NCBI GenBank assembly: GCA_018696395.1
Contig: JABHQR010000012.1
Location: 11,841 to 75,840, forward strand
Origin: an archaeon
GTDB lineage: Archaea > Nanobdellota > Nanobdellia > Woesearchaeales > GW2011-AR9
Reading direction: 5' to 3'
DNA: 64,000 nucleotides
In this document: in pieces, positions 1 to 64,000 of the stretch
Layout of the letters: each line of letters opens with the position of its first letter
How positions within the stretch are numbered: the first letter of the stretch is position 1
Translations under genes and position numbers: made by a program
The notes under the pieces: generated by a model
What the model saw: the letters and a program-made list of their open reading frames with translations, nothing else
Told to the model about the DNA's origin: nothing
Database searches by the model: none

Positions 1-151
1 TAATTAACTTGGCCATTTGCTAAATTTAACAAAATAGCCTTTACTGAAAAATAATTTTAAAATTAAATTTGGTAAACAATGTAAATTAGCAAATAAATGG
101 TTTAAGTTAACATAAACTTACTAATTGAGAGAAAATAAATATTATTGAAAA

Positions 152-979
152 ATGGCATATGAAAAACGTTTAGATGGAAGAAAGATAAATGAAACAAGGC
201 CGATGGAAGCTAAAGCTGGAGTAATACCTAATGCTGATGGTTCAGCATTTTTTAAAATAGGTGCAACTGCTGCTTATGCTGCTGTTTATGGTCCTAAAGA
301 AATGGTACCTAGATTTTTACAAGACCCTAAGGAAGGTCAAATTAGGTGTCATTATAACATGTTACCTTTTTCAGGATCAGGAGAAAGAATCCGGCCTGGG
401 AATAAAAGGAGATCACAAGAGATTTCTATGGTATTGAAAGCTGCACTTAAACCTGTTGTTGACTTAACAGATTTTCCTAACAGTGTAGTAGACATTCATG
501 TGGAGTTTCCTCAAACTGATGCTGGGTCAAGGTGTGCGGCTGTATGTGCAGCTTCGATTGCTTTAGCAGATGCAGGAATTCCTATGAAAGATATGATCAG
601 TTCAATAGCGGTTGGTCAAGTTGATGGTACTGTTGTTGCAGACTTAAACTATAATGAAGAAGCTTATGATGCAATTGTTTCAGATATTCCTGTTGCAATG
701 ACTAATAACAGTAAGCAAATAACTTTACTTCAAATGGATGGGGAAATTTCTAAAGAAGATTTAATGACCTCTTTAGAAATGGCTAAGGAAGTTTGTGAAG
801 AGATTTACATTGTTCAGAAAAATGCTTTGAAAGATAAGTACAAATTACCTGAGGGTTTTGTAGCTAAAAAACCTAAAACAAATGTAGAAAAATCAAATGA
901 TAAAGTTACTGAAGAAAAATCTAAACCAGAAACTGAATCATCTAACGAAAAAAGTAAAGAAGATAAAGAGAAACAATAA
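152..979 (+). CDS. rrp41: exosome complex exonuclease Rrp41 (RNase PH fold) with a Lys/Glu-rich C-terminal tail
   Basis: RNase-PH-type sequence (KRLDGR...IRPG, SRCAAVCAASIALADAGIP). Rrp42 follows 30 nt downstream on the same strand, the canonical archaeal exosome arrangement. Confidence 0.85.
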   Translation: MAYEKRLDGRKINETRPMEAKAGVIPNADGSAFFKIGATAAYAAVYGPKEMVPRFLQDPKEGQIRCHYNMLPFSGSGERIRPGNKRRSQEISMVLKAALKPVVDLTDFPNSVVDIHVEFPQTDAGSRCAAVCAASIALADAGIPMKDMISSIAVGQVDGTVVADLNYNEEAYDAIVSDIPVAMTNNSKQITLLQMDGEISKEDLMTSLEMAKEVCEEIYIVQKNALKDKYKLPEGFVAKKPKTNVEKSNDKVTEEKSKPETESSNEKSKEDKEKQ

Positions 980-1009
980 AAATTTTAATTAATTTGGAGT
1001 TTATTAAAA

Positions 1010-1810
1010 ATGATTAATAATACAAAAACAATAATTCAGTTAGCCTCTGAAGGTAAACGTCTAGATAACCGGGGACTTTTAGATTATAGGCAACCTATTA
1101 AAATTGAAACTAGTATTTCTAAATCAGCAGAAGGTTCAGCTAAAGTTACTATTGGTGATACTGTAGTACTTGCTGGGGTTAAAATGAGTTTAGAAAAACC
1201 ATACTCTGATTCTCCTAATGAAGGTGGGATTATGGTCAATGCAGAATTAATTCCATTATCTAGTTCCGAATATGAACCAGGTCCACCTGGGATAAAGGCA
1301 GTTGAATTAGCTAGAGTTACTGACCGTGGAATTAGGGAATCTCATGCAATAGATTTCAAAAAACTTTGTATTGAGAAGGGTGAAAAAGCTTGGTTCGTAA
1401 TTATTGACATTGTTCCTTTGAATGATGCAGGTAATCTTTTTGATGCAGCAGGATTGGCAGCATTAGCAGCTTTAAAAGAAACAAGATTAAGACCTATTGA
1501 TGAAAAAACTGGGGCAGTTGATTACAAGGGTACAACTGACACACCTTTGCCTTTACTAAAAGAGACATTATCAGTAACTGTTGGTAAAGTGGGTAATCAT
1601 TTAATGGTTGACCCAACAGTTGAAGAAGAGAGTTCTTTTAGTGCAAGATTAACTGTAGCTACAGATAAAACTGGAACTATCTCTGCTTTACAGAAGGGTG
1701 GCGATGAACCAATGACTATTGAAGAAGTTGGTCAAATTGTTGATATAGCTCTTGATAAAGCTAAATTTTTAAGGTCAATAATGGACGAATGTTTTAAAAA
1801 TAAAAAATAA
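1010..1810 (+). CDS. rrp42: exosome complex subunit Rrp42 (inactive RNase PH-like)
   Basis: RNase PH-like fold, 266 aa, immediately downstream of rrp41. 'GGR' replaces the catalytic motif, as in Rrp42. Confidence 0.85.
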   Translation: MINNTKTIIQLASEGKRLDNRGLLDYRQPIKIETSISKSAEGSAKVTIGDTVVLAGVKMSLEKPYSDSPNEGGIMVNAELIPLSSSEYEPGPPGIKAVELARVTDRGIRESHAIDFKKLCIEKGEKAWFVIIDIVPLNDAGNLFDAAGLAALAALKETRLRPIDEKTGAVDYKGTTDTPLPLLKETLSVTVGKVGNHLMVDPTVEEESSFSARLTVATDKTGTISALQKGGDEPMTIEEVGQIVDIALDKAKFLRSIMDECFKNKK

Positions 1811-1844
1811 TACTGGTAATAAATAAACTAGGGAGTGATCTTTA

Positions 1845-2096
1845 ATGGCAAAAAAATCTGATAAAATAATTGAATTAAAAAAATCTGATCTTAAAGATTA
1901 TACTAAGTATGAGAAAGCTAGAATGGTTGGTTCTCGAGCTTTACAATTGTCAATGGGCGCACCTTTCCTTTTGAAAATATCTAAAAAAGAGTTAGAAAAG
2001 GTAAGTTATAATCCAATTCAAGTTGCATTAAAAGAATTTGAAGCGGGGGTTATCCCAATAACAGTAAAGAGACCTGCACCTGGTGAAAAGAAGTAA
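1845..2096 (+). CDS. rpoK: DNA-directed RNA polymerase subunit K (Rpo6/RpoK)
   Basis: 83 aa with [20 protein letters not shown], matching the Rpo6 signature (ARIIGARALQI). It sits at the exosome superoperon position. An SD-like GGGAGTG lies upstream. Confidence 0.7.
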
Positions 2097-2273
2097 CAAG
2101 AAAAGCAGTAGGCCTTTCTTTATATTTTTTCTTTTTCTTTAAATTTATATTTTTTAATTCCACTTTTTAAGTGTTAAATCGATTCTAACCAATAGTTTTT
2201 AATATTCTTTGTTTTTTAATAAGACATTATCTTATTTTAATTAAAAATAAATTAAATAATACTGGTTAACAAA

Positions 2274-2648
2274 ATGGAAAAAGAAATTTATCTTGAAAAA
2301 TTGGAAAAATATTTCTCAGTAACTAAAGAAGCTTTAGAAAAAGCTTCTGTTGCACTCGATGAAAGAAGGATGGCTGATGCTAAAGATTTTTTTAATATGA
2401 TTCAATGTTATTACAATGATGCTAAACATTTCTTTAACAAAGGGGATTATGTTAATGCATTTGCTGCTTTGAACTATGCTCATGGTTGGTTAGATGCTGG
2501 TGCTAGGATAAGGTTGTTTAAAGTTGACGATAGTAGGTTGTTTACTGTTGATAAAGAACATGCAATTGAAAAAGATTGTTGTTGTAGTGGGTGTCACGAA
2601 TCTTGCTCTGATGGGCATGTTGATGATTTTAAAATTCAAAAAGATTAA
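2274..2648 (+). CDS. hypothetical alpha-helical protein with Cys/His-rich C-terminus (CCCSGCHESCSDGH); possible metal binding
   Basis: Clean 124-aa ORF in an intergenic-free context. No family recognised. Confidence 0.45.
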   Translation: MEKEIYLEKLEKYFSVTKEALEKASVALDERRMADAKDFFNMIQCYYNDAKHFFNKGDYVNAFAALNYAHGWLDAGARIRLFKVDDSRLFTVDKEHAIEKDCCCSGCHESCSDGHVDDFKIQKD

Positions 2649-2807
2649 TCTCATGGGAAAACTTGCCTAAAATAAGCTTATTTTACTTATTTTGATTTGA
2701 TACTACTCTTTAGTAAAAAAAGAAACGAAACATTTATAAAGGAATTGAATTCTTAATCTTCTAACAAGTTTTAATCAATACAAGAGAGGTCTGAGTGATG
2801 TGTTTTT

Positions 2808-2841
2808 ATGCATAAAAATATTGAAAAGATATTTTTGGCAT
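2808..2841. promoter_or_regulatory. imperfect palindrome ATGCATAAAAATAT-N7-ATATTTTTGGCAT upstream of the trmB-family regulator; candidate operator
   Basis: Inverted repeat read directly from the sequence, ~50 nt upstream of the 2890 start codon. Confidence 0.3.
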
Positions 2842-2889
2842 CTTAAAAATCGGGTTGACTTGATTTTTATGATATAGGAGGATATTACA

Positions 2890-3675
2890 ATGATTGTACA
2901 AAAAGACTTTTTGGCGAAGTTAAAGGATTTTGGCCTAAATTCTTACGAAAGTAAGTTATGGGTAGCACTATTGTCCAGAGGGGTTTCTACTGCTGGGGAA
3001 TTATCTGACATTTCTAATGTTCCTAGGTCTAGGGCTTATGATGTTTTGGAATCTTTAGAAAAGAAAGGGTTTATCGTAGTTAAGATTGGTAAACCAATTA
3101 AATATTTGGCTGTTCATCCTAATGAAGTTGTTGAACGAGTTAAAAAAAGAATTTCTGATGAAGCATCTCAAAAAAGTAAAATTTTAGAAAATTTAAAAGA
3201 GAGTGATATCTTAAAAGAACTTGATACTTTACATTCATCTGGTATAAAGATGGTTGATCCAACTGATAAATCAGCGTCTTTCAGGGGAAGAGAAAAAGTT
3301 TATGATCACTTAAATTTCTTGTTTAAGAGTTCTAAAAAAAGTATTCATTTAATGACTACAAAAGACGGTTTAGATAGAAAAAGTGAAGTTCTAATGAAAC
3401 CTTTGAAAAAAGCAGCTTCTAGGGGAGTTGATATTAAGATTTTTGCTCCTACGAACGCTAATAAAAAAGTAGTTAACAGTTTATCTCAATTTGCAAAAAT
3501 TAAATCAACTAAGGATGTTTCAAGGTTTTGTGTTATTGATAATAAAAGTTTAGTATTATTAATGACTGATGATCAGAAGACACACCCTAGTTATGATAGT
3601 GCAGTTTGGGTAGAAGCACCACATTTTGTAAATTACTTTACCACTTTGTTTGAAAGGGAGTGGAAAAATAGTTAG
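2890..3675 (+). CDS. TrmB-family transcriptional regulator (N-terminal winged HTH plus C-terminal effector domain)
   Basis: N-terminal region (LNSYESKLWVALLSRGVSTAGELSDISNVPRSRAYDVLESLEKKGFIV) matches the TrmB HTH. Length is 261 aa. GGAGGAT sits 7 nt before the ATG. Confidence 0.75.
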   Translation: MIVQKDFLAKLKDFGLNSYESKLWVALLSRGVSTAGELSDISNVPRSRAYDVLESLEKKGFIVVKIGKPIKYLAVHPNEVVERVKKRISDEASQKSKILENLKESDILKELDTLHSSGIKMVDPTDKSASFRGREKVYDHLNFLFKSSKKSIHLMTTKDGLDRKSEVLMKPLKKAASRGVDIKIFAPTNANKKVVNSLSQFAKIKSTKDVSRFCVIDNKSLVLLMTDDQKTHPSYDSAVWVEAPHFVNYFTTLFEREWKNS

Positions 3676-3806
3676 AAAACTGTTTAATATTTTCTTATTT
3701 TTTCTTTATATCTTCTAATTAATTAAAAATATTTTGAATGGTATTTTAACAAATCTAATTTGTTTTAAACAAAACATATTTATATCAAGATATATTCTTT
3801 AATTTT

Positions 3807-4154
3807 ATGTCAAACTTAAAACAAGTTATAATTGTACGTCAAGATCTTAAATTACCTAAGGGTAAAGCTTGTGCTCAGGCATCACACGCATCTGTAGAAG
3901 CAGTTTTAAAGGCTGATGGTGGTTTGGTAAAGAAATGGCGAATGTCAGGTATGGCTAAAATTGTTCTTAAAGTTCAAGATGAAAAAGAGTTAATTAAGTA
4001 TTTTCAATTAGCTAAAGAACAAGGGTTAGCAGTGTCATTGATAACTGACGCAGGAAGAACTGTTATCGCTCCTGGAACTAAGACTGCTGTTGGCATAGGT
4101 CCTGCTGAAGAAGAAGAGGTTGACAAAGTTTGTGGTGATCTGAGTTTGTTATGA
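3807..4154 (+). CDS. pth2: peptidyl-tRNA hydrolase, archaeal type (Pth2)
   Basis: 115 aa, KQVIIVRQDLKLPKGKACAQASHAS...AKIVLKV...GPAEEEEVDKVCGDL, a typical Pth2 sequence. Confidence 0.85.
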   Translation: MSNLKQVIIVRQDLKLPKGKACAQASHASVEAVLKADGGLVKKWRMSGMAKIVLKVQDEKELIKYFQLAKEQGLAVSLITDAGRTVIAPGTKTAVGIGPAEEEEVDKVCGDLSLL

Positions 4155-4305
4155 TCCTGATTAATTTTTTAATTACAATTTTTAACTATGATTCTAATTA
4201 ATGTTAATGGTATTAATTCTTTTCCAATATTGACATTATCTAGTCAAAAACTTTATAAAGGAGTCACTTTCTTAAAGCTTAAATTAAGATTAATTGTGAT
4301 ATAAG

Positions 4306-4614
4306 ATGAAAATTCCAAAAGTAATGAAAAGATTGTGCAAAAAATGTAAAACGCACACAGAACATAAAGTTGCTCAAAATAAAAGGAAGACTGCTAGTTC
4401 ATTAAGTAAAGGTTCTAAAGTTAGAGCACGAGACAGAGGATTAGCAAGAGGTACAGGCAACTTAGGAAGGTACTCAAAACCGGCTGTAACTAAGTTTAAG
4501 CGGTCTGGAGCAAAGAATACTAAAAAGACTGATTTAAGATACACTTGTCAAAAATGTAAAAAAATCAGTTGTCAAGCTAGTGGTATAAGAGCTAAAAGAG
4601 TAGAATTTGTTTAA
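4306..4614 (+). CDS. rpl44e: 50S ribosomal protein L44e (eL42)
   Basis: Basic protein with zinc-ribbon pairs CKKCK...CQKCKK and GKRRYDRKQSGYGGQTK-like core. Sits upstream of S27e as in the conserved archaeal cluster. Confidence 0.85.
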   Translation: MKIPKVMKRLCKKCKTHTEHKVAQNKRKTASSLSKGSKVRARDRGLARGTGNLGRYSKPAVTKFKRSGAKNTKKTDLRYTCQKCKKISCQASGIRAKRVEFV

Positions 4615-4661
4615 ATTACTTATTTTAAATTATACAACTATATTAATTAAGGTTAAATAAA

Positions 4662-4838
4662 ATGGATAAGACAAAAAGTAAATTTATTAAGGTAAGATGT
4701 CCTAAATGTAAGAACGAACAGATAATTTTTGGCAATTCAAGCAATATTGTAAACTGTTTAGTGTGTGATAAAGAGTTAGTTTATCCTACTGGCGGTAAAT
4801 CTAAAATTTCTGCAAGGGTTCTAGAAATCTTATCTTAA
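4662..4838 (+). CDS. rps27e: 30S ribosomal protein S27e (eS27)
   Basis: Hand-called 58-aa ORF not in the track: MDKTKSKFIKVRCPKCKNEQIIFGNSSNIVNCLVCDKELVYPTGGKSKISARVLEILS. C4 zinc ribbon typical of S27e, between L44e and aIF2alpha. Confidence 0.8.
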   Translation: MDKTKSKFIKVRCPKCKNEQIIFGNSSNIVNCLVCDKELVYPTGGKSKISARVLEILS

Positions 4839-4938
4839 TTTAATTGATTTTATTCAAATTAATTTTATTAATTTAAAATCAATAAATTGAAATTTAACAT
4901 TACAATTTTAGGATACATTAACAGGTGAAATTTTAAAA

Positions 4939-5727
4939 ATGCATTATAAAAGGAAAGGTATACCAGAAGAGGATGAGATTGTCCTTTGTAAGGTAACTAA
5001 AATTTTTCCAAATTCTGTTTTCGCTGATTTATTAGAATATAATGATTCTGGTATGATTCATATCTCTGAAGTATCTCCTGGTAGAATCAGAAACATTAGG
5101 GATTATGTTAGTGTTGGTCGACAAGTTGTTTGTAAAGTTCTAAGAATTGATCGTGAAAAGGGACATATTGATTTATCTTTAAGAAGAGTTAACACTCATC
5201 AAAGAAGAGAAAAATTAGAAGAAATTAAACAAGAACTTAAATCTGAAACTTTGATAAAAAATTTAGCAAAAAAAATTGGGATTCCTGATAAAAAATTGTA
5301 CGATTTAATTAGTAAACCTGTTTTTAATGATTATTCTCATTTACATCTTTTTTTTAGGGGTATTGTTTCTGGTGATGTTAATCCAGAAGAACAAGGTATT
5401 GATAAAAAAATATCAGATGAATTAGTAATTGCAGTAAAAGAAAAATTTAAAGAACCAAAAGTTTTATTTCAAGGTGTAATATATCTACATACTTTTGATG
5501 TTAATGGGCTAGAAAAAGTACAAAAAGTTTTAACTGAAGTTGAAAAAATTTCTAGTAATTTAACAGTAACTTATTTGGGTGCAGGTAAGTATAAATTTAT
5601 TCTTGAAGAAAAAGATTATAAAATTGCTGAAAAATATTTGAAAAATATTCAAGATATACTTGAAACATTCAATGATAAAATTTCAACTTCTGAGTTTACA
5701 CGTAGAAAAGCTGAAATTGAAAATTAA
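4939..5727 (+). CDS. eif2a: translation initiation factor 2 alpha subunit (aIF2alpha)
   Basis: N-terminal S1 domain (EDEIVLCKVTKI...GMIHISEVSPGRIRNIRDYV), 262 aa. Position matches the conserved L44e-S27e-aIF2a-Nop10 cluster. Confidence 0.85.
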   Translation: MHYKRKGIPEEDEIVLCKVTKIFPNSVFADLLEYNDSGMIHISEVSPGRIRNIRDYVSVGRQVVCKVLRIDREKGHIDLSLRRVNTHQRREKLEEIKQELKSETLIKNLAKKIGIPDKKLYDLISKPVFNDYSHLHLFFRGIVSGDVNPEEQGIDKKISDELVIAVKEKFKEPKVLFQGVIYLHTFDVNGLEKVQKVLTEVEKISSNLTVTYLGAGKYKFILEEKDYKIAEKYLKNIQDILETFNDKISTSEFTRRKAEIEN

Positions 5728-5751
5728 CAATAACAACAAACAATTATCAAA

Positions 5752-5928
5752 ATGAAACATATCCTGTTCTGTTCTGAATGTAAGAAATATTCTATGAAAG
5801 AAGAATGTCCTAATTGTAAAAATAGAACTGTTCTTGCCAAACCACCAAAATATTCTTCTAAAGATAAATATGATGGATATCGAAGAAAAGCTAAAGAACA
5901 AGAATTAAAAGAAAAAGGATTGTTGTAA
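5752..5928 (+). CDS. nop10: H/ACA ribonucleoprotein Nop10
   Basis: Hand-called 58-aa ORF: MKHILFCSECKKYSMKEECPNCKNRTVLAKPPKYSSKDKYDGYRRKAKEQ, a Nop10 zinc ribbon plus KYxxKxxRR tail, immediately after aIF2alpha. Confidence 0.75.
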   Translation: MKHILFCSECKKYSMKEECPNCKNRTVLAKPPKYSSKDKYDGYRRKAKEQELKEKGLL

Positions 5929-5941
5929 GAATAATTAAAAA

Positions 5942-6403
5942 TTAAACTTTATAATTGGATGGATCTTCTACAAACGCAATAACTTCATTTAGTATTCTGT
6001 AAGCGTATGTGTGGACATTATTTCTTAAATTGTTTGTTACTTTTGGAAGAAGTTGTAATTCTACTGTATAACCATCTACTCCTACCCATACATTTGAACA
6101 TTCTTCGAATTTAGCTTTATCAGCTTCTTCAACACCCATTATGTTTGGATCATTAAATCCTCTTTGTGTTTGATAATCTACTTCAGAATCCACTAATGAT
6201 GTTTTTTCTTCTAATAATTCAATAAGTTCATCTTTATTTAAATTTGAAATATTTCCAGCATATTTTGCATCAACTAAGTACCTAGAAAAAGTCATTCCAT
6301 CTGGAGCTAAATAATCAACCACTCTGTTAATACCTTCCATTTTCATACATAAAGTCCCTTGTGGTAATTTTCTAATATTTCTTAAAATGTTTTGATTATT
6401 CAT
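5942..6403 (-). CDS. hypothetical protein
   Basis: 153-aa ORF convergent with nop10. No recognisable motif. Confidence 0.4.
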   Translation of the reverse strand: MNNQNILRNIRKLPQGTLCMKMEGINRVVDYLAPDGMTFSRYLVDAKYAGNISNLNKDELIELLEEKTSLVDSEVDYQTQRGFNDPNIMGVEEADKAKFEECSNVWVGVDGYTVELQLLPKVTNNLRNNVHTYAYRILNEVIAFVEDPSNYKV

Positions 6404-6494
6404 ATCTTTAGAAATTAAATCATTTTTTATAAATGTTTTGGTTTGTTTTTACTAGTTAGTAATTAATCTTCAAACAAAAAAGAAAAAGTGAAAC

Positions 6495-7304
6495 CTAACC
6501 AATATAACTTTGTTCACTATTTTTTGGTTTAGCTCCTGCTTGGTTTGATTTTCCTGAATCGACTAACCATTCCTTTGTTTTTTTCATGATCTCATTTTCT
6601 ATCTCTAAAATTTCTTTTCCAAGTCTTTTGATATCAATTTTTAATTTATATTTTTTATTCAGTACTTTAACAATTTCTTTTGCTCCTTTAACTCCTAGGT
6701 ACATCTGATGTCCAAAAGTTTCAGCTAAGAACGCTGCAGAATTAATCTTATACCTTCTAGACATCCCCACTAAAATTCCTGAGACTCCCATGATGGGGCC
6801 CACAACTCCAAATATGTTTGTATGTAATCCTGACTTAGAATTTTTAAGTTCTTTAAGGTATTCTTTACTATTGGCTGTACAATATACTTTTGGTTTGTCG
6901 GGGATATTTTGTAATCCAATGCCCCCTGTGGTAATAATTTCTTTACAATGATATTCTTTAACAAGTTTAATTATAGTTTCACAAAAACTGTAACAACTTG
7001 CTTCATCAATTGGTTGAACATCTCCTGATAAAAGAAGTAAATCTCTTTTCTTTTTATCTTTGAACTTTTTATAATATAATTCTATTTTTGGCATTTCAAC
7101 TAAATTACTTTCATTAACAAAAACTGAATGAGGAAAATGATGGGAATGAAACGTGCAAAGTTTATTCGCTTTTAATTCTTCAATTAAGAAATCTACTGCA
7201 ATTTTACCTACGTTAGCTATTCCTGGTAACCCTTCAATTAAAATAGGGTTGTGTAAATTAACTTTTCTTTTATTTACATGATTGACTTTCCAAAATTTTT
7301 CCAT
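6495..7304 (-). CDS. PAC2 (proteasome assembly chaperone 2)-family protein
   Basis: IEGLPGIANVGKIAVDFLIEEL near the N-terminus, characteristic of the PAC2/COG1938 family. Length 269 aa. Confidence 0.6.
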   Translation of the reverse strand: MEKFWKVNHVNKRKVNLHNPILIEGLPGIANVGKIAVDFLIEELKANKLCTFHSHHFPHSVFVNESNLVEMPKIELYYKKFKDKKKRDLLLLSGDVQPIDEASCYSFCETIIKLVKEYHCKEIITTGGIGLQNIPDKPKVYCTANSKEYLKELKNSKSGLHTNIFGVVGPIMGVSGILVGMSRRYKINSAAFLAETFGHQMYLGVKGAKEIVKVLNKKYKLKIDIKRLGKEILEIENEIMKKTKEWLVDSGKSNQAGAKPKNSEQSYIG

Positions 7305-7364
7305 GGGTTATTAATAGAATTTTAATGTTTATATATTTTGGGGTAAAGGGTATTAAGAAAAATA

Positions 7365-7448
7365 TGCGAAGGAAGGGGTTCGAACCCTCGCACTCACTAA
7401 GAGACTAGCCCCTCAAGCTAGCGCATTTGACCACTCTGCCACCTTCGC
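7365..7448 (-). tRNA. tRNA-Leu (anticodon GAG), class II, no intron
   Basis: Reverse-complement folds by hand: acceptor GCGAAGG/CCTTCGC with discriminator A, D stem GCA/TGC, anticodon stem CTAGC/GCTAG with loop TTGAGGG, 15-nt variable arm, T arm GAGGG-TTCGAAC-CCCTT. CCA is not encoded. Confidence 0.7.
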
Positions 7449-7458
7449 GTAAATTTAT

Positions 7459-7854
7459 TTATTTTAAATTATTAATCACTAATTCTTTGAAACCAGTTTG
7501 ATGATCAAACTCTCTTGAAAAATTAAATTTTTTTAATTCAATTATCACTATCTCGGCTGTTGTATGAATAATACAACCTTTTTTTAGATGTCCCCCAATT
7601 GTATGTCCTAAATTATCTGAAACTGAAATGTGGGTATGGTTTCCATCTTGTGATAAAGTACCAATTAAAGAAACAATTTCAAAATTACCCTTAAATAGTT
7701 TAACTTGTTCGTTAGATAACCTAACTGTTAATTTTTTTAAACTTCCCACGCAAGTTAAAATTGCCCCTGCTTGAATGTTTTTATCTTTAGAAAATTTATT
7801 TAATTCCTCTTTTAAATCTTGGTTGGGTTTTAATCTAATTGCATGAATTTCCAT
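7459..7854 (-). CDS. PPC/DUF296-domain protein (PD1-like DNA-binding fold)
   Basis: 131 aa with EIVSLIGTLSQDGNHTHISVSDNLGHTIGGHLKKGCIIHTTAEIVI, matching the DUF296 His/Gly-rich core. Confidence 0.55.
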   Translation of the reverse strand: MEIHAIRLKPNQDLKEELNKFSKDKNIQAGAILTCVGSLKKLTVRLSNEQVKLFKGNFEIVSLIGTLSQDGNHTHISVSDNLGHTIGGHLKKGCIIHTTAEIVIIELKKFNFSREFDHQTGFKELVINNLK

Positions 7855-7946
7855 AATTAGTTTATTATTAAGATTATTTAAAAATTTTATGACTTATGTT
7901 AAGTTTATTACAAGAAATTAAATGAAAATAAAAAAAGTGTTAGAAA

Positions 7947-8222
7947 TCAAAATGATTCTTCTTCAATCAATGCACAAGCACTTTCCACACACTTTGCTTT
8001 TGCTTGACCACAATCTAATGTGTCAGGTTCGCAGTTAGCTGTACATAGTACTCCATTACAATCCGGTGCATTATCATTGTTAACAACATCAGTTGCATGA
8101 CAACATTGTGCTGCAGTACAATCAGAATCTTCAGTACAAACTTTTTCTGGGGATACATAATTACAAGACGTTATTAAAACTAGTAACATGATTATTCCTA
8201 TTGTAAAAATAATTTTTTTCAT
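7947..8222 (-). CDS. small secreted cysteine-rich protein (Sec signal peptide, lipobox-like ITSC, 12 Cys in ~70 mature residues)
   Basis: N-terminal MKKIIFTIGIIMLLVLITSC signal. Mature part Cys-dense (CTEDSDCTAAQCCH...CNGVLCTANCEPDTLDCG...CVESAC). Confidence 0.5.
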   Translation of the reverse strand: MKKIIFTIGIIMLLVLITSCNYVSPEKVCTEDSDCTAAQCCHATDVVNNDNAPDCNGVLCTANCEPDTLDCGQAKAKCVESACALIEEESF

Positions 8223-8233
8223 TTTATCTTCCT

Positions 8234-9538
8234 CTATTTTTGAAATTCTTCTTTAAACTTTAATTGTTCATTAATTTCTCCACGCAGATTTGTTGCTAAC
8301 AAACCTTTAACTTCTTCAATTGGGTGATTAGCTAATAACCAAGATAATTTAATGTGTGCAGTTTCGGGTAACATATCTTCACAAAAAATACAACCAATTT
8401 CTGCCAATCTTCTAAGGTTTGTATAAACTGATGGATTTACTCTGCCATACAAGCATTGTGATGTTATACCAACAATTCCACCTCTTTTGATAAATTTTTG
8501 TAATGATTCATGATTTTTCAGATTTTCTCCTACGTTAGTTGGCGCATGTCCTAATCCAGTACCTTCAATGATTATTCCTCTGAAACTTTTAGTAAAAAAT
8601 TCGAACACTTTAGGATTCATATTAGTATGTGTTTTTAATAATCCTACTTCAGTTGAAAATTTATCTTTTAATAATATTAAATCTTGACTTTTCTTGCTTT
8701 TACTTTCTATTTTTTTATGATAATCTTTTTTCAAAAACTCTACTTTTTTAGTTTTGTAATCAACTAAAGCAATTGGGTTATCATTAATTGGTTTGAAAGC
8801 ATCTCTTCTACTAGTGTGCATTTTCCTACTTTTAGTTGCAGACAGAATTGCACATTTATTATCATCTGCGGTATTATGCATACAGATGGCAATTCCTGCA
8901 AAATCAGATCTAGAAATAAATTCGGAAGCACAAATTAAATTCATTGCTGCATCAGAACTTCCTCTGTCAGATGATCTTTGTGAACCAACAATCAAAATAG
9001 GTATGTTAATCTTTTCAAACATAAATGCTAATGCTGTTGCAGTATGCGTTAATGTGTCTGTACCATGCCCTAAGATAATTCCATCAACACCCTTCTTTGC
9101 ATATTTTTGAATAGCTTTTGCAATCTTTTGATAATCTGTGAAAAACATGTCTTCTGACATCATATTGGAAATTAGTTCAGTTTCGAAATTTGCAATTTCT
9201 GATAATTCCGGGACCATCTTTAACAAATCTGAAGCAGAAAACTTTGCACTAACTCCTCCTGATTCATAATCCACTTTTGATGCTATTGTTCCACCTGTGT
9301 GTAATACTGCGATTGTTTGAAGTTTAGAATTAATTTTTTGTTTGATGATTTTTTCATGTTTATTAACTTTCTTTTCCAAAACTTTCATTTCAATTATTTT
9401 TTTCTTATCAAATCCAATATTGTATCCATTTGATTCTAATTTGATTATTACAACACCTTCTTCAAAGCTAGGCATTAAAATACCCTCTTCAGTAGCTTGT
9501 TTTGTTTTAATTATAACTTTATCACCTGTGTTTGCCAT
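8234..9538 (-). CDS. gatD: Glu-tRNA(Gln) amidotransferase subunit D (GatD)
   Basis: 434 aa. Asparaginase-type motifs LHTGGTIAS and ILGHGTDTL, plus the ~90-aa N-terminal extension typical of GatD. Confidence 0.8.
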   Translation of the reverse strand: MANTGDKVIIKTKQATEEGILMPSFEEGVVIIKLESNGYNIGFDKKKIIEMKVLEKKVNKHEKIIKQKINSKLQTIAVLHTGGTIASKVDYESGGVSAKFSASDLLKMVPELSEIANFETELISNMMSEDMFFTDYQKIAKAIQKYAKKGVDGIILGHGTDTLTHTATALAFMFEKINIPILIVGSQRSSDRGSSDAAMNLICASEFISRSDFAGIAICMHNTADDNKCAILSATKSRKMHTSRRDAFKPINDNPIALVDYKTKKVEFLKKDYHKKIESKSKKSQDLILLKDKFSTEVGLLKTHTNMNPKVFEFFTKSFRGIIIEGTGLGHAPTNVGENLKNHESLQKFIKRGGIVGITSQCLYGRVNPSVYTNLRRLAEIGCIFCEDMLPETAHIKLSWLLANHPIEEVKGLLATNLRGEINEQLKFKEEFQK

Positions 9539-9643
9539 ATAGAAGTAAAATTCATAAAAGTTTATATATATTATGGGTGGATAAGTGAAATTAAGTTAAA
9601 TTTAAGCTAAAAATATTAATTAATAAGGGGTTTTTGAGGAAAA

Positions 9644-11077
9644 ATGGAAATGAATACAAACGAAGAAGTGCAATTTAAAGATTATAAGGTTAAGGATATT
9701 TCTTTGGCTGAATGGGGAAGAAAAGAAATTCTTATCGCAGAAAAAGAAATGCCTGGTTTGATGGCAATTCGTGAAAAATTTAAATGTCAAAAACCTTTAC
9801 AAGGTACAAGAATTATGGGTTCTTTACATATGACAATTCAAACTGCAGTTTTGATCGAAACTTTGGTTGAATTAGGTGCTCAAGTAAGATGGGCATCATG
9901 TAATATTTTTTCAACTCAAGACCATGCAGCAGCAGCAATTGCTAAAACAGGAGTTCCGGTGTTTGCTTGGAAAGGTGAAACTTTGAAAGAATATTGGTGG
10001 TGTGCAGATAAAGCTTTAGATTTTGGTAATGGTTTGGGTCCAAACTTAATTGTTGATGATGGTGGTGATGCAACTTTGATGATTCATAAAGGTGTTGATA
10101 TTGAAAAAGACCCCTCTTTATTAGAACAGGATTATAGTGGTGAAGGGGAAGATTTTAGGGAGTTAATGGTTTGTTTAAAAAATCTTTATTCGTCCAACAA
10201 AGATAGATGGACTAAAATTGCTAATGAAATAAAAGGAGTTTCTGAAGAAACTACTACTGGTGTACATAGGCTGTACCAGATGATGAAAGAGGGAAAGTTA
10301 TTATTTCCTGCAATTAATGTTAATGATTCTGTAACTAAATCTAAATTTGACAATTTGTATGGTTGTCGAGAATCTTTAGTTGATGGTATTAAACGAGCAA
10401 CTGATGTTATGCTGGCTGGTAAGGTTGCAATTGTGGCTGGTTATGGTGATGTGGGTAAAGGTTGTGCTCAATCTTTGAAAGGATATGGTTGTCGAGTAAT
10501 TGTAACTGAGATAGATCCTATTAATGCATTACAAGCAGTTATGGAAGGATTTGAAGTTAAGAAAATGGTTGATGCAGTTAAGGAAGGTGATGTGTTCGTA
10601 ACCACTACTGGAAATTATAATATTATCACCGCAGAAGATTTCTTAGCAATGAAAGATCAAGCAATTGTATGTAACATTGGTCATTTTGATAATGAAATTG
10701 ATATGGCTTGGCTGAATGAACAGTCTGGTGCAACAAGGGATCAAATCAAACCACAATATGATAAATACACTTTCCCTGGTGGAAAAGAGATTTATGTTTT
10801 AGCAGAAGGTAGGCTTGTAAATTTAGGTTGTGCAACTGGCCATCCTAGTTTTGTAATGAGTGCAAGTTTCACTAACCAAGTTTTGGCTCAGATTGAGTTA
10901 TGGAAAAAGAATTATGAACTTGGTGTTTATATGTTACCAAAAATACTTGATGAAGAAGTTGCAAGATTACATTTAAGTAAATTAGGTGTTGAGATTGATG
11001 TTTTAACAGATAAGCAAGCTAAGTATTTAGATATTAATAAAGAAGGGCCTTACAAACCAGAACATTACCGGTATTAA
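9644..11077 (+). CDS. ahcY: S-adenosyl-L-homocysteine hydrolase
   Basis: 477 aa. NAD-binding [38 protein letters not shown] and the C-terminal [14 protein letters not shown], both classic SAHH. Confidence 0.9.
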
Positions 11078-11136
11078 AGTTTGTTTTTTTAATTATATTA
11101 ATTTTTATTTTTACATTTTTTTAAAAAGAGATTTAG

Positions 11137-11598
11137 TTGTTGGGGGTTAAAATGGACATTGTTGAAATGTTATATAAAAAAGCTGATCAAATATCAATTG
11201 ATGCATCTATAAAAGTTCAATTTATTAAAAATCTTGCAGGAAATATACATTCTATCAGAAAATTAGATGATGAAACTTTAAATTTATTATCAAATAATGA
11301 ACCTATTTTTGGTAAAAAGACAGGTTATTTGATTTTTTCTGCAAGGAGTGATATTTTGGATGTAGCGGAACATTATAGTGTAGTTCATAATCTCTCTGAG
11401 TGTGGTGACCCTTTATGTCAAAAAATTATTAATAACCTACATAATGATGAGTCGGTTGGTATTTTTGATATATTAATAAATTCTCCAATACCTTCTCAAA
11501 TGATATTAAGGACAATGCCTGGGGAGGATTATGATTCTTATCTTAACGGTGAAAAATCAATAACTGGTCCCGGAACAAAAGAATATTTTTTAAAATAA
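11137..11598 (+). CDS. hypothetical protein
   Basis: 153-aa ORF with an SD-like GGGGGT upstream. No family recognised. Confidence 0.4.
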   Translation: MLGVKMDIVEMLYKKADQISIDASIKVQFIKNLAGNIHSIRKLDDETLNLLSNNEPIFGKKTGYLIFSARSDILDVAEHYSVVHNLSECGDPLCQKIINNLHNDESVGIFDILINSPIPSQMILRTMPGEDYDSYLNGEKSITGPGTKEYFLK

Positions 11599-11632
11599 AT
11601 TTTAACTAATTGCAAAAAAAGAGGTATGATAA

Positions 11633-12715
11633 ATGGAAACAGAACAAGAAAATAATATCCCAGAAAATCAAGAGATCAAAAAAGAATTAACTTCAATGCA
11701 AATCACTGAAGAAATTGTTTCTGAATTGATTAAACCTAATGCTTATAATCATGAAATTAATATGCCTGTAAAAGTTATCAGAACTGCAGTATCAATAGTA
11801 TTTCTTACCGGTAGTTATGCTTACAAGATTTGTAAACCAGTAAATTTTGGATATTTAGATTTTTCTACTTTAGAGAAAAGAAAAAAATCTTGCACTGATG
11901 AATTAGAATTAAACAAATTAATTTCTCCTGAATTATATGTAAATATAATTACAATTAATAAGGCTGAAAATGGTGAATTATTTGTCAATGGTGAAGGAGA
12001 AATTGTTGAATATGCAATCAAGATGAAACAGGTGGATAATAATCAAATAATGTCCAGCTTGTTAAGTAAAGATGAAGTTACTTCTGAACATGTTAAAAAA
12101 TTAGCAAATATTATTTACGATTATCATAAAGTTGCTAAAACTAGCCCAGAAATTTCTGAATATGGTTCTTTGAGTGGTGTAAAACTAAACTGTGATGAAA
12201 ATTTTGAACAAACTGATAAATATAAAGAAAAAATTATTAGTTATGAAGATTTCAATGTTATCAAAGAAAAAGTTAACAAATTTATTTCTGAAAATAAAGA
12301 ACTGTTTGAAAAAAGAGTTATTGAAAATAAAATCAAACATTGTCATGGTGATTTTCATTCGGGAAATGTATTTATTGTAAATGGTGAACCAATCATTTTT
12401 GATGCAATTGTGTTCAATAAAAGATTTCCTTGCTCAGACATTATTGCGGAAATTGCTTTCATGGCAATGGACTTAGATTATCATGGTAAACATAACTTGG
12501 CAGAAGAGTTTATTGCAACATATTGTCATTTAAGTCAGGATGAAGATATTTACAAATTGTTAAATTTCTATCTTTCTTATCGTGCTTATGTTAGGGGTAA
12601 AGTAAATTGTTTCATTTCGGATGATTCTAAACTTGACGAGAACACTAGGAATGATATTCTCTTTGGTGCAAAGAAATATTTTAATTTAGCTAAAAAATAT
12701 GCCGAGAAGTTTTGA
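11633..12715 (+). CDS. aminoglycoside-phosphotransferase-fold (APH/ChoK/MtnK-like) small-molecule kinase
   Basis: Catalytic-loop motif HCHGDFHSGNVFI and downstream DAIVFNKRFPCSDIIAEIAFMAMDLDY (metal-binding D...D). Lies next to SAH hydrolase, so a methylthioribose-kinase-like role is conceivable but unproven. Confidence 0.55.
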   Translation: METEQENNIPENQEIKKELTSMQITEEIVSELIKPNAYNHEINMPVKVIRTAVSIVFLTGSYAYKICKPVNFGYLDFSTLEKRKKSCTDELELNKLISPELYVNIITINKAENGELFVNGEGEIVEYAIKMKQVDNNQIMSSLLSKDEVTSEHVKKLANIIYDYHKVAKTSPEISEYGSLSGVKLNCDENFEQTDKYKEKIISYEDFNVIKEKVNKFISENKELFEKRVIENKIKHCHGDFHSGNVFIVNGEPIIFDAIVFNKRFPCSDIIAEIAFMAMDLDYHGKHNLAEEFIATYCHLSQDEDIYKLLNFYLSYRAYVRGKVNCFISDDSKLDENTRNDILFGAKKYFNLAKKYAEKF

Positions 12716-12728
12716 ATTATTATGTTCT

Positions 12729-13547
12729 TTATTTTTTTGTAAATATATATCTGCGTGTCATTCCCATTGAGAATGGGGCGTAGAATAATTTATCTTGTTC
12801 AGAAAAAATACAAGTGTAGTTTCTTTTTTTCATTTCTTCATTTAATTCATTATTGTCTTCAGATGGATTTATAATAATAATTGAACAAAAATTCAATTCT
12901 TCATTAAAATATCTTGTTTCTAAAAAATCAGTAACACTATGGCCCCCCTTTATAATTAAGGTATAATCATCTTTATTAAAGTCATTATCTTGTCGAGTTA
13001 TATTTGCGTCTCCATTTATTATTTGAATTTTTTGCTTATAATTATCACTTAAAATTTCTGCTTTATGCAAAGTTGAAAATATTTTATTAATTTTTTCTTC
13101 TTGATAACTACAACTTCCCCACCACATATTTTTAACAAAATCTTGATTATAACTAATATCCTCAAAAATAATTTCATCAAAGATCTTTGTCCAGTAAAAA
13201 TCTGTTCCTGCAAAAGGATAATAAGCTTTCTTTTGGCATTTTTCAGGTAAATTTAATTTAATTTTTTCTAATTGTTCTGATAAATATTTCATAGCCGGGA
13301 ATCCTTCTTGGGTTTCAAGTTTTTCTAGTTGGCTATAAGCAGATAAATATTTTTTCCAAGAAGGTAAATCACGCCATTGAATTGCTACATATTCATCCAC
13401 TTCACCTTTTTTGACCATAGAAATAAGAGCAAAAAAGCCATTAATTGGGTGTTTAACACACCATCTCAATGCTTCAATTTGGGATTTTTTGTGAGCTGAT
13501 TGAATAATCTCTTCTAATGCAATTCTTTTATCTGATTTTTTAAACAT
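12729..13547 (-). CDS. hypothetical protein, last gene of the HIT-DHH gene string
   Basis: 272-aa ORF, 8 nt downstream of the DHH gene on the same strand. No known motif. Confidence 0.45.
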   Translation of the reverse strand: MFKKSDKRIALEEIIQSAHKKSQIEALRWCVKHPINGFFALISMVKKGEVDEYVAIQWRDLPSWKKYLSAYSQLEKLETQEGFPAMKYLSEQLEKIKLNLPEKCQKKAYYPFAGTDFYWTKIFDEIIFEDISYNQDFVKNMWWGSCSYQEEKINKIFSTLHKAEILSDNYKQKIQIINGDANITRQDNDFNKDDYTLIIKGGHSVTDFLETRYFNEELNFCSIIIINPSEDNNELNEEMKKRNYTCIFSEQDKLFYAPFSMGMTRRYIFTKK

Positions 13548-13555
13548 ATTAATAC

Positions 13556-14599
13556 CTACTTTTTAATAATGTGCTTTCTGACTTTTTCAATAAACAATTC
13601 TTTCTCTTGTTGATAATTCTCTAAATTAGTATCTTGACTTGTGGGGAATCCTCCAAAATCGACTCTTCCTCCTCCATTTTGTGAACTAAGAAAATTTAGT
13701 ATATCAAATTTTTCTTGATCTCCTTTATACAATAACCATATATTATTTACTGGTTTTCCAAAAACTAAAACGTAAATGTCTTGATTTTTGTCCCCTGTTA
13801 AATTAGTCATATTTCTTATGGTTGTTTTTTGAGGAAGAATGGGATCTGCATAACTTACTAATATTTTTAATCCTTGTGCTTGATACTGTTCTAAATTTTG
13901 TTCAATATATTGTAATGCTTTTTTTTCTTTTAGTTGATATGACTCCAAAGACATTACTAAATCTCTTGATATTTTTTCATCAATAAACCAACTTTCTTTT
14001 TTACCTAACTTTTTTGCAAGTATCTCTAATGAATTATTGTCCATATTACTATTGTGTAAAGATATAATTTTAGTTAATTGTTGGGAAATTAACTGGTCTT
14101 TTTCTGTTGCTTTTGTTTTTTTATAATCATCAATCTGTGCTAAGTGACTTAACCAATTAGCATAATCATTTCCATGTAAAAAATGTTGATAAACTAATCT
14201 TGATGTGCATAATTCTTCTCCATTATCATCTATTAAATTAGTTCCAAATGTAACCACTTTTTCTTTTAAATTTAATGTTCTTTGGTGGTGATCAATCCAT
14301 GTTGAGCTTATTGGTTGTTCCAATAACTTTCTTATTACTCTTTCGCCTTCTTTGTTTCTATGGTTATAAATCAAATCACTAAGGGCTAAATCCAATATAT
14401 AGGTATGCTTAGAATTGAGGTTTGGTTGATCACTAATTTGTTCTAATAAATTTAATTTATTATCGTGGGTAAAAAATAAAATTTCTCTATCTTGGTCTTC
14501 CAATTGTTTTAACATCAATGCACCAGAAACAATGCCATCTATATCTTCCCCGTGTGTTATGATTATGGATTTTTTAGGTTGAATTATTGCTGGCGCCAC
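13556..14599 (-). CDS. DHH-superfamily phosphoesterase (NrnA/RecJ-like catalytic core)
   Basis: Motifs ITHGEDIDGIVSGAL (DxD...S) and WIDHHQRT (DHH) read directly. Length 347 aa. Confidence 0.65.
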   Translation of the reverse strand: MAPAIIQPKKSIIITHGEDIDGIVSGALMLKQLEDQDREILFFTHDNKLNLLEQISDQPNLNSKHTYILDLALSDLIYNHRNKEGERVIRKLLEQPISSTWIDHHQRTLNLKEKVVTFGTNLIDDNGEELCTSRLVYQHFLHGNDYANWLSHLAQIDDYKKTKATEKDQLISQQLTKIISLHNSNMDNNSLEILAKKLGKKESWFIDEKISRDLVMSLESYQLKEKKALQYIEQNLEQYQAQGLKILVSYADPILPQKTTIRNMTNLTGDKNQDIYVLVFGKPVNNIWLLYKGDQEKFDILNFLSSQNGGGRVDFGGFPTSQDTNLENYQQEKELFIEKVRKHIIKK

Positions 14600-14659
14600 T
14601 AATTAGTCACTTGCCAGTAACTATTATATAAGCCTTTCTAAGAAAAAGGATGATTTATC

Positions 14660-15742
14660 TTATTTTTTTATTTTTTGAAATCTACCAATAGCTCTTTGAA
14701 TCTCTTCTTCAGCTGTTTTTGGTTTTACAGTTTTAGAATCTGTTTTATTTATGCTAGTTGCATTTTGTATTGCAATTGGGGTTTGTACTTTAGGTTCAGA
14801 TTTAACACTTTCCTTCTTCTCTTCAAATTTAACATTCCAAGTTTTATCTTTAATTTTACTAGCAATACTGTCTAAATCATAATCTGGTTGTTTTGGTTGC
14901 CAATTAATACTTTTCAAATTATCATCTTGTTTTCTTGGTAAAATATGAACACATAATTTTCCTTCTGGATTGTCATCAGATTCTCCTGATTTTAAGATTA
15001 TGTTAGTTCCATGAGCTCCAAGCCCTTCAAATACTGCTGTTGCGGCGAAAGAAGCAACATAAAATAAATGTGAAGCAGATTCAATATCTAATTTTTCAAA
15101 ATATTTTTCTTCTTCTTTACTATAAATTTCAATATGTCCTTCAGCAACACAATTTTCATCAATGACTGCTAATGTTTTTTCATCCTCATAAACAATAGTA
15201 CTGTTTTCTTTAATAGATTTTAAAAAATTTGGTATTTCACCAATTCCTTTATGCCAATTTGCTGGATTTCTACCAAAATGATTTTTCATCATTATTGGTA
15301 AATTGTTTGCTATCATGGATTTACTTTTTTCTGAAGTTTGATGTTTTTTCTTAAACAAAAAATTGAAGAAACCATCTCCTTTTTCTCTCGGTAAAAAATG
15401 TATCAAGAAATGGGGTGCTTGTTGACCTGCAACCCCACCATTAGCAACAAATATGTTCATTCCTGTTGTTACCATTGCTTTTTTGATACTAGTGGTAAGT
15501 TGGGCTGTAATACCAAAGAAATGTTTAAATTCGTTTGCTGGGATGTATGGCATTATTGGATAATGTTCTTTTGGTAAGAATATTGTATGGCCTTTTAAAA
15601 TTGGATTGATATCCAACATGGCCATTGTAACTTTATCTTCATAAACTTTTTTTGGAGGGATCTCTCCTTTAATAATTTTACAGAATACACATTGTTTCTT
15701 TTGCTCTTCCAACTGTGCTTTCATTTCTGGAGTGATATTCAT
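14660..15742 (-). CDS. tandem HINT-like (HIT family) domain protein with Lys-rich C-terminal tail
   Basis: N-terminal CVFCKIIKGEIPPKKVYEDKV...GHTIFLPKEH...IFVANGGVAGQQAPHFLIHFLPR is a classic HINT layout. A second, degenerate HIT-like repeat (AVIDENCVAEGHIEIY...GTNIILKSGES...KLCVHILPRK) follows. The first domain has HxLxH in place of the canonical HxHxH triad. Confidence 0.6.
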   Translation of the reverse strand: MNITPEMKAQLEEQKKQCVFCKIIKGEIPPKKVYEDKVTMAMLDINPILKGHTIFLPKEHYPIMPYIPANEFKHFFGITAQLTTSIKKAMVTTGMNIFVANGGVAGQQAPHFLIHFLPREKGDGFFNFLFKKKHQTSEKSKSMIANNLPIMMKNHFGRNPANWHKGIGEIPNFLKSIKENSTIVYEDEKTLAVIDENCVAEGHIEIYSKEEEKYFEKLDIESASHLFYVASFAATAVFEGLGAHGTNIILKSGESDDNPEGKLCVHILPRKQDDNLKSINWQPKQPDYDLDSIASKIKDKTWNVKFEEKKESVKSEPKVQTPIAIQNATSINKTDSKTVKPKTAEEEIQRAIGRFQKIKK

Positions 15743-15771
15743 TTTAAATATAATTTAGAAAATAAAAAAAA

Positions 15772-16692
15772 TTATTTCTTCTTATGTTTTTCAACTTCTT
15801 TTGTTAAGTTAAGTTTCTTAATAAGTTCCTTATACCTATTCCTAATAGTAACTTCGGTAACTCCAGCGACATCTGCAACTTCACGTTGAGTACGTTTTTC
15901 TCCATGAATTAAACTTGCTACGTACAATGCTGCTGCTGCAATCCCCGTTGGACCTCGGCCAGAAGTTAATTCAACTTTTCTTGCCATCTCCAATATCTCT
16001 ACTGATTTAGATTGGGTTTCTGGACTTAATTTTAAAGCAGATGCAAACCTTGGGATATAATCACTAGGGTTACTTGGTCTGATGCTGATTTCAAGTTCTC
16101 TAGTAATGAATCTGTAAGTTCTTCCAATTTCTTTCTTTTCAATACCTGAAGCTTCTCCCATCTCATCTAATGTTCTTGGAACTTCGTGACGTCTACACGC
16201 GGCGTACAATGCTCCTGCAACTACTGATTCCATACTTCTTCCACGAACAAGTCCCCGTTGTACTGCTAATCTATATATTCTTGCAGCTTCTTCTTCAACT
16301 TGTTTAGGTAATTTTAAGAACGAACTTACTCTTTTAAGTTCTGCTAAAGCAACTTTTAAGTTTCTTTCAATGGCAGTACTAATTCTATATTGCCATTTTC
16401 TTAATCTGAAAAATTTATCTTTGTCTTTCCCACCTAATTTATAATAATCAGATGAACTTCCAATCTCTGTTCCAAGGCCTTGGTCGTATGATGTATGTGA
16501 ACTTGGGGCTCCTGTTCTTCTTTTTGATGGACCTGTGTCATCGTCAAATTCTCTCCATTCTTGTGAGAAGTCAACCATTCGATCTTCAATGACTAGTCCG
16601 CACTCTCTACATACAGTTTCTCCCTTTTCTCGATTATGAAAAATATTTTTACTGCCGCAATCTGGGCATTCTTTAAGCTTTTTCTTTAGCAT
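15772..16692 (-). CDS. tfb: transcription initiation factor IIB (TFB)
   Basis: N-terminal zinc ribbon CPDCGSKNI...CRECGLV, two cyclin-like repeats, 306 aa. Confidence 0.9.
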   Translation of the reverse strand: MLKKKLKECPDCGSKNIFHNREKGETVCRECGLVIEDRMVDFSQEWREFDDDTGPSKRRTGAPSSHTSYDQGLGTEIGSSSDYYKLGGKDKDKFFRLRKWQYRISTAIERNLKVALAELKRVSSFLKLPKQVEEEAARIYRLAVQRGLVRGRSMESVVAGALYAACRRHEVPRTLDEMGEASGIEKKEIGRTYRFITRELEISIRPSNPSDYIPRFASALKLSPETQSKSVEILEMARKVELTSGRGPTGIAAAALYVASLIHGEKRTQREVADVAGVTEVTIRNRYKELIKKLNLTKEVEKHKKK

Positions 16693-16931
16693 TTTAGTAT
16701 ACCTTTGTTTATTATTGGTTTATATCCAGAACCTCTTAATAGTTAAATTTAAATACCTTTAACACTCATCATATATAAATGTTTTGTACATTTACCTTTA
16801 AAACTGGTCTTTTTTAAATAAATTCTAATCAATCTGTAATGTTATGTTGTTTGGGAACAATCAAATAAGAATATGTTCTCTATACAAAACCGCAACCTTT
16901 AAAAATAAGTGTATTTGAATCGCCTGCTACA

Positions 16932-17504
16932 ATGACGAGAATTAAAAAATCAGCTAGACAAAAAGAATTATCAGATGTAATCAGGTCAGAAGTGATTGAA
17001 AGATTCAACCTGCGTGATGTTACTGTTAAGTCTGCTCGTTATGAAATTTCATTCCCTTACTTATTATGTAAAAGTTCGGGTGGTCCAGGTAATGTCCAAC
17101 TTAATTTAGATTTTTATTGTGGACCTGCTTTAAGTCAAAATGGTAGGATTACAAAACGCTATGGTTCTTTAATCTCTTATGATGTTCTTGAAAAACCTAT
17201 TTTTAATCATCCACTGGGTAAAGATGTTTCAAGAAGAGTTTACCTTAATGTTATTGATCCTATGTATGTTAAAATTGGTCCTTCATTTGCTTTAGATTAT
17301 CAAGGTGGAGAAAGAAAAGAACCGACTTTAAAACCTAAAATGACTACCTCTCCTGAAAGGTTTGTTAGTGAAGTTACAAAGTATCTTGATACGATTGGTA
17401 TCCCTCCAAAAGCATTTAGAAGGTGTTTAAAAAATTATTTTCATAGTGTTAACGAAGGAGATTCCACTGAACTGTTTTATCGTGATCAGTTTAATGTGGC
17501 TTGA
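16932..17504 (+). CDS. hypothetical protein
   Basis: 190-aa ORF with no recognisable family. Confidence 0.4.
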   Translation: MTRIKKSARQKELSDVIRSEVIERFNLRDVTVKSARYEISFPYLLCKSSGGPGNVQLNLDFYCGPALSQNGRITKRYGSLISYDVLEKPIFNHPLGKDVSRRVYLNVIDPMYVKIGPSFALDYQGGERKEPTLKPKMTTSPERFVSEVTKYLDTIGIPPKAFRRCLKNYFHSVNEGDSTELFYRDQFNVA

Positions 17505-17589
17505 TTCTTTAATAACCTCTTATTATATTCTGCAATTTCAATTGTATTAACAAAAAGTTTTAAATACACTAAATATTTCTTTTATTATA

Positions 17590-17742
17590 ATGAAATTCAC
17601 AAAAAAAGCTCAATTAGGCATAATTGAAATGAAGTTCTTCTTTTTTGGATTAATATTTGGTTTAATCCTTGGAGTTGTACTTGTTGCTTTAATGAATGCT
17701 GGAGTAATTCCATTTAGTTTGCCTTTCATAAGTTGTGGGTAA
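17590..17742 (+). CDS. possible small single-TM membrane peptide (50 aa)
   Basis: Hand-called: MKFTKKAQLGIIEMKFFFFGLIFGLILGVVLVALMNAGVIPFSLPFISCG. Hydrophobic core only, no other support. Confidence 0.2.
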   Translation: MKFTKKAQLGIIEMKFFFFGLIFGLILGVVLVALMNAGVIPFSLPFISCG

Positions 17743-17906
17743 AACAATTTAAGGTGATGGATTTGTATTTTTTTTCTTTACTATTTTTTCTTTAAAATAT
17801 TAATTTTTAATTATTTTTTTTACCTCAACCAATACTATATTTAGCAGAATAGAAAACAATATAAGAGATTATTGAAACATTTAATTTAATTAAGAGGTGG
17901 TTTTAA

Positions 17907-18455
17907 ATGGACATTGAAAGAATTCAAAAAATTAACAATTTAGCACTTGACTTAATGAGGCAAGGTTTAGCAAAAGATAAGGACGATGCTATCACTCAAG
18001 CAGAAAAAATATTTCGGCATGATCCAGACGATTATAATTCAGTTTCTCGTGATATGCACAGTAATAGTTTACAAGTAAAACAAGGTCAAGAAGAAAGTAA
18101 TGTATCTGAAAATTCTGACAAAGGTAAAGGATCAAAAGAACAATCTGAATTAACACAGGAAAAGATTGAATCTATTCTTGAACGGAACACTAAATATGTA
18201 GTAACAAAATTAAAAGAGTTTAATGATAAGGTTGAAAAATTGGAATCTGAAATGACTAGTTTGAAAATGGAAGTTAATAGGTGTAGGAGTTCAATGACTT
18301 CAATGCAACAAAGACCCGTTCAGCAACAGCAGCCAGTACAACAACCAACTCAACAATCGGCTAAACAAAATTCTAACAGTTCTCATCCAAGATCTGGTGG
18401 TTATGAGGAACAAGATGTTTCAATAGAAAAGTTTTTTTATGCTGGGAGTAAGTAA
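17907..18455 (+). CDS. hypothetical coiled-coil protein with Gln/Pro-rich C-terminal segment
   Basis: 182 aa with a heptad-like region (KLKEFNDKVEKLESEMTSLKMEVNR) and a QQRPVQQQQPVQQPTQQ stretch. SD GAGGTGG upstream. Confidence 0.45.
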   Translation: MDIERIQKINNLALDLMRQGLAKDKDDAITQAEKIFRHDPDDYNSVSRDMHSNSLQVKQGQEESNVSENSDKGKGSKEQSELTQEKIESILERNTKYVVTKLKEFNDKVEKLESEMTSLKMEVNRCRSSMTSMQQRPVQQQQPVQQPTQQSAKQNSNSSHPRSGGYEEQDVSIEKFFYAGSK

Positions 18456-18624
18456 TTTTTTATTTTATTTCTTATTATCTCTTTTATTAACTTAATTATT
18501 TTTCATTATAATAAATCACTTTATATCCCTCACTACCTAAATATTTATATATAAATTTTTTTAGTTATTAACTACTTTACAATTAAAATCGATGTGTTAA
18601 ATATAGCACGTTGGGGGTAGGCAT

Positions 18625-20103
18625 ATGAATCTAAAATATTTTTCAATAATTTTACTAATAACATCTATCTTTTTTGTTAGTTCAGTATTAGCTGATGTAA
18701 CTGTTTCAGATGATGATCTTATTTTTGAAGTGGATTATTCTGAGCTAGAAGATAATGATGATGAAATTATAATAACTCATTCAATTAATTTTGAAAATAA
18801 TGGGTCTTCTATGGAATCTGTAACTTTAACATTATTTGCTGAAGATAATGATTACGAAGTTAGTTTTGTGGACACTAATGATGATAATTTTGATTTAGAA
18901 AGTGGCAGCAGTAAAACTGTTGAATTAGAAATAATTAAGCAAGTTGAAGGCGCAGATCAAGGTTCAGATGAAAATGTTGTTTCAATTTTAATAGAAACAA
19001 CTTCTGGTCAAAGTGAAGAAATCTTGTTAGATGCAGATATTTTAATGATGTTTGAGTTAAAATCTATCGATTTTTATGTTAATAGTTATTCAATTGAAAC
19101 CATGGACGAAGATGATAGTGATGATGATGATAAAGATTTAGAAATTCAACCTAACGATTTTGTTGAACTTGGGTTTGAAATTGAAAATTTGTTTGATTCT
19201 AATTTTGATGAAGGAGATTTAGATTTTACAGTTACTATCACTTTGGAAGATAACGATTTTGGTGAAGATGTTGATGACGATATTGATTTTACAATTGATG
19301 CTGATGACAGTATTGATGTTGATGACGATGAATATTTTATTGGTTTTGAAGTTCCCTCTTTTGCAGAACCAAACGAGGAGTACATTTTAAACATTTTAGT
19401 TGAAGCAGAAGATGGTAATAATGTTGCGTATTCAGTGGAGTGGGAAGCTCAATTAGAACTAGATCGGGAAGATGATGATTTAAGAATTGAAGAAGTAACT
19501 TCTAATAATGATGATGTTTCATGTTATAGGTCAATAAGATTAACTATTGATGTTCTTAATTATGGGACAGATAGTCAGAAATATGGTATTTTAACAATTA
19601 ATAATAATGAATTAAGTATTGGTTTGGAACAAGAATTTGAAATTGGTGAAGGCCTAGATGAAAGTGGTAACTCAATTACTTTACAAGAAACTTTTGAAAT
19701 TTCAAGTGATGTAGGGGCAGGAACTTATGAACTTGACATTGATGTGTATTATAACAATGATGATTTTAGTGATACTGAAACTTTTGAAATAATTATCACT
19801 GATTGCGATACAGGTGATTCTGATGAAGATGGCACTTCAACTGGAACAGAAGAAGAAATTTCAACTGAAGATAATGATACTGGGAGTTCAGATGAAGATG
19901 GTGGGACCACTACTGTCACTAACAATGAAGATGAAGAAGAATCTGGTAATTCTGTGACTAGTGATGATGAATTTAGTCCTGTTAACACAGTTGAAGAATC
20001 TTACTTAAAAGACCAATACGTTTTTGCTGCTGTAATTGTTGGGTCAGTATTAATATTGGCAATATTTGTGATGATTATTACAATGATAGCAACAAGGAAG
20101 TAA
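18625..20103 (+). CDS. highly acidic cell-surface protein (signal peptide, D/E-rich ectodomain, C-terminal TM anchor plus basic stop-transfer TRK)
   Basis: N-terminal MNLKYFSIILLITSIFFVSSVLA. More than 25% Asp+Glu. C-terminus YVFAAVIVGSVLILAIFVMIITMIATRK. No PGF motif. Confidence 0.6.
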   Translation: MNLKYFSIILLITSIFFVSSVLADVTVSDDDLIFEVDYSELEDNDDEIIITHSINFENNGSSMESVTLTLFAEDNDYEVSFVDTNDDNFDLESGSSKTVELEIIKQVEGADQGSDENVVSILIETTSGQSEEILLDADILMMFELKSIDFYVNSYSIETMDEDDSDDDDKDLEIQPNDFVELGFEIENLFDSNFDEGDLDFTVTITLEDNDFGEDVDDDIDFTIDADDSIDVDDDEYFIGFEVPSFAEPNEEYILNILVEAEDGNNVAYSVEWEAQLELDREDDDLRIEEVTSNNDDVSCYRSIRLTIDVLNYGTDSQKYGILTINNNELSIGLEQEFEIGEGLDESGNSITLQETFEISSDVGAGTYELDIDVYYNNDDFSDTETFEIIITDCDTGDSDEDGTSTGTEEEISTEDNDTGSSDEDGGTTTVTNNEDEEESGNSVTSDDEFSPVNTVEESYLKDQYVFAAVIVGSVLILAIFVMIITMIATRK

Positions 20104-20129
20104 ATAATTAAATTTTTTTATTTTTATTT

Positions 20130-20669
20130 TTACCTACTCCAAGAAGTTAATTCTATCTCTCTACTCATTAATTGGTTAATCCTTTTTTCTACTTTTCTTT
20201 GATCTTCCTCATCAAGTGAATCTATTTTTAAACTTCTAGTTAATTGTTGGTCTAAAGTCCCATAAACATTACACTCATTTGATAATAATATGCTAATTGT
20301 TGGATTTTCATTAAATTTGAAAGAATAAATTTCTCTACAAGACCCACCGTTATGTATGAATTTAAACAAATCTTGTTCAGCAAAGTAAGTTACAATGTCT
20401 CCTTTTGGATTATGTACTGTCATACCTCTTGAATTATAATATCCTCTGCCATATTTTCCATCTAAATACCAAGCATTTCCTGTTCTTGAATACATTAATA
20501 CTTTCTTAGAATGTTTTGTTCTTACATTTTCTGTCATGTCCCAAAATAAAGCTACTTGGTCAATGTCTTGTGTTTGATAAGCTTTTTCTACTTTGTGCAT
20601 ACAACTTGTAAGTGGCATACTTCCCATAGTAAGTAATGCTCCCAATGTGGTTAATTGTGATTTATTCAT
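20130..20669 (-). CDS. hypothetical protein
   Basis: 179-aa ORF with no recognisable family. Confidence 0.4.
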   Translation of the reverse strand: MNKSQLTTLGALLTMGSMPLTSCMHKVEKAYQTQDIDQVALFWDMTENVRTKHSKKVLMYSRTGNAWYLDGKYGRGYYNSRGMTVHNPKGDIVTYFAEQDLFKFIHNGGSCREIYSFKFNENPTISILLSNECNVYGTLDQQLTRSLKIDSLDEEDQRKVEKRINQLMSREIELTSWSR

Positions 20670-20817
20670 TTTAATCTAAAAAATTGAGATGTGCTTTAAA
20701 AAAATATATGTTTTTTAGAATAACTTTAATAATTTATAATCTGAATTTACTATCATTAATCTTATTATCACAAACCTTTTAAAATATCTTCATTTTTCTC
20801 TATCTGTGAATTAAAAT

Positions 20818-21561
20818 ATGGTTAAAGATAAATCTGTTAAAAAAATATTAATCTCTGCGAAAGGCAAAAAGAAATATTATGTGACTCAACTCAATGAAGA
20901 TTTTATCACTACAGAAGGTGTTGTTAAGAGTTTAGATTTAAGTTCTGAAAAAGAATTTATTGAAACTGATAAAGGAAATAAATTCCATTTGATAAATCCT
21001 TCAATTATTGATCTGATGGAAAAATTGAATCGTGGTCCACAAATAATTCAACCAAAAGATATTGGCTTAATTATGTCAAAAACTGGCATTAACAAGAACT
21101 CTTTAGTTGTTGATGCTGGGGTTGGTTCTGGTACTTTATCTTTGGCATTAGCTAACATTTGTAAACAAGTTACTGCTTATGAAATTAATAATAAACATTT
21201 GAATATTGCACAGAAAAATAAAGAGTTATTTGGGGCAGAAAATCTTGAAATTAAAAAAGGTGATGTAGCTGAAGAAATGACTGAAACAAATCTTGATTTA
21301 ATAACTTTGGATTTACCGCACCCTTGGGAAGTTGTTCCAAAAGCAGAATTAGCATTAAAATTAGGGTCTTATCTTGTTGTATATTTACCTAACATTTTAC
21401 AAATGAAAAAGTTTGTTGAATCATTGAAAGGAAGTAAAATTAAACTTTTAGAAGTAATTGAACTTATTGAACGTAAATGGAAAGTTGAAGAGAGAATTGT
21501 TCGTCCAGAAACTGCAGAATTGTCTCACACTGCATTTATGGCATTTTGTAGAAAAATGTGA
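20818..21561 (+). CDS. trmI: tRNA (adenine57/58-N1)-methyltransferase TrmI (GCD14 family)
   Basis: SAM motif VVDAGVGSGTLSLALA and the family-specific LITLDLPHPWEVV. Confidence 0.75.
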   Translation: MVKDKSVKKILISAKGKKKYYVTQLNEDFITTEGVVKSLDLSSEKEFIETDKGNKFHLINPSIIDLMEKLNRGPQIIQPKDIGLIMSKTGINKNSLVVDAGVGSGTLSLALANICKQVTAYEINNKHLNIAQKNKELFGAENLEIKKGDVAEEMTETNLDLITLDLPHPWEVVPKAELALKLGSYLVVYLPNILQMKKFVESLKGSKIKLLEVIELIERKWKVEERIVRPETAELSHTAFMAFCRKM

Positions 21562-21587
21562 TTTTTTTAAAAACAATAAATTAAGGG

Positions 21588-22022
21588 GTGGTGAAAATGA
21601 AAGTTAAAATAAAGAGATTAAATTCTGAAGTGAAGTTACCCAATTATGCAAATCCTGGTGATGCTGGGATGGACTTTTTTTCTGCAGAAAATGTTATAAT
21701 TAATTCAGGTGAAAGAAAGACTGTAAAAACTGGAATTAGCATGGCAATTCCAGTGGGTTTTGTGGGTTTATTTTGGGACAAAAGTGGTTTAGCTTCTAAG
21801 AAAGGAATTAAAACTATGGCAGGTGTTATTGATTCTGGATTTCGTGGTGAGATTGGTATTGTATTAAAAAATTTAGGGGATGATGAGTTTGTTATTGAAA
21901 AGAATATGAAAATTGCTCAAATGCTAATTCAACCTATATACTCACCTGAATTAGAAGAAGTAGAATCTCTTGAAGAAACTGAACGAGGTCAAGGTGGATT
22001 TGGTAGTACTGGTCAATTCTGA
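21588..22022 (+). CDS. dut: dUTP diphosphatase (trimeric dUTPase)
   Basis: Motifs NPGDAGMDF, AGVIDSGFRGEIGIVLKNLG and C-terminal RGQGGFGSTG. Confidence 0.85.
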   Translation: MVKMKVKIKRLNSEVKLPNYANPGDAGMDFFSAENVIINSGERKTVKTGISMAIPVGFVGLFWDKSGLASKKGIKTMAGVIDSGFRGEIGIVLKNLGDDEFVIEKNMKIAQMLIQPIYSPELEEVESLEETERGQGGFGSTGQF

Positions 22023-22074
22023 GATTGATTATAGAAATTTTTATAAATAGGTACTTGATTTGACTTTACATTAT

Positions 22075-22165
22075 GCCTCAGTGGCTTAGCGGTTAGAGCA
22101 TGCGAGAATTCAATTCCATGAAGCTGTTAACCGCAGGGTCGTAGGTTCAATTCCTACCTGAGGCG
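22075..22165 (+). tRNA. tRNA-Asn (anticodon GTT) with an 18-nt intron inside the anticodon stem (~position 30/31; intron 22105..22122)
   Basis: Hand fold: acceptor GCCTCAG/CTGAGGC plus G73, D arm GCTT-AGCGGTTA-GAGC, T arm GTAGG-TTCAATT-CCTAC. The only splice that restores a 5-bp anticodon stem (TGCGG/CCGCA) and a canonical loop gives CTGTTAA. Confidence 0.6.
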
Positions 22166-22953
22166 CTTAGGGGGAATTCAATTCCCCTATCTTTTAATAT
22201 TTTTATTCTTTCATTAACATCTGTTCCAACTGGCAAACTGCCTGTTTCTTTCCATATCTCATAACGGGTTAAGGTATTGTAATTTGAAAATCCAATATCT
22301 TTCATCCATTGATTTAGTTTTTTCTTTCCATTAATTTCAACAATATAAGCAATTATTTTTGTTTTTTTTCTTTCCCTTTCTAATGTTGTTGAGTAAAAAT
22401 AAAAACCAAGTTCTTTTAATAATTCCTTAACTGATTCATGTAATGTTTTGCTGTATGTCCAGAAATTAATTACTGGTTTTCTACCTTGATTTTTGAAAAC
22501 TAAACTGAAATCTGTATCTGCTAATCCTCTCAAGAAACTTTGTTTTGTTATTTTATTGGAATTTTTAATTATATCTGGGACCTTAATCTTAATCTTTGGG
22601 CTAAATGGAATTTCACAACATTTATTTAAAAATAAAACAATTGCCTTTGATCTAAAAGAAATCATAACTGTTTTGTTACCCTTTCTAACATTAACCTCTT
22701 TATTAAATAATTGTTTAATTAATGATTTTAAGAATTCTTCATAGAATTTCCTTTCATTAACTTCATGGCCATTATAATCTACTCTATAATCTATCTTGTT
22801 TTTTCTTCTTTCAATTTTCATATAACCATCCCCTATATGAAAACCTAAAAAATAAGCTAATTCTGGTGTGATAATTTCGGGAACTTTAATTCCTAATCTA
22901 ATGTCATTTTTACTAAATTCTACATGTGATAAATCAAATTTCACACATTTCAT
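22147..22953 (-). CDS. free-standing double-motif LAGLIDADG homing endonuclease
   Basis: Motif 1 ELAYFLGFHIGDGYM and motif 2 FLRGLADTDFSL. 268 aa. Its last 19 nt, including the stop, overlap the tRNA-Asn T arm on the opposite strand. Confidence 0.75.
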   Translation of the reverse strand: MKCVKFDLSHVEFSKNDIRLGIKVPEIITPELAYFLGFHIGDGYMKIERRKNKIDYRVDYNGHEVNERKFYEEFLKSLIKQLFNKEVNVRKGNKTVMISFRSKAIVLFLNKCCEIPFSPKIKIKVPDIIKNSNKITKQSFLRGLADTDFSLVFKNQGRKPVINFWTYSKTLHESVKELLKELGFYFYSTTLERERKKTKIIAYIVEINGKKKLNQWMKDIGFSNYNTLTRYEIWKETGSLPVGTDVNERIKILKDRGIEFPLSASGRN

Positions 22954-23164
22954 TATATATCACCTTCAAGTTTTTGTGGATTTAAACTTGGTTTTTTGAG
23001 GAAAAAAGTTAATTTAGTGTAACTCATTAAATTTCTTTTTGATATTTTCAAAAGAATTTTATTAAGAGTTTTGCATTAGTTCTTTTTCTATATCTTCCTA
23101 TTTTGTTGCTATATAAAACTTATGTAGGCTTGTCCAGTGGGTAAGTGGCATGAGTGTCTTCTTC

Positions 23165-23434
23165 TTAATTTTCCAATCCGACAGAATAAATTTTTTCAGC
23201 AATTTTTTCCATTAAATCGTGATCTTCACAATTTTTGAACATAAGTTCACCATGACCATGACAAATTATTTCTACATTTTCAATTTCAAGAACAAGTAAA
23301 ATTTTAGTTTCCATAATAACTTTAAACTTTTTATTAATATTTTCTAAATTGATTTTTCTAGGTCGTTTAAGTTTAGCAGAATATGCTGCTTTTGTTTTAC
23401 ACTTACTTAAAATATATTGCTCTTTGACATTCAT
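23165..23434 (-). CDS. hypothetical small protein
   Basis: 89-aa ORF only, no further support. Confidence 0.3.
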   Translation of the reverse strand: MNVKEQYILSKCKTKAAYSAKLKRPRKINLENINKKFKVIMETKILLVLEIENVEIICHGHGELMFKNCEDHDLMEKIAEKIYSVGLEN

Positions 23435-23559
23435 AAACTACTTAATTTATTAATTTTTTATTAATTTATGCTTTATTTTAGCTTAGTCTGACCGAACAAT
23501 TTATATATCCAATCTATTTATTTAAACCATTATATTATATAATAAGATTTCAATAAGAG

Positions 23560-23982
23560 GTGATTATAATGGCTAAAAAATCTAAAAAATCTAAGGTGCA
23601 ACCTTTAAAGCAACTTCTTTCTGACACTGGTAAGAAAGAATTACACCAATTAGCTCACTACTCTTTTTTTGCAGGAGTTATTGTAGCAATTTTGGCAGGC
23701 TGGTTAAATGTGGCATTTCCAGGATTATTAAGTTCAACAGTTTTAATGACAACTTTAGTAATTTTAGGTACGTTAGTTGGTTTATTTAATTTAACTACAA
23801 AAGAAACAACTCCTTTCTTAGCTGCAGCTATAGCTTTAATGTTAGCGGGTATTGTTAATTTAGGTTTAGTTTGGGGTATTGGTCTTTACTTAAGGTCAAT
23901 GTTAAGTAACATTGTTGTTTTTGTTGTACCTGGTGCAATTATCGTTGCAATGAAAAGTATCTGGAAGTTAGCATCTAACTAA
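23560..23982 (+). CDS. hypothetical membrane protein (4 predicted TM helices)
   Basis: Hydrophobic segments throughout. SD AAGAGGTGA upstream. Confidence 0.45.
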   Translation: MIIMAKKSKKSKVQPLKQLLSDTGKKELHQLAHYSFFAGVIVAILAGWLNVAFPGLLSSTVLMTTLVILGTLVGLFNLTTKETTPFLAAAIALMLAGIVNLGLVWGIGLYLRSMLSNIVVFVVPGAIIVAMKSIWKLASN

Positions 23983-24037
23983 TTTCTTAATTTTTTCTTT
24001 TATATTTTATTAAACAAATTAAAGTGGGGTAGTTAGA

Positions 24038-24511
24038 ATGAAATTAAAATATTTAATCTTCTTAACATTTATTTTATCTTTACTATTAATTTCTGGTTGT
24101 GGTGAAGAAGAAGTTATTTTTACTAATAGCACTTTAGAAATTAATGGTAATACTATTAATATTGAAATTGCTAATGAAAGTGCTCAATGGATGCAAGGAT
24201 TATCTAATCGTGAGGAGTTATGTTACAATTGTGGTATGTTGTTTGTGTTTGAGAACACTAAGGTGTATGATTTTTGGATGAAAGACACTTATATCTCTTT
24301 GGACATAATTTATATTGATGAATCTGGTATGATTGTTAACATTGTTCAAGCAGAACCATGTATTGAAGAAACATGTGAAGGTGAACTTTGTGAAGAATTG
24401 GTTTGTGAAGAATTTTCTTCAAATTTTCCGGTTAAATATGTTCTTGAAGTAAACAAAGGTTATACTGAAGAGTTAGGTATTGCTAAATGGGATAAAATTA
24501 TTATCTCTTAA
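24038..24511 (+). CDS. DUF192-family secreted/lipoprotein
   Basis: Signal plus lipobox LISGC. Core WMQGLSNRE...CGMLFVF...FWMKDTYISLDIIYIDESGMIV matches the DUF192 (COG1430) consensus. Confidence 0.6.
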   Translation: MKLKYLIFLTFILSLLLISGCGEEEVIFTNSTLEINGNTINIEIANESAQWMQGLSNREELCYNCGMLFVFENTKVYDFWMKDTYISLDIIYIDESGMIVNIVQAEPCIEETCEGELCEELVCEEFSSNFPVKYVLEVNKGYTEELGIAKWDKIIIS

Positions 24512-24513
24512 TT

Positions 24514-25041
24514 TTATATTTCTATTTTTTTAATGTAACGAAAACTATTATTTTTTGGATATGCTTTTGTAATTAGTCCAGATAATTCTAAAACAACTTC
24601 TTTCTGATCTGTATCTGAAATTTCAAGAACATACGTTGGGAAACTATCTCCTTTGGCAGTTTCCATTTCGCAAAAATATCCTTTTGCTTTACGAAAACTG
24701 GTGTTTTTATCTAATAAAAAAGGAACTGCTGCTCTTTTACATTCTTCTTCAAAAAATTTATTTAATTGTATGTTATGTCCTTTATTTGACATAAATATTG
24801 TTCTTTTAGGAAATTCAATATCTTTTGGAATGTAAAAGAAGTCTGATTGAACTATTGAGTTATTCCTCCTTAAATAAATGTTTGTTTTAACTGAAGTAAT
24901 CACTCCTTCAAAAATGGGGTAATAAAGTTTTTTTGATAGTTCTTTGATCAAATCCGTTTCTGTAGTTTTTTTTTGTTTTAGGAAATTATCTAAGTAAATT
25001 ATATTTTCTAAAGAATCTTCCTGGTCTGTCATTTTTAACAA
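24514..25041 (-). CDS. hypothetical protein
   Basis: 175-aa ORF, no recognisable family. Confidence 0.4.
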   Translation of the reverse strand: MLKMTDQEDSLENIIYLDNFLKQKKTTETDLIKELSKKLYYPIFEGVITSVKTNIYLRRNNSIVQSDFFYIPKDIEFPKRTIFMSNKGHNIQLNKFFEEECKRAAVPFLLDKNTSFRKAKGYFCEMETAKGDSFPTYVLEISDTDQKEVVLELSGLITKAYPKNNSFRYIKKIEI

Positions 25042-25150
25042 TTGACATGTTAGTTTTTATAAAAATTATTGTGATTTCATCCTTATATCAAACTCATTAT
25101 CTTCCCATGCAGAGAAAGATTTATATTATTCAATTTTGTACTAATAATTA

Positions 25151-25948
25151 ATGGCTGAAGAGATTTCTGAAGAACAAAGGAAACAGATGGAAGAAAAGTT
25201 GAAAAACATGTCTCCTGAAGAGATTGCAGAACTTCAGAAACAGCAATGTATTTTCTGCCAAATTATATCTGGCCAAATACCATCTAAAAAAGTTTATGAA
25301 GATAATGTGTGTATTGTGGTATTAGATATTAACCCTGCGTCATCTGGGCATTGTTTAATACTTCCTAACCAACATTATGCTATCATGCCACAAGTTCCAG
25401 AAACTGAACTAAACCATATGTTTAAAGTTTCTAAAGCAATGTCTCAAATTCTTTTGAAAAGTATGAGGGCAAAAGGAACAAATATTTTTGTAGCTAATGG
25501 CGCTGCTGCTGGTCAAAAAGCACCTCATTTTATGATACATTTAATCCCTCGTAAAGATGATGATGGTTTATTTAATTATGAAACAAAAATAATTGAATCT
25601 GAAATTAGGGAAAAGATTGGACAAGCTGTTAAAATGAAATTTAATCAGCTGATGGGGATCAAAGTTGAAACTCAAACTGAATTGCCTGAACATCAAGAAG
25701 AAGTTTCTGGGGATGAACCAGATAAAATTGAAAAGTTAGATGATTTGGCTGGTCCTTCTGAAAATCAAGAAGATGTTGATAATAAAGAATCTGATGATAA
25801 TGATGATGATTCAGATAGTGAAGATGAAGATTCAGAAGGATCTGATCAAGAAGAAAATGATTCTAAAGATGTGGGAGATGATGAACCTGAACCACTTAAA
25901 GATGATGTTGATGCAAGTTTAGATGATATTGCTAACTTGTTCAAATAA
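25151..25948 (+). CDS. HINT-like HIT-family protein with long acidic C-terminal tail
   Basis: CIFCQIISGQIPSKKVYEDNV...GHCLILPNQH...IFVANGAAAGQKAPHFMIHLIPR, then a tail of ~90 residues rich in D/E/S. Triad reads HxMxH. Confidence 0.7.
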   Translation: MAEEISEEQRKQMEEKLKNMSPEEIAELQKQQCIFCQIISGQIPSKKVYEDNVCIVVLDINPASSGHCLILPNQHYAIMPQVPETELNHMFKVSKAMSQILLKSMRAKGTNIFVANGAAAGQKAPHFMIHLIPRKDDDGLFNYETKIIESEIREKIGQAVKMKFNQLMGIKVETQTELPEHQEEVSGDEPDKIEKLDDLAGPSENQEDVDNKESDDNDDDSDSEDEDSEGSDQEENDSKDVGDDEPEPLKDDVDASLDDIANLFK

Positions 25949-25969
25949 TATAAATAAAAAACAAATAAA

Positions 25970-26512
25970 ATGAATTGTGAATATTGTGAAATAATCTCTG
26001 GAAATCAAAAAGCTAACATTATTTATCAAGATGATGAAATATTAGCTTTTGTTAAAGAAGAAGTTATTTCTCCAGGTCAGATAACTGTGATCCCTATTGA
26101 ACATTTAACTATTCTTGAAATGGTTCCTGGAAAAATTTTAGACAAAATGTTTACTGTTGCTAACAAACTAAGTATGGCCATATTTGAAACTATGGGATGT
26201 CATGGGACAAACATTTTTGTTGAAAATGGTCTTGGTGGTGGTCAAACTGTACCTCACTTTTCATTACATGTCATTCCTAGGTATGAAAATGATAATTTGA
26301 AACTTAACTGGGTGCCTCAACAAGTTCTTCCTGAAGATTTGGAAAATGATTTCATTCAAATACAAATGAATGCTGAAGGGTTAACTATTTCTGATGAAAT
26401 TCCCTCTGAAGAAAGTGAAGATATCGTTGTTGATGAAGGTGACACTGAAGTTGTTCTGAAAAAGCAAGATGATGAAAATTATTTACTTAAGTCACTTAGA
26501 AGGCGGGCTTGA
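25970..26512 (+). CDS. HINT-like HIT-family protein
   Basis: CEYCEIISGNQKANIIYQDDEILAF...IPIEH...IFVENGLGGGQTVPHFSLHVIPR. Triad reads HxSxH. 21 nt after the preceding HINT gene. Confidence 0.65.
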   Translation: MNCEYCEIISGNQKANIIYQDDEILAFVKEEVISPGQITVIPIEHLTILEMVPGKILDKMFTVANKLSMAIFETMGCHGTNIFVENGLGGGQTVPHFSLHVIPRYENDNLKLNWVPQQVLPEDLENDFIQIQMNAEGLTISDEIPSEESEDIVVDEGDTEVVLKKQDDENYLLKSLRRRA

Positions 26513-26584
26513 GGTTTTTAATTTTTCTTTAAATAATTTTACTCACAAAATCTTTATATAAATTACCCTCTCTGACCTATTACA

Positions 26585-29071
26585 ATGGAAATTAAGTTTT
26601 ATCCTTACGATTTTGAGTACAAAGTTAAAGAAGAAAAGACTTATGTTTACATATATGCTAAATTAGATACAAGTAAAAAAGTTTGTGTGATCTACCCATA
26701 TGTCCCTTATTTTTATGCAGATATCAAAAACATTGACACTAAAGAGCTTAAAGAAAGGTTGAACAAACTTGATTTAAATGTTTATGGAAAAAAAATTAAA
26801 GTACTTTATTGGGAAGAAGTAGAAAAAGAACTTCTTGGTGAAAAAAAGAAATTCTGGAAAATATCAGTCAATTTTCCTCAATCAGTTCCAGTGTTAAGCA
26901 AAGAGTTAGAAAGTTGGGGTGTAGAAACTTTTGAAAAAGATATTCCTTTTATTCATCGATTCTTAAGAGATCACCAAATTAGTCCTTTAACTTTACTTAG
27001 GGCTAAAGGTGAACAAGTAGATGATAAAACTATGCGTGTTCCAGTATTCTTAGCAACAGAAATAAAAACATTTAGTAAAGAAATAACTAACAAACTAAAA
27101 TATTTGGCTGTTGATATTGAAACATATTCCAAAACTAGGTCCATTAATCTTCATAAAAACCCCATTTTAATGATTGCTTTTTATGGTGAAGATGAAGAAG
27201 GTAAAGTTTTCAAAAAAGTAATTACTTGGAAAAAAATCAATCATGATTTAAAATATCTTGAAATTGTTAGTGATGAATCTGTTTTAATTGAAAGATTTAG
27301 AGAAATCATTTTTGATTATGATCCAGACATTATCACTGGATATTTTTCAGATGGGTTTGATTTTCCATACCTTAAAATTAGGGGTGATAAATTTAAAATT
27401 AAATTAGATATTGGTTTAGACCGATCTGAGATGTTTACTGGAAGGAAAACTGGTCTTAAAAATAGTGAATCTAAAATTAAAGGAATTCTTCATTTAGATA
27501 TGTTTAAATTTGTTAGATACATATTTGGTGGTAATTTGAAAACTGATTCATATTCATTAGATTCTGTATCAAATGAATTGTTAGGATTAAGAAAACATGA
27601 TGTTGACATATCTAAACTTTATCTCCATTGGGATAAGAATAATTCAAAAGAACTGGAAGAATATTGTAAATATAATCTTCAAGATGCTGAAATAACTTTA
27701 CAACTTTGCAAAAAATTATTTTTTGATATGGTGGAATTTTCAAAAATTATTAGTTTACCCCTTTTTGATGTTACCAGGATGAGGTTTAGTAGATTAGTAG
27801 AAAATTATATCTTAAATAGAAGTAAAGAATACAATGTTATTGCTCCTAATCGACCAAAAAATAACGAAATTGAAAAACGTTATGAAGAAACTTATCAAGG
27901 TGCATTTGTTTATGAACCTACTCCTGGTCTGTACGATGACATTTTAGTTTTTGATTTTCGTTCACTTTACCCCACTATTATTACTGCACATAATATTGGG
28001 CCAGAATCTTTATATTGCAAATGCTGTGAAGAAGATAAAAGTGCAAGGGTTGAAGAAAGGGAAGAATATTGGTTTTGTAAAAAAAATAAAAAATTTATCC
28101 CTGAAGTTTTAGAAAGAATAGTGTTAATGAGGATTGATCTGAAAAGGTTGATCAAAGAATTAAAATCTAAAAAAGCAGATGAAAAAGAAATTAAAATATT
28201 AGAATCAAGATCTTATGCATTAAAAATTTTAGCTAACAGTTTTTATGGGTATTTAGGTTTTTTTGGAGCAAGGTGGTATTGTGTAGAATGTGCTAGGTCA
28301 ACTGCTGCTTATGCTCGTTATTATATCAAAAGAACTATCAAGAAAGCTGAAGAAAAAGGATTTAAAGTTATTTATGGTGATACTGACTCTTTGTTTTTGT
28401 TAAAAGGTGATAAGGACATTTCTCAAGCAAAAGAATTCATGAACGAGATTAATTTTGATCTCCCAGGTTATATGGAATTAGAATTTGAAGGACATTTTCC
28501 TCGAGGTATTTTTGTTGCTATTAAAGGTACTAATAAAGGTGCCAAAAAGAAGTATGCAATGATTAATGGTCAAGGAGACATTACAATTAAAGGTTTTGAA
28601 ACTGTTAGAAGGAACTGGAGTTTTATCGCTAAAGAAGTTCAAGAAAAAGTGTTGGGTTTAGTCTTATCTGGGAAAGAAGATGAAGCATTACCTTACTTAA
28701 AAGATGTGATTGATAAACTTAACAAAGGTAAAATCTCAGTAGATAAATTGATTATTAAAACTCAAATCACTAAAGATCTTTCTAGTTATACTTCTATTGG
28801 ACCTCATGTTGCTGTTGCAAAAAAAATGAAAGAGATGGGGGATGATATTGGGCCAGGAACTATCATTGAATATGTGATCTCTAAAGGGTCTGGTTTGATT
28901 AGGGATAAAGCTAAATTACCTGATGAAATTAAGGACGGTGAATATGATCCAAATTATTATCTTAAGAACCAATTAATCCCTGCAGTGGCAAGTATCTTTT
29001 TAGTAATGGGGATTAAAGAAGAAGATTTCTTCAAAGCAAATGAACAGACTAGCTTAGGAAAGTTTGGTTAA
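26585..29071 (+). CDS. polB: family-B DNA polymerase
   Basis: Motif A DFRSLYPTII, motif C YGDTDS, N-terminal 3'-5' exonuclease region. 828 aa. Confidence 0.9.
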   Translation: MEIKFYPYDFEYKVKEEKTYVYIYAKLDTSKKVCVIYPYVPYFYADIKNIDTKELKERLNKLDLNVYGKKIKVLYWEEVEKELLGEKKKFWKISVNFPQSVPVLSKELESWGVETFEKDIPFIHRFLRDHQISPLTLLRAKGEQVDDKTMRVPVFLATEIKTFSKEITNKLKYLAVDIETYSKTRSINLHKNPILMIAFYGEDEEGKVFKKVITWKKINHDLKYLEIVSDESVLIERFREIIFDYDPDIITGYFSDGFDFPYLKIRGDKFKIKLDIGLDRSEMFTGRKTGLKNSESKIKGILHLDMFKFVRYIFGGNLKTDSYSLDSVSNELLGLRKHDVDISKLYLHWDKNNSKELEEYCKYNLQDAEITLQLCKKLFFDMVEFSKIISLPLFDVTRMRFSRLVENYILNRSKEYNVIAPNRPKNNEIEKRYEETYQGAFVYEPTPGLYDDILVFDFRSLYPTIITAHNIGPESLYCKCCEEDKSARVEEREEYWFCKKNKKFIPEVLERIVLMRIDLKRLIKELKSKKADEKEIKILESRSYALKILANSFYGYLGFFGARWYCVECARSTAAYARYYIKRTIKKAEEKGFKVIYGDTDSLFLLKGDKDISQAKEFMNEINFDLPGYMELEFEGHFPRGIFVAIKGTNKGAKKKYAMINGQGDITIKGFETVRRNWSFIAKEVQEKVLGLVLSGKEDEALPYLKDVIDKLNKGKISVDKLIIKTQITKDLSSYTSIGPHVAVAKKMKEMGDDIGPGTIIEYVISKGSGLIRDKAKLPDEIKDGEYDPNYYLKNQLIPAVASIFLVMGIKEEDFFKANEQTSLGKFG

Positions 29072-29256
29072 GTTATTAATTTTCTTGTTTTTACTTAAAT
29101 AGTTAATAAATCCAGTTAATATTATCTTCTAAACATATGTCCTTTAATCGGTATTTCATATAATGATTAAACTTAAAAATAGTTTGAAATGAGTCTGTTC
29201 TTTAATGGATTTTTAATATCAAGAATCTATAAAAGGCTAAATGCTCTAACTATCTG

Positions 29257-30111
29257 TTGGAAGGTGATACATTGGTAAATCTTAACAAAAAAAGTTCTAA
29301 TAAGAAAAAATTAAATTTTGACAGAAAGAAAATTTATATGTATGTTATGGTGGTTTTGTCAATTGTTTTATTTTCTACCTCATTAGTTTTATTTGTTAAA
29401 GAAGGTGTTGGTAGTTCTTTAACAAGTGCTGTGATTAAAAACAGTTCTGGTTTAGATACTAATGAAGCTAGCACAAAAACTGAATTAGAACTAAATAATG
29501 ATTTAAGTTCTGAAAGTGAAACTGTTATATCTGATTCATTTAATCAAGATGAAGAAAATAGTATCAATTATTTTGATGAACAAAGGGTTGAATTTAGTTT
29601 AGATTTAAATCAAGTGATTAATATTGATGCTGAAATAAATTCAGAGAATGTCTTGATTATTTTTGATGGTAATGGTGAAGAATTAATTATTAATGGTGAA
29701 TTGGTTGAATTTGGTGAGATGGCTGATGTGGAATTGGAGCTGGAAAATTTTAATGGGCATATTGATTTGAATAATTTTGCAGTTTCATTGAATGGTTATG
29801 TTGATAAAGTTTTTCTGAATGAGTTTTCAATTTCTTCTTCAAATAATATTGAAATCTATTTCGAAAGAGCACATGATAATTATGTTCAAATTTTAGGATT
29901 TTCAATAGAACAATTAACTCTTCCTGCTGGTAGTGGGGGATTGCAAGCATCAGATAAATTAACTTATGAATTAGATGAAGAAACTGTTACAATTGGTGAT
30001 TTTGAAGGTGATTTAGTTGTAATTAAAAAAGAAGAAACAAGTTCATTATTAATTGGAAAATCTAATTCATTAAGTTTAGATGGTGATTTATTAGCGTTTG
30101 ACTTATGGTGA
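29257..30111 (+). CDS. membrane-anchored surface protein, paralog of 35664..36536 (true start probably the TTG at ~29272)
   Basis: Basic N-terminus, one TM helix, acidic/Asn-rich ectodomain. Clear block similarity to ORF 35664 (IIFDGNGEELIINGELVEF.. versus IIFEGYGEKIEINGDWVEL..; both have [TI]LP[AS]GSGG). Confidence 0.5.
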   Translation: MEGDTLVNLNKKSSNKKKLNFDRKKIYMYVMVVLSIVLFSTSLVLFVKEGVGSSLTSAVIKNSSGLDTNEASTKTELELNNDLSSESETVISDSFNQDEENSINYFDEQRVEFSLDLNQVINIDAEINSENVLIIFDGNGEELIINGELVEFGEMADVELELENFNGHIDLNNFAVSLNGYVDKVFLNEFSISSSNNIEIYFERAHDNYVQILGFSIEQLTLPAGSGGLQASDKLTYELDEETVTIGDFEGDLVVIKKEETSSLLIGKSNSLSLDGDLLAFDLW

Positions 30112-30295
30112 AGATATATCAACGATTAAATGAGAACCAAATAGATCTTAAATAGGTATCAAATTTACTTTCACTTGTGATGCAATAGTTACTTTATAAA
30201 ATAAATTTGGGATTACAACAATATTTAAATAATGTTTTAATCCTTAAGTGGTAAAAACAACAAAAAATTAAACTAATGAAGGTGAAATTATAATA

Positions 30296-30946
30296 ATGGT
30301 AAAAAGAAATTATGAAATCAGAAGAAGAAGAATTTTGGCAGCAGATGACGAAACAGATTTACAAGAAATGTTAGAGTGGACTGCAAATGAAAAAGGAAAT
30401 TTCTCAAGTAAAACCCCAAATGGCCCAAGTTATGTATTTGAAGTTATACGTTTAGATGTAACTAAATTAATGAATGGTAGTTGGCCTCATTTCACTGTTA
30501 ATGAAGAATATTTGAATGAAATGGGGCTGTGGGAGGGTGAAGACGACATTTTATTACTTGACCTTAACTTTAAAGGGGATTACTCTGGTAAAATTTTTAT
30601 GAATGCATTAAGTGAAATAAGATATAAATGTGGTGATGAAGTTGAAACTGTGGACATGGAAATTATTGATGCAGATTCAAGTCTTTATGAAACACCTCAT
30701 CAAAATGCTAAAGTTCAAACAGTGCCTTATCGACCAAAAATTGTAGTTTCAACAAGTTTAGAACAAGAAGTAGACCCTGATCATGTTGACCCAGACATTG
30801 CTTTTGTAGAAAATTACGATGTTTTTGGACATAACAAAGCAAAAAATCAACATACTAGAACTTTAGATTATGGGAGATATGCTATCAATGTATTTGAAAA
30901 ATTAGTGGATGTTTATGATGGGAAAGTTGAGCCATTGAATAGATAA
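30296..30946 (+). CDS. hypothetical protein
   Basis: 216-aa ORF, no recognisable family. Confidence 0.4.
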   Translation: MVKRNYEIRRRRILAADDETDLQEMLEWTANEKGNFSSKTPNGPSYVFEVIRLDVTKLMNGSWPHFTVNEEYLNEMGLWEGEDDILLLDLNFKGDYSGKIFMNALSEIRYKCGDEVETVDMEIIDADSSLYETPHQNAKVQTVPYRPKIVVSTSLEQEVDPDHVDPDIAFVENYDVFGHNKAKNQHTRTLDYGRYAINVFEKLVDVYDGKVEPLNR

Positions 30947-31057
30947 TTTGAACTTTTTTTAAATTTTATTATTTTTTTAAAAATTAAACTATTTCTTCTT
31001 AATTTATTTTTAGAAATTTTTTACTTTGTTAAATATTCAAAATTTTAATGATGAAGA

Positions 31058-33079
31058 TCATAATCTTATATTAATTCTTGCACCATTATCTCCTAAACTT
31101 TTGTAATTAATACTTCCTCTGTGTGGCCCAGTAATGATGTTATAACTTGCATCTGCACCAACAGCATTCCCATCTTCTTTGGTACTATCAACATGTTTGC
31201 CTTGACTTAAATTAATTGCATATTCTGGTGGTAAATGTCCTGTTTGAGAAATGTCAATTAATGTGAATAATCTATTTGCTCTTTTAGCATTTCTTGCTTT
31301 AATTATTACTTGCCCTTCTGGAAAAGAAGCTTCTGCTGCATTATCTATCAAATTTGTAAATGCTGCTCTTAAAAGTCTTTTATCTCCTTCAACTTGAATG
31401 TTTTTTGAAGGTTGGTATAATACTGTTACATTTGGATGTCTTTTAGATACATAATCTAATGCTGGTTCAATAACTTCATATAATGTGAGTTTTTCAATCT
31501 TAACTGGAACTCCTCCACCCCTCATAATCATTATGCTATTTTCTTCAGTTTTTGAAGACCTATTTAACATTTCTAAATACCTTTTAGTTTTTAAAATTAA
31601 TTTTTTTGGTGCTGTATTAACATTAATTATTTTACTTTCTAAACCTTCAAATAATGATGTCTCGGTATCGCTTAAAGCAGAATGATATATCTCAATCCAA
31701 CTAGGAAAATGATTTTCAAGATATTCTTTATAATCAGTATTGATATCTGATTGTTGTGCAATTTCAAAATTTTTATTATCATGAGCTAATGTTCTGATCT
31801 GACCGAACTGTTGGTTTACTTTGCTTACTTGTTCTTCAAATGCTAACTTTAATTCTGCTTCACTTGCTCTTGCTTCAGCTTCATTAGCTTTTGCTTCTAA
31901 TGTTTCTTCTCTTGCTTCTGCTGCTTCTGCTCTTGCGATTGCTTTATCCACTTCTGCATTTTGAGCTATAGCTAAAGAATCAGTCATGATTGCTTCTGGT
32001 GACATTCTTACTAATATCTTATAATCTTGTTCATTGTTCTCTTCAATCATAAAATTAAAGTATTTTTTTGCAATTTCTGATTTTTTGAATTCTTTAAAAA
32101 TTTCTGTCTGGTTGATTTTTCTCTTACCCATTCGATTAATTTCTTTCAATGTAAACCAAAACCTTCTAACAAAGTCAGTGTAAGGAATATCTAATTCATA
32201 TCTGTTACATGGAGAACCATACCTTACTCCTTTCGGAAATATTAAGTCTCCATCAATTTCAAAGTCTTCTAATATTTTGACTGGTCTAAATTCATTTAGA
32301 TTTTTAATTAAATATTCTTTTGAAGGAGAATATCCCAATGCTTTTTCAATTCCCTGTGTTAAATCAATTCTTCTACCAATTATTTTTCCATTAACTAAAA
32401 TGTCTTCTTCATTTTCTTCATAATCTAGCCCTAGGTATGCATAATCGCTTTTAATTAATTCATCTAATGGGATTTGGATGTCTGTTATTTTTGTTTCTCC
32501 ATGAATTGGTAATCCCCATAATCTTGGCATTGCTTCACTATAACCTAACGAAGCTGTAACCATTTCTAAGTATGGTGATTCAACACTGGGGAGCATGTAA
32601 TGTTGAATAATGGCTTCAACTTTACCAGAAATACTTTTTTCATTTTTTTCAATTACAATCTCTTGATCATTATTAAGATTCCTACAATACCCCGGACTAC
32701 TCATGATAGCTAGTTTTGGATTTGCTGCTGTTGAAACTAAGGTGGTTATTCCATCTTGTATAGTGGGGATAACTCTTCCTAATTCGTGATAATGGAATGG
32801 GTTCCATATCCCGCTAATCTCTTTGAAACACCTTAAAATTATCTTAAAATCATTTTGAGGCATATGTTCACTAGCTTTAAATAACATCTCTTCTGTATAA
32901 TTTGGCAATTTTTCTTTTATTTTTGCAATGAACTCTTCATAGAAAGGCTTTTTAGATGCAAAATCTCTTAATTTCTTATTTCGTGAGGTTTTAAGAAGTT
33001 GTGGCCTTTCAGCATGAGCTATTAAATAACGTAATGTGATCTTTTTCAAAGTAGGTTCAGTCACCAGTTTCTCAATCAT
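31058..33079 (-). CDS. GHKL/HATPase_c-domain protein with large unknown N-terminal region and Ala/Glu-rich coiled coil
   Basis: C-terminal N-box-like FTNLIDNAAEAS, then degenerate G1/G2 regions (LIDISQTGH.., GNAVGAD). Central AIARAEAAEAREETLEAKANEAEARASEAELK. 673 aa. Confidence 0.5.
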   Translation of the reverse strand: MIEKLVTEPTLKKITLRYLIAHAERPQLLKTSRNKKLRDFASKKPFYEEFIAKIKEKLPNYTEEMLFKASEHMPQNDFKIILRCFKEISGIWNPFHYHELGRVIPTIQDGITTLVSTAANPKLAIMSSPGYCRNLNNDQEIVIEKNEKSISGKVEAIIQHYMLPSVESPYLEMVTASLGYSEAMPRLWGLPIHGETKITDIQIPLDELIKSDYAYLGLDYEENEEDILVNGKIIGRRIDLTQGIEKALGYSPSKEYLIKNLNEFRPVKILEDFEIDGDLIFPKGVRYGSPCNRYELDIPYTDFVRRFWFTLKEINRMGKRKINQTEIFKEFKKSEIAKKYFNFMIEENNEQDYKILVRMSPEAIMTDSLAIAQNAEVDKAIARAEAAEAREETLEAKANEAEARASEAELKLAFEEQVSKVNQQFGQIRTLAHDNKNFEIAQQSDINTDYKEYLENHFPSWIEIYHSALSDTETSLFEGLESKIINVNTAPKKLILKTKRYLEMLNRSSKTEENSIMIMRGGGVPVKIEKLTLYEVIEPALDYVSKRHPNVTVLYQPSKNIQVEGDKRLLRAAFTNLIDNAAEASFPEGQVIIKARNAKRANRLFTLIDISQTGHLPPEYAINLSQGKHVDSTKEDGNAVGADASYNIITGPHRGSINYKSLGDNGARINIRL

Positions 33080-33182
33080 AACTACTTATTAATAGTAATC
33101 ATTATTTAAACGTATCTGTTCTTTAGGATACATTTAAATAATATTATTGTACTGTAATTAGAATTAATAAGAGGTAAATTAT

Positions 33183-34703
33183 ATGGCAAAATGGTATTAT
33201 GATGTTTTTCCAACGTTGTTTATAGATAAATTAAGCAATAAAATTTCAAATTATAATATGACTTATAATTTCTTGAAATCAGTTGATCCAGAACTATTAG
33301 AATCAATTAGCGAAAAGAAAGTTATGAAAGTTTTCAAAGATTCTGTTAAACATATACCTGCTTACACAAAATTTCTTAATAAGCATGGTATTAAGGGAAA
33401 AGATATTAAAAATATTAGGATGTTTGATTCTATTATTCCAGTAACTGATAAACATAATTATGTGTTCAAATATTCTCTTTTAGATAGGACTAGGAATAAA
33501 ACTTTGCCAAAACAGTCTTTAATTGTTGAAAGTTCAGGTTCCAGTACTAAACTACCAACTAATTGGTTTAGAACTTTAGAAGAAGAAGAAGATGTTCAAA
33601 AAGATATTGAATTTGAAAGTAAATATCTTTTTAAGGAGAAAGAATATATTGTAATAAGTTCTTGGTCTTTAGGTGCATGGACTACTAGTTTATCTTTTTG
33701 TTATCATTTTGAAAAATTGGGGGTTGTTAAAAATATTGGCCCAGATGTTAATCAAATAGTTCAAACTTTGAAGATGATGGGTCCAAAATTTAATTATATT
33801 ATCGGTGGTTATCCTCCTTTTGTTAAACATTTAATTGATGTTGGAAAATTAAATTGGAAGAAGTATAATATTGATCTTATTGTTGGTGGTGAAAGTTTTG
33901 TACCTGGTTGGAGAAAATACATGAAGGGCAAATTAAAAAGAGGGTCTAAAATAGTCTCAGTTTATGGTGCTTCTGATTTAGAACCTGGTTTGGCTGTAGA
34001 AACTCCTTTATCTCAATATGTTAGGGAACTTTTTATTAAAAATCCTAAAAAAGTTAATGAACTTTTTGGTACTGATGAACTTCCATTATTTTTTCAATAT
34101 AACCCTTTAAGATTTTATATTAAAAATATTACTGAAACAAAAGAATTTCACACTACTGTTTTAACTAAAGGTCACGTGGGTTGTAAGGTGAAGTATAATG
34201 TGAAGGATCTTGGGGGGAGATTGAAATACAATGATTTGATTGAAATGATGAGTGTTAATTTTAAAGAGTTTAATAAAAAATATCATCAAAAATTTAAAGA
34301 TATTTCTATCAAATTGCCTTTTTTATGGGTGGCGGGAAGAAGTGATTCTGTAATATCATTAGATGGTGTTAATATGTTTCCTCAACAGATTGAAATGGCT
34401 TTATTGAAGAATAAAAAAGTTTACAATAATATTCAGAGTTTTCAAACATCTAAAGTTTTTTATCACGATGGAGGTCATCACTTTCAAATAAGTATAGAGT
34501 TACAAGATGGTTTTAAGCCTAATAAAAATTTTGCTAAAGAAGTTAAAGAAACAGTAAAGGTGAATCTTGGTAAGATTAATAAAGCATATAAATTGGGATT
34601 AAAAGATTTTCCTGCTTGTTATGAACCTTACGTTAAGTTGTATGAATTTAGGAAAGGTCCTTTCAATAATAAGAAAATAAAAAATAAATACTTGACTAAT
34701 TAA
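33183..34703 (+). CDS. adenylate-forming enzyme of the PaaK/CapK/F390-synthetase family
   Basis: P-loop-like VESSGSSTKLPTNW, a YGASDLEPG block and AGRSDSVISLDGVNMFPQQIEMAL, which closely resembles the PaaK GRSDDMLIIRGVNVFPSQIE motif. Confidence 0.6.
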   Translation: MAKWYYDVFPTLFIDKLSNKISNYNMTYNFLKSVDPELLESISEKKVMKVFKDSVKHIPAYTKFLNKHGIKGKDIKNIRMFDSIIPVTDKHNYVFKYSLLDRTRNKTLPKQSLIVESSGSSTKLPTNWFRTLEEEEDVQKDIEFESKYLFKEKEYIVISSWSLGAWTTSLSFCYHFEKLGVVKNIGPDVNQIVQTLKMMGPKFNYIIGGYPPFVKHLIDVGKLNWKKYNIDLIVGGESFVPGWRKYMKGKLKRGSKIVSVYGASDLEPGLAVETPLSQYVRELFIKNPKKVNELFGTDELPLFFQYNPLRFYIKNITETKEFHTTVLTKGHVGCKVKYNVKDLGGRLKYNDLIEMMSVNFKEFNKKYHQKFKDISIKLPFLWVAGRSDSVISLDGVNMFPQQIEMALLKNKKVYNNIQSFQTSKVFYHDGGHHFQISIELQDGFKPNKNFAKEVKETVKVNLGKINKAYKLGLKDFPACYEPYVKLYEFRKGPFNNKKIKNKYLTN

Positions 34704-34711
34704 TTTTTTTT

Positions 34712-35548
34712 TTAAATTATATATTTTTCAATAATTCTTGTTACTTCTTCTGGTTTTTCTACAGGTGCCCTGTGTCCACAATCTTTTAATAAATAATATT
34801 TGGCATCTTTCTTTTCTTTTTTAGTTAGGTGTACATATTCTGGTAATATCACTTGATCTTTCTCACCAGCAATAATTATTGTAGGGATTGTTAATTCTCT
34901 TAATGTCTTACTTAGTTTATTTTTATTTTTAAACATATATTCTTCTAAATAATCTAATATGTTAACCATTGTTTTGATAGGTGTTATGTGCAATATATAA
35001 GATATCATGTGTATGTTACCTTTGATTCCTTCTTCAGTTAAGTCAATATCTTTCAAATTTATGAAATGTTCTTTTTTTGTTATTTCATGGGCAGCTATAA
35101 ATCTCATGAGGTGTGTAACGTAACGGTTCATGTTAAGTAATCTATTATGGTCAAAAGGGTAGACATTAGACCCTTCTACAAGGATAACTTGTTTTGGCAT
35201 TCTTCTTTTTTTATTCATACAATAAGTTACTACGATGCCTGCGCCAAAACTGTGCCCTATCAATGCAAAATTTTTAATTTTTTCTTTCTTAAAAATTTCC
35301 ATTAAATCCTTAGAAAAGTTATTTAATTTATATCTCTCAATGGGTTCTGGAACATCTGATAATCCATGCCCTCTTAAATCTGGTGCAATGATAGAATATC
35401 CTTGTTCTACAAAATAATTAATCTCTTTTTTCCAAATTGTCCAATTTCCACCTACTCCATGTAAGAAAACTAACGTTTTATCTTTATTTCCTTTGAAATG
35501 TTTGTAAAAAATTTTGATCCCATCAAATGAAGTTAAATATTTGTCCAT
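34712..35548 (-). CDS. alpha/beta-fold hydrolase
   Basis: HGVGGN oxyanion region and nucleophile elbow GHSFGAG. 278 aa. Confidence 0.75.
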   Translation of the reverse strand: MDKYLTSFDGIKIFYKHFKGNKDKTLVFLHGVGGNWTIWKKEINYFVEQGYSIIAPDLRGHGLSDVPEPIERYKLNNFSKDLMEIFKKEKIKNFALIGHSFGAGIVVTYCMNKKRRMPKQVILVEGSNVYPFDHNRLLNMNRYVTHLMRFIAAHEITKKEHFINLKDIDLTEEGIKGNIHMISYILHITPIKTMVNILDYLEEYMFKNKNKLSKTLRELTIPTIIIAGEKDQVILPEYVHLTKKEKKDAKYYLLKDCGHRAPVEKPEEVTRIIEKYII

Positions 35549-35663
35549 AGCAAAACAAATGAATTTTTAAGCTTATTTAAACCTTATGTTAAAACAACCA
35601 AACCATAAATATTAAATATCCATTAATCAATCCTATGAACTAGATGTTTAAAAAGAGGTATTT

Positions 35664-36536
35664 ATGATGAAAAAATTTAACAAATTAGATTCTACTAAGA
35701 AAAAAAAATTAGTTCCAGTTTATATGACTCTTGCAATTTTAGTATTGGGCGGGATGGCCATGCTTTGGTTTATGGATGATGGGAATTCTTCTGACCATTT
35801 TTTAAGTGGTGCAATAGTTAGTGATGAATTAGAAACTGCAACTAGCCAAGAAATTGATCCTGAATTAGAAACATCATCAAAAACAGGGTTAGGGATTAGT
35901 TCTGGTGGGTCATCTGATGAAAATTCAGGTAGCACTTCTGGAAGTGGGAGTTCTTCTGTAACTGATGGTAATACTCTTAACGATGCAAAATATTTTGATA
36001 AAGAAGTTGATGTTGAAGTTAATTTAAACAAAGCACCTAGTTTTGAAGATTTTTTAGAATCTGAACAGATTGACATAATCTTTGAAGGTTATGGTGAAAA
36101 AATTGAAATTAATGGTGATTGGGTAGAACTTAGCGCTTCAGGAGATGCTGAACTTAGGTTGATTGATTTTACTGGTAAAATAGGTGTAGATAACTTTGAT
36201 ATCTCTTTGTCAGGTAATGCTGATAAAGTGTATTTAAATGGAATTAGTTTATACTCCTCAAATGATGGTGCAACTGAAATAGTATTAAATACCGTTTCTT
36301 ATTCTACCTTAAGTTTACTTAACATTGAATTTGAAGAAATTATTTTACCATCTGGGTCTGGTGAAGTTAAAGTAGCTAACAAAATGACTTATACTTTGGA
36401 AGATGAATCTTCAGCTTTGTATTACTTTATCGGTGATTTTAGTTTAAGTAAAGATAGCGGAACTGAATTGATTATGGAAGGAAACGTTCAGGGTTTGAGT
36501 GTGAGTGGTGATTACCTTGGATTAGATTTAAGTTAG
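35664..36536 (+). CDS. membrane-anchored surface protein, paralog of 29257..30111
   Basis: Same architecture and conserved blocks as ORF 29257. Has a Gly/Ser-rich linker (GSSDENSGSTSGSGSSS). Confidence 0.5.
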   Translation: MMKKFNKLDSTKKKKLVPVYMTLAILVLGGMAMLWFMDDGNSSDHFLSGAIVSDELETATSQEIDPELETSSKTGLGISSGGSSDENSGSTSGSGSSSVTDGNTLNDAKYFDKEVDVEVNLNKAPSFEDFLESEQIDIIFEGYGEKIEINGDWVELSASGDAELRLIDFTGKIGVDNFDISLSGNADKVYLNGISLYSSNDGATEIVLNTVSYSTLSLLNIEFEEIILPSGSGEVKVANKMTYTLEDESSALYYFIGDFSLSKDSGTELIMEGNVQGLSVSGDYLGLDLS

Positions 36537-36617
36537 TTATTTCTTTTTTTAATTATTTTTTTTTAATCTGAAAATTGATCGTAAATTTTTATAAATATAC
36601 ATTAAATTAAAGTAAAA

Positions 36618-37085
36618 ATGTCTTTAGAAGCTAAAATAAAAATAAGGGTTGAAGAAACAAATTCTGAGTTATTAAGTAAAGCATTTCTTATTTTTTATAA
36701 ATCATATTCTATACTTGCAACTTCTTCTAAAAAAGATGAAATTCCAATTGTGGCAGTTTCCTATGCGGGGACAAGATATATTAATGGTGGGGGTAAGAAA
36801 GTTATTGAAATTTGTTGTCCAAATAGGTCTAAGTTACATCATATCTCTCAAAGAAATTCTGTGTTCAATTTATCTCATTCTGGATATATTGCAGGTAGGA
36901 GGGTTGTTCCTAAATCTTCAACATATCGAAAAATGCCTTTAATTGAGTTTCTGACTGATGATTATCTTTACAAAATATATCTTGGAACTTATAAGTTATC
37001 TGCAGCTAGGAGTTCAAGATTAAAATCCAAGTTAGAGGACATCCATAATTATAATCAAAATAAAAATTCTCCGATAAGTTTTTAA
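36618..37085 (+). CDS. hypothetical protein
   Basis: 155-aa ORF, no recognisable family. Confidence 0.4.
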   Translation: MSLEAKIKIRVEETNSELLSKAFLIFYKSYSILATSSKKDEIPIVAVSYAGTRYINGGGKKVIEICCPNRSKLHHISQRNSVFNLSHSGYIAGRRVVPKSSTYRKMPLIEFLTDDYLYKIYLGTYKLSAARSSRLKSKLEDIHNYNQNKNSPISF

Positions 37086-37159
37086 TATTTAGCTTTTGGT
37101 AATGGATATATTAACTAATTTTAATACAAATTAAATTAATACCCTTAAAAAAATATAAA

Positions 37160-37987
37160 ATGAAAGTTGGCGGTCAAGCAGTAATTGAAGGAGTAATGAT
37201 GCGTAACAAAGAAAAGTTCGCAGTTGCTGTTAGGCTGGAAAATGGAAATATTAAACTTATGAAAAATAAAAGTTCCAAATTTCCTAAATATTTTAATTTT
37301 CCTTTAATTCGTGGTGTTATTGGTTTGTTCTTTATGTTATACGATGGAATTAAAGCTTTAATTTGGAGTAGTAATCAGCAATTATATGAAGATGAACAAA
37401 TCAGTACAAAAGAGATTATTTTTACTTTACTGATTTCATTTGCATTTAGTATTATCATATTTATTATAGTTCCTTTCTTTATAGCATCAGCAATTCATTC
37501 TGAAGGTTTAATTTTTGACTTATTAGATGGCGTATTTAGGTTAAGCTTATTTTTAATCTATTTGGCAGCTATCTCTTATATGGAAGACATTAATGTATTA
37601 TTTCAATATCATGGTGCTGAACATAAAACTATTAACTGTTATGAATCTAAAGAGAAATTAACTGTGGCTAATGCGCAAAGATATTCTAGGTTCAGTCCGA
37701 GGTGTGGCACTTCATTTTTATTTATTGTATTCATGGTTTCAATATTGTTATTTACTTTTTTACCTGAACAGTTCTGGTTAAAATTGTTAGGTAGGATAGT
37801 GTTAATACCTTTTGTAGCAGGTATCTCTTATGAAATTGTAAAACTTAGTGATAGGTACTCTAATAATGTTTTTGTTAAAATCATTATAGCACCTGGTCTT
37901 TGGTTACAAAGATTAACTACTAGAGAACCATCTGATAGGCAAGTTAAAGTTGCAATAGAATCATTGGACGGTGTGTTGAGACAATAA
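37160..37987 (+). CDS. DUF1385-family membrane protein
   Basis: N-terminal VGGQAVIEGVMMR and the conserved YHGAEHK block, with several TM segments. Confidence 0.6.
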   Translation: MKVGGQAVIEGVMMRNKEKFAVAVRLENGNIKLMKNKSSKFPKYFNFPLIRGVIGLFFMLYDGIKALIWSSNQQLYEDEQISTKEIIFTLLISFAFSIIIFIIVPFFIASAIHSEGLIFDLLDGVFRLSLFLIYLAAISYMEDINVLFQYHGAEHKTINCYESKEKLTVANAQRYSRFSPRCGTSFLFIVFMVSILLFTFLPEQFWLKLLGRIVLIPFVAGISYEIVKLSDRYSNNVFVKIIIAPGLWLQRLTTREPSDRQVKVAIESLDGVLRQ

Positions 37988-38011
37988 GCGATGAGTTTAA
38001 TTTATTAATTC

Positions 38012-39436
38012 TTATAAATATTTAGTTGCATAACCTGCGGCTTCACTTCTTTCTCCAATTGAAAGGAGAACTGTAGAAAAATATTCTTCACCTAAAAGGG
38101 ATTTTGTTAATCCAATTAACCCACAAGTTTCTTCATTTAAGTTTGGGTTATTGATTTGAAACGGATCTCCTACCAGAATTATTTTAGAATTTCCCTCCAA
38201 TCTTGTAATCATTATTTTTAAGTCTCTTCTACTATACTCTTGAGCTTCGTCAATTATGATAAGGCAATCATTAATACTTTCTCCTTTAATATATGTTCCA
38301 GTATCAATCTCCATCATGCCCCTACTAATCAATACATCTAATGGGGATGAATTTGTGTTACCATGCTTATTTTTGTATAATTTTTGAACAGTTTCGTAAA
38401 CCGGTTTAAGAAAAGGTTTTATGGCTTCTTCTTCTGTTTCTTTTTGATAATTTAATTTTTCTCCTAACCCTAATGCTGGCCTTATAACTCTTATTGATTT
38501 ATACCTTTTTTGTTCTACGACCATTGAAAGAGCGGATGCTAATGCAAGGTAAGATTTACCTGTGCCTGCATATCCAATTGCTGTAGCAATTTTAATATTG
38601 TCATCTAACAAAATTTTTGCTAACTGTTCTTGTTGATAATTTTTTGGAATTACTCCAAATAGGTCATTATAAGGTTCTGGGAAATTAAATTCTGTGATGT
38701 CATCTAATTTTGGTTGATCTCCTTGTTTTTTATTGCCATTTGCCCCAAAATATTGCCAATTAACTTTTTTAAGATAAGGTCTCTTTTTCTTAATTAGGAA
38801 CTGTAAATTTAAATTGTCTTTTGTAGAATATAAAAACTGTCCATGATGAAAAATTTCTCTTAATTTTTCAAATTTTCCTTCTAATTTCACTTCATCTTGT
38901 GAAGAAATTATATCAACTAAATCTTGATTTAAATTAATTCTAGTTTTAATTTTAACTAAATTTTCAAGTATGTTTAAATCTTTTTCTGGTCTAGACCTTT
39001 CAGTTTGATTTTGGTAATGTTCAACTTCAATTAAATTAATTTGAGCTAATAAAAACAATGAAATGTTGTCCGTTACAAGTGTTAAGTTATCATCGTAATT
39101 TTTTTTGTCTTTTGCCATGAACTTAAGAATTTTTGACTCTGCTTTTGGCAATTCAGATAAATCTTCAATTCCAGGAGAATGAAATATTAACTTCCCTCCT
39201 AAAGGTAAATCAGAATATAACCTTCCTTTTTCTATTTTTTTCCCAAGTCTGTGAATCTCTCTTAATGCTTCTCTTGCTCTTTGATTTCTAACATCTTCAC
39301 CTTTACTTAGTTTTTGTAATTCTCTGATCACTTCTTGATGTAATATTAAATTATTATCTTCAAAAGAATATATGCAATATGGGTCATTAATGATTACACT
39401 GGTATCTAGAACGTAATTTTTAACATCTTCACCCAT
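38012..39436 (-). CDS. PIN-domain PhoH-like ATPase (PhoH2-type)
   Basis: N-terminal PIN (VLDTSVIIND). C-terminal P-loop AIGYAGTGKSYLALASA and Walker-B-like IIIDEAQ. Confidence 0.8.
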   Translation of the reverse strand: MGEDVKNYVLDTSVIINDPYCIYSFEDNNLILHQEVIRELQKLSKGEDVRNQRAREALREIHRLGKKIEKGRLYSDLPLGGKLIFHSPGIEDLSELPKAESKILKFMAKDKKNYDDNLTLVTDNISLFLLAQINLIEVEHYQNQTERSRPEKDLNILENLVKIKTRINLNQDLVDIISSQDEVKLEGKFEKLREIFHHGQFLYSTKDNLNLQFLIKKKRPYLKKVNWQYFGANGNKKQGDQPKLDDITEFNFPEPYNDLFGVIPKNYQQEQLAKILLDDNIKIATAIGYAGTGKSYLALASALSMVVEQKRYKSIRVIRPALGLGEKLNYQKETEEEAIKPFLKPVYETVQKLYKNKHGNTNSSPLDVLISRGMMEIDTGTYIKGESINDCLIIIDEAQEYSRRDLKIMITRLEGNSKIILVGDPFQINNPNLNEETCGLIGLTKSLLGEEYFSTVLLSIGERSEAAGYATKYL

Positions 39437-39460
39437 TTTTTCAACTATTAAAATTTATGT

Positions 39461-40075
39461 TTAAATAATCTTTTTTAAAGTATCTTGAATTCTATGATAT
39501 TCTAAAAATACTTTGTATCTATCAAATTCTCCTAATCCTTGCCTTTGTTTTTCATCTGAATAAGCTTGTGATCCACTTCTAACTGCTTTTCCAACTTTTG
39601 CAAAATTTAAATTATCACTAACCCAATCTTCAAAGGTTAATTTATCTATAAAGTACTCAATGGAATCTCTTCTTAATTTAACTTCTCTTCCTTCTACTTT
39701 TTCAGTTACTTTTTCAATCTCTAAAAGGTATAGGTTTCTTAATTGAGTTGGATTTTCTCCTAAAACCCTTAGGTCTTCCAAATGAGAATAAAGTTTATAC
39801 CTGCTAAAATCTTGAAATTTTTTCTTAAGATTTTTTTCATGACCAATAGGGCCACCTTCTCTTAATGAACTTAAAATTAGTTCATTTGGTGTTGAAATTG
39901 TTGTTACACAGTATAAAATGCCTAAATCATTATTTGAAGAATCATAATCTATCTGGTTTTGCGCATTTTTTCTATAAAATTCATCAATATCTTTAATTAT
40001 ATTAATCAAATCATAAGTAGAAGCTTTATCCATCATTCTTTTCTCAGCTGCTTTTCTCATATCATTTGGACTCAT
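39461..40075 (-). CDS. hypothetical protein between rad50 and the PIN-PhoH gene
   Basis: 204-aa ORF on the same strand, 24 nt upstream of the PIN-PhoH gene. No phosphoesterase (Mre11) motifs. Confidence 0.4.
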   Translation of the reverse strand: MSPNDMRKAAEKRMMDKASTYDLINIIKDIDEFYRKNAQNQIDYDSSNNDLGILYCVTTISTPNELILSSLREGGPIGHEKNLKKKFQDFSRYKLYSHLEDLRVLGENPTQLRNLYLLEIEKVTEKVEGREVKLRRDSIEYFIDKLTFEDWVSDNLNFAKVGKAVRSGSQAYSDEKQRQGLGEFDRYKVFLEYHRIQDTLKKII

Positions 40076-40185
40076 GTTTTCTTAAATGTTGAAACTTATT
40101 ATTTAATTGTTTCCTTACTTCAAAAGCAAATGAAAAAAAGATATATTCTTATGGTTATAATGTAAAATCTGTTTTATTGTGATAC

Positions 40186-42612
40186 TCAATTAACAATCCT
40201 ACTAATTCCATCTTCCTTTACGATTCTTAACATATTCTCTACGAAACTTTCTACTTTGGCTTCATGTGATACTATAATTACTTGCTTTAATGAGATACTT
40301 TCCAACAAATCTCTTACTTTATCCAATTGTTCTGTACTAAATCCATCAGTTGGTTCGTCTAAAATTAAAATATCATTTGTTTTTATTTCACTAATCACAT
40401 CATTAATAACTTTATTTAAAGATAATCTATAGGCTAAAGATACTGATGTTTTTTCTCCACCACTTAAATCATTGAAAGAAATTTCATAACCATTTTGTTC
40501 CACAATTGGCGTAAATGAATCATCAAGTTTTGCATTAATATTTTCATCTTCCATTAAAATATTAAACCATTCTTTGAAAGTTTGGTTAAAATAATTGTAA
40601 ATGTTACCTAATATCTCTTTTTCTATAGTAAAAGTTAATCTAAAAAAGAAATTGTTTAACCAATTGTAAAGTTCTTTAGTTCTGATTAATTTAGATTTTT
40701 CAGATTTTAAATCTTCAACATTTTTTGTTATATTTAACTTGTCTTTGTTAAGATATTTTAAACTAGCATTTAATTTAGCTTCTTCAAGGGAGATATTACG
40801 TTCTTCTTCTATTAATTTATTTAATTTAATCTCTTGTTGTTCAATTTCTTGTTGTAAAATTTCTAAATCTAACGATTTTTCTAATAAAAATTCAATCTCA
40901 GAAATATTTTTATTTAATAATTCATTTTTATCATTTATTCTTTTAATTTCAATTTCAATTCTTGATTTTTGAAGTTCTAAATTCTCTTTTAAAATTATTT
41001 TTTCTTTCAAATTATTTAATTGCTTTAATCTTTGGTTGATTCTGTCTAAATTAATCTTTTCATTTTCTTGAAGTTTACCTAATCTTGTGGTAAAATTATT
41101 ATTTTCAATAACTAATCTGATTAATTCTTCTTTTCTTAAATCTAATAATTTTTCCTTTTCTTCAATTGATTTAATTTCAAAAGATAATCTTCTTAATTCT
41201 TCATTTAATCTATTATTAAATTCAATACTTTGTTTTGATTGATTAATTTTTAATTTAATCTCTTGTTCTTTTGAGAATAATTCTTGCAAAATTAGTTCTG
41301 ATTTAACGATTTTTTCGTGTTCAGTTTGAGATATGTTCTGTTTATATTCTGAACTTATCTCTTGTAAACAAGTTGGGCATTTTTCTATCTCCACAATCCT
41401 ACTTTTTAATTTATTTGCTTCACTGAGAAGTGTTTGGTTTATGCTGACTAATTCTAAATTTTTCTTTTCTAAATTTAATGATTTTTCATATTCATTAACT
41501 AACTCTTGTTGATCTTTAACATTTGAAATTAATTCATCTGTTTTTTTAATTAGCTCTTTTTTTTGTTCAACTCCTTGTTGAACTGATTTCATTTCTATCT
41601 GTAAGTTGAAAATTCTTTCTTGACAATTTTTGATGTTAGAATTAAGCTGAGTTTTTTCTCTTAAAAATGAAGTTTTTTCATTTTCTAAACTAATAGTCTC
41701 AGTATCAATTGAAACTTTGTTCAATTTTGTATCTATTAAACTAACTTTCAATTTTTCAACAATTTGTTCGTGGTCAATCTTAATATGTTCTAAACGTTCA
41801 TTATTTTCTCTAACTAATGTCTTTTTTTGTTTAAGCTCATTTAATTGAACTTTAATTTCATCTCTGGACTTTATTTTATGTTCCAATTTTTGTTTATCTT
41901 CTTTAACCTTAGAAAGTGCCAATTCTTTTTTAGGGATTAATTCTTCAATTACTTTTTCTTGGTTACTTATTTCTTCTTCAACTTTAACAAGTTTAATTTG
42001 AAAGTCTGCTAATGGTTCTATTCTTGTTTCTAAGATTATAATCTCTTTTCTTTGAATTTTAAGATAAGTTTGAAGGTTATCTCTAATAGTTTTGTATCTG
42101 TCAATATTGAATATTTTTCTAAGAATATCTAACCGGTTTTCAGGAGTTTCTTGTAAAATAAGTTTCATATCTTCTTGAGGGCAGTACACTGTATATCTAA
42201 ATACGTAATTCTTACCTTTTGAAAGTAAATCTTCTGGGTATGATAATAAATTAAGAATCTCTGCTTTAAGTTCAATTGGGGTGAGTTCTTTTTTCACATT
42301 ATTAATTATGACATATCCATTACCTTGATTAACCCCCCTAGATGTTCTCTTTAAAGTTCTTTTAATTATTACTTCTTTTTCTTCGATTACAAAATGAAGT
42401 TCAACTTCTGCAGAATTTTCTCCTTTTCTTAACAATGAATCTCCACTAAGTTCTGTTCTAGAAGTTCCAAAAAGTGCAAATTCTATGGCAAGTAAGATTG
42501 TGGATTTTCCTGAACCAATATCTCCCGATAGTAAAATGCTTCCTTTTGGAAATTGGATCTCTTGATATTCATAAGAACGAATATTACTAATTACCAATTT
42601 TTTCAATAACAT
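40186..42612 (-). CDS. rad50: DNA double-strand break repair ATPase Rad50
   Basis: Walker A LLSGDIGSGKSTIL, long coiled coil with a central zinc hook CPTCLQ, signature LSGGEKTSVSLAYRLSL and Walker B ILILDEPT. Confidence 0.85.
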   Translation of the reverse strand: MLLKKLVISNIRSYEYQEIQFPKGSILLSGDIGSGKSTILLAIEFALFGTSRTELSGDSLLRKGENSAEVELHFVIEEKEVIIKRTLKRTSRGVNQGNGYVIINNVKKELTPIELKAEILNLLSYPEDLLSKGKNYVFRYTVYCPQEDMKLILQETPENRLDILRKIFNIDRYKTIRDNLQTYLKIQRKEIIILETRIEPLADFQIKLVKVEEEISNQEKVIEELIPKKELALSKVKEDKQKLEHKIKSRDEIKVQLNELKQKKTLVRENNERLEHIKIDHEQIVEKLKVSLIDTKLNKVSIDTETISLENEKTSFLREKTQLNSNIKNCQERIFNLQIEMKSVQQGVEQKKELIKKTDELISNVKDQQELVNEYEKSLNLEKKNLELVSINQTLLSEANKLKSRIVEIEKCPTCLQEISSEYKQNISQTEHEKIVKSELILQELFSKEQEIKLKINQSKQSIEFNNRLNEELRRLSFEIKSIEEKEKLLDLRKEELIRLVIENNNFTTRLGKLQENEKINLDRINQRLKQLNNLKEKIILKENLELQKSRIEIEIKRINDKNELLNKNISEIEFLLEKSLDLEILQQEIEQQEIKLNKLIEEERNISLEEAKLNASLKYLNKDKLNITKNVEDLKSEKSKLIRTKELYNWLNNFFFRLTFTIEKEILGNIYNYFNQTFKEWFNILMEDENINAKLDDSFTPIVEQNGYEISFNDLSGGEKTSVSLAYRLSLNKVINDVISEIKTNDILILDEPTDGFSTEQLDKVRDLLESISLKQVIIVSHEAKVESFVENMLRIVKEDGISRIVN

Positions 42613-42804
42613 TAATTTAATTAGATATTCTTTCCTTTATAGCTTTTTGTTTTTTCAAGAAGAGGTATTAATAATTTATATTATTTTATGTACTTCTTAC
42701 TAAATTAAATATTAATCATTTTACTCTTGTTCTGTGATTGCACAACCTACAATATATTTTCTGCTTCAGAAACGCTTATTAATGTTAATTTTTTCTTTTA
42801 GGTT

Positions 42805-43824
42805 ATGGACTTAAGAGAAATAGCTGTTAATGATTTATTAGGGAGGATTATTGCTTTCTTATCAGTTATGAATGGTGGTAAGACTAGGTCGTTAGTTGGG
42901 GAATTAGAACGAGTAAGGCATTCAAGTCTTAATTTTTCTGCTTATAATCCTAAAAAAAATAATCGTGATGGTTCTTATCTCTCAGTTAATGGTGAACCAA
43001 AAATTCTTGCCAAACCAGTGGAGTCAATTCTTGAAATTAAAGAAGATATAATTAAAATTAGAGAAATTCTATCATCCAATCAAGTTAAATATTCTGGAAA
43101 TAATGGTATTATTGAAATTGATGGAATTAAATATCGAAAAAATTGGCCTTTGGCAGCTGTTGGAATTGATGAAATTAATTTGTTTTGTTTAACTGAAAAG
43201 GATACTAAAGATGTTGCAGATTTTTTTAAATGGTCAAAACAAAATGGTTTAGTTTCATATTTAGCTGGTTTAGAAGAAGATTTCAGGCATCGGAATTTTG
43301 GAAATTTTCATTTAATAAAAAATATGGTAAATCATAGTTTATATAAAAAACCAGTTTGTAAAGCTATTAATAGTGGGACTCAATGTAGTAAACCTGCAAT
43401 GCACACTCAAAGATTATGGTCATTAGAATTTGCTAAAGATCTTGGCCTAGAATCAATGTTAGGTGATTTAGAATTGTTTCCTTATGTGGACAAAAATGGG
43501 GATATTAATTCAAAAAATTATTTGGCTGCCCCTTACTTTGATCAAACAGTAAGAATTGAAGCTGAAAAAACTAAACAGATAGTATATCTTCCTGTTTGTG
43601 AAGACTGTGCCCGATTACCTTACAAAAAAGAAGTGTTTGATGTATTTGAAGCAATTAAAGAAAATCAAGATCCAGCAAAAGTTCTTAACAATGATCTTCT
43701 CACTAAATTTATTTTAGAATATCTCTCAAACGATATAGATGGTTTTGTTAAACAAGAGAGGGGACTTTATGTCCCAAAGAGATATGTTCATAATTCTTTA
43801 GGTGGATTTTCAACTATTGAATAA
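42805..43824 (+). CDS. TK1-family thymidine kinase homolog with long insertion/extension
   Basis: P-loop-like LSVMNGGKTRSL, the TK1 block AAVGIDEINLF, and two zinc-ribbon pairs (CKAINSGTQC, CEDCARLPY). At 339 aa it is ~150 aa longer than a typical TK1. Confidence 0.55.
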   Translation: MDLREIAVNDLLGRIIAFLSVMNGGKTRSLVGELERVRHSSLNFSAYNPKKNNRDGSYLSVNGEPKILAKPVESILEIKEDIIKIREILSSNQVKYSGNNGIIEIDGIKYRKNWPLAAVGIDEINLFCLTEKDTKDVADFFKWSKQNGLVSYLAGLEEDFRHRNFGNFHLIKNMVNHSLYKKPVCKAINSGTQCSKPAMHTQRLWSLEFAKDLGLESMLGDLELFPYVDKNGDINSKNYLAAPYFDQTVRIEAEKTKQIVYLPVCEDCARLPYKKEVFDVFEAIKENQDPAKVLNNDLLTKFILEYLSNDIDGFVKQERGLYVPKRYVHNSLGGFSTIE

Positions 43825-43855
43825 ATTCTAAAATGATTTAAATAAGGTTGTGTTA

Positions 43856-43911
<56 letters not shown>

Positions 43912-43912
<1 letters not shown>

Positions 43913-44337
43913 TACTTCTTTTTAGAAATTTTCTTTTTAACTGACTTTTTCTTAACTACTTTTTTCTTGGCAGGAGTTTTCTTTGTAGTTTGTTTCTTAG
44001 TTGGCTTGGAAGATGTACTTTTTTTCTTTACACTACTTTTCTTTACTTCCTTCTTTTCAACTTCCTTTTTTACTATGTCTTTTCTAGCAGAAATGACTCT
44101 TGATTTTTCTTGATTTTTCTCTTCTTTATTCTTTTTTTCTCTTTTAAGGATTAAGTAGATTATTGGTAAGATACCTGCGGTGTTTAATATCAACAATAAT
44201 AAGAACCAAACAAATTCTTTTCTGTTAGCTGATTTCCATAAAGCTAAACCTTTCCAAAATATGCTCCAAAATATTAAAATCACTAATACCAGATTAAAAG
44301 CAAACTGGTTTTGATAAATTGTGTATAAATATGACAT
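43912..44337 (-). CDS. small membrane protein (2 TM) with long Lys-rich C-terminal tail
   Basis: Two hydrophobic helices, then a ~70-residue tail that is about half Lys (KKSSVKKKSTSSKPTKKQTTKKTPAKKK...). Confidence 0.5.
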
Positions 44338-44500
44338 TTTTTTACCTCCATTAATTAAGCTAAATATAATCTAATTACTTTATATATTAACCTTTTTAGT
44401 TTTGAAACTATATAACTAACTTTATAAATATTGAGATTATACCATTTTGAATATATATATTGGTAATTCAACAAATAATTTAATAATAATAAGGTAATAG

Positions 44501-46603
44501 TTGATGGGATGGAAAGAGTTATGGACATATTTAATAACAGATCCAAATAAAGTAAAATCTAAATCTTCTTGCAATAAGAAATCTAAACTATTATCTCTCA
44601 ACTTAACTAAAAAAACTTCTGAAAAAAAATTCAACTTATCGGATTCAACTTCAAAAAGGAAATTAGGAACTGGCGTTCTTTTATTTATATTAATTAATTC
44701 TATATTAGGTAGTTCGTTATTTTACTTGCCAAGTTTAGGTGTGAAAAGTTTTGGAGCGGCAAGTGTTATTTCTTGGTTACTTATTTTCATGGTTGCAGGT
44801 TTTATTATGTTATACATTAGTGAACTGTTAGTTCTTTTTCCATCATCAGGAGGAACTTATTTTTATTGTAAAAAAGCGTATGGGCGATTTATTTCTTTTA
44901 TGGCTGGTTGGATGATCTGGTTGGCAGGAAATATTGGGATGGCATTAAACATTGTAGCTGCAGCAGAATATTTTATTCCTGAAACTGGCAGTGGTGCATT
45001 TGCGTTACGTATCGCTTTTAGTTTAGTTTGGATTATAGCATTAAATTATATGGCTTTTAGGGGTATAGATGCAGGCGTTACTATGTTAGTAGCGTTTGGG
45101 ATATTTTCTATTGTAGTTGTCTCACTTTTGATAATTCCTTCTTTCATTAGTGTTCCTGCTTTACTTGAGGGAAATTTAGTTACTAATTTTGACATTAATA
45201 ATATAACTCCTTTCTTTAGACATTCTGGGGGTTTTGGATTATTGTCCCATTTACTTTTATCTTTACTAATGGTTTCAGAAGCATTTTTTGGGTTTGAAAC
45301 ATTAAGTTATTTATCAAATGAAGCTGAAGATAAAAAGAAATTGCCAAAAATTTTATTTTTATCAATGTTAATTTGTGGTTTAATAATGGGTTTGTATGTG
45401 CTAACTTCTGTGGCAACAGTAAATTATGGTGATTATGTTACTAATGCAAGGCCTTGGGCTGTGCAAGCATTAAATATTTTGGGAGAAACAGGTAAAAGTA
45501 TTATTGTGTTTGGAATGTATCTTACTATCATTGGTGCTGCTGCTGCTTGGCCGATTACTAGTTCTCGGTTAGTACAAGCAATGGCCAAAGATAAATTGTT
45601 TCTGAAACATTTTGCTGCAAAACATCCTAAACACAAATCCCCCTATAAAGCAGTATATTTTCAAACTTTTGCCATAATATTGTTCGCATGGTTAATATTT
45701 AGGGGTTATATGGTGAATTGGAGTGACCCTTACCGGACAATGCACTTAATTTATGTTGTAATAAGTTTAATCTCTTTATCGTTAATACTTTTTACTGTAC
45801 CAATATTACGTAAAAAGTTTGCTAATCTAAAACGAGATTTCAAAGCACCTTTACCTTTACTAGGTCCAATCTTAATAGTATCATTTTTTACATTTTTAAT
45901 CTTTAATTGGGTTTTTATAGAAGGTGCAGTTGCAAAATCAATTATCAATTTAGCATTATCTTTTGTGGTGTTAGGAATCCCTTTATACTTTTTAATAGAA
46001 ATGTTTTATGATCCAAAAGCTATTGTAAGAACTAATGAGTTTCTTTCTTACTTTGTATTGTTAACTGAGAAAATACATTTTCCTTTAAGTATTAGAAATA
46101 AGATTTTGAAAGATTTAGGTGATGTTAAGGGGAAAACTGTGTTAGATTATGGGTGTAGTATTGGTTCATTAACTAAACGTTTAGCAAGAAAGGTTGGTTC
46201 TAACGGGAGGGTTTATGCTACTGACATCTCTTTGCATAATGTTAAGATTACTGATCAAAGAACTAATGAAATCTCTCAAGTTACAGTTCATCATCACCCT
46301 AGTTTGGATAATTTTAGTTTAAAATTATTTCCTAAAGCAGACCTAGTTTTGTCTATTGGAATGATGTCTTATTTACAGAAGCCTCGAAAGATTTTAACTT
46401 CTTTATCAAAACAAGTTAAGAAAAATTCAGAGATTATTTTTGTTGATTATGATAAATTCTTTTATTTTATTCCTAATGTGACTTGGATTGAAGATGATAA
46501 ACAATTGGTTAAATTGTTTAAATTTGCTGGGTTCAAAGTTAAAATTACTAGAAAACAAGGTTTTTTATGGACTTATGTTATTGTTAAAGGGAAAAAGATT
46601 TAA
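44501..46603 (+). CDS. APC-superfamily permease fused to a C-terminal class-I SAM-dependent methyltransferase domain
   Basis: ~12 TM N-terminal region with APC-like GxG and proline patterns. C-terminal 200 aa has MTase motif I VLDYGCSIGSL, post-I acidic YATDIS and motif II DLVLSIGMM. 700 aa. Confidence 0.7.
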   Translation: MMGWKELWTYLITDPNKVKSKSSCNKKSKLLSLNLTKKTSEKKFNLSDSTSKRKLGTGVLLFILINSILGSSLFYLPSLGVKSFGAASVISWLLIFMVAGFIMLYISELLVLFPSSGGTYFYCKKAYGRFISFMAGWMIWLAGNIGMALNIVAAAEYFIPETGSGAFALRIAFSLVWIIALNYMAFRGIDAGVTMLVAFGIFSIVVVSLLIIPSFISVPALLEGNLVTNFDINNITPFFRHSGGFGLLSHLLLSLLMVSEAFFGFETLSYLSNEAEDKKKLPKILFLSMLICGLIMGLYVLTSVATVNYGDYVTNARPWAVQALNILGETGKSIIVFGMYLTIIGAAAAWPITSSRLVQAMAKDKLFLKHFAAKHPKHKSPYKAVYFQTFAIILFAWLIFRGYMVNWSDPYRTMHLIYVVISLISLSLILFTVPILRKKFANLKRDFKAPLPLLGPILIVSFFTFLIFNWVFIEGAVAKSIINLALSFVVLGIPLYFLIEMFYDPKAIVRTNEFLSYFVLLTEKIHFPLSIRNKILKDLGDVKGKTVLDYGCSIGSLTKRLARKVGSNGRVYATDISLHNVKITDQRTNEISQVTVHHHPSLDNFSLKLFPKADLVLSIGMMSYLQKPRKILTSLSKQVKKNSEIIFVDYDKFFYFIPNVTWIEDDKQLVKLFKFAGFKVKITRKQGFLWTYVIVKGKKI

Positions 46604-46609
46604 TCTTGA

Positions 46610-47386
46610 TTATAATCCCTTTACATAAGCTTCTAGTTCAGCTAATCTATTCATGTTTGGATTATTTATGAACTCTTCAATATCATCAAAAAAATCATCA
46701 CTTAAACCATATGTTGCCCTTTTGCTTTTAAGTAAAGGTAATGCTTTTTTCATCTTATTTATTTGGTGTATATGGCTAAAATTTTTTAAATAATTTTTTA
46801 ATCTTTCCTTAGCAATTTCAAATTTAAGTGCACTAAAATTATTTGGCATTAATTGTGAAAATTCATTATATACCTTTTTCCAAATAATTGCTTTTTGGTA
46901 TGTTTTGTGGCATGTTAAAGTACAAGGTACCCATTCTATCTCTTTACCAAATTTAAGGTATTCTTTAAGCTTTAAATTATATTTTTGATCTTTATCTATA
47001 ACAATTCTTTTTAAGATGTGATAAGCGCTTAGGCTGAAAGTATTTAACGTAGTCCCTTCTTCACAATATTTTGGATAACCTAAGTAATGTGATGCAAATT
47101 TATTTTTGTGGATATAATATCTAAAACCATTCCAAGATTTGTATGATTTTTTGTCAAAAGTAACATAACCTTGATGTTTAAAAGAAACATAAAATCCTAA
47201 TTCCTTTAACAAGGGAACAATTTCTCTTTTGAAAACTTTTTTCTCATGAGGGTAATAATATTGTACTAAAAAACCTGGCTTTACCCTTTCATAAACTAAC
47301 ATTAATTGAAAAAAATTATCAGCATCACCATATTTGTTAAGAATCATTACTAATTTATTGATGATTTTTATTTTATCTTCTCTCAC
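46610..47386 (-). CDS. hypothetical protein
   Basis: 258-aa ORF with no recognisable motif. Lies between the first permease-MTase gene and the K+ channel. Confidence 0.4.
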   Translation of the reverse strand: MREDKIKIINKLVMILNKYGDADNFFQLMLVYERVKPGFLVQYYYPHEKKVFKREIVPLLKELGFYVSFKHQGYVTFDKKSYKSWNGFRYYIHKNKFASHYLGYPKYCEEGTTLNTFSLSAYHILKRIVIDKDQKYNLKLKEYLKFGKEIEWVPCTLTCHKTYQKAIIWKKVYNEFSQLMPNNFSALKFEIAKERLKNYLKNFSHIHQINKMKKALPLLKSKRATYGLSDDFFDDIEEFINNPNMNRLAELEAYVKGL

Positions 47387-47455
47387 AATAATAAAGATAA
47401 TAAAGTCAATTTAAATAACTTACCCTTAAAATTAAAATGTACTTAAGAAATCACT

Positions 47456-48436
47456 TTATTTTACATGGCTCTTTCTTAACTTAGTTCCACAATTTTTACA
47501 ATATAATGCATCTAAATCATGTTCCTCTAAATGACAGTTTGGACATTTAATTTTTGTTTTTGTAACTTCCATCATTAAGACTTTTATTAACTTACCTAAC
47601 TGCCAAGGTATTAATGCTATCCCTGACAATATGGTTGCTACTGTTAAGAACTTTCCTAGTCCTGAAATTGGCGTAATATCTCCATAACCTACTGTAGTTA
47701 CAGTTACAATAACAAAATAAATCGCTTCCCATATATTACTAAATTGTCCTGGGTTGACACTATTTTCTACAGTCCAGATCAAACCAGATGATATCAAAAT
47801 AATTGTAAATATAGTTAATATTATCCTAATAATGATTAGTTCACTTTCATTTAATTTACCAAATAATGTGTCTTTAGATTTGAAAATTCTTTGGAATCTA
47901 AGTACCCTTAACATCCTAAATAATCTTAAAATTCTAAATACTCTGAAAAATGTCAAATCTGCAAAATGTACAATTATAGGCAAAATTGATGCTAAATCAA
48001 TCAAACTGTATGGGTTAAAGAAATGTTTCATTTTTTTCTTTGCTACCCACATTCTGCCAATATATTCCATTAAAAATATGCTAACTAAAAAAACTTCTGC
48101 ACCTCCAATAATGAAATTAATAGTATCACTGAATTGATAAGTGCTAAGTATGAACAATGCTACTGCTAAAAAATTTAAGAAAAATAATGTCCCTTCAATT
48201 CTTCTTCCATGTAATGATTCATAATTATCAAGGTGTAAATGTAAAAATGATCTTATATCATTAATAATGCTATTTTCAATCTTAGCTTCTTCTTTGATGA
48301 TTTTTGAATCAATAGAATCTTCATTATTTGCTTTACCATAACTGTTTTTAATCTTAGTTGTTAGTTTAATTTTAGATTTAAGTTTAATCGGTTTCTTTTT
48401 GTTTACAGTTTTAATGCTTTTTTTTTTAGTTGCCAA
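47456..48436 (-). CDS. voltage-gated K+ channel (KvAP-like, 6TM) with C-terminal C4 zinc ribbon
   Basis: S4 RVFRILRLFRMLRVLRFQRIFK (Arg every third residue), selectivity filter TVTTVGYGD, C-terminal CPNC...CKNC, Lys-rich N-terminus. Confidence 0.8.
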   Translation of the reverse strand: MATKKKSIKTVNKKKPIKLKSKIKLTTKIKNSYGKANNEDSIDSKIIKEEAKIENSIINDIRSFLHLHLDNYESLHGRRIEGTLFFLNFLAVALFILSTYQFSDTINFIIGGAEVFLVSIFLMEYIGRMWVAKKKMKHFFNPYSLIDLASILPIIVHFADLTFFRVFRILRLFRMLRVLRFQRIFKSKDTLFGKLNESELIIIRIILTIFTIILISSGLIWTVENSVNPGQFSNIWEAIYFVIVTVTTVGYGDITPISGLGKFLTVATILSGIALIPWQLGKLIKVLMMEVTKTKIKCPNCHLEEHDLDALYCKNCGTKLRKSHVK

Positions 48437-48476
48437 GGTTATTTATTTCATTAATAATATGATTTCAGTTTATTAA

Positions 48477-49100
48477 TTATCTCTTTTTATTTTTATTATG
48501 TTTTTTTATTTTGATTTTAGTAAAAAATCTTGATTTTGTTAAAACTCTTGTTGATCTAGCGCCTAACTTCAAAAATTCTGCTAATCTTCCTGTTCTTGAA
48601 GCAATTGCAACGCCTTTACGTATCTCTAGGCTTTCATGAAGGATCGCTTGACCTACTCCTAAATCTTTTGAAACTGTTAATGCTAACTTTAATCCTTCCA
48701 TGAATTTTAATGCTAGCATAAATGGAAATACTGCTAAAATGTCTAACCAATAATTTTTGAAAAAATATTTTTTTGAATCACATTTTTTTGCTATAAAAAT
48801 TAAATCAATTACAAATATTGAAATTACTAAATAATCCAGAAATAAAATTATATTGTGTACAATGTGATTTTCTATATGAAAAAATATTTCGATAATAATA
48901 ATTAATGTAAGTGCAATCAAAGCGTAGGGAATCAGTTTGGCATTACATTTTTCAATTCTTTCCCAGAATTCATTATATTTAGTTTTAGTTTTTTTATAAT
49001 GGTTGTAATGTTTAGATCTTGTTTTAGATTTTTTAAGTTTAGACTTACTTTTTATCAATTTAACTTTAACTCTGCCTACACTCTTTTTACTTAACACCAT
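48477..49100 (-). CDS. stand-alone voltage-sensor-domain (S1-S4) protein, no pore domain
   Basis: Four TM segments. S2-S3 region (IDLIFIAKK..KKYFFKNYWLDILAVFPF) parallels the neighbouring channel (EYIGRMWVAKKKMKHFFNPYSLIDLASILP). S4-like RTGRLAEFLKLGARSTRVLTKSRFF. The protein ends about 25 residues after S4. Confidence 0.5.
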   Translation of the reverse strand: MVLSKKSVGRVKVKLIKSKSKLKKSKTRSKHYNHYKKTKTKYNEFWERIEKCNAKLIPYALIALTLIIIIEIFFHIENHIVHNIILFLDYLVISIFVIDLIFIAKKCDSKKYFFKNYWLDILAVFPFMLALKFMEGLKLALTVSKDLGVGQAILHESLEIRKGVAIASRTGRLAEFLKLGARSTRVLTKSRFFTKIKIKKHNKNKKR

Positions 49101-49236
49101 CTTTTAACTAATTTAGAATTATTTTTTGATATAAAAATGCTTTGTTTTTATATCTTTTAACATATATGTAAATTAATACGTTCCCATTACTTTTATATAC
49201 CTAAAAAAATTACTTAAATCCTATTAAAGGAGTTAT

Positions 49237-51126
49237 GTGATGGCTGAACTTAAGAAAGTACTTGGTTTTAAGACGATTTTACTTATTACAATTAACTCTA
49301 TTATGGGTACTGGGATATTTTTTCTTCCAGCGGTTGGTGCAGGTAAGTCTGGCCCAGCATCTTTAATTTCTTGGGCAATTTTATCAGTGGTTTCAATTTA
49401 TATTGCAATGTGTTTTGGAGAATTATCTTCAATGTTCCCAAAATCTGGTGGGATTTATGAATTCTGTAAACAAGCTTATGGTAGGTTTTTTTCATTCTTG
49501 ATTGGTTGGATGACAATCATTGCAGGAAATGTTACTATTGCTATGTTGGTGGTAGGTGCAATACAATATTTAATGCCAGTTGGTTCAATTTGGTTAAAGA
49601 TAGGTGCATCGTTAATATTTATATTCGTATTCAATTACATTGCATTTAAAGGGATGCAAACTTCTGCTGTTATGTTAATTGCTTTTTCAATTATAACTTT
49701 ATTTACAGTAATATCTTTAATTATACCTGGTTTGATTAAATTTAATGTGAGTAATTTTACTCCTTTTTTTGTTTTCCCGGTATCTTCCATCGCATTAACA
49801 ATTTTTTTAGTGGCAGAAACTTTTTTTGGTTGGGAAACTGCAACTTTCTTGGCTGAAGAGACTAAAGATGGCCAGAAAGTTATGCCTAAAGCTTTAATTT
49901 ATGGTACCATTATTATCGCAGTAATTTGTTTACTTTCAGTAATCTCTTCTATGAGTGCTATTAATTGGCAAATATTTGGTTCTTCTAGTGCACCTTTAGC
50001 GGATTTAGCGGTGGAACATTTTGGACCACAATCTTCCGGTGTTTACACCATTTTAGTTTATCTTGCAATAATTGGTTCTGTTGCGGGTTGGATTGTTTCA
50101 GCTCCAAGATTATTATTGGCAATGGCTGAAGATAAATTATTTCCTGCCCAATTTGCAAAGATTCATCCTAAGAACGGTACGCCGTATTTAGCAATAATAT
50201 TTCAAACAGTTTTGTCTACAATTTTAGTAATTGTTGGTGCTGGTTCTTATACCACTTTATTGGAACTTCTTTTACCAATAGTTCTTATCATGTATTCTTT
50301 TGTATTAATTAGTGTAGTTGTACTAAGATATAAAAAACCAAATCTTAAAAGATATTACACTGCGCCTTTTGGTAAAGTGGGCCCTATACTTGTTACATTA
50401 TTCATTTTTTTCTTAATAGGGATGTGGTTACATGAATCTCATGGTGCATTTGATCTGTTGAGTATTGCAGTATCATTATTGATTTTGGGGATTCCAGTAT
50501 ATTTCTTGATAGAAATGTATTATGATTCAGAAGCAATTAGGAAAGTTAATGAAAAATTACCTTATCTATTATTATTTTCAGAAAATTTCTTATTTCCTTT
50601 AGATGTTAGAAGAAAAATATTTCTTATGGTTGGAAATTTGAAAGGTAAAAAAGTATTGGAATTTGGTTGTGGTGTTGGAACATTAACAAGAAGGTTAGCA
50701 AACAAAGTTTTACCTGGTGGGAAAATTTATGCATTTGATTTTGCTAAACATAATGTTAACCTTGTTTCTAAAAACATGAAAAAAAATAATCATAATCATG
50801 TTTCTGTTTTTCATCATGAATATTTAGACCATTTTAAAACTAAGAATAAATTTCCTAAATGTGACATTTTAATATCTACTGGTACATTTAGTTATGTTCA
50901 AAACCCTGAAAAAGTAGTTAAACATTTGAGTAATAACTTGAGAAAAGGTGCTCGAATTGTTATAATGGACTATGACAATTTCTTTCATTTAATGCCTAAT
51001 GTAGAATGGATCTCTGATCATAAAAGATTAAATCAAATGTTTACCCAGGCCGGATTTAAAATTGAAATAATTAGAAAAAGAAGTTTATTATGGACACACA
51101 TATTTATTGTTGGTGAAAAAAAATAA
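49237..51126 (+). CDS. APC-superfamily permease fused to a C-terminal class-I SAM-dependent methyltransferase domain (paralog of 44501..46603)
   Basis: Same architecture. MTase motif I VLEFGCGVGTL, post-I YAFDFA. 629 aa. SD AAGGAG upstream. Confidence 0.7.
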   Translation: MMAELKKVLGFKTILLITINSIMGTGIFFLPAVGAGKSGPASLISWAILSVVSIYIAMCFGELSSMFPKSGGIYEFCKQAYGRFFSFLIGWMTIIAGNVTIAMLVVGAIQYLMPVGSIWLKIGASLIFIFVFNYIAFKGMQTSAVMLIAFSIITLFTVISLIIPGLIKFNVSNFTPFFVFPVSSIALTIFLVAETFFGWETATFLAEETKDGQKVMPKALIYGTIIIAVICLLSVISSMSAINWQIFGSSSAPLADLAVEHFGPQSSGVYTILVYLAIIGSVAGWIVSAPRLLLAMAEDKLFPAQFAKIHPKNGTPYLAIIFQTVLSTILVIVGAGSYTTLLELLLPIVLIMYSFVLISVVVLRYKKPNLKRYYTAPFGKVGPILVTLFIFFLIGMWLHESHGAFDLLSIAVSLLILGIPVYFLIEMYYDSEAIRKVNEKLPYLLLFSENFLFPLDVRRKIFLMVGNLKGKKVLEFGCGVGTLTRRLANKVLPGGKIYAFDFAKHNVNLVSKNMKKNNHNHVSVFHHEYLDHFKTKNKFPKCDILISTGTFSYVQNPEKVVKHLSNNLRKGARIVIMDYDNFFHLMPNVEWISDHKRLNQMFTQAGFKIEIIRKRSLLWTHIFIVGEKK

Positions 51127-51187
51127 TTTATTCAACTGAAATTTAATTAAATTTAACAGAATAAATATTAAAAAAATAATTTAAAAG

Positions 51188-52249
51188 TTACTTTTTTTTA
51201 TTAACTTTCTTTTTCAATGTTTTTTTCTTAACTGATTTTTTCACAATTTTATTTTTAGTTAATCTTTTATTAACCAGTTTTTTCTTAATTACTTTCTTTT
51301 TTGCAGTTACTTTTTTCTTGACTACCTTTTCTTTTTTAGGTTTTTTCTTAGCAACTTGTTTAGTAATTTCTTTTTTCTCTTTCTTAATAGATTTTTTAAC
51401 ATTAGCTTCTAATTCTTTTAAATCTTTGAGTATATCTGAAGCAATGAAACAATATCCTTTCTTATTTTTTAACTGTAAATCACCAAAATATCCATTAATG
51501 TATGCTGCTGCTGCTGCACTTTTGAAAAGATCTTTTGTTTTAGCAAGGAATCCTACTGCTAAACCAGCTAGCACATCTCCAGTACCTGCTTTTGTCATCC
51601 CTTGATTTCCTGTTCTATTAAAGTAAATCTTATTTTTTGAAATGATGATGTCAGTTGCTCCTTTAACTACAATGACATTATCATTTTGTAAAAAATACCT
51701 TAAATTTCCTTGTAAAATGTCTGCTTTTTCTTTAGCATTAGAAATTTTTAGTTTAGGTAATAAAAATTCTTTTCCACTATTAATTAACATTATTTCAAGT
51801 TCTTTTTCATGTGGTGTTATAATTGAATTTTTAAAATCTCTAAATGATGCAGATTTTAATGCATCTGCGTCAATAACTTTTAAACCTTGAAATTTTTTGA
51901 TAAATGTTTGACAAAATTTATCTGAAGCTCTAGTCATACCATTTCCAACTAATACTGCATCAAACCGGTCTGCAAATTTAGCTAGTTCCTTAGCATTTTT
52001 TATATTTAAAGAATTTCCAATAACTTTATGGGTTATCAAATCTAATGATATTTGATTAATTGTCCAAGCAATTTTTTCAGGAGCTGCAACTGTAACTGAA
52101 TCACAACCTGATCTTAAAGCCGCTAAACCAGATAATGCTGGTGCGGTGACATATTCCTCTGATCCGCCTACAATGAGAGCGTAACCATTTTCACCTTTAT
52201 GGGAAGTTTTTCTCCTTTCCATTAATTTTTTAACTTGATTAAGGTTCAT
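51188..52249 (-). CDS. ADP/ATP-dependent NAD(P)H-hydrate dehydratase (YjeF C-terminal/carbohydrate-kinase-like domain) with Lys-rich C-terminal tail
   Basis: GENGYALIVGGS...AVLVGNGM...KAGTGDVLAGLAVGFLA, all YjeF_C hallmarks. The C-terminal ~70 aa are K-rich. Confidence 0.75.
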   Translation of the reverse strand: MNLNQVKKLMERRKTSHKGENGYALIVGGSEEYVTAPALSGLAALRSGCDSVTVAAPEKIAWTINQISLDLITHKVIGNSLNIKNAKELAKFADRFDAVLVGNGMTRASDKFCQTFIKKFQGLKVIDADALKSASFRDFKNSIITPHEKELEIMLINSGKEFLLPKLKISNAKEKADILQGNLRYFLQNDNVIVVKGATDIIISKNKIYFNRTGNQGMTKAGTGDVLAGLAVGFLAKTKDLFKSAAAAAYINGYFGDLQLKNKKGYCFIASDILKDLKELEANVKKSIKKEKKEITKQVAKKKPKKEKVVKKKVTAKKKVIKKKLVNKRLTKNKIVKKSVKKKTLKKKVNKKK

Positions 52250-52478
52250 TTTTAACTAACCTGGCCCTTTTTCTTATGAAAAATTTTTAACGTTTTTTTA
52301 ATAATCTGTGGTTTATTTATAAAGTAGGACTACTTTTAAGGTTTATATAGTTTTGTTATAATCCTTGAGTAAGTAAAATTAACTAATTTTAAATCAAATT
52401 TACATTTACCTTATAATTTCTGATTTAAATTCTTATTGAGAAAATCTTTTAAATGGAAGCACGATTGTTAAATTAATT

Positions 52479-52626
52479 GGTCCTGTAGCTTAGCCTGGTG
52501 GAGCGCTGCTCTTATATGGGTACGTTTCAATCATGAATGTACCAGAAGTTAAGCAGAGGTCCCGGGTTCAAATTTTTTTTACAGAAAAACATTTTTGTGA
52601 AAATTATGAAAGTCCCGGCAGGACCA
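52479..52626 (+). tRNA. tRNA-Ile (anticodon TAT) with two introns: canonical 37/38 (~52517..52550, 34 nt) and T-loop ~59/60 (~52574..52613, 40 nt)
   Basis: Hand fold: acceptor GGTCCTG...CAGGACC plus A, D arm GCTT/GAGC, anticodon stem CTGCT/AGCAG with loop CTTATA|A. The T arm CCGGG-TTCAAAT is interrupted before its 3' strand CCCGG. The first intron contains a GGTAC/GTACC hairpin. Confidence 0.55.
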
Positions 52627-52634
52627 TTTTTTTC
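52627..52634 (+). terminator. oligo-T tract directly after tRNA-Ile (archaeal-type termination signal)
   Basis: TTTTTTT immediately 3' of the discriminator base. Confidence 0.35.
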
Positions 52635-52684
52635 TTAAATTTTTAATTTAAAATATTAAAAAGAAAAAAATAAAGGTTTTAACA

Positions 52685-53371
52685 TTATACTGCCTCTGCA
52701 GTAAATTGAACAAATACTGTTTTTGTTCCAGTTGGTGCTTCTTGTGGAATCCCAAATTTGTAATATGTTATTAACTCGTCATTACTGTCAACTGGCATTA
52801 ATACTGGGCACAATAGAACTGTTGTTTGGTTATTATATCCCATTAAAGATGTCCATTCATTTTGTTCGCCAGCACCAATGCATGAATTGGATTCTGGTCC
52901 TTCTAATGCTTTAACATCTAAGAATGCATTATCCCCTGGACAACTACTTCCTCCAGCATCATTACATAACCAATGTTCTGCATTAGTATGGCTTGTAACT
53001 TGAATTGTGACATTTACTGGTGAAGAACCAGTATTGTTTAATGTATGTCCAACATTATTTATTACTGGTGTTTGACCTGTAGAATTTAACCAATTGTTTG
53101 CTCCAGCTAATGTGTCAATTGAACCTAATATTGCACTTGAATTAACATAACCAGAACCTAAATCCATCTCTGAATCATGTACTTGTAATCCTACATTAGA
53201 CAAAATTTCTAAGGTGGTATTTCCTGTACTAGTTGCATTTGATGTCACTGCGCCACCTATTACCATCCATTGTCCTCTAATATTACTGATCTCACTTACA
53301 CTAATGATTGTTCCAGTTAAAGAAACTATCAATGCTAACCCTAGTAAAGCAACAATTTTTTTATTATTCAT
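52685..53371 (-). CDS. secreted Asn/Thr/Ser-rich protein with many N-glycosylation sequons
   Basis: Sec signal MNNKKIVALLGLALIVSLTG. At least 9 N-x-S/T sequons. 228 aa. Confidence 0.5.
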   Translation of the reverse strand: MNNKKIVALLGLALIVSLTGTIISVSEISNIRGQWMVIGGAVTSNATSTGNTTLEILSNVGLQVHDSEMDLGSGYVNSSAILGSIDTLAGANNWLNSTGQTPVINNVGHTLNNTGSSPVNVTIQVTSHTNAEHWLCNDAGGSSCPGDNAFLDVKALEGPESNSCIGAGEQNEWTSLMGYNNQTTVLLCPVLMPVDSNDELITYYKFGIPQEAPTGTKTVFVQFTAEAV

Positions 53372-53468
53372 TTTCTATCTGCCCTCTTTAATTAAAATAA
53401 TAGGTTAAAAAGAAAGTAATTTTGATTTATAAGTTTTTCGTGATTCTGAATTTGTTCTTTTTTTAAAA

Positions 53469-55085
53469 TTAAGAATTTATTTTTTCATTACCTAAAATCA
53501 CATCATCAATTCTAAGTATCATTTCTGCAACTTCTGTCGCACTACTTAATGCTTGAGTTTTAATTTTCAAAGGTTCAATAATCCCCTCTTCCCAAGCATT
53601 AATATTTTTTCCAGAAAATACATTTATCCCTATCCATTTTTCTCCTTGGTTGTGTGACGTTCTTAATTGAGTTATGACATCTATTGGGTCAAGACCAGCA
53701 TTTTCTGCTAATGTTCTTGGGATGATTTCCATAGTTTCTGCAAATGCTAACACTGCTAATTGTTCTCTGCCATTTAAGCTATTAGCAAAATATCTTAATT
53801 TTTTAGCAAGTTCCATCTCAACTGCTGCTGCACCGGCAACAATTTTTCCATTACTTAAAGCTGAAGATAAATCTCCAATGGCATCTATCACTGCCCTTTT
53901 TATTTCTTCAGCAACATGTTCAGTCCCACCTTTAACAAGTAATGTAATGGCTTTGGGATTTTTACATTTTTCAATGAAAGTAATATTTTCATCATTAATC
54001 TTTTCAGTTTTGACTTGGCCTGCATAACCTAAGTCTTTTTCTTCTAATTCTTTCCAACTGCTAACAATCTTAGCTCCAGTAGCTTGAGATATTTTTTCTA
54101 AATCACTTCTTTTAACTCTTCTAAATGCCATGATATCCTCTTTAGCTAAGAAATGTTGTGCTACATCGTCAATACCTTTTTGACATAGAAGAACATTAGC
54201 ATTTGTAGATTTAATCTTTGTTACCATCTCTTTCAAACTTTGTTCTTCTTGGGCTAAGAAAGCGTTCAATTGTTGAGGGTCAGTAATTTGTATTTTAGCA
54301 TCAATTTCTGTATTTTTGATCTCTAAAGGGGAATCTAGTAATGCCACTTTCGCATTTTCTATTTTGTTAGGCATTGAAGGATGAACTTTTTCTTTATCAA
54401 TAACTATACCTTCAATTAGTTCACTTTTGTCTGATGTGTATCCTACTACTTTTTCAACTTTAATGTTATCTTTATTTACTTTAGTTTGGCTAGTCAATTG
54501 GTTTGTTTGATTGTTTAAGATTGGTTTTGTTTCAGAAACAAACTTAATTGCTTTAACAATAATTTCTGCTAATTTTTCTTTATTACTTTCTGCACCTTTA
54601 CCAGTCATGGCAGTTATTGCTAATTGTTTTAATTTAATTTCATCTTTAATACTTATGTCTTCTGCAATTTGGTTAAGAATATTTTGTGCTTCTTGTTCTG
54701 CTATCCGATATCCTCTTGCTACAATTGTGGGATGGATATTTTGATCCAGAAGGTCTTCTGCTTTTTTCAACAATTCTCCAGCAATGATAACTGCAGTTGT
54801 TGTTCCATCACCTACCGTATCTTCTTGAGTTTTGGCAATTTCCACTACCATTTTGGCAGCTGGATGTTCAATTTGCATCTCTCTGAGAATTGTAACTCCA
54901 TCATTAGTTATGATAACTTCATCAGTAGAATCAACTATCATTTTGTCCATGCCTTTTGGTCCTAATGTTGTTCTAATCGTTTGTGCTACTGCTTTGGCTG
55001 CAGCAATATTGTTACGCTGAGCATCCCTTCCAGTACTACGTTGGGTATTTTCTGACATTATATGGTTTGACATTTGATTTGACAT
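53469..55085 (-). CDS. ths: thermosome subunit (group II chaperonin)
   Basis: [16 protein letters not shown], the ATP-binding [16 protein letters not shown] and the C-terminal GGGAxE-like region. 538 aa. Confidence 0.9.
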
Positions 55086-55261
55086 AAAATTACTTCTGAA
55101 CTTAGAATTTTATAAGGATTATTGGTTTTGAGTGGTGTTAATCTTTGTAATTTTAATTTTTATGATTAATTAACACTAAACATATGCCCATTTAAAATTA
55201 ACAAAGTTTTTAAAAGAATAATTCTTAATTTAATCATTAAATCTAAACAGAGGTGTCTTAA

Positions 55262-55474
55262 ATGTTCGGATCAAATGGGAGAATAAAAAAAATATTAATT
55301 CGCGCTTTAAAGGAAGCTGAAGATCTTAAAGGGTCAAAAAATGGTGTTAAATGTAAAGTCAATAAGGGTGGTGCTGAAGCTCTTTATAACTTAGTTTATG
55401 ACCTAAATAAAGTAATTGCTGCTGAAGAAGCCATTGAAAAAGCAGTTAAAGAAATGGAGCATAGTATAAAATAA
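55262..55474 (+). CDS. hypothetical small protein
   Basis: 70-aa ORF with SD-like AGAGGTG upstream. No other support. Confidence 0.3.
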   Translation: MFGSNGRIKKILIRALKEAEDLKGSKNGVKCKVNKGGAEALYNLVYDLNKVIAAEEAIEKAVKEMEHSIK

Positions 55475-55495
55475 ATTTTAATTTTTCATTTTAAT

Positions 55496-56266
55496 TTACC
55501 ATCTTCTTTTTATTATTCCTTTCCTAGTATGAATCTGTAATTCTCTATGTTCTGGAATTATTAAGATTTGTCTTGAACAAACATTATCATTTGTTTTGAA
55601 CATTTCTATGATATTAACATTATGATTATTACAACATTTAATTAAGTCACTGTTATAGGTATCTTCAAATTCTAAAAGATAAGCTTTAACCTTTCCTTGA
55701 AAATGACTTAATATATAATTCATAAATTGATTAATATTTGCATTAGGTGGCATATGACTTAATCCTACAATATTATTCTGAACTAAAATGAAAGCTCTGC
55801 ATTTATAATATCCATATGAATATAGTGGTTTGTTTGAAACAATGGCATCTGTTTGGTTAACTGTTGATCCTGCGGTAACTAGTGTTGCATCATAATTATT
55901 TTTGACATAAGCTATAAAATTGTTTCTTTCTGAAATTTCTATCTCATGATTAAAACCTTTTAATTCAACTGGATTTTTTTTTGATAACTTGATAAGTTCT
56001 CCAATATAACCTTTACATTTATCTGGTTCTTGTTTATATCTGTCGATACTTCTAATTTCTACAGCTATGAATTTTGTTCTTTTTACAATCTCTTTTTCTT
56101 TCTCTCTTTTTGCTTTTCTATACAATTTTAAATTTTGTTTTTTTAAATCAACTATTAACTTTTTTACTCTCTCTTGATTATTGTCTTCTAAGGCTTGTTT
56201 TAACAAAATAGAACGTGATTTAATATAACTTAACATATCTTTGGCAGTGTTTTCCATATTATTCAT
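55496..56266 (-). CDS. hypothetical protein
   Basis: 256-aa ORF, no recognisable family. Confidence 0.4.
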   Translation of the reverse strand: MNNMENTAKDMLSYIKSRSILLKQALEDNNQERVKKLIVDLKKQNLKLYRKAKREKEKEIVKRTKFIAVEIRSIDRYKQEPDKCKGYIGELIKLSKKNPVELKGFNHEIEISERNNFIAYVKNNYDATLVTAGSTVNQTDAIVSNKPLYSYGYYKCRAFILVQNNIVGLSHMPPNANINQFMNYILSHFQGKVKAYLLEFEDTYNSDLIKCCNNHNVNIIEMFKTNDNVCSRQILIIPEHRELQIHTRKGIIKRRW

Positions 56267-56449
56267 AAGGGGGAAGCAATGAGTTAGGTTATTTAAAATT
56301 AATTAAAATTAATTTTTATTATCTTCTTTCTTATCCACTCCAATATGACTTTTACTGAACTAATTATTCTAGAACAACAATATTTATAACTTCTAATAAT
56401 GAAGTTTTCCTTATACTTATATAGGGTGAGCTATAAACAACAAATTCAA

Positions 56450-57256
56450 ATGGCAAGAATAATCTTCTTAGGAACTGCAGGAAGTAACTCTGTATTAGCA
56501 AGAAATTTACGTTCTTCTGGAGGGATTATTGTTCAACTTGACGAACTCCAATTACATCTTGATCCTGGACCTGGGGCATTATCTCAAGCTGCAAAGTATG
56601 GTGTGAATTTAAGAAATAATACTGCTGTGCTTGTTACTCATAAACATTTGAATCATTGTAATGACCTTAATTTAGTTGTTGAAACAATGAGTTATTCTGG
56701 TTTAGAAAGAAGGGGTGTATTACTTGCTTCAAAATCTGTAGTAAGAAACGTTGAAGAGGAACATCCTTTCTTAACAAGATATCATCAAAATTTCTTAGAA
56801 AAAATTATTGTTATGGAAAAAGGTAGTAAAGTTGGTGTTGAACTTGTAGAAATCAATTCTTTACCAGTTGAACATAAAGATCCTCATGCAATTGGGTTTA
56901 AATTATTTTTCCCAAAATTTGTGTTAAGTTATACAGGCGATACTGCTTACAATGAAGAGCTTGTTGATGAACTTGCTGGTACTGATATTTTAATTTTAAA
57001 TGTTCCTTACCCTGGTAAAGAAGGTAAAGGATTAAACCTTGATACTGAATCTGCAATAAAAATCATATCTAAAGTAAGGCCTAAACTGGTTGTATTAACG
57101 CATTTCGGTTTAGAGATGTTAAAAGCAGATCCAATTCAAGAAGTTCGTGAAATTCAAAGAGTTACTGGTGTTCAAACAGTTGCTGCAAAAGATGGATTAA
57201 CGCTTGTCCCAGGTTCTTATAATATGAGTCATTCTCCTGTAAAAGGTTATTATTAG
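56450..57256 (+). CDS. metallo-beta-lactamase-fold hydrolase (start probably the internal ATG at 56450; ORF opens at 56399)
   Basis: MARIIFLGTAGS N-terminus, His-rich VLVTHKHLNHCNDL block, later TGDTAY and VVLTHFG, all consistent with the MBL fold. Confidence 0.55.
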   Translation: MARIIFLGTAGSNSVLARNLRSSGGIIVQLDELQLHLDPGPGALSQAAKYGVNLRNNTAVLVTHKHLNHCNDLNLVVETMSYSGLERRGVLLASKSVVRNVEEEHPFLTRYHQNFLEKIIVMEKGSKVGVELVEINSLPVEHKDPHAIGFKLFFPKFVLSYTGDTAYNEELVDELAGTDILILNVPYPGKEGKGLNLDTESAIKIISKVRPKLVVLTHFGLEMLKADPIQEVREIQRVTGVQTVAAKDGLTLVPGSYNMSHSPVKGYY

Positions 57257-57263
57257 AAATAAC

Positions 57264-58007
57264 TTATTTCTTTGCTTCTTTCCACATTTGATTGAAAAAT
57301 TCTCTATAAGAATCACTTAATTGTTTAGATGTTATTATTACTGCAACAGGTTCTGGTTTTAATGTGAAATTTAAAATGTTATCTCCTAAAATTATTACTC
57401 CAATTGGGGCAGCTGGAACAAATTTAAATTTTGGTGTTTCAAACTTAGAATAATATCTATATTTGTTAACTTGTTTTCTGAACTTTTCATTAACTATAAA
57501 CTTAACTTTATATCTCTTAATGGCTCTTTTTTTCTGTAGTTCTCTGAAAAATAGTTTTGTTTCATTAGAATCATCTTTTTCATAACCTGGTGGGAAACCG
57601 ATATAATCTGAACCTTTAGGTAAATTGTCCATACAGTAATTGAACGCATTGTATAATCCTTTCCATCCTTTGAATACTTGTGCTTCTTGTTTTTGTTCAA
57701 CTTGAACTCTTCTTTCAATCAGTTTTGGAACCAGTTCTTCAACTTTTTCTTTTTTATCTTGGATGAACTGGATAAGATTTTTTGGATCAGTTGTTGAAAA
57801 ATATTTTCTTTTACCTTTCTGAATGTATGTCACTAATCCATGCTTAATTAATTTGTTTAAAGCATTGTAAACTACTGAATTTTGTAACTCTGACTTTTTG
57901 ATTAAAGGTCCTGAAGTGGTTTCTCCCAATTCTAATAAGGATATATAAATTTTAATCTGGCCATTAGTTAATCCAATGTCTTTTAGGACTGATGTGTCGA
58001 TTTGCAT
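57264..58007 (-). CDS. TrmB-like transcriptional regulator
   Basis: N-terminal HTH LTNGQIKIYISLLELGETTSGPLIKKSELQNSVVYNALNKLIKHGLV. 247 aa. Confidence 0.6.
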   Translation of the reverse strand: MQIDTSVLKDIGLTNGQIKIYISLLELGETTSGPLIKKSELQNSVVYNALNKLIKHGLVTYIQKGKRKYFSTTDPKNLIQFIQDKKEKVEELVPKLIERRVQVEQKQEAQVFKGWKGLYNAFNYCMDNLPKGSDYIGFPPGYEKDDSNETKLFFRELQKKRAIKRYKVKFIVNEKFRKQVNKYRYYSKFETPKFKFVPAAPIGVIILGDNILNFTLKPEPVAVIITSKQLSDSYREFFNQMWKEAKK

Positions 58008-58040
58008 GTTATTATCTTATCTCTCATGTTATTTAAACTT

Positions 58041-58058
58041 TTCTCCTAAAAAGGAGAA
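58041..58058. promoter_or_regulatory. perfect inverted repeat TTCTCC-TAAAAA-GGAGAA in the divergent intergenic region between the TrmB-like gene and the 58129 operon; candidate operator
   Basis: Palindrome read directly. Lies between divergently oriented genes. Confidence 0.3.
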
Positions 58059-58128
58059 TAAATATTTATATGGCCCGTCAGTTACTACTTATTCATAACA
58101 AAAACATAATGAAAGGGGTAAGGGAAAA

Positions 58129-58677
58129 ATGGAGAATTTAGAAGAACAAATCAGAAAATTTAGGAGTATTGTTGATACAAGAAAAAATGAACATATTGCT
58201 AATGAGAATAAACTAGCTCCTAAAATTGACAATGCAATAATTTTGGGAACGGAAGCAATGGCTTGGTTAAGAGATTATGAATCTCAAATGTATGATACTG
58301 TAAGGGATGCTTTAGCAGTAGATAACTATGGGGGTGGATTAAGTATATATTCACCAAAACCAGATTGTAATGGTATGTGCTATTGGAAGTTAGTTTTATG
58401 TCCAGAATTAAAAGTTTTTTCATATGATAAATTTACAAGATGTGGGCCATTTGATTTGACTAATAAAGGTACCTCTGATGTGATTGTACATCCTAACAGA
58501 AAGCAGACTTTGTATTTAGGTTTAGAGGTAGAAACTTATGGCATGGAAGGATTTCAAGAGAGGGTTATAAGATTTACAGGTCATAATTTAAGGGACTTAA
58601 AAAGAAAAGGTCGTGAAGATTTTTCTACTTTTTTAAAGTCAAAAGGTGTGTTAAATTCACCTTATAATATTAGGTGA
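58129..58677 (+). CDS. hypothetical protein, first gene of the repeat-family operon
   Basis: 182-aa ORF with SD GAAAGGGGTAAGGG upstream. Its stop overlaps the next start (ATGA). Confidence 0.4.
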   Translation: MENLEEQIRKFRSIVDTRKNEHIANENKLAPKIDNAIILGTEAMAWLRDYESQMYDTVRDALAVDNYGGGLSIYSPKPDCNGMCYWKLVLCPELKVFSYDKFTRCGPFDLTNKGTSDVIVHPNRKQTLYLGLEVETYGMEGFQERVIRFTGHNLRDLKRKGREDFSTFLKSKGVLNSPYNIR

Positions 58678-58937
58678 TCAAAATGAATAAAGGGATGTAT
58701 TTTGCAGGAATAATGGCTGGAACAATGTTTGGACATGTTTTGTTTGATCATGTTAGAAAGAATGATTGTTTGGAGGGGAAGGTTGAAACTCAGGAAATTT
58801 ATCAACCACAAATCTCTCAGCCATATGACTCTCAATCACAAGGAGGGTTTGAGATTCATAGTTTAGAATCAGATTATGATATTGGGATTCATACTGGTGA
58901 AAATCAAATACCAGTAATTATGATTTACGAGGAATAG
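58674..58937 (+). CDS. small protein with one N-terminal TM helix
   Basis: 87 aa, start overlaps the upstream stop. Hydrophobic GMYFAGIMAGTMFGHVLF. Confidence 0.35.
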   Translation: MIKMNKGMYFAGIMAGTMFGHVLFDHVRKNDCLEGKVETQEIYQPQISQPYDSQSQGGFEIHSLESDYDIGIHTGENQIPVIMIYEE

Positions 58938-58940
58938 AAA

Positions 58941-59747
58941 ATGGAACAAGAAAAATTAGAAAACAAATTATTTTACTCAGTTGTAGAATCTTTAGGATAT
59001 AATCCTAGCAAAAGAGAAGTACTTCATGCTTATCAAACCGGTATTAATGAAGCTCAGGCTATTGCAGATAAAGGATTTAATGCAACTTGTGAGGATTATA
59101 GTTATGGGATTAAGAATATCCTGGAAGAGAATGAATTATGGTATCAAGCTTTCATTAAAGGTTACCAGCATTTTGCAAATCAAGGGGTAAACGAGGACTT
59201 AAGTATTTTATTTTCAAATGTTATGTGTCTACTTCATGATAGAAATGATAGACTTAAGTCTGAATCAAATGGTGTATACTCTCAGGATTCTTGGTTTGGA
59301 CAAGATCTAAGACAAAAGGAAAGAAGAAATGTTGATTTTTATCAATCTATTTTAGATTTAGGAAATAATCCAACTAAAAGAGAAGTTCACAATACTTTCA
59401 GTAGTTGGTGTAGGGAAGCGGATAGTATGGTTGATGAATTTTTACAAGTAGATCTACAAGATCAATTCAGTGAATATGTTCATGAAACTGTAAGATGGCG
59501 TCATGCTTTTATTATGAGGTATTCTCATTTTGTAAAATATGACCTGAATAAAGAAGTTTCAAATTTATTTTCTAAGACTCTTGCCTTATTAGGAAGTAAA
59601 AAAGGAATAGTTTGTTATGGGGATCGTGACTCTGATAATCTCCCAAGAAAAAGAAGAAAGAATTTTGATCGAGAAACAAATTATCGAAGAGAAATAATGG
59701 CTCTTGGTGAAAAATGGAGGTTACAAAATGAAATCGCAAAAGAATGA
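58941..59747 (+). CDS. protein with two copies of an uncharacterised ~100-aa alpha-helical repeat (family member 1)
   Basis: Copies begin KLFYSVVESLGYNPSKREV... and VDFYQSILDLGNNPTKREV..., each ending in a HF[AV][NK]Y.LN.[DE][LV]S block. Confidence 0.5.
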   Translation: MEQEKLENKLFYSVVESLGYNPSKREVLHAYQTGINEAQAIADKGFNATCEDYSYGIKNILEENELWYQAFIKGYQHFANQGVNEDLSILFSNVMCLLHDRNDRLKSESNGVYSQDSWFGQDLRQKERRNVDFYQSILDLGNNPTKREVHNTFSSWCREADSMVDEFLQVDLQDQFSEYVHETVRWRHAFIMRYSHFVKYDLNKEVSNLFSKTLALLGSKKGIVCYGDRDSDNLPRKRRKNFDRETNYRREIMALGEKWRLQNEIAKE

Positions 59748-60480
59748 TTTTTATCAATCAGTATTAGAAATGAACTTGAATCCTACTAAAAGAAATGTTT
59801 ATACTGCTGTTGATGTGGGATTAAAAGAAGCACAGTATATGGCAGAAGATTGTTATTGGTCTGATTTCTTAAATCCTTTAGAAGAAATGTTAGGGCAGTG
59901 TATAACTTTTCGACATGGAATTATTACTGGTTATGAACATTTTGTAAAATATAACCTTAATGAAGATTTAAGCAATTTGGTTTTAAACACAGAACTAATG
60001 TTGGGTCTTAAACATGATTCAATTACTAGTTCTCGTTTAGATGATTTTTTTGATCGTGAATCTCATCCTAAAATGTCATCTATTTTTGAACCAAAAAGAG
60101 CTAAGTTAGAAGATAGTTTATTCTATCAATCTGTTTTAGGTTTAGGTCCTAATCCTGACAAAAATGATGTTGCAAAATCTTATCTTATAGGGATTAATGA
60201 AGCTCAATGTCTAATTAATGGGATTTACTCCGCAGAAGAAGATTCTGAATTTAGGTCTTTACTTAAAGATTTGATCAACTGGCGTTATGCACATATCAAC
60301 GGATATCAACATTTCATGAAATATGGTCTTAATAATAATCTTGGTGTTGTTGTATCTGGTACTAAGGCTCTGTTACAAAATCAAAAAAAGAAAGTTCGTG
60401 ATCGTAAATTTGATGAAATGATGGTAAAAAAATGGAAACAAGAAGAGGAGGATGAAGAAAATGAAATCGCAAGAAAATGA
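59704..60480 (+). CDS. protein with two copies of the same repeat (family member 2; likely start at the MKSQ codon ~59728)
   Basis: Copies begin NDFYQSVLEMNLNPTKRNV... and SLFYQSVLGLGPNPDKNDV.... The start overlaps the upstream gene's ..NEIAKE stop in another frame. Confidence 0.5.
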   Translation: MVKNGGYKMKSQKNDFYQSVLEMNLNPTKRNVYTAVDVGLKEAQYMAEDCYWSDFLNPLEEMLGQCITFRHGIITGYEHFVKYNLNEDLSNLVLNTELMLGLKHDSITSSRLDDFFDRESHPKMSSIFEPKRAKLEDSLFYQSVLGLGPNPDKNDVAKSYLIGINEAQCLINGIYSAEEDSEFRSLLKDLINWRYAHINGYQHFMKYGLNNNLGVVVSGTKALLQNQKKKVRDRKFDEMMVKKWKQEEEDEENEIARK

Positions 60481-60871
60481 TTTTTATCAAACTGTTTTGG
60501 AATTAGGACACAATCCAGGAAGAAGGAGTGTGATCAACGCATATCGTGTGGGAATAAGGGAAGCACAAAGTATAGCAGATAAAGTGTGTGATGCTTATTC
60601 TACTGATGACTTTATTGATTTAAAGAAAGAGTATATTACTTTGAGAAGAGCTTATGTTGCTGGATTAAGTTATTTTGTTAAGTATGGTGTTCAAAAAGAT
60701 TTAGATATATTAATGTTAAATACTGTTAGTATGATACATATGAGGAGTGGCTTAATCAGGAATGAAGAATTTTATAAGGGTATTCAAAGTATTGCTGAAT
60801 CTGAAAAAAAAAGAAAGCAAGAAGAATCAAAAGATGAAGAACTGGATACCGAAAGTAATTTGGTAAATTGA
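60452..60871 (+). CDS. single-repeat member of the same family (family member 3; likely start ~60461)
   Basis: MKSQENDFYQTVLELGHNPGRRSV...SYFVKYGVQKDLDIL. Overlaps the previous gene's ..ENEIARK stop exactly as at the preceding junction. Confidence 0.5.
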   Translation: MKKMKSQENDFYQTVLELGHNPGRRSVINAYRVGIREAQSIADKVCDAYSTDDFIDLKKEYITLRRAYVAGLSYFVKYGVQKDLDILMLNTVSMIHMRSGLIRNEEFYKGIQSIAESEKKRKQEESKDEELDTESNLVN

Positions 60872-60913
60872 ATAATAACAGAAATGTAAAAAAGATGAAT
60901 GAAAATAAAAAAA

Positions 60914-61819
60914 TTAAATGAACATTCCAACTAACCAAACTAACCCTAGCCCTACAAAACACCCTGCAGAAACGAAAGGCATTGCTGGGTAGTATTTATC
61001 TTTTTTAGCTAATCTGAACAAGATGTACAAGGATAAGGTTGTTGCTAATGATACAAGTAAACTTAGTTTCATTCCGAAATCAATCATTACAACTCCAGTA
61101 AACATTAATGGGAAAGCTATGTCTCCTCCACCTAATATTGCGGTAGATGTTTTTACTGGAACTTTTTTGTCGTGGATTTCACTTGTGTGCTTAACTACAC
61201 TTTTTCCTTTTTTCTTATCTTCACTTCTAATGTAAGGAATAGCAATTCCAGCAAATAAATTCATCTTAGATTGCGCTTTAGCCATCTTAACCATATGTTT
61301 GGATTGCCAAACTGCATAAGCATCATAAATTGAAATGGCAACTAATAAAATGGAAATTGAAGTTAGGTTAAATACTGGTATCAAAATTACTGCAATCCCT
61401 GGATAAATTAATATTTCAGTTACGTTGTGTACTATTGGATTGCTTTTGAATATTTTCCAAACACCTAAAATTGTTGCAACAATAATGCTAATTGCCTGGT
61501 TAAAGAATGCTCCTATTGATGCACTTATGGCCAATATTGATGCCATTAAAAATGCAAATTTCCAAAATATGAATAGTTTGAATTTTATTACTAAAAAGAA
61601 TATTGCAGTACCCAAAAATACCATTAATAATATCGGAATGTAAGAACTGTTTTGTTCAAAGTCTGGGCTTTCTCCGATCGGAAGTGCGTTCATTACTAAC
61701 ATTCCTTCAAGTTCTGTTTGTTCATAATTAATATACTCATTCAGTATAACTAATCCCAATAATTGTGTTACTAAAAACAGTCCTAATAATAGAAAAGTGA
61801 TTGTTTGATTGTGTTTCAT
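60914..61819 (-). CDS. presenilin/signal-peptide-peptidase-family intramembrane aspartyl protease (A22)
   Basis: Multi-TM protein with YD (AISIYDAYAVW), GxGD (ILGGGDIAFPLMF) and PAL-like (PAMPF) motifs in the correct order. Confidence 0.7.
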   Translation of the reverse strand: MKHNQTITFLLLGLFLVTQLLGLVILNEYINYEQTELEGMLVMNALPIGESPDFEQNSSYIPILLMVFLGTAIFFLVIKFKLFIFWKFAFLMASILAISASIGAFFNQAISIIVATILGVWKIFKSNPIVHNVTEILIYPGIAVILIPVFNLTSISILLVAISIYDAYAVWQSKHMVKMAKAQSKMNLFAGIAIPYIRSEDKKKGKSVVKHTSEIHDKKVPVKTSTAILGGGDIAFPLMFTGVVMIDFGMKLSLLVSLATTLSLYILFRLAKKDKYYPAMPFVSAGCFVGLGLVWLVGMFI

Positions 61820-61903
61820 TAATATTTCACCTCAACTTATCTTTAACAATTAAATAATATTATCATGATTTTAAATAAAAAATAAAATCATTTGTTAAGG
61901 TAA

Positions 61904-62986
61904 TTAGCTTGCCTTTAAAAATTCTTTCAAATCTTTATGGCTTGGCATTTCTCCTAAGAACGTTTCAATGATTACTGCAGTTAATGATAATACCATTGGC
62001 CCAATAATAACTCCTAATGGTCCAAAAAAATATACTCCTCCAAAAATACCTATTAGTACTAATAGTGGGTGAACTTTAGCTTTATCTCCAATTATTTTTG
62101 GTCTTAATATATTGTCCATTCCACTAACAATTACTGTTCCATAAACTATCAAGATAATCCCTTTGATAATCAATCCTGTGCTGTCTTGCATCATCCCATC
62201 TATTATCAAGTAAGCTGCTGCTGGGCCCCATACTAAACCGGTACCTAGGTATGGTACCATTGCTAAGAAACCCATGACGATTCCCCAAAAGAAAGGGGAT
62301 GGTATCCCCAATACTAAGAAACCTAACGCTCCTAAAACTCCTTGTAAAAATGCTACTAAAACATATCCATAAGTAATTCCATAAGTAATATCTTTCAATC
62401 TAGAAATTATTTTTACATACTCTTTTTTCTTTACACACAGATAATATCCTACTCTGTCAACTAGTTTAGCACCATCTCTTAAAAAATAAAATAGTGCAAA
62501 TAAAGTGATCATTAAATTTATGATTAAAGTTGGTATAGCAACTAATGCGTCTGACCCTTTTACTATAATGTACCTTGTAATGTCTTGTGATGCTTTTTCT
62601 ATGTGGAACGAAATTTGTGGGTTAGAAAGAATGCCTTTTGCAGATTCACATAACTGTGTATTGCAATTTTGTAAAAAATCTTGGCCAATAATATCTTTAC
62701 TAACATTATAAATTGAATAAGACTCTTGAATTAAAACTTTAAGAAAATATGCAGATGGGGCAATAATTAATACCAAAACAAAAACGCAGACCAAAAACGC
62801 ACTGACATTTTCTTTTTTAGTTTTTTTAACAAGCCATTGATATAATGGATTAAATATGTAAGCTACCAAACTTGCAAGAAATATTGCTATTAGAAATGGT
62901 TTAACTACTAAATATGATAATATAATTAATATTGAAAATAAAGCTATTGGAAGTAATGTTCTAAATCTAGCTTTTTGTCCTACCAT
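61904..62986 (-). CDS. AI-2E family transporter (PerM/UPF0118)
   Basis: 8 TM segments and the conserved C-terminal GMDNILRPKIIG block. 360 aa. Confidence 0.7.
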   Translation of the reverse strand: MVGQKARFRTLLPIALFSILIILSYLVVKPFLIAIFLASLVAYIFNPLYQWLVKKTKKENVSAFLVCVFVLVLIIAPSAYFLKVLIQESYSIYNVSKDIIGQDFLQNCNTQLCESAKGILSNPQISFHIEKASQDITRYIIVKGSDALVAIPTLIINLMITLFALFYFLRDGAKLVDRVGYYLCVKKKEYVKIISRLKDITYGITYGYVLVAFLQGVLGALGFLVLGIPSPFFWGIVMGFLAMVPYLGTGLVWGPAAAYLIIDGMMQDSTGLIIKGIILIVYGTVIVSGMDNILRPKIIGDKAKVHPLLVLIGIFGGVYFFGPLGVIIGPMVLSLTAVIIETFLGEMPSHKDLKEFLKAS

Positions 62987-63128
62987 TTTTATTTTTCATC
63001 CTTAAATATTTATTATATCCTTATTACATTGTTTTATAGTATATAAATTTTTGTGAGTAGTTTGTAAACTTTATTTCCTAACTTTAACAAAAAGTTTAAA
63101 TAAGCTTTACCAAAATTTAATTTCATTA

Positions 63129-63239
63129 TGCTCAGATCGCATAATTTGGTATTGCGCTGGACTGCTATATCTTTCATAAGCAATCTTTGCAGCCATCCAG
63201 TTTCCTTTTGGATATCTGGGTTCAAATCCCAGTCTGAGC
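63129..63239 (+). tRNA. tRNA-Ser (anticodon GCT), class II, with a 27-nt canonical 37/38 intron (~63166..63192)
   Basis: Hand fold: acceptor GCTCAGA/TCTGAGC plus G, anticodon stem CTGGA/TCCAG with loop CTGCTA|A, 15-nt variable arm, T arm CTGGG-TTCAAAT-CCCAG. Confidence 0.6.
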
Positions 63240-63297
63240 GTATTACCTTTTTTTCTTTACCCAAAACTTAATATACATCGATTCTCTTCTTTTAGTT

Positions 63298-63750
63298 ATG
63301 GCTTTTAAGGAAGTAACTCAAGAAAATCCTGATTTTTATTTATGTTATAGTTCTAATGGTAAATTGGGTGCGGTGTTCCCTGCTAAGCCAGAAATTGCTG
63401 CTGCTTTTGCAAGAGCTGGTTTTACTAAAATGACACCAATTTTATTTTGGGTCCATAACACCAATAAAAAAATGAGGTATCGAGAGGGGGGTTGTGATGA
63501 GTTATTATTTATTTGGGCAGAGATTCAAGCAATGTTCAGGGATTTTACATTTTCAGATAATCAGTTAATTGCATTTGGTTGGTGGTTAAGTCATACTCAC
63601 ACTGAGAACAATAATTTTCATAACCATTTTTTACCATATTACTCGCATAATAATTATCATATTTCAAAAGCCCATGCAATTAACATTGAAGCTGTCCTTC
63701 ATGAATTAAAACCTGCAAAAGGTTTTTTTGAAAGGGTCTTGGGGATTTAA
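63298..63750 (+). CDS. hypothetical protein (paralogous N-terminus with the next gene)
   Basis: 150-aa ORF. N-terminal ..ENPDFYLCYSSNGKLGAVFPAKPE.. parallels the downstream ORF's ..NNPDFYMHADSRNNISAFYPLKED... Confidence 0.4.
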   Translation: MAFKEVTQENPDFYLCYSSNGKLGAVFPAKPEIAAAFARAGFTKMTPILFWVHNTNKKMRYREGGCDELLFIWAEIQAMFRDFTFSDNQLIAFGWWLSHTHTENNNFHNHFLPYYSHNNYHISKAHAINIEAVLHELKPAKGFFERVLGI

Positions 63751-63825
63751 TATTGAACTAAATTGGCCAATTTTTAGAAAATTAAATAAACAAAAAAATT
63801 ATATACAATACATTGAGGTGATTAA

Positions 63826-64000
63826 TTTGACATTTAATGAAGATAATAATAATCCTGATTTTTACATGCATGCAGATTCTAGAAATAATATCTCTGCGTT
63901 TTATCCTTTGAAAGAAGATTTAATACATGAAATGAATAAATTGGGCATAGTTCCTGGAACCCCTATCGGCTGTAATAAAGAAGGGGTTTATGTTTTGAAT
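63826..64000 (+). CDS. hypothetical protein, 5' partial at window end (TTG start after SD GAGGTG)
   Basis: Open frame to the window edge. N-terminal similarity to ORF 63298. Confidence 0.3.

Follow-up and report, generated by a model that had tools for sequence, protein, structure and literature searches.

What does a voltage-sensor domain do in an archaeon when it is encoded as a protein of its own, with no pore behind it? The question is raised by a 207-aa protein encoded in a 64,000-nt stretch of archaeal DNA (hereafter the window, meaning the whole stretch that was analysed), where a K+ channel gene and amino-acid permease genes lie nearby. The voltage sensor is usually seen as a module joined to pores, joined to a phosphatase, or alone as in Hv1, and to our knowledge the stand-alone state has been documented in eukaryotes only. 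According to a 2023 review, all known prokaryotic voltage-sensing domains have a pore domain and there is no Hv in bacteria or archaea (PMC10377628); a 2024 review likewise reports no Hv channels in prokaryotes (PMC13095418). Full-text searches of the literature, incomplete in coverage and giving absence of evidence only, returned no description of prokaryotic stand-alone sensors or of sensor-transporter fusions. An earlier reading of this DNA, made from the letters alone (the sequence-only reading), had called prokaryotic pore-less sensors uncharacterised, and by the two reviews and these searches they do seem undescribed. Its open reading frame, 48477..49100 encoding 207 aa, was exact and lies on the minus strand. 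The segments of the gene and the adjoining channel gene are:

48477..49100, minus strand, sensor gene encoding the 207-aa stand-alone voltage-sensor-domain protein, with an ATG start and the stop codon at 48477-48479
48978..49100, minus strand, residues 1-41, Lys-rich N-terminal extension, net charge about +17
48936..48974, minus strand, residues 43-55, conserved pre-S1 amphipathic helix, family consensus FWEKVE..N.K
48879..48935, minus strand, residues 56-74, S1, all hydrophobic as far as the outer acidic E71
48789..48851, minus strand, residues 84-104, S2, with the outer D89 and the charge-transfer-centre pair F96-x-x-D99
48753..48788, minus strand, residues 105-116, basic cytoplasmic S2-S3 loop, AKKCDSKKYFFK, aligned to VAKKKMKHFFNPY of the Kv channel
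48693..48752, minus strand, residues 117-136, S3, with D120 and the S3 kink proline P126
48597..48692, minus strand, residues 137-168, long S3-S4 linker, a conserved motif followed by a length-variable stretch
48624-48653, minus strand, residues 150-159, linker motif GQAILHESLE, family form GQxxLHExLE
48525..48596, minus strand, residues 169-192, S4 candidate, basic ladder R169, R172, E175 (an acidic exception), K178, R182, R185, K189, R191 with hydrophobics between
48480..48524, minus strand, residues 193-207, short Lys-rich cytoplasmic tail, the C-terminal end of the protein
47456..48436, minus strand, complete 6-TM voltage-gated K+ channel (Kv), 326 aa, with its own S1-S4, a TVGYGD filter and a C-terminal zinc ribbon

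Public data hold an identical protein, labelled 'hypothetical protein [archaeon]'. Relatives comprised 111 close cluster representatives, and wider searches gave 561 representatives at E<1e-3, 279 at <1e-10 and 129 at <1e-30; the figure at E<1e-10 is a lower bound on family size, which is thus at least 279 clusters. A relative is encoded in 189 species genomes, and the 80 loci examined are all archaeal and mostly DPANN-labelled. Members are typically 150-250 aa long, about 165 aa (166 in P0075), and residue 42 of the window protein coincides with the start of 206 of the 240 relatives used for column conservation statistics. The N-terminal extension before it is common to P0002, P0003, P0010, P0038 and P0058, and the positive-inside rule predicts a cytoplasmic location for it. 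The protein ends 18 residues past K189 with nothing appended. Neither the translation nor Pfam and NCBIfam searches revealed a pore or enzyme domain after the ladder, and NCBIfam had no family matching the sensor protein. The 207 aa contain no Ion_trans_2 match and no filter motif (S5-P-S6 pore, TVGYG type), and no pore remnant was found on reading the sequence 3' of the stop codon. The proposal of a voltage-sensor-type protein lacking both pore and enzyme was therefore borne out, with the best 150 relatives equally short (all 87-351 aa). Judged by its conservation, this is a real gene of a conserved short family and not a fragment.

S1-S3 of the protein is homologous to channel voltage sensors, as judged from profile alignments and residue conservation. 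The relationship to the neighbouring Kv is visible by profile methods and not by plain BLASTP, which gave nothing significant between the two proteins. With hhalign, residues 42-132 of the sensor family aligned to residues 65-159 of the Kv-neighbour family (91 columns, E 1.1e-5, probability 82%), pairing F96 with F121, D99 with E124, D120 with D147 and P126 with P153. The block match to the adjacent channel that had been picked out from the letters (..AKK..KK.FF.N.[YW].LDIL/IDLA..P), which takes in the S2-S3 loop, is thus real and above chance. The Kv itself matched Pfam Ion_trans (3e-18) and Ion_trans_2 (1.8e-16) and has 643 homologues, in which R165/168/171/174/177, F121, E124 and D147 are invariant, as is P153. 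On the sensor, Ion_trans matched residues 65-143 with E 5.4e-5, but with 23 bits, under the 25-bit curated cut-off, and it was matched by 73 of the 111 close relatives at E<0.01. A phmmer search of PDB sequences returned S1-S3 of NavPaS domain III (E 3.4e-4), with E71 aligned to the outer S1 Glu of that domain. The family profile, searched against all PDB sequences, gave weak KvAP matches alone (E 0.56 to 2.8); in structure and profile comparisons alike the isolated KvAP sensor came first, though weakly, and Foldseek gave no significant PDB match for either AlphaFold2 model (best E 1.2 and 2.1).

Conservation within the family follows the residues that operate a voltage sensor. Among the 240 relatives, the outer negative cluster is kept (E71 Glu or Asp in 95%, D89 acidic in 99%), as is the charge-transfer centre, with F96 a Phe in 99% (237/240) and D99 and D120 acidic in 100%; P126 is Pro in 240/240. 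D89 and F96 are 7 residues apart, as are Shaker E283 and F290. The two AlphaFold2 predictions, one of the full length and one of residues 42-196 from an alignment that also took in fused relatives, modelled S1-S3 confidently and the C-terminal third never. S1 (hydropathy peak 2.57) had pLDDT 85-90 in both models, and the pre-S1 segment, whose E50 is 91% conserved, was helical in both.

The identity of the fourth segment is less straightforward. Residues 169-189 form a ladder that is K or R in most of the 240 relatives: 77% at 169, 91% at 172, 83% at 175, 93% at 178, 95% at 182, 97% at 185 and 89% at 189, with no position predominantly acidic. The window copy carries Glu at 175, as does its closest relative P0002, and the 3-3-3-4-3-4 spacing is less regular than that of a Kv S4. 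The full-length hhalign comparison with the Kv family ended short of S4; when the C-terminal segment alone was compared with the Kv profile, S4 was the sole local match (E 0.0015, probability 17%), pairing 175/178/182/185/189 with Kv R165/R168/R171/R174/R177. A second route leads through sensors of the same lineage that are fused to permeases (described below). These align end to end with the stand-alone family (E 6e-28), the ladder matching their Arg-rich S4 region over its whole length, and the start of their S4 is in register with Kv R165/R168/R171 (E 1.4e-7). If that alignment is extended without gaps, the ladder falls C-terminal of the segment matching Kv R1-R3. In the two AlphaFold2 runs the ladder was helical with low confidence, pLDDT being 45-65 for the S4 candidate and 45-69 beyond residue 141. 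The S4-like basic helix of the sequence-only reading accordingly stands as a conserved ladder, while E175, the spacing, the marginal Kv S4 alignment and the low pLDDT weaken the case that it is an S4. We regard the assignment of the ladder as S4, made from sequence comparison, as only moderately supported.

Topology bears on the same point. Hydropathy gave three clear TM peaks, for S1 (about 65), S2 (about 94) and S3 (about 128). The claim of four TM helices holds for these three and is weaker for the fourth candidate, since residues 172-192 have a mean Kyte-Doolittle value of -0.2, compared with +0.43 for the Kv S4; residues 148-168 average +0.48. Across the family the S2-S3 loop has a mean net charge of +3.7 and the tail one of +5.9, and the S3-S4 linker is close to neutral or slightly acidic, which fits an outside location. 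As predicted from these charges, the distribution requires an even number of membrane crossings. A 3-TM topology was rejected because it would place a charge of +12 outside. In two relatives, P0130 and P0134, extra TM segments follow the basic tail. Two arrangements satisfy an even count. Probably, the ladder is the fourth TM helix and would move through the F96/D99/D120 centre when the potential changes; in the less likely arrangement, residues 148-168 would cross the membrane and the ladder would lie on the cytoplasmic face.

The reading that we prefer, tentatively, is that of a stand-alone voltage-sensor domain, likely non-conducting, that passes a voltage signal to a separate partner transporter. 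The layout would be S0-S1-S2-S3, a long linker and S4, with both ends cytoplasmic and nothing attached. The outer acids E71 and D89, the F96 plug and the inner acids D99 and D120 would be the apparatus that stabilises moving S4 charges, and the only conserved basic residues available to it are those of the ladder (169-189). As the fourth TM helix, the ladder would shift through the F96/D99/D120 centre with membrane potential. The domain itself most likely would not conduct ions, given an intact plug, an S1 free of polar residues in mid-membrane and a nearly complete ladder. Instead, the signal would be relayed to a separately encoded membrane transport protein through the lipid-facing side, the GQxxLHExLE motif or the basic tail as possible contact surfaces. 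In the window, the leading candidate partner would be the flanking APC-permease/methyltransferase pair, and the second the co-directional Kv. The permease genes and the region between them and the sensor gene are:

49101..49236, no strand, divergent intergenic region of 136 nt between the sensor and permease genes
49237..51126, plus strand, APC amino-acid permease with a C-terminal SAM-methyltransferase domain (Pfam), 629 aa, divergent from the sensor gene
44501..46603, plus strand, second APC-permease/methyltransferase paralogue (Pfam), 700 aa, convergent

On reading the intergenic region, we noted an A/T-rich TATA-like element, TTTTTATAT, ~35 nt 5' of the sensor ATG, a candidate promoter.

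In the clade of the window, the more conserved neighbours of the sensor gene are these APC-permease/methyltransferase fusion genes. One lies within 3 kb of the sensor gene in 14 of 84 scanned loci and directly adjoins it in 9 distinct loci of the 84, as well as in L086, L087 and L088. In L004, L043, L087 and L088, the orthologue of the 700-aa paralogue is the immediate downstream neighbour, and in L088 the sensor gene is flanked directly by both paralogues. In L008, L014 and L016, the orthologue of the 629-aa permease at that position carries an N-terminal fused sensor of the same lineage, which retains E71, D89, F96, D99 and D120; the L008 fusion is encoded at 2060-4384. The fusion is a paralogue and not a replacement, because these genomes also retain the stand-alone gene. 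A search for further sensor-APC fusions gave 18 clusters, of which most were fragments at contig ends. Because the cases of adjacency group together in the phylogeny, conserved synteny alone could explain them. About 60% of loci, forming the largest clade, have no transporter adjoining the sensor gene, the neighbours there being instead genes for the CCA-adding enzyme and for a zinc-ribbon protein of 136 aa. In 10 loci from two clades the immediate neighbour is a K+ channel gene, and two types of channel are represented. We infer that the stand-alone sensor probably acts on partner transporters. A broader and rather doubtful version is that the free sensor would dock onto voltage-blind transporters and make them voltage dependent, the targets being APC-type permeases and, in other clades, K+ channels with an uncharged TM4.

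A different output, which we consider unlikely, is that the sensor itself conducts, as a voltage-gated proton or small-cation channel of Hv1-like or gating-pore (omega)-like kind. With neither pore nor enzyme attached, self-conduction would be the simplest autonomous output, and the isolated Shaker sensor reportedly conducts cations. Hv1 and TMEM266 have an outer cation or Zn site, and Q151 (95% conserved), H155 (97%), E156 (78%) and E159 (73%) of the linker motif could form a putative one. The K+ channel neighbours would fit a joint role in setting the membrane potential. One ladder position has turned from Arg to Glu in the window copy and P0002 (E175), and loss of S4 arginines opens gating-pore currents in channels (PMC13095418). 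However, F96 is kept in 237/240 relatives and position 175 is K or R in 83%, the pattern of a sealed, non-conducting sensor, and the features that define Hv1 fail. No mid-S1 Asp was found: A60 to I70 is purely hydrophobic, L64 is invariant, and position 65 is Leu in 63% and Thr in the window. L64, 7 residues before E71, presumably occupies the position of NavAb N25 and human Hv1 D112. No Trp, and no RxWRxxR, was found in residues 137-207 or in the family consensus, and the C-terminal tail has far too few residues to form the coiled coil of Hv1. In single-sequence and profile searches of all PDB sequences, neither Hv1 nor Ci-VSP was matched at E<=10; only NavPaS and KvAP were returned. Membership of Hv1 was rejected, its signature residues being absent, and the idea of a proton-conducting sensor is weakened on the same grounds, namely L64 at the mid-S1 Asp position, no S4 Trp, the retained F96 plug and no Hv1 match.

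Equally improbable, in our judgement, is a protein with sensor-derived S1-S3 and no classical S4, in which residues 148-168 (Q151, H155, E156, E159, K162) would cross the membrane and the ladder would be a cytoplasmic amphipathic helix lying along it. Four acids and a His would share the outer crevice and bind a cation, so that the protein would serve to bind cations or sense a ligand and not as a voltage sensor. The segment order agrees with that of the fused sensors: these have an Arg-rich stretch of 45 residues whose N-terminal half has to be the membrane S4, and the remainder, the RAPRFL motif, is the part that aligns with the stand-alone ladder. The i, i+3, i+7, i+10, i+14 spacing puts the charges on a single alpha-helix face, the hydropathy of 148-168 (+0.48) exceeds that of the ladder (-0.2), and AlphaFold did not place the ladder. 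The charge distribution fits this arrangement equally well, and the charged inserts of some relatives would become cytoplasmic. Nevertheless, the near-invariance of E71 and D89 is explained by basic residues visiting the outer crevice and none would do so here, and it would be costly to bury four carboxylates with no counter-charge. The GQxxLHExLE motif was found neither in fused-sensor relatives, which keep E71, D89, F96, D99 and D120, nor in Kv channels. The S3-S4 linker varies (38 to 87 residues from P126 to R172 among relatives; pLDDT <60 in two AlphaFold2 runs), and long and variable S3-S4 linkers are normal in sensors. Finally, S4 is the only Kv element that the C-terminal segment matches.

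It is very unlikely that the protein serves the adjacent Kv alone, as its dedicated auxiliary subunit. The sequence-only reading had placed the sensor gene directly downstream of the channel and proposed a modulatory subunit of it. The order is in fact the reverse: the coding strand is the minus strand and the sensor gene is upstream of the Kv (48436..47456), because the Kv starts 40 nt downstream on that strand. The sensor-to-Kv tandem is found in the window, L016, L017, L020 and L086 only, i.e. about 5 of ~87 loci, with co-directional genes, gaps of 0-48 nt and sensors that are 43-80% identical, which suggests co-transcription kept over time; nor was an oligo-T run, of the kind expected of a terminator, found in the 40-nt spacer. 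On the other hand, so few tandems do not favour a dedicated subunit; the syntenic relatives L004, L087 and L088 have no Kv gene at that place, and most of the family has no nearby channel. The channel, moreover, already possesses a full sensor, in whose S4 five arginines are invariant, and the idea of a split Kv gene was rejected on that account. As for an ORF-calling artefact, or a duplicated Kv that has decayed to a pseudogene or truncated remnant, the adjoining Kv gene and the absence of anything obvious in plain BLASTP are set against hundreds of relatives of the same length and stop position, invariant functional residues, family-specific motifs foreign to Kv channels and a sequence that no Kv sensor resembles as closely as its own family and the fused sensors do, so that this reading is scarcely credible and is effectively refuted by family conservation.

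Set beside known systems, the preferred reading, that of a sensor signalling to a partner transporter, finds its best functional analogy in TMEM266/HVRP1, a vertebrate protein with a long cytoplasmic C-terminus that is stand-alone, moves gating charge and is not known to conduct, its effector being unknown. With the KvAP or Kv-type sensor, the archaeal protein shares S1-S3, the outer acids of S1 and S2, the F-x-x-acid charge-transfer centre of S2, the Asp and Pro of S3 and a basic ladder resembling S4. It differs in having neither S4-S5 linker nor pore, in its linker of at least 35 residues with GQxxLHExLE, in its 3-3-3-4-3-4 ladder and in belonging to a separate gene family. With Hv1 it shares the sensor domain alone and, by prediction, N- and C-termini inside, and the conserved His and Glu on its outer side recall, by resemblance alone, the Zn2+ site of Hv1; unlike eukaryotic Hv1, it lacks the mid-S1 Asp, RxWRxxR and the coiled-coil tail. 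Ci-VSP likewise uses a sensor domain without a pore, whereas the archaeal sensor has no PTEN-like phosphatase or other cytoplasmic domain after S4. SLC9C1, a transporter gated by a voltage sensor (PMC10620092), shares the logic of the fusions in L008, L014 and L016, in which a voltage sensor is coupled to a secondary transporter, and of the coupling in trans proposed for the window protein. In SLC9C1, however, the sensor lies on the C-terminal side of a CPA-type exchanger, accompanied by a cyclic-nucleotide-binding domain, whereas the archaeal sensor is a separate gene or N-terminal and the transporter is of the APC/LeuT type with a methyltransferase domain. Proteins consisting only of a sensor and only of a pore are able to co-assemble in trans (bioRxiv 10.64898/2026.08.07.743441).

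If the docking version is true, the protein would be the first stand-alone sensor known in prokaryotes and a present-day instance of the free module that presumably went into the building of voltage-gated channels; together with the fused forms, it would represent the second kind of secondary transporter under voltage control, SLC9C1 being the first. The family and its APC fusions would show this module circulating independently in prokaryotes and coupled to transporters that are not channels. Where voltage sensing came from and how modular it is would become directly testable, and the family would be a source of very small sensors for studies of structure and biophysics and possibly for voltage indicators. 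For DPANN archaea, whose membrane energetics are little understood, the implication would be a voltage-controlled uptake of nutrients.

The gene proposed in the sequence-only reading was recovered exactly, as a 207-aa minus-strand ORF with an ATG start, and public data contain an identical protein, named 'hypothetical protein [archaeon]', from a 271-kb contig. The order given there, with this sensor-only gene downstream of the neighbouring voltage-gated K+ (Kv) channel gene, is reversed on the coding strand, where the sensor comes first and Kv begins 40 nt past its stop codon; no T-run was found in this 40-nt spacer. A 258-aa ORF is next after the Kv gene. A profile scan of all ORFs in the window (G+C ~29%) detected a single sensor-only gene and a single Kv gene.

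Features of the window
43912-44337, minus strand: DUF5652 protein, Lys-rich tail
44501-46603, plus strand: second APC-permease/SAM-methyltransferase fusion gene, 700 aa, on the convergent side of the sensor-Kv cluster
48436..47456, minus strand: Kv channel gene, complete, 326 aa, Lys-rich N-terminus
48477..49100, minus strand: sensor-only gene, Lys-rich N-terminus at 48978-49100
49237-51126, plus strand: APC-permease/SAM-methyltransferase fusion gene, 629 aa, divergent, 136 nt from the sensor start
51188-52249, minus strand: NAD(P)HX dehydratase, ~70 extra C-terminal residues, Lys-rich
22075-22166, plus strand: tRNA-Glu, 92 nt
63130-63240, plus strand: tRNA called by Rfam and missed by ARAGORN, 111 nt

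The two permeases are paralogous APC-superfamily proteins, and their C-terminal SAM-dependent methyltransferase domain makes an unusual architecture that is kept in related DPANN genomes. Residues 296-321 of Kv form a C-terminal zinc ribbon (CPNC...H...CKNC), an uncommon cytoplasmic appendage for a Kv channel; the four Cys and the single His of this ribbon do not vary among the aligned relatives having that region. Long Lys-rich tails occur on many window proteins, in what looks like a lineage-wide compositional habit. Rfam reports three tRNAs, and each of the two tabulated, being long, probably carries an intron, a typical archaeal feature. Between 40001 and 42000 G+C drops to 23%, against ~29% elsewhere, and GC and AT skew are strongly negative.

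Profile comparisons identify S1-S3 of the sensor as a voltage-sensor homologue. Pfam Ion_trans matched residues 65-143 over profile positions 16-84 (E 5.4e-5; at 23 bits, slightly below the 25-bit curated cut-off), and a phmmer search of PDB sequences matched residues 55-134 to S1-S3 of NavPaS domain III (E 3.4e-4). When 111 sensor relatives were compared with 25 relatives of the neighbouring Kv using hhalign, residues 42-132 aligned with Kv 65-159 over 91 columns (E 1.1e-5, probability 82%). This alignment gives formal support to the block-by-block match described earlier, and it pairs the charge-transfer residues: F96 with the invariant Kv F121, D99 with E124, D120 with D147 and P126 with P153. 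Positions diagnostic of a working sensor hardly vary across 240 relatives: E71, at the outer S1 end, is acidic in 95%, D89 in outer S2 is acidic in 99%, and D99 and D120 are acidic in 100%, while F96 is a Phe in 237 and P126 a Pro in all 240. D89, F96 and D99 are spaced 7 + 3, as are Shaker E283/F290/E293.

A profile search run exhaustively against 1.84 billion cluster representatives returned 561 proteins at E<1e-3, 279 at E<1e-10 and 129 at E<1e-30, and the best 150 matches were all 87-351 aa long. When each species was represented by one genome, 189 genomes encoded a relative, and all 80 loci examined from it belonged to archaeal metagenome-assembled genomes, labelled Woesearchaeota, Nanoarchaeota/Nanoarchaeia, Nanohaloarchaea, 'ainarchaeum' or plain 'archaeon'. 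Another ~23 loci carry the label 'uncultured Methanosarcinales', which we suspect to be a placeholder; their G+C (0.31-0.46) is like that of the other loci, and at least one of them, L056 (the L004 contig), has synteny in common with the window. No NCBIfam model matches the family, and its members are named 'hypothetical protein' throughout, except for one automatic 'voltage-gated potassium channel'. As judged from these matches, the sensor is a member of a conserved family and not a fragment. Tandem head-to-tail pairs of sensor-only paralogues (L011:5555-6690, L028:6031-7123, L035:1512-2604 and L052:5995-7007) hint at hetero-oligomers or subfunctionalisation.

The fourth helix is less straightforward. 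Across the family, S3 is followed by a linker of at least 35 residues with a conserved GQxxLHExLE motif (Q151 95%, H155 97%, E156 78%, E159 73%) and then a stretch of variable length, such that P126 and R172 lie 38 to 87 residues apart among relatives. Next comes a basic ladder with hydrophobic residues between its positions, K or R in 77% (169), 91% (172), 83% (175), 93% (178), 95% (182), 97% (185) and 89% (189) of the 240 relatives; in the window protein it reads R169, R172, E175, K178, R182, R185, K189. Several observations favour an S4. The C-terminal segment alone gave one local match to the Kv family profile, Kv S4, pairing 175/178/182/185/189 with R165/R168/R171/R174/R177, with a weak score (E 0.0015 for one comparison, probability 17%). 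The family aligned over 131 columns, ladder included, with voltage sensors fused to permeases (E 6e-28), and the start of the fused S4 is in register with Kv R165/R168/R171 (E 1.4e-7). Net charges (N-terminus +1.9, +17 in the window protein; S1-S2 loop -1.2; S2-S3 loop +3.7; residues 137-171 about -0.7; tail +5.9) call for an even number of membrane crossings, the last between residue 137 and the tail. Two relatives, P0130 (351 aa) and P0134 (241 aa), have further TM segments beyond the basic tail, so the module does at times gain additions other than pores; P0130 also has a Cys/Asn-rich domain, probably extracellular.

Against an S4, there are only three clear TM hydropathy peaks, the ladder is less hydrophobic than Kv S4 (mean -0.2 versus +0.43) and less regularly spaced (3-3-3-4-3-4), and in the fused sensors the part homologous to the ladder forms the latter half of an Arg-rich stretch of 45 residues. 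Two AlphaFold2 runs gave pLDDT 45-69 for all residues past 141, and Foldseek found no significant match for the sensor models. Of the four TM helices with an S4-like basic helix originally described, the conserved basic ladder holds up, the helix count is put in question by the three peaks, and the S4 assignment by the irregular spacing and E175. A less likely but plausible topology has residues 148-168 as the membrane crossing, with the ladder placed on the cytoplasmic side. We prefer the classical S4 topology, since the near-invariant outer acids E71 and D89 would need basic residues in the outer crevice.

Genomic context was compared across ~87 loci. APC-methyltransferase permeases are conserved neighbours in the window's clade. 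The closest sensor gene (L086, 79% identical) is arranged as in the window: its divergent permease shares 90% identity with the window copy, and the N-terminus of a Kv follows 48 nt downstream. In L088, which has no Kv, the sensor gene lies directly between both permease paralogues. In L087 and L004 it runs convergently towards the second permease gene, and DUF5652 comes next; this is the window's arrangement minus Kv and the 258-aa ORF. Overall, 14 of the 84 loci scanned had an APC-methyltransferase gene no more than 3 kb away; such a gene was immediately adjacent (<=220 nt) in nine distinct loci of the 84, as well as in L086-L088. At three loci the permease itself carries a homologous sensor.

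Sensor-permease fusions (771-776 aa)
L008:2060-4384, minus strand
L014:840-3170, minus strand
L016:1853-4168, plus strand
Fragments: P0372, P0373, P0380, P0382, P0386

These proteins comprise an N-terminal voltage sensor (residues 1 to ~135) joined to the permease's normal N-terminus, the APC amino-acid permease and a C-terminal methyltransferase-like domain, and they occupy the divergent or upstream position held in the window by the permease at 49237-51126. The fused sensor has a textbook Arg-every-third S4 with ~13 Arg, canonical countercharges and a short S3-S4 loop. It matched the stand-alone family HMM at 6e-13 to 1.5e-17; full-length Kv channels were below detection in the same search at the 1e-5 reporting cut-off.

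A canonical Kv gene lies co-directionally 0-48 nt downstream of the sensor in the window, L016, L017, L020 and L086. In another clade, a 277-378-aa 6-TM K+-channel-like protein is encoded divergently, 66-84 nt upstream in L061, L076 and L084; in L065 and L068 it is directly upstream and the two ORF calls overlap, and in L079 such a gene lies 1.2 kb upstream.

K+-channel-like genes (all minus strand)
L061:4864-5901
L065:4864-6000
L068:1-761
L076:4958-5863
L079:3715-4704
L084:1705-2538

The filter of this protein is TVGYGD, TIGYGE or STGYGE, its TM4 is uncharged and its only Pfam match is the pore model Ion_trans_2. A channel without a sensor beside a sensor without a channel is suggestive. The largest clade has neither permease nor K+ channel neighbours; it has a divergent 136-aa double zinc-ribbon protein (29 loci) and a convergent CCA-adding enzyme (31 loci). 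The zinc-ribbon protein (for example L039:5496-5906, minus strand), encoded ~130 nt upstream of the sensor, has four CxxC pairs and no firm Pfam family, and is the commonest neighbour of sensor-only genes. The adjacency cases group together on the sensor tree and so do not count as independent, yet they cover three orientations and two transporter classes.

At the level of sequence, these data establish a membrane protein with the complete charge-stabilising apparatus of a voltage sensor, maintained by purifying selection, a conserved basic ladder and no effector domain. We propose that the ladder would pass F96/D99/D120 as voltage changes. The invariant plug Phe, the lack of a polar S1 residue in A60-I70 and the full ladder in most relatives lead us to expect a sealed, non-conducting sensor dependent on a partner. 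The first candidate would be the APC-methyltransferase permease, to which both the fusions and its conserved place beside the sensor gene point, in a logic like that of SLC9C1, described as the one sensor-regulated transporter known so far (PMC10620092). Second candidates would be Kv and the sensor-less K+ channels; VSD-only and pore-only proteins have been shown to be able to co-assemble (2026 preprint, bioRxiv 10.64898/2026.08.07.743441). We hold the combination of moving ladder, sealed sensor and separate partner transporter with a little less than even confidence.

That the sensor itself conducts, as the proton-conducting sensor suggested earlier, is unlikely: E175 and the H/E motif would fit, but the Hv1 determinants fail (Leu at the mid-S1 position of the acidic selectivity residue, no Trp in S4, a coiled coil lacking), and neither Hv1 nor Ci-VSP was matched even at E<=10. 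We consider the alternative topology with a cation-binding outer crevice similarly improbable. An auxiliary subunit of Kv only, the other role first suggested, is less probable again, as the sensor and Kv genes occur in this layout too seldom and Kv already carries a sensor of its own. The family data rule out a pseudogene, to which we give almost no weight.

The sensor is nearest to prokaryotic Kv sensors such as KvAP by sequence, resembles Hv1 and TMEM266 in architecture and SLC9C1 in its proposed logic; it does not belong to the Hv1, VSP or 6-TM channel families, whose defining features were sought and were lacking. According to a 2023 review, every prokaryotic voltage-sensing domain known so far is joined to a pore domain, and bacteria and archaea have no Hv channels (PMC10377628); a 2024 review makes the latter point too (PMC13095418). 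In incomplete coverage of the literature we found no paper contradicting the absence of prokaryotic stand-alone sensors, in keeping with the earlier description of pore-less prokaryotic sensors as essentially uncharacterised. What appears new here is a sizeable, unannotated prokaryotic family of sensor-only proteins, with sensor-transporter fusions nearby, a candidate S4 and an output mechanism that we infer.

Follow-up and report, generated by a model that had tools for sequence, protein, structure and literature searches.

What is the stretch between positions 52479 and 52626 (+ strand), which the standard detectors leave uncalled: a working tRNA gene, and if so, which codon does it serve and how is it freed of its inserts? 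The initial annotation had read it by hand as a tRNA-Ile(UAU) interrupted by two introns, one of them in the T loop. The window, by which we mean the whole 64-kb stretch of DNA that was analyzed, is 29% GC, and its Pfam matches include core genes of archaea: an exosome Rrp41/42-like RNase PH pair, aIF2-alpha, TFB and GatD, together with a family-B DNA polymerase, a thermosome and a TrmI-like methyltransferase. For the thermosome, the best named relatives come from MAGs of Nanoarchaeota and Woesearchaeota (about 70-72% identity), and the mature Ile(UAU) tRNA is closest, among the matches listed, to that of Woesearchaeota archaeon UBA10194 (93%). These similarities place the host, whose DNA is AT-rich, among the DPANN archaea, in the Woesearchaeota / GTDB-Nanoarchaeota type. 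In 40 window ORFs AUA makes up 348 of 14,872 codons (23.4 per 1000). It accounts for 26% of the Ile codons and is roughly as frequent as AUG, a usage for which a dedicated AUA reader is needed.

The gene is 148 nt long and yields a product of 74 nt once the two introns are removed. Exon 1 (52479..52516, +; tRNA positions 1-37) runs GGTCCTG TA GCTT AGCCTGGTG GAGC G CTGCT CTTATA and comprises the acceptor 5' strand, the D arm, the 5' strand of the anticodon stem and the loop residues C32 U33 U34 A35 U36 A37; it was assigned by ARAGORN on the spliced sequence and by a partial Rfam tRNA match. It is followed by the 34-nt intron 1, TGGGTACGTTTCAATCATGAATGTACCAGAAGTT, at the canonical position 37/38 (52517..52550, +), delimited by ARAGORN after removal of intron 2 and by a constrained fold. 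Exon 2 (52551..52572, +; positions 38-59), taken from ARAGORN and from a blind scan for bulge-helix-bulge (BHB) motifs, runs A AGCAG AGGTC CCGGG TTCAAA and supplies A38, the 3' strand of the anticodon stem, the variable loop AGGUC, the 5' strand of the T stem and the T loop from U54 to A59. [quoted passage not shown] Exon 3 (52613..52626, +; positions 60-73), read from the sequence and by ARAGORN, runs T CCCGG CAGGACC A and adds U60, the 3' strands of the T and acceptor stems and the discriminator A73; TTTTTTT (T7) follows directly, and CCA is not encoded.

In the spliced 74-mer ARAGORN finds an acceptor stem of 7 bp, a D stem of 4 bp with one G.U pair and anticodon and T stems of 5 bp each, all of them without mismatch, together with the T loop UUCAAAU and the discriminator A73; the 74-nt cloverleaf that had been reconstructed by hand was thus recovered with its full set of stems. 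Splicing leaves all 21 base pairs of the stems in place, along with U33 and A37, so that the product has the RF00005-type stems, the U33, the T loop of the form UUCRANY and the discriminator of a tRNA cloverleaf. Its anticodon loop, C32 U33 UAU A37 A38 (CTTATA|A in the DNA, CUUAUAA in the RNA), is that of an AUA decoder, and ARAGORN names the spliced sequence Ile(tat), in agreement with the identity first proposed. The exons reach a GC content of ~58%, against 29% for the genome. All three follow one another in tRNA order on one continuous stretch of 148 nt, an arrangement which is not that of a split or permuted tRNA.

The raw gene received no ARAGORN call, either by default or under several other intron and threshold settings, and no match at the Rfam gathering threshold; default ARAGORN and the Rfam gathering scan called three other tRNAs in the window. 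With a permissive local scan, the Rfam tRNA model gave a sub-threshold match of 18 bits at 52479-52570, covering the 5' three-quarters of the gene. The gathering score of RF00005 is 29 bits, and a lower score is expected of an unspliced gene given its two large inserts; the remaining weak Rfam matches (snoRNA, sroB and others, all with E > 2) were dismissed as noise. Deletion of the 40-nt T-loop insert suffices for ARAGORN to call tRNA-Ile(tat) and to locate by itself the anticodon-loop intron at 52517-52550, with the 34 nt and the 37/38 position previously suggested for it.

We also carried out a blind SPLITS-like scan, in which all position pairs on both strands were considered for a 4-bp helix with 3-nt bulges and an outer helix of at least 2 bp. 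The window contains 59,105 such 3-4-3 BHB candidates, and ARAGORN was run on the in silico spliced form of every one. Junction-spanning tRNA calls were confined to the four true tRNA loci of the window. At the Ile locus the scan gave intron 2 as exactly 52573-52612, which makes precise the insert of roughly 40 nt at about 59/60 in the initial annotation, and ARAGORN supplied the 34-nt intron 1; four block-shuffled windows, used as a control, produced one spurious junction-spanning locus in total. Folding alone is uninformative for this precursor, since the unconstrained RNA fold (ViennaRNA; MFE -54.4 kcal/mol) leaves the short, A/U-rich central helices of the BHBs unformed and pairs the D arm wrongly, with intron 1. 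The cloverleaf with both central helices as constraints reaches -49.4 kcal/mol and the cloverleaf-only optimum -50.8.

An archaeal BHB intron is marked by two 3-nt bulges on opposite strands with a 4-bp helix between them, and it is cut after the second nucleotide of each bulge. In intron 2 the outer helix is the T stem itself and the central helix, U54U55C56A57:UGAA, consists of 4 Watson-Crick pairs; the 3' bulge AG|U60 lies beside the T stem, only one U-A pair closes the 5' bulge A58A59|U, and beyond it come a small internal loop and an A/U-rich hairpin of 12 bp. Intron 1, in the constrained fold and the register common to its family, has the 3' bulge UU|A38 and the pairs C32-G, U33-A and U34-A, with an A35.G mismatch in the fourth place; its 5' site UA|U lies inside an enlarged loop, the first inner position being a G.A mismatch, so that the inner helix beside the 5' bulge has 0 bp, and a longer hairpin (GGUACGUU/AAUGUACC) follows beyond. 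It is by applying this register to intron 2 that position 59/60 is defined. The bulges and the central helix are therefore present in both introns, in relaxed form in intron 1 (3 pairs plus A.G). The outer helix h is provided by the 5-bp anticodon and T stems, and the strict hBHBh' motif, with h and h' of at least 2 bp each, is absent from both. Both introns thus have relaxed, hBH-like motifs, in which the 3' site keeps to the strict form and the 5' site is loose; a BHB-type motif can form at each junction, so that the grounds on which the initial annotation would have given up its reading do not apply. Position 59/60 is a documented archaeal tRNA intron site (PMC3239211), and both introns of this gene combine a known insertion site with conservation among orthologues. 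A C/D-box guide RNA inside either intron was considered and rejected on reading the sequence, neither a TGATGA-type C box nor a CTGA D box being present in intron 1 or 2.

A search pattern that joined a D arm of archaeal type to an anticodon arm with CTTATA at its end matched at least 120 species genomes, almost all of them DPANN by label (Woese-, Pace-, Nano-, Micr-, Iain-, Aenigmat- and Undinarchaeota), some labels being evidently wrong. By these matches, tRNA-Ile(UAU) is the rule across DPANN, not the exception. The initial annotation had taken the UAU anticodon and the multiple introns as hallmarks of a few archaeal lineages; the host is a DPANN archaeon and not one of the Thermoproteales or Korarchaeota, and the UAU type is common within DPANN. 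Among the matches listed, a parser that required intact stems and demanded no BHB feature resolved 110 genes from other species, 17 of them with no intron, 76 with the 37/38 intron alone and 17 with the 37/38 intron plus a T-loop insert; the 37/38 intron is hence present in 93 of the 110 (85%). The inserts of those 17 genes, 15-97 nt long, always divide the T loop as TTCAAA|...|T. Moreover, UGAA stands at the pairing position, as in the present gene, in 13 of the 17 orthologous 59/60 introns, and three of the four pairs are made in the remaining 4 (matches listed), the chance expectation being ~2% per gene for a feature that was not demanded by the parser. Of the loci that the parser left aside, most are ordinary genes in which a single stem pair is mismatched; besides these there are L046, which has a 138-nt 37/38 intron, two loci that stop at contig ends, and L082, for which no acceptor 3' strand was found. 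In L024 the T-loop insert exceeds 140 nt and reaches the contig end.

Judging from this survey, Ile(UAU) genes that carry both introns turn up repeatedly in DPANN, the matches listed adding 17 species to the present one. A73, the discriminator looked for in isoleucine identity, is found in 111 of 111 family members and the UUCAAAU T loop in 97 of 111. The 59/60 carriers tend to cluster, since the nearest neighbor by mature sequence is also a carrier in 13 of 18 cases against a background of 16% (matches listed); the 37/38 intron looks ancestral, and the 59/60 intron looks inherited within sub-clades. Intron 1 of the window is homologous to that of its relatives (TGGGTACGTTTCAA...AGAAGTT). Across the family the 37/38 intron has a consensus of 5' TGRC... 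and 3' ...CTAAGNN, with G at intron position 2 in 88 of 94 members (matches listed). UAAG stands before the last two intron bases (positions -6..-3) in 52 of the 94, and the GAAG variant seen in the present gene in 10 of the 94, again among the matches listed. UAAG is the complement of C32-U33-U34-A35, and this family-wide complementarity of positions -6..-3 confirms the register of the intron, hence the anticodon.

Metagenomes were scanned for the anticodon stem and variable loop of this gene, which gave 9 loci, the window's own contig not being among them. The nearest metagenomic clade is formed by L124, L127, L128 and L129, which share the acceptor stem GGCCCTG, and all four carry both introns. 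Their intron 1 is homologous, with the GAAG variant common to L128 and L129; their 59/60 introns are of unrelated sequence, with lengths of 14, 74, 20 and 80 nt. Exons, splice geometry and promoter motif have thus been kept while the sequence of intron 2 was turned over, which points to a functional spliced gene under purifying selection. Another of the metagenomic loci, L130 (about 1732-1900, - strand), has a D-loop insert of ~20 nt in addition to the 37/38 intron.

Some side observations were made on this family. Among loci L002-L121, ARAGORN gave a wrong anticodon for ~26 of the parsed Ile(UAU) genes, with the intron misplaced, 18 of them being called Ser(tga), and it missed the genes with 59/60 introns. 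A tRNA-Glu(UUC) gene lies at most 200 nt from tRNA-Ile(UAU) in 20 loci (matches listed), a linkage absent from the window. Many MAGs titled 'uncultured Methanosarcinales archaeon' (binchicken; L013, L018, L019, L030, L035, L043 and others) carry a DPANN-type tRNA-Ile(UAU), and so do the bacteria-titled MAGs L017, L042, L073 and L097, which suggests mislabelled or contaminated bins.

Upstream of the gene, a promoter-like element was read at 52438..52454 (+), composed of the A-rich, BRE-like gagaaaatc and a TATA-like TTTTAAAT; it ends 25 nt before the mature 5' end and would serve as the promoter. In the four closest relatives GAAAAnCTTTTAAAg occupies the matching place, ending about 24 nt before the gene, and within the window comparable elements, TTTAAATA / TTTTATAAATA, precede the tRNA genes for Ser and Asn at a similar distance. 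At the other end, the 148-nt precursor is followed, as first described, by the T7 tract (52627..52633, +), placed directly after the discriminator. Relatives L128, L129 and L124 show T6-T8 directly 3' of the gene, and L127 has short T runs only. An oligo-dT tract of at least T5 terminates archaeal RNA polymerase in vitro, T5 being the minimum (PMC2253867), and with the sequence and the relatives in mind the T7 tract is likely an oligo-T transcription terminator.

Such runs also lie inside the gene, as intron 2 starts with T8 (52573-52580) and contains a further T5 at 52592-52596. T-runs of T6 or longer were seen in 2 of 112 introns of the Ile(UAU) family (matches listed), and the closest relatives have none in their intron 2. 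Premature termination at the T8 and T5 could consequently lower the yield of the gene. Inside the window ORFs there are 12 sense-strand T7/T8 runs, about what base composition alone would give, and such tracts must therefore often be read through in this genome. Since the 59/60 introns of the relatives are ordinary ones without T-runs, the T8 looks like AT drift, not design, and we treat it in this way, with a possible cost in yield; an archaeal termination signal at the start of an intron is nonetheless an oddity.

Introns are present in three of the four tRNA genes of the 64-kb window. The tRNA-Asn(GUU) gene (22075-22166, +) has an 18-nt non-canonical intron at 30/31 (22105-22122); default ARAGORN labels it Glu(UUC) and Rfam generic tRNA only, and both intron-aware ARAGORN and the blind BHB scan give Asn(gtt). 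Splicing at 30/31 restores a perfect anticodon stem, UGCGG/CCGCA, from a clean 3-4-3 BHB with the central helix C25A26U27G28:CAUG. A non-canonical intron with a perfect BHB in this tRNA means that this genome must splice non-canonical introns. The tRNA-Ser(GCU) gene (63130-63240, +) has a 27-nt intron at the canonical 37/38 site (63168-63194) with a perfect central helix, CUGC:GCAG.

Taken together, these data make it very probable that the locus is a functional, cis-spliced, AUA-decoding tRNA-Ile(UAU) gene of a DPANN (Woesearchaeota-like) archaeon. A single precursor of ~150 nt would be transcribed from the upstream BRE/TATA-like element and end at the T7 tract; EndA would recognize the two BHB-type motifs, cutting the one on the anticodon stem at 37/38 and the one on the T stem at 59/60, the introns would be excised and the three exons joined by an RtcB-type ligase. 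CCA, which is not encoded, would be added, and the 74-nt product would be charged with isoleucine and read AUA. What the sequences show directly is the cloverleaf, the geometry of the BHBs, the upkeep of both introns and their sites in relatives, and the motifs for promoter and terminator; we infer transcription, EndA cleavage, ligation, charging and the use of this tRNA in place of the TiaS/agmatidine system. Among the ORFs of at least 150 aa in the 64-kb window, no Pfam match to EndA, RtcB or TiaS was obtained, hence the type of endonuclease and the absence of the agmatidine pathway are assumptions taken from the literature.

The same locus could be viewed as a decaying, non-functional tRNA pseudogene, disabled by its T-loop insert, with AUA read by another tRNA elsewhere. 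The silence of the standard detectors, the departure of both BHBs from the strict motif and an internal T8 that could end transcription (PMC2253867) would fit such a view. Nevertheless, a gene in decay would hardly keep all 21 stem pairs together with U33, A37, UUCAAAU and A73, nor hold its insert exactly where a BHB requires it, with UGAA supplied for U54-A57; moreover, the nearest relatives have kept both the two-intron layout and the promoter motif despite the complete turnover of the intron 2 sequence, and we consider a pseudogene very improbable. Slightly less probable still is that transcription mostly stops at the T8, leaving a truncated RNA of the 5' three-quarters, so that the gene would be one of low output or its 14-nt 3' piece would be supplied separately, as in a split tRNA. 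The T8 opens intron 2 directly and a T5, the minimal terminator in vitro (PMC2253867), lies further in; the presumed terminator of the gene is itself only T7, and intron 2 is an outlier in its family for T-run length. On the other side, the exons lie together in their natural order, a normal hairpin intron linking them, and by eye there is no TATA-like element usably placed upstream of exon 3, since GAAAAACATTTTTGTG would start transcription inside that exon; read-through must be frequent in view of the 12 T7/T8 runs in ORFs, and the relatives have ordinary 59/60 introns free of T-runs. With contiguous exons and one upstream promoter-like element, none being suitably placed in intron 2, the split-tRNA or internal-promoter reading of the T8 was rejected.

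A chance cloverleaf, obtained from AT-rich intergenic DNA by two arbitrary deletions, has to be weighed too, as two free deletions amount to many degrees of freedom and one of the four shuffled windows did yield a spurious junction-spanning tRNA call. The deletion boundaries, however, were set by the BHB geometry and not chosen, the GC content of the exons is about twice that of the genome, and orthologues occur in more than 100 species. Because the two-intron architecture recurs in other species chance is excluded; we give this reading a negligible probability and regard it as effectively refuted by the comparative sequence data.

A functional, spliced tRNA-Ile(UAU) agrees with what has been described for related archaea. 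The ARMAN genomes, also DPANN, have tRNA-Ile(UAU) and lack tRNA-Ile(CAU) and TiaS (Fujishima et al. 2011, PMC3239211). ARMAN-2 resembles the present case in two respects: its Ile(UAU), for which a role in place of the TiaS/agmatidine system has been proposed, has a 37/38 intron, and the 59/60 site is in use (PMC3239211). Its two introns are in different tRNAs, with a 25-nt one at 37/38 of Ile(UAU), of the strict hBHBh' form, and a 13-nt one at 59/60 of pre-tRNA-Cys (PMC3239211), whereas the present gene, from a Woesearchaeota-like host, has the two together, at greater lengths (34 and 40 nt) and with a relaxed BHB at 37/38. The ARMAN-2 59/60 intron has a relaxed hBH motif that is cleaved in vitro by the epsilon2 EndA, and it is this motif that the relaxed hBH-like motifs of our gene resemble (PMC3239211). 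Nanoarchaeum equitans and Korarchaeum cryptofilum, 2 of 167 genomes surveyed, have been described as rare exceptions to tRNA-Ile2(CAU) plus agmatidine as the rule in archaea (PMC6000648); they have the same archaeal Ile tRNA with the UAU anticodon, the Korarchaeum gene having one intron (PMC6000648), but here a second intron lies in the T loop, and our survey puts the species with the UAU type, most of them DPANN, at 120 or more. A literature search on TiaS in DPANN found nothing relevant.

Regarding the enzyme, a broad-specificity EndA has been assigned to TACK and Nanoarchaeum in the (alpha-beta)2 form, to ARMAN in the epsilon2 form and to other DPANN as an L3-loop alpha4 (PMC5829648); a broad-specificity splicing endonuclease, which the initial annotation had deduced from the two introns, is consistent with this literature (PMC3239211, PMC5829648). 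Multi-intron archaeal tRNAs share 1-3 BHB introns per gene, recurrent sites that include 59/60, relaxed variants and a tendency to be missed by default predictors (PMC5829648). Our gene does not differ qualitatively from them; it is another instance, from a lineage whose genes of this kind were predicted to be under-detected (PMC5829648). The L3-loop EndAs of DPANN correlate with more tRNA gene disruption, and the gaps in the tRNA sets predicted for DPANN have been taken as a sign of disrupted genes that escaped detection (Kaneta et al. 2018, PMC5829648), of which the Ile(UAU) gene of the window is a case. Already known, then, are the 37/38 intron of DPANN Ile(UAU), introns at 59/60 of other tRNAs and endonucleases of broad specificity, and what we describe is no departure in kind.

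Likenesses extend to eukaryotes. [quoted passage not shown] In yeast Ile(UAU) Psi34 and Psi36 are intron-dependent, and the anticodon-loop intron pairs with the anticodon, as here (PMC9602550); Pus1 forms these residues solely on the intron-containing precursor of eukaryotic tRNA-Ile(UAU). We raise, as a rather unlikely idea, that the DPANN Ile(UAU) 37/38 intron may be retained as it is needed, e.g. for an intron-dependent anticodon modification that would keep U34 off AUG, and that the 59/60 intron with its T8 could gate a T-loop modification or throttle the output. The 37/38 intron occurs in ~85% of the Ile(UAU) genes among the matches listed versus ~24% of neighboring tRNAs, a rough comparison made with different detectors; it is homologous across DPANN phyla and pairs with C32-A35, which includes the wobble base U34. 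C. merolae and yeast are eukaryotes, and the link between intron and modification is demonstrated there (PMC9602550) and a hypothesis for DPANN. Were it true, organisms without TiaS would have a eukaryote-like answer to the AUA/AUG problem.

The value of the finding is mainly for annotation, and current understanding is not overturned by it. The only visible AUA decoder of the window escapes the default tRNA finders and its Asn neighbor is mis-assigned as Glu; undetected disrupted tRNAs of this kind make DPANN genomes seem short of essential tRNAs, distorting estimates of completeness and codon capacity.

Other features of the window deserve mention. A LAGLIDADG_3 (homing-endonuclease-like) ORF at 22147-22953 (-) overlaps with its 3' end the 3' end of tRNA-Asn by ~20 nt on the opposite strand. 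Two paralogous ORFs, at 44501-46603 (+) and 49237-51126 (+), have an unusual architecture in which an amino-acid permease is joined to a C-terminal SAM-methyltransferase. Three HIT-domain (DcpS-like) ORFs lie within 12 kb, at 14660-15742 (-), 25151-25948 (+) and 25970-26512 (+), one of them with two HIT stretches. Finally, the ORF at 20818-21561 (+) is a GCD14/TrmI-like methyltransferase. The GCD14/TrmI family makes m1A58 in the T loop, and A58, its target, adjoins the 59/60 splice site of the Ile tRNA.

Follow-up and report, generated by a model that had tools for sequence, protein, structure and literature searches.

Three overlapping genes in the genome of an uncultured marine DPANN-type archaeon, within a 64,000-nucleotide stretch of contig JABHQR010000012.1 (assembly GCA_018696395.1; hereafter the window), encode five copies of a helical repeat of ~110 residues that is new as a protein family and lacks relatives beyond a few sister lineages. 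The function of this family is inferred: the three proteins may be produced from a single regulated transcript and join in a hetero-oligomeric helical scaffold or adaptor, a reading that we favor only tentatively. The initial annotation of this DNA had offered two options for the array, the immunity genes of a polymorphic toxin system or a lineage-specific adaptor or host-interaction family, and it is the adaptor family that survives. DPANN archaea contain many lineage-specific 'dark' genes that are the suspected basis of their symbiotic lifestyle, few of which have a fold assignment. The analysis turns one such dark block into a defined family with domain boundaries, a confident bundle model, six homologous lineages, an associated regulator, putative operator and leader, and measured selective constraint.

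The locus contains a run of five plus-strand genes, the last three of which overlap, as had been described. The first two are g1 (58129-58677; 182 aa, pI 8.3, 4 Cys), an orphan that occupies a variable first-cistron slot, and g2 (58683-58937; 84 aa counted from its ATG), which encodes an acidic protein. The repeats are distributed 2 + 2 + 1 among g3 (58941-59747; 268 aa), with repeats R1 (58941-59276) and R2 (59310-59636) followed by a basic/charged tail, g4 (59728-60480; 250 aa from the ATG of MKSQ), with R3 (59725-60051), R4 (60094-60423) and an acidic tail, and g5 (60461-60871; 136 aa), with the single repeat R5 (60452-60787) and an acidic tail; overall, the g3-g5 proteins are acidic and cytoplasmic-looking. 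The gaps are +5 nt between g1 and g2 and +3 nt between g2 and g3, while g3/g4 and g4/g5 each overlap by 20 nt. The genes are tightly packed, and co-transcription is deduced from spacing and synteny. Neither a mobile-element or viral signature nor a composition anomaly was found at the locus.

The repeat family and its fold

The similarity that led to the description of five copies of one helical repeat holds statistically: Smith-Waterman z-scores are 22-37 for all 10 repeat pairs (300 shuffles), and blastp between copies gives 31-40% identity with E values of 1e-15 to 1e-24. In a six-frame translation of the whole window, hmmsearch identified exactly five repeat domains and none elsewhere (i-E 1e-42 to 1e-45), with i-E values of 6.6e-42 for R1, 8.6e-43 for R2, 1.2e-43 for R3, 9.5e-45 for R4 and 3.1e-45 for R5. 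The AF2 model of the g5 repeat (pLDDT 90.7) is a long three-helix bundle. The repeats have no sequence match in Pfam, NCBIfam, PHROG or PDB, so they constitute a novel family rather than a known domain.

Relatives of the repeat came from exhaustive HMMER alone, a k-mer-indexed homolog search having recovered almost nothing. Among 1.84 billion representatives there were 13 matches, of which ~6 are true family clusters (P0001, P0002, P0004, P0005, P0006 and P0010), and these are restricted to one narrow group of marine Woesearchaeota-like (DPANN) archaea. The long proteins P0007-P0009 and P0011-P0014 (E 1e-13 to 1e-4) are cystatin, IQ, FIVAR and NB-ARC repeat proteins in which weak matches sum up, and the FIVAR likeness, 'AIDEAQAILDK', is confined to one short helix. 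The exhaustive search gave no further paralog clusters, and the window holds one family locus. A scan of genome contigs with the repeat profile returned nothing, the species of the window evidently not being among the GTDB representatives. In viral collections, neither the repeats nor g1, the slot-1 protein of the related locus L010 or the regulator described below had a relative, and BFVD gave no fold match. Alignments A2 and A3 diverged too far to be usable in pattern scans.

Several candidate assignments were rejected. The PADLOC matches are not family-wide: PDC-S05 matches ~35-45 residues in 2 of 14 repeats, those being g3 repeat 1 and its ortholog (E 1.6e-4 to 8e-3), CARF_HEPN matches 2 of 14 members (E 0.004), and the Cmr5 matches are likewise restricted. 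A HEPN domain would be a four-helix bundle, as opposed to the three helices modeled here, and its Rx4-6H motif is missing, since 9 residues separate the Arg (WR) from the His (HF) and both positions vary among the repeats. There is also no profile match to PhoU (PF01895), no pst or phosphate genes are nearby, and spectrin-type repeats score higher.

The spectrin repeat (PF00435), an antiparallel three-helix bundle of ~106 residues, matches the window repeat in size and topology, but sequence identity is 1-13% and there is no profile match. Further differences are a short additional N-terminal helix with a conserved FY..(L)..NP motif in the window repeat, the division of the array over three genes, and its prokaryotic host. 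In addition, successive spectrin repeats are joined by one continuous helix, whereas those of the window are set apart by ~12-25 charged or Gly/Ser-containing residues; the charged runs and Gly/Ser/Pro in these segments make a continuous helix less likely. Homology to spectrin repeats is not demonstrable, and the likeness most probably reflects convergence on a widespread fold. A literature search on spectrin-like repeats in archaea and on Saanich Inlet DPANN MAGs found nothing relevant.

The divergent regulator and the shared control region

Upstream of g1, a gene on the minus strand (57264-58007) encodes a 247-aa protein with a PF01978 winged helix-turn-helix and coiled coil (aa 6-108) followed by a C-terminal domain without assignment. 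The Pfam match is well above threshold (44.7 bits vs a cut-off of 25.6, E 1.2e-11), and similarity to the N-terminal regions of TrmB and TrmBL2 in the PDB has E values of 1.6e-4 to 1e-3. The NCBIfam and PDB matches cover the N-terminal ~100 aa only, ending near residue 108, and the NCBIfam TrmB, TrmBL1 and TrmBL2 models score 19-27 bits vs cut-offs of 500-650, so this is not a bona fide TrmB or TrmBL1 with a C-terminal sugar-binding domain. Judged by these matches, the name 'TrmB-like' applies to the DNA-binding domain of the regulator alone.

The control region and 5' leader shared by the regulator gene and g1 (58008-58128) contain a TATA-like box on each strand (TATTTAAA, 58030-58037, plus strand; TATAAATA, 58063-58070, minus strand), a perfect palindrome between them (TTCTCCT-N4-AGGAGAA, 58041-58058), and a conserved leader block (GTTACTACT, 58081-58089). 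L006, a related locus, has kept the palindrome, both boxes and the leader (alignment A6), and the leader is also conserved in L009 and L010 (alignment A7). The palindrome is a putative operator and the boxes are putative promoter elements. A scan for bacterial promoters and terminators did no better than chance, which is unsurprising in an archaeon, and the leader gave no RNA-structure signal (z -1.6) and no Rfam match.

The module in L006 consists of a regulator gene (80% identity), a g2 homolog (62%), a two-repeat gene and a tightly coupled one-repeat gene, and its flanking genes differ from those of the window on both sides; L007, recovered with the regulator profile, is from the same organism. 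The regulator thus has its 80% identical homolog beside a related array (dN/dS 0.08), a conservation equal to that of TFB. Together with the Pfam match, the retention of regulator, palindrome and leader in a relative agrees with the divergent TrmB-like control that had been predicted.

Since regulator and array remain adjacent in the window and in L006/L007 despite changed flanks, share a conserved operator-like palindrome, and involve a regulator whose unassigned C-terminal domain could bind a partner, the helical proteins might instead be co-repressors, anti-repressors or signal-sensing modulators of the TrmB-like regulator, forming an autoregulatory loop. We consider this unlikely: the number of non-redundant paralogous domains, five, is high for a modulator, and between the window and L006 the regulator is 80% identical but the repeats only 27-30%, which is unusual for tight interactors. 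Archaeal TrmB-type regulators often adjoin the operon that they control without binding its products.

The variable first cistron and the evolution of the array

Comparison of related loci indicates that the duplications that produced the repeats are old, because other lineages contain a positional ortholog of every window repeat at 66-79% identity while the paralogs are only 30-38% identical; the recent tandem duplication that had been proposed is contradicted by these values. The g3 orthologs in P0004/L008 and L010 are 67-69% identical (dN/dS 0.26-0.41), the g4 ortholog in P0005/L010 is 68% identical (dN/dS 0.40), and the g5 ortholog in L010 is 72% identical (dN/dS 0.28). Across the repeat genes dN/dS is 0.26-0.46, 3-5 times that of neighboring genes (0.08-0.10 for the TrmB-like regulator and TFB), and for g2 it is 0.19-0.30. 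The repeat genes are thus under purifying but relaxed selection. Copy number varies from three repeats in L006 to five in the window, single-repeat and double-repeat genes stand alone in L009 and L011, and g4 carries a nonsense codon, E53*, in the strain variant L001.

The first cistron changes from lineage to lineage, and the repeat genes stay. g1 has no match in Pfam, PHROG, PADLOC, NCBIfam or PDB, a k-mer search of 5.8e9 proteins retrieved only g1 itself, and it was not found in viral contigs. It is absent in L006, and in L010 its slot holds an unrelated 128-aa orphan ORF; in all, the conserved leader is followed by a different first cistron in each of four lineages, and the upstream genes in L008 and in L011/L012 are unrelated. 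The first cistron, g1 in the window, is therefore an exchangeable accessory gene that the repeats do not require.

A conflict system would also be compatible with the fast evolution, the variable first cistron, the narrow distribution and the nonsense allele of one strain. In such a defense or toxin-type module, a variable effector would come first, the helical proteins would be its sensors, adaptors or neutralizers, and a TrmB-like repressor would silence the whole; the exchange of first cistrons behind one leader, the unrelated upstream genes, the elevated dN/dS, the extremely narrow phyletic distribution, the changes in repeat number, the g4 allele and the different flanks of L006 are all in keeping with it. 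However, no PADLOC, Pfam toxin/immunity or PHROG match supports a conflict function (the two repeats matched by PDC-S05 are orthologs of each other), L006 keeps its repeats without any extra first cistron, the repeats do not co-vary with this gene, the regulator is conserved like TFB, viral and mobile-element signatures and composition anomalies are lacking, and selection is purifying overall, so that a conflict module is improbable. The more specific proposal of a new archaeal conflict or host-interaction module, in which a TrmB-like repressor controls an exchangeable orphan effector cassette and five spectrin-like bundles on three co-translated polypeptides act as a sensing or adaptor scaffold, is slightly less probable still. 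If it were true, the first cistron as an effector cassette would define a new conflict system.

A narrower version, the immunity-protein array that had been suggested with g1 as the toxin, is attractive but unsupported, and we regard it as very improbable. The array does resemble immunity-gene arrays: small helical paralogs follow an unknown protein in tandem, and their copy number is lineage-specific. However, a check of g1 for toxin-like features found no toxin, delivery or secretion domain, g1 has neither homologs nor a link to viral contigs, and no known immunity family in Pfam or NCBIfam matches the repeats. Co-variation of toxin and immunity genes is lacking, because g1 is missing (L006) or replaced (L010) while g3-g5 remain 67-72% identical. 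The window further differs from such systems in the stable positional ortholog of each repeat, the fusion of two domains per polypeptide, and the presence of a single array that is syntenic with a housekeeping-like regulator.

Gene junctions and a possible scaffold

The junctions between the repeat genes are stereotyped, as had been noted: ..QNEIAKE* overlaps MKSQKNDFYQ at g3/g4 (ATGAAATCGCAAAAGAATGA, 59728-59747, plus strand) and ..ENEIARK* overlaps MKSQENDFYQ at g4/g5 (ATGAAATCGCAAGAAAATGA, 60461-60480, plus strand), each over 20 nt of dual-coding sequence. A Shine-Dalgarno (SD) element, GGAGG or GAGGAGG, is 7-8 nt before the ATG at both; GGAGG (59716-59720) provides Trp-Arg codons of g3, and GAGGAGG lies upstream of the g4/g5 overlap. 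Indeed, every junction of the unit holds an SD inside the 3' end of the upstream gene. The SD-bearing junctions are conserved in the window, L008 and L010, and identical junctions recur in independent assemblies, which rules out assembly frameshifts. Compared with each other as DNA, the two junctions show 87% identity over the surrounding 45 nt, and the remaining repeat DNA has no detectable similarity. The recurrent C-terminal sequences do not reflect a functional motif; they are the conserved N-terminus of the next gene read out of frame.

This tight packing, with an SD at each junction, is in line with the proposed translational coupling, and the genes are probably co-translated. Subunits of heteromeric complexes are strongly over-represented among tight or overlapping co-directional gene pairs, by a factor of 8 in Haloferax, and termination-reinitiation has been demonstrated for -4/-1/-8 nt (PMC10666635). 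The gaps at g1/g2 and g2/g3 lie within the range of coupled pairs, -8 to about +10 nt. The window junctions share co-direction, stop/start overlap and an SD inside the upstream gene with coupled pairs (PMC6728339; PMC10666635), but overlaps of >8 nt are rare and outside the range studied in those reports. The 20-nt overlaps fall outside the demonstrated range, and therefore initiation at their strong SDs could be independent.

In the scaffold model, the TrmB-like protein would bind the palindrome and control both promoters, and a single polycistronic mRNA would be translated by coupled, SD-assisted (re)initiation to yield the three polypeptides together in fixed proportion. The g3, g4 and g5 products would then assemble as a hetero-oligomeric helical scaffold or adaptor, which in lineages with g2 may be anchored at the membrane by the hydrophobic N-terminal helix of the g2 protein.

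The g2 protein has no match in Pfam, PADLOC, NCBIfam, PHROG or PDB; its N-terminal helix (aa 4-22) is hydrophobic and rich in Gly, and its C-terminus, ..EIHSLESDYD.G....QIPVIMIYEE, is conserved. The earlier label of small TM protein is uncertain as to the TM segment: hydrophobicity is only moderate (Kyte-Doolittle 19-residue maximum 1.05), and membrane insertion is plausible. Homologs of g2 are directly upstream of repeat genes in L006 and L010, and g2 is not adjacent to repeat genes in L008, L009, L011 or L012. Its separation from the repeats in L008, L009 and L011, along with the weak hydrophobic helix, counts against the scaffold.

An analogy, and no more than that, for such an assembly is EzrA of Firmicutes, which is described in PMC4243239 as a spectrin-like cytokinesis regulator with an N-terminal membrane anchor and five linear triple-helical bundles in the cytoplasm. 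The window likewise encodes five bundles and a small protein with a hydrophobic N-terminal helix, but EzrA carries its TM anchor and its bundles on a single polypeptide, and no division genes lie near the window array. If true, a membrane-linked spectrin- or EzrA-like scaffold would be a rare example of this architecture in archaea.

That programmed +1 frameshifting at the two conserved junctions might instead produce one five-repeat polyprotein is suggested by frames that step 0 -> 1 -> 2 from g3 to g5, by repeat spacing across junctions (~136 and ~119 aa) that resembles that within genes (~122 and ~124 aa), and by an upstream SD-like element and the stop context A-AAA/GAA-TGA-TTT, but it is highly improbable, as a canonical SD and ATG at proper spacing are sufficient for normal initiation at each junction, dual coding of the next gene's N-terminus fully explains junction conservation, a known +1-type slippery P-site codon is missing, and single- and double-repeat genes exist alone in L009 and L011. 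In L006, moreover, the upstream gene plainly ends at a TAA that lies 6 nt ahead of the ATG. The long overlap goes back to a change of this stop, which directly follows the Trp-Arg (SD) codons and is kept in L006, to a sense codon (TAA -> TTA), by which the reading frame extends into the next gene.

Repeat family and predicted fold

The array comprises five same-strand (+) genes spaced, in order, +5, +3, -20 and -20 nt: g1 (58129-58677; an ORF of 182 aa), g2 (58683-58937; 84 aa counted from its ATG), g3 (58941-59747; 268 aa), g4 (59728-60480; 250 aa from the ATG of MKSQ) and g5 (60461-60871; 136 aa). A gene for a presenilin-type signal-peptide peptidase is convergent with g5 on its downstream side. 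Divergent from the array is the gene (57264-58007) for a 247-aa TrmB-like regulator, whose first ~100 residues form a winged helix of TrmB type (Pfam PF01978, 44.7 bits; cut-off 25.6) and whose C-terminal 140 residues had no match in NCBIfam or PDB searches.

The five repeat copies that the initial annotation placed in three genes were confirmed and its consensus reproduced, with units at residues 1-112 and 124-232 of g3, 1-108 and 123-232 of g4, and 1-110 of g5. These units are 30-40% identical (blastp E 1e-15 to 1e-24), and their similarity holds under statistical alignment (all ten pairs give Smith-Waterman z = 22-37 relative to shuffled sequences). When the 64-kb window was translated in all six frames and searched with a profile HMM, exactly five domains (i-E 1e-42 to 1e-45) and no sixth copy were found, the next-best match having E > 1.

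The repeat proteins are a new and very narrowly distributed family, with a fold of known kind and an unusual layout in which the array is split over coupled genes. The claimed novelty of the helical repeat stands, since it has no Pfam match; g1-g5 and 14 family members gave nothing significant in Pfam, NCBIfam, PHROGs, PADLOC or PDB sequence searches. HMMER, run exhaustively over 1.84 billion cluster representatives, returned 13 matches. Six of them are genuine, namely the clusters of the window's g4 and g5, orthologs of g3 (P0004) and g4 (P0005), a two-repeat protein of 234 aa (P0006) and a one-repeat protein of 127 aa (P0010). The remaining matches (among P0007-P0014; E 1e-13 to 1e-4) were long cystatin (x12), IQ, FIVAR (x4) and NB-ARC repeat proteins, which were rejected because their low E-values add up numerous weak hits of single repeats to a short helical profile. 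The window sequence, matched to contig JABHHE010000004.1 of GCA_018671675.1, was recovered from many marine samples and contains no rRNA. At >= 90% identity, the transcription factor TFB of the related L006 lineage groups with proteins that carry the names Woesearchaeota or Nanoarchaeota; the window's TFB is 77% identical to it. These source names suggest that the hosts are DPANN archaea of Woesearchaeota type.

AF2 prediction from the five window repeats alone was unconvincing (pLDDT 69.6), and prediction from 12 repeat units reached pLDDT 90.7 and pTM 0.78. In this model a short N-terminal helix (8-13) bearing the conserved FY and a loop bearing the conserved NP precede three long helices (21-44, 48-74, 78-109), so that the domain is predicted to be a three-helix bundle of spectrin-repeat size, a likeness of size and fold that does not establish homology. 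The helical bundle was thus borne out by prediction, but no function could be read from a fold too common to point to any, and a BFVD search with the model gave no match. The repeat proteins are acidic (pI 5.4-5.9), with charged tails and no hydrophobic segments.

Overlapping junctions and age of the array

Shine-Dalgarno (SD)-like elements lie at all four junctions (in order, AGGTGA, GAGGA, GGAGG and GAGGAGG), each in the terminal part of the gene before it. The stereotyped stop/start overlaps noted earlier are present, 20 nt each, with g3, g4 and g5 in frames 0, 1 and 2: the C-termini ..QNEIAKE* and ..ENEIARK* are out-of-frame readings of the next gene's conserved N-terminus MKSQ(K/E)ND, and the SD is encoded by a conserved Trp-Arg (TGG AGG) just ahead of them. 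Overlaps and SDs identical in kind occur in L008 and L010, two loci with positional orthologs, and independent NCBI and JGI assemblies of the window are identical, which excludes assembly frameshifts as the origin. The two 45-nt junction regions are 87% identical to each other, as expected of a dual-coding segment, and the rest of the repeats lack DNA-level similarity. At the L006 junction the stop of the upstream gene comes immediately behind Trp-Arg (TGG AGA TAA), with the next ATG (MGIQEN..) 6 nt on, so the overlap of the window lineage arose through loss of that stop (TAA -> TTA).

The initial annotation's recent tandem duplication is contradicted by a tree of 13 repeat units, in which each window repeat pairs with a positional ortholog in L008 or L010 (66-79% identity), paralogs being only 30-38% identical; the 2+2+1 arrangement is therefore older than these lineages. 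By the Nei-Gojobori method, dN/dS was 0.08 for the regulator, 0.10 for TFB, 0.19-0.30 for g2, 0.26-0.41 for g3, 0.40 for g4, 0.28 for g5 and 0.46 for the two-repeat gene of L006/L011, with unsaturated repeat-gene dS (0.3-0.8). The repeat genes are thus constrained coding sequences, but their rate of evolution is 3-5 times that of their neighbours; between the window and L006 they fall to about 28% identity, with regulator and TFB near 80%. L001, a low-coverage (2.4x) strain contig equivalent to window 58594-61025, differs by only three SNPs (59884, 59907 and 59923), all inside 40 nt of g4 repeat 1, one creating the nonsense codon E53*. The five paralogous domains are shown to be non-redundant and long maintained, in one compact gene unit that has an SD at every junction.

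Related loci and the putative control region

L006 (a 77-kb JGI contig) and L007 (GTDB representative 'archaeon isolate SI037S2_bin4') come from one organism. L006 encodes a TrmB-like regulator 80% identical to the window's and, in divergent orientation to this regulator, a g2 homolog (62%), a two-repeat gene (236 aa; 27-30% identity to g3 and g4) and a tightly coupled one-repeat gene (119/124 aa; 28% to g5); it lacks g1, and its flanking genes on both sides are unlike the window's. In L010 (GCA_046766275.1) a leader like the window's is followed by a 128-aa orphan unrelated to g1 and then by g2-g5 orthologs with 20-nt overlaps. L009 has a near-identical leader with the one-repeat gene P0010 immediately behind it, and then a g3-like gene joined by an ATGA overlap. 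In L008 the gene ahead of the g3 ortholog is an unrelated ORF, helical and at least 268 aa long, and yet another gene precedes the two-repeat gene in L011 and L012. This comparison identifies the coupled repeat genes as the core, with g2 frequent yet not universal and the first cistron a variable slot. A free-standing 219-aa ORF of L006 (5564-6223, minus strand) beside the histidyl-tRNA synthetase gene carries a LAGLIDADG-like motif (YLAGVIDGDGTISI) and may be a homing-endonuclease relic.

Between two divergent TATA-like boxes lies a palindrome, TTCTCC-N4/6-GGAGAA, conserved between the window (58041-58058) and L006 (alignment A6), as is the intergenic leader block GTTACTACT. The leader (GTTACTACT...AAAGGAG..ATG) is present in four lineages (window 58078-58131; L010 14-72; L006 9706-9757; L009 1-44). 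Behind it stand four different first cistrons: the 182-aa g1, the 128-aa orphan, g2 and a one-repeat gene. For g2, SD and start region are conserved while the gene ahead is exchanged.

Possible functions and neighbouring features

The earlier reading of one packed operon linked to the divergent TrmB-like gene holds, and control by this regulator is suggested by the sequence. The TrmB-like protein would bind the palindrome, gating both promoters; one mRNA would be translated by coupled or SD-assisted initiation; and the three polypeptides would come together as one helical scaffold or adaptor, which g2 might tether to the membrane. That the repeat proteins form such a scaffold or adaptor is our tentative preference. 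Published work lends indirect support: among co-directional genes, those that are close together or overlap encode subunits of heteromeric complexes 4.5- to 8-fold more often than expected, but 20-nt overlaps are rare and lie outside those tested (PMC10666635; PMC6728339). EzrA offers a prokaryotic precedent, a membrane-anchored protein with five triple-helical bundles (PMC4243239), to which g2-g5 might be compared by analogy only.

A conflict module whose first slot holds an exchangeable effector would accommodate the variable first cistron, the fast-evolving repeat genes, the narrow distribution and the nonsense allele of g4 in one strain, but is unlikely given that no defence or toxin component is recognisable and that L006 lacks the slot-1 gene. 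It is likewise improbable that the repeat proteins are partners of the regulator: the regulator adjoins repeat genes in both loci with a readable neighbourhood (window, L006/L007), but the two evolve at very unequal rates. The resemblance to immunity-protein arrays of polymorphic toxin systems fares worse and is very doubtful, as the defining tests of such arrays failed and g1, considered for toxin-like features, had nothing significant in the five databases searched. A single polyprotein made through +1 frameshifting, as the frame order 0/+1/+2 and the even repeat spacing across junctions could suggest, is scarcely credible, being needless where canonical SD-ATG starts are present and contradicted by the L006 junction.

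Beside the TrmB-like gene in the window, not in L006, is a gene (56399-57256, plus strand) for an MBL-fold protein, RNase Z-like or cyclic-nucleotide-phosphodiesterase-like, with a precomputed Pfam match to Anti-Pycsar_Apyc1 (PF23023) and NCBIfam scores all far under cut-offs. ORFs at 55496-56266 (minus strand; 256 aa) and 63298-63750 (plus strand; 150 aa) are orphans by Pfam and NCBIfam. A tRNA match over 111 nt (63130-63240, plus strand) probably includes an intron, a frequent feature in archaea. Just past the window's 3' end, L002/L003 (14379-20411) encode a protein with a guanylate/adenylate-cyclase domain and another, >1000 aa long, that has NosD/beta-helix domains and is of a type typical of large DPANN surface proteins.
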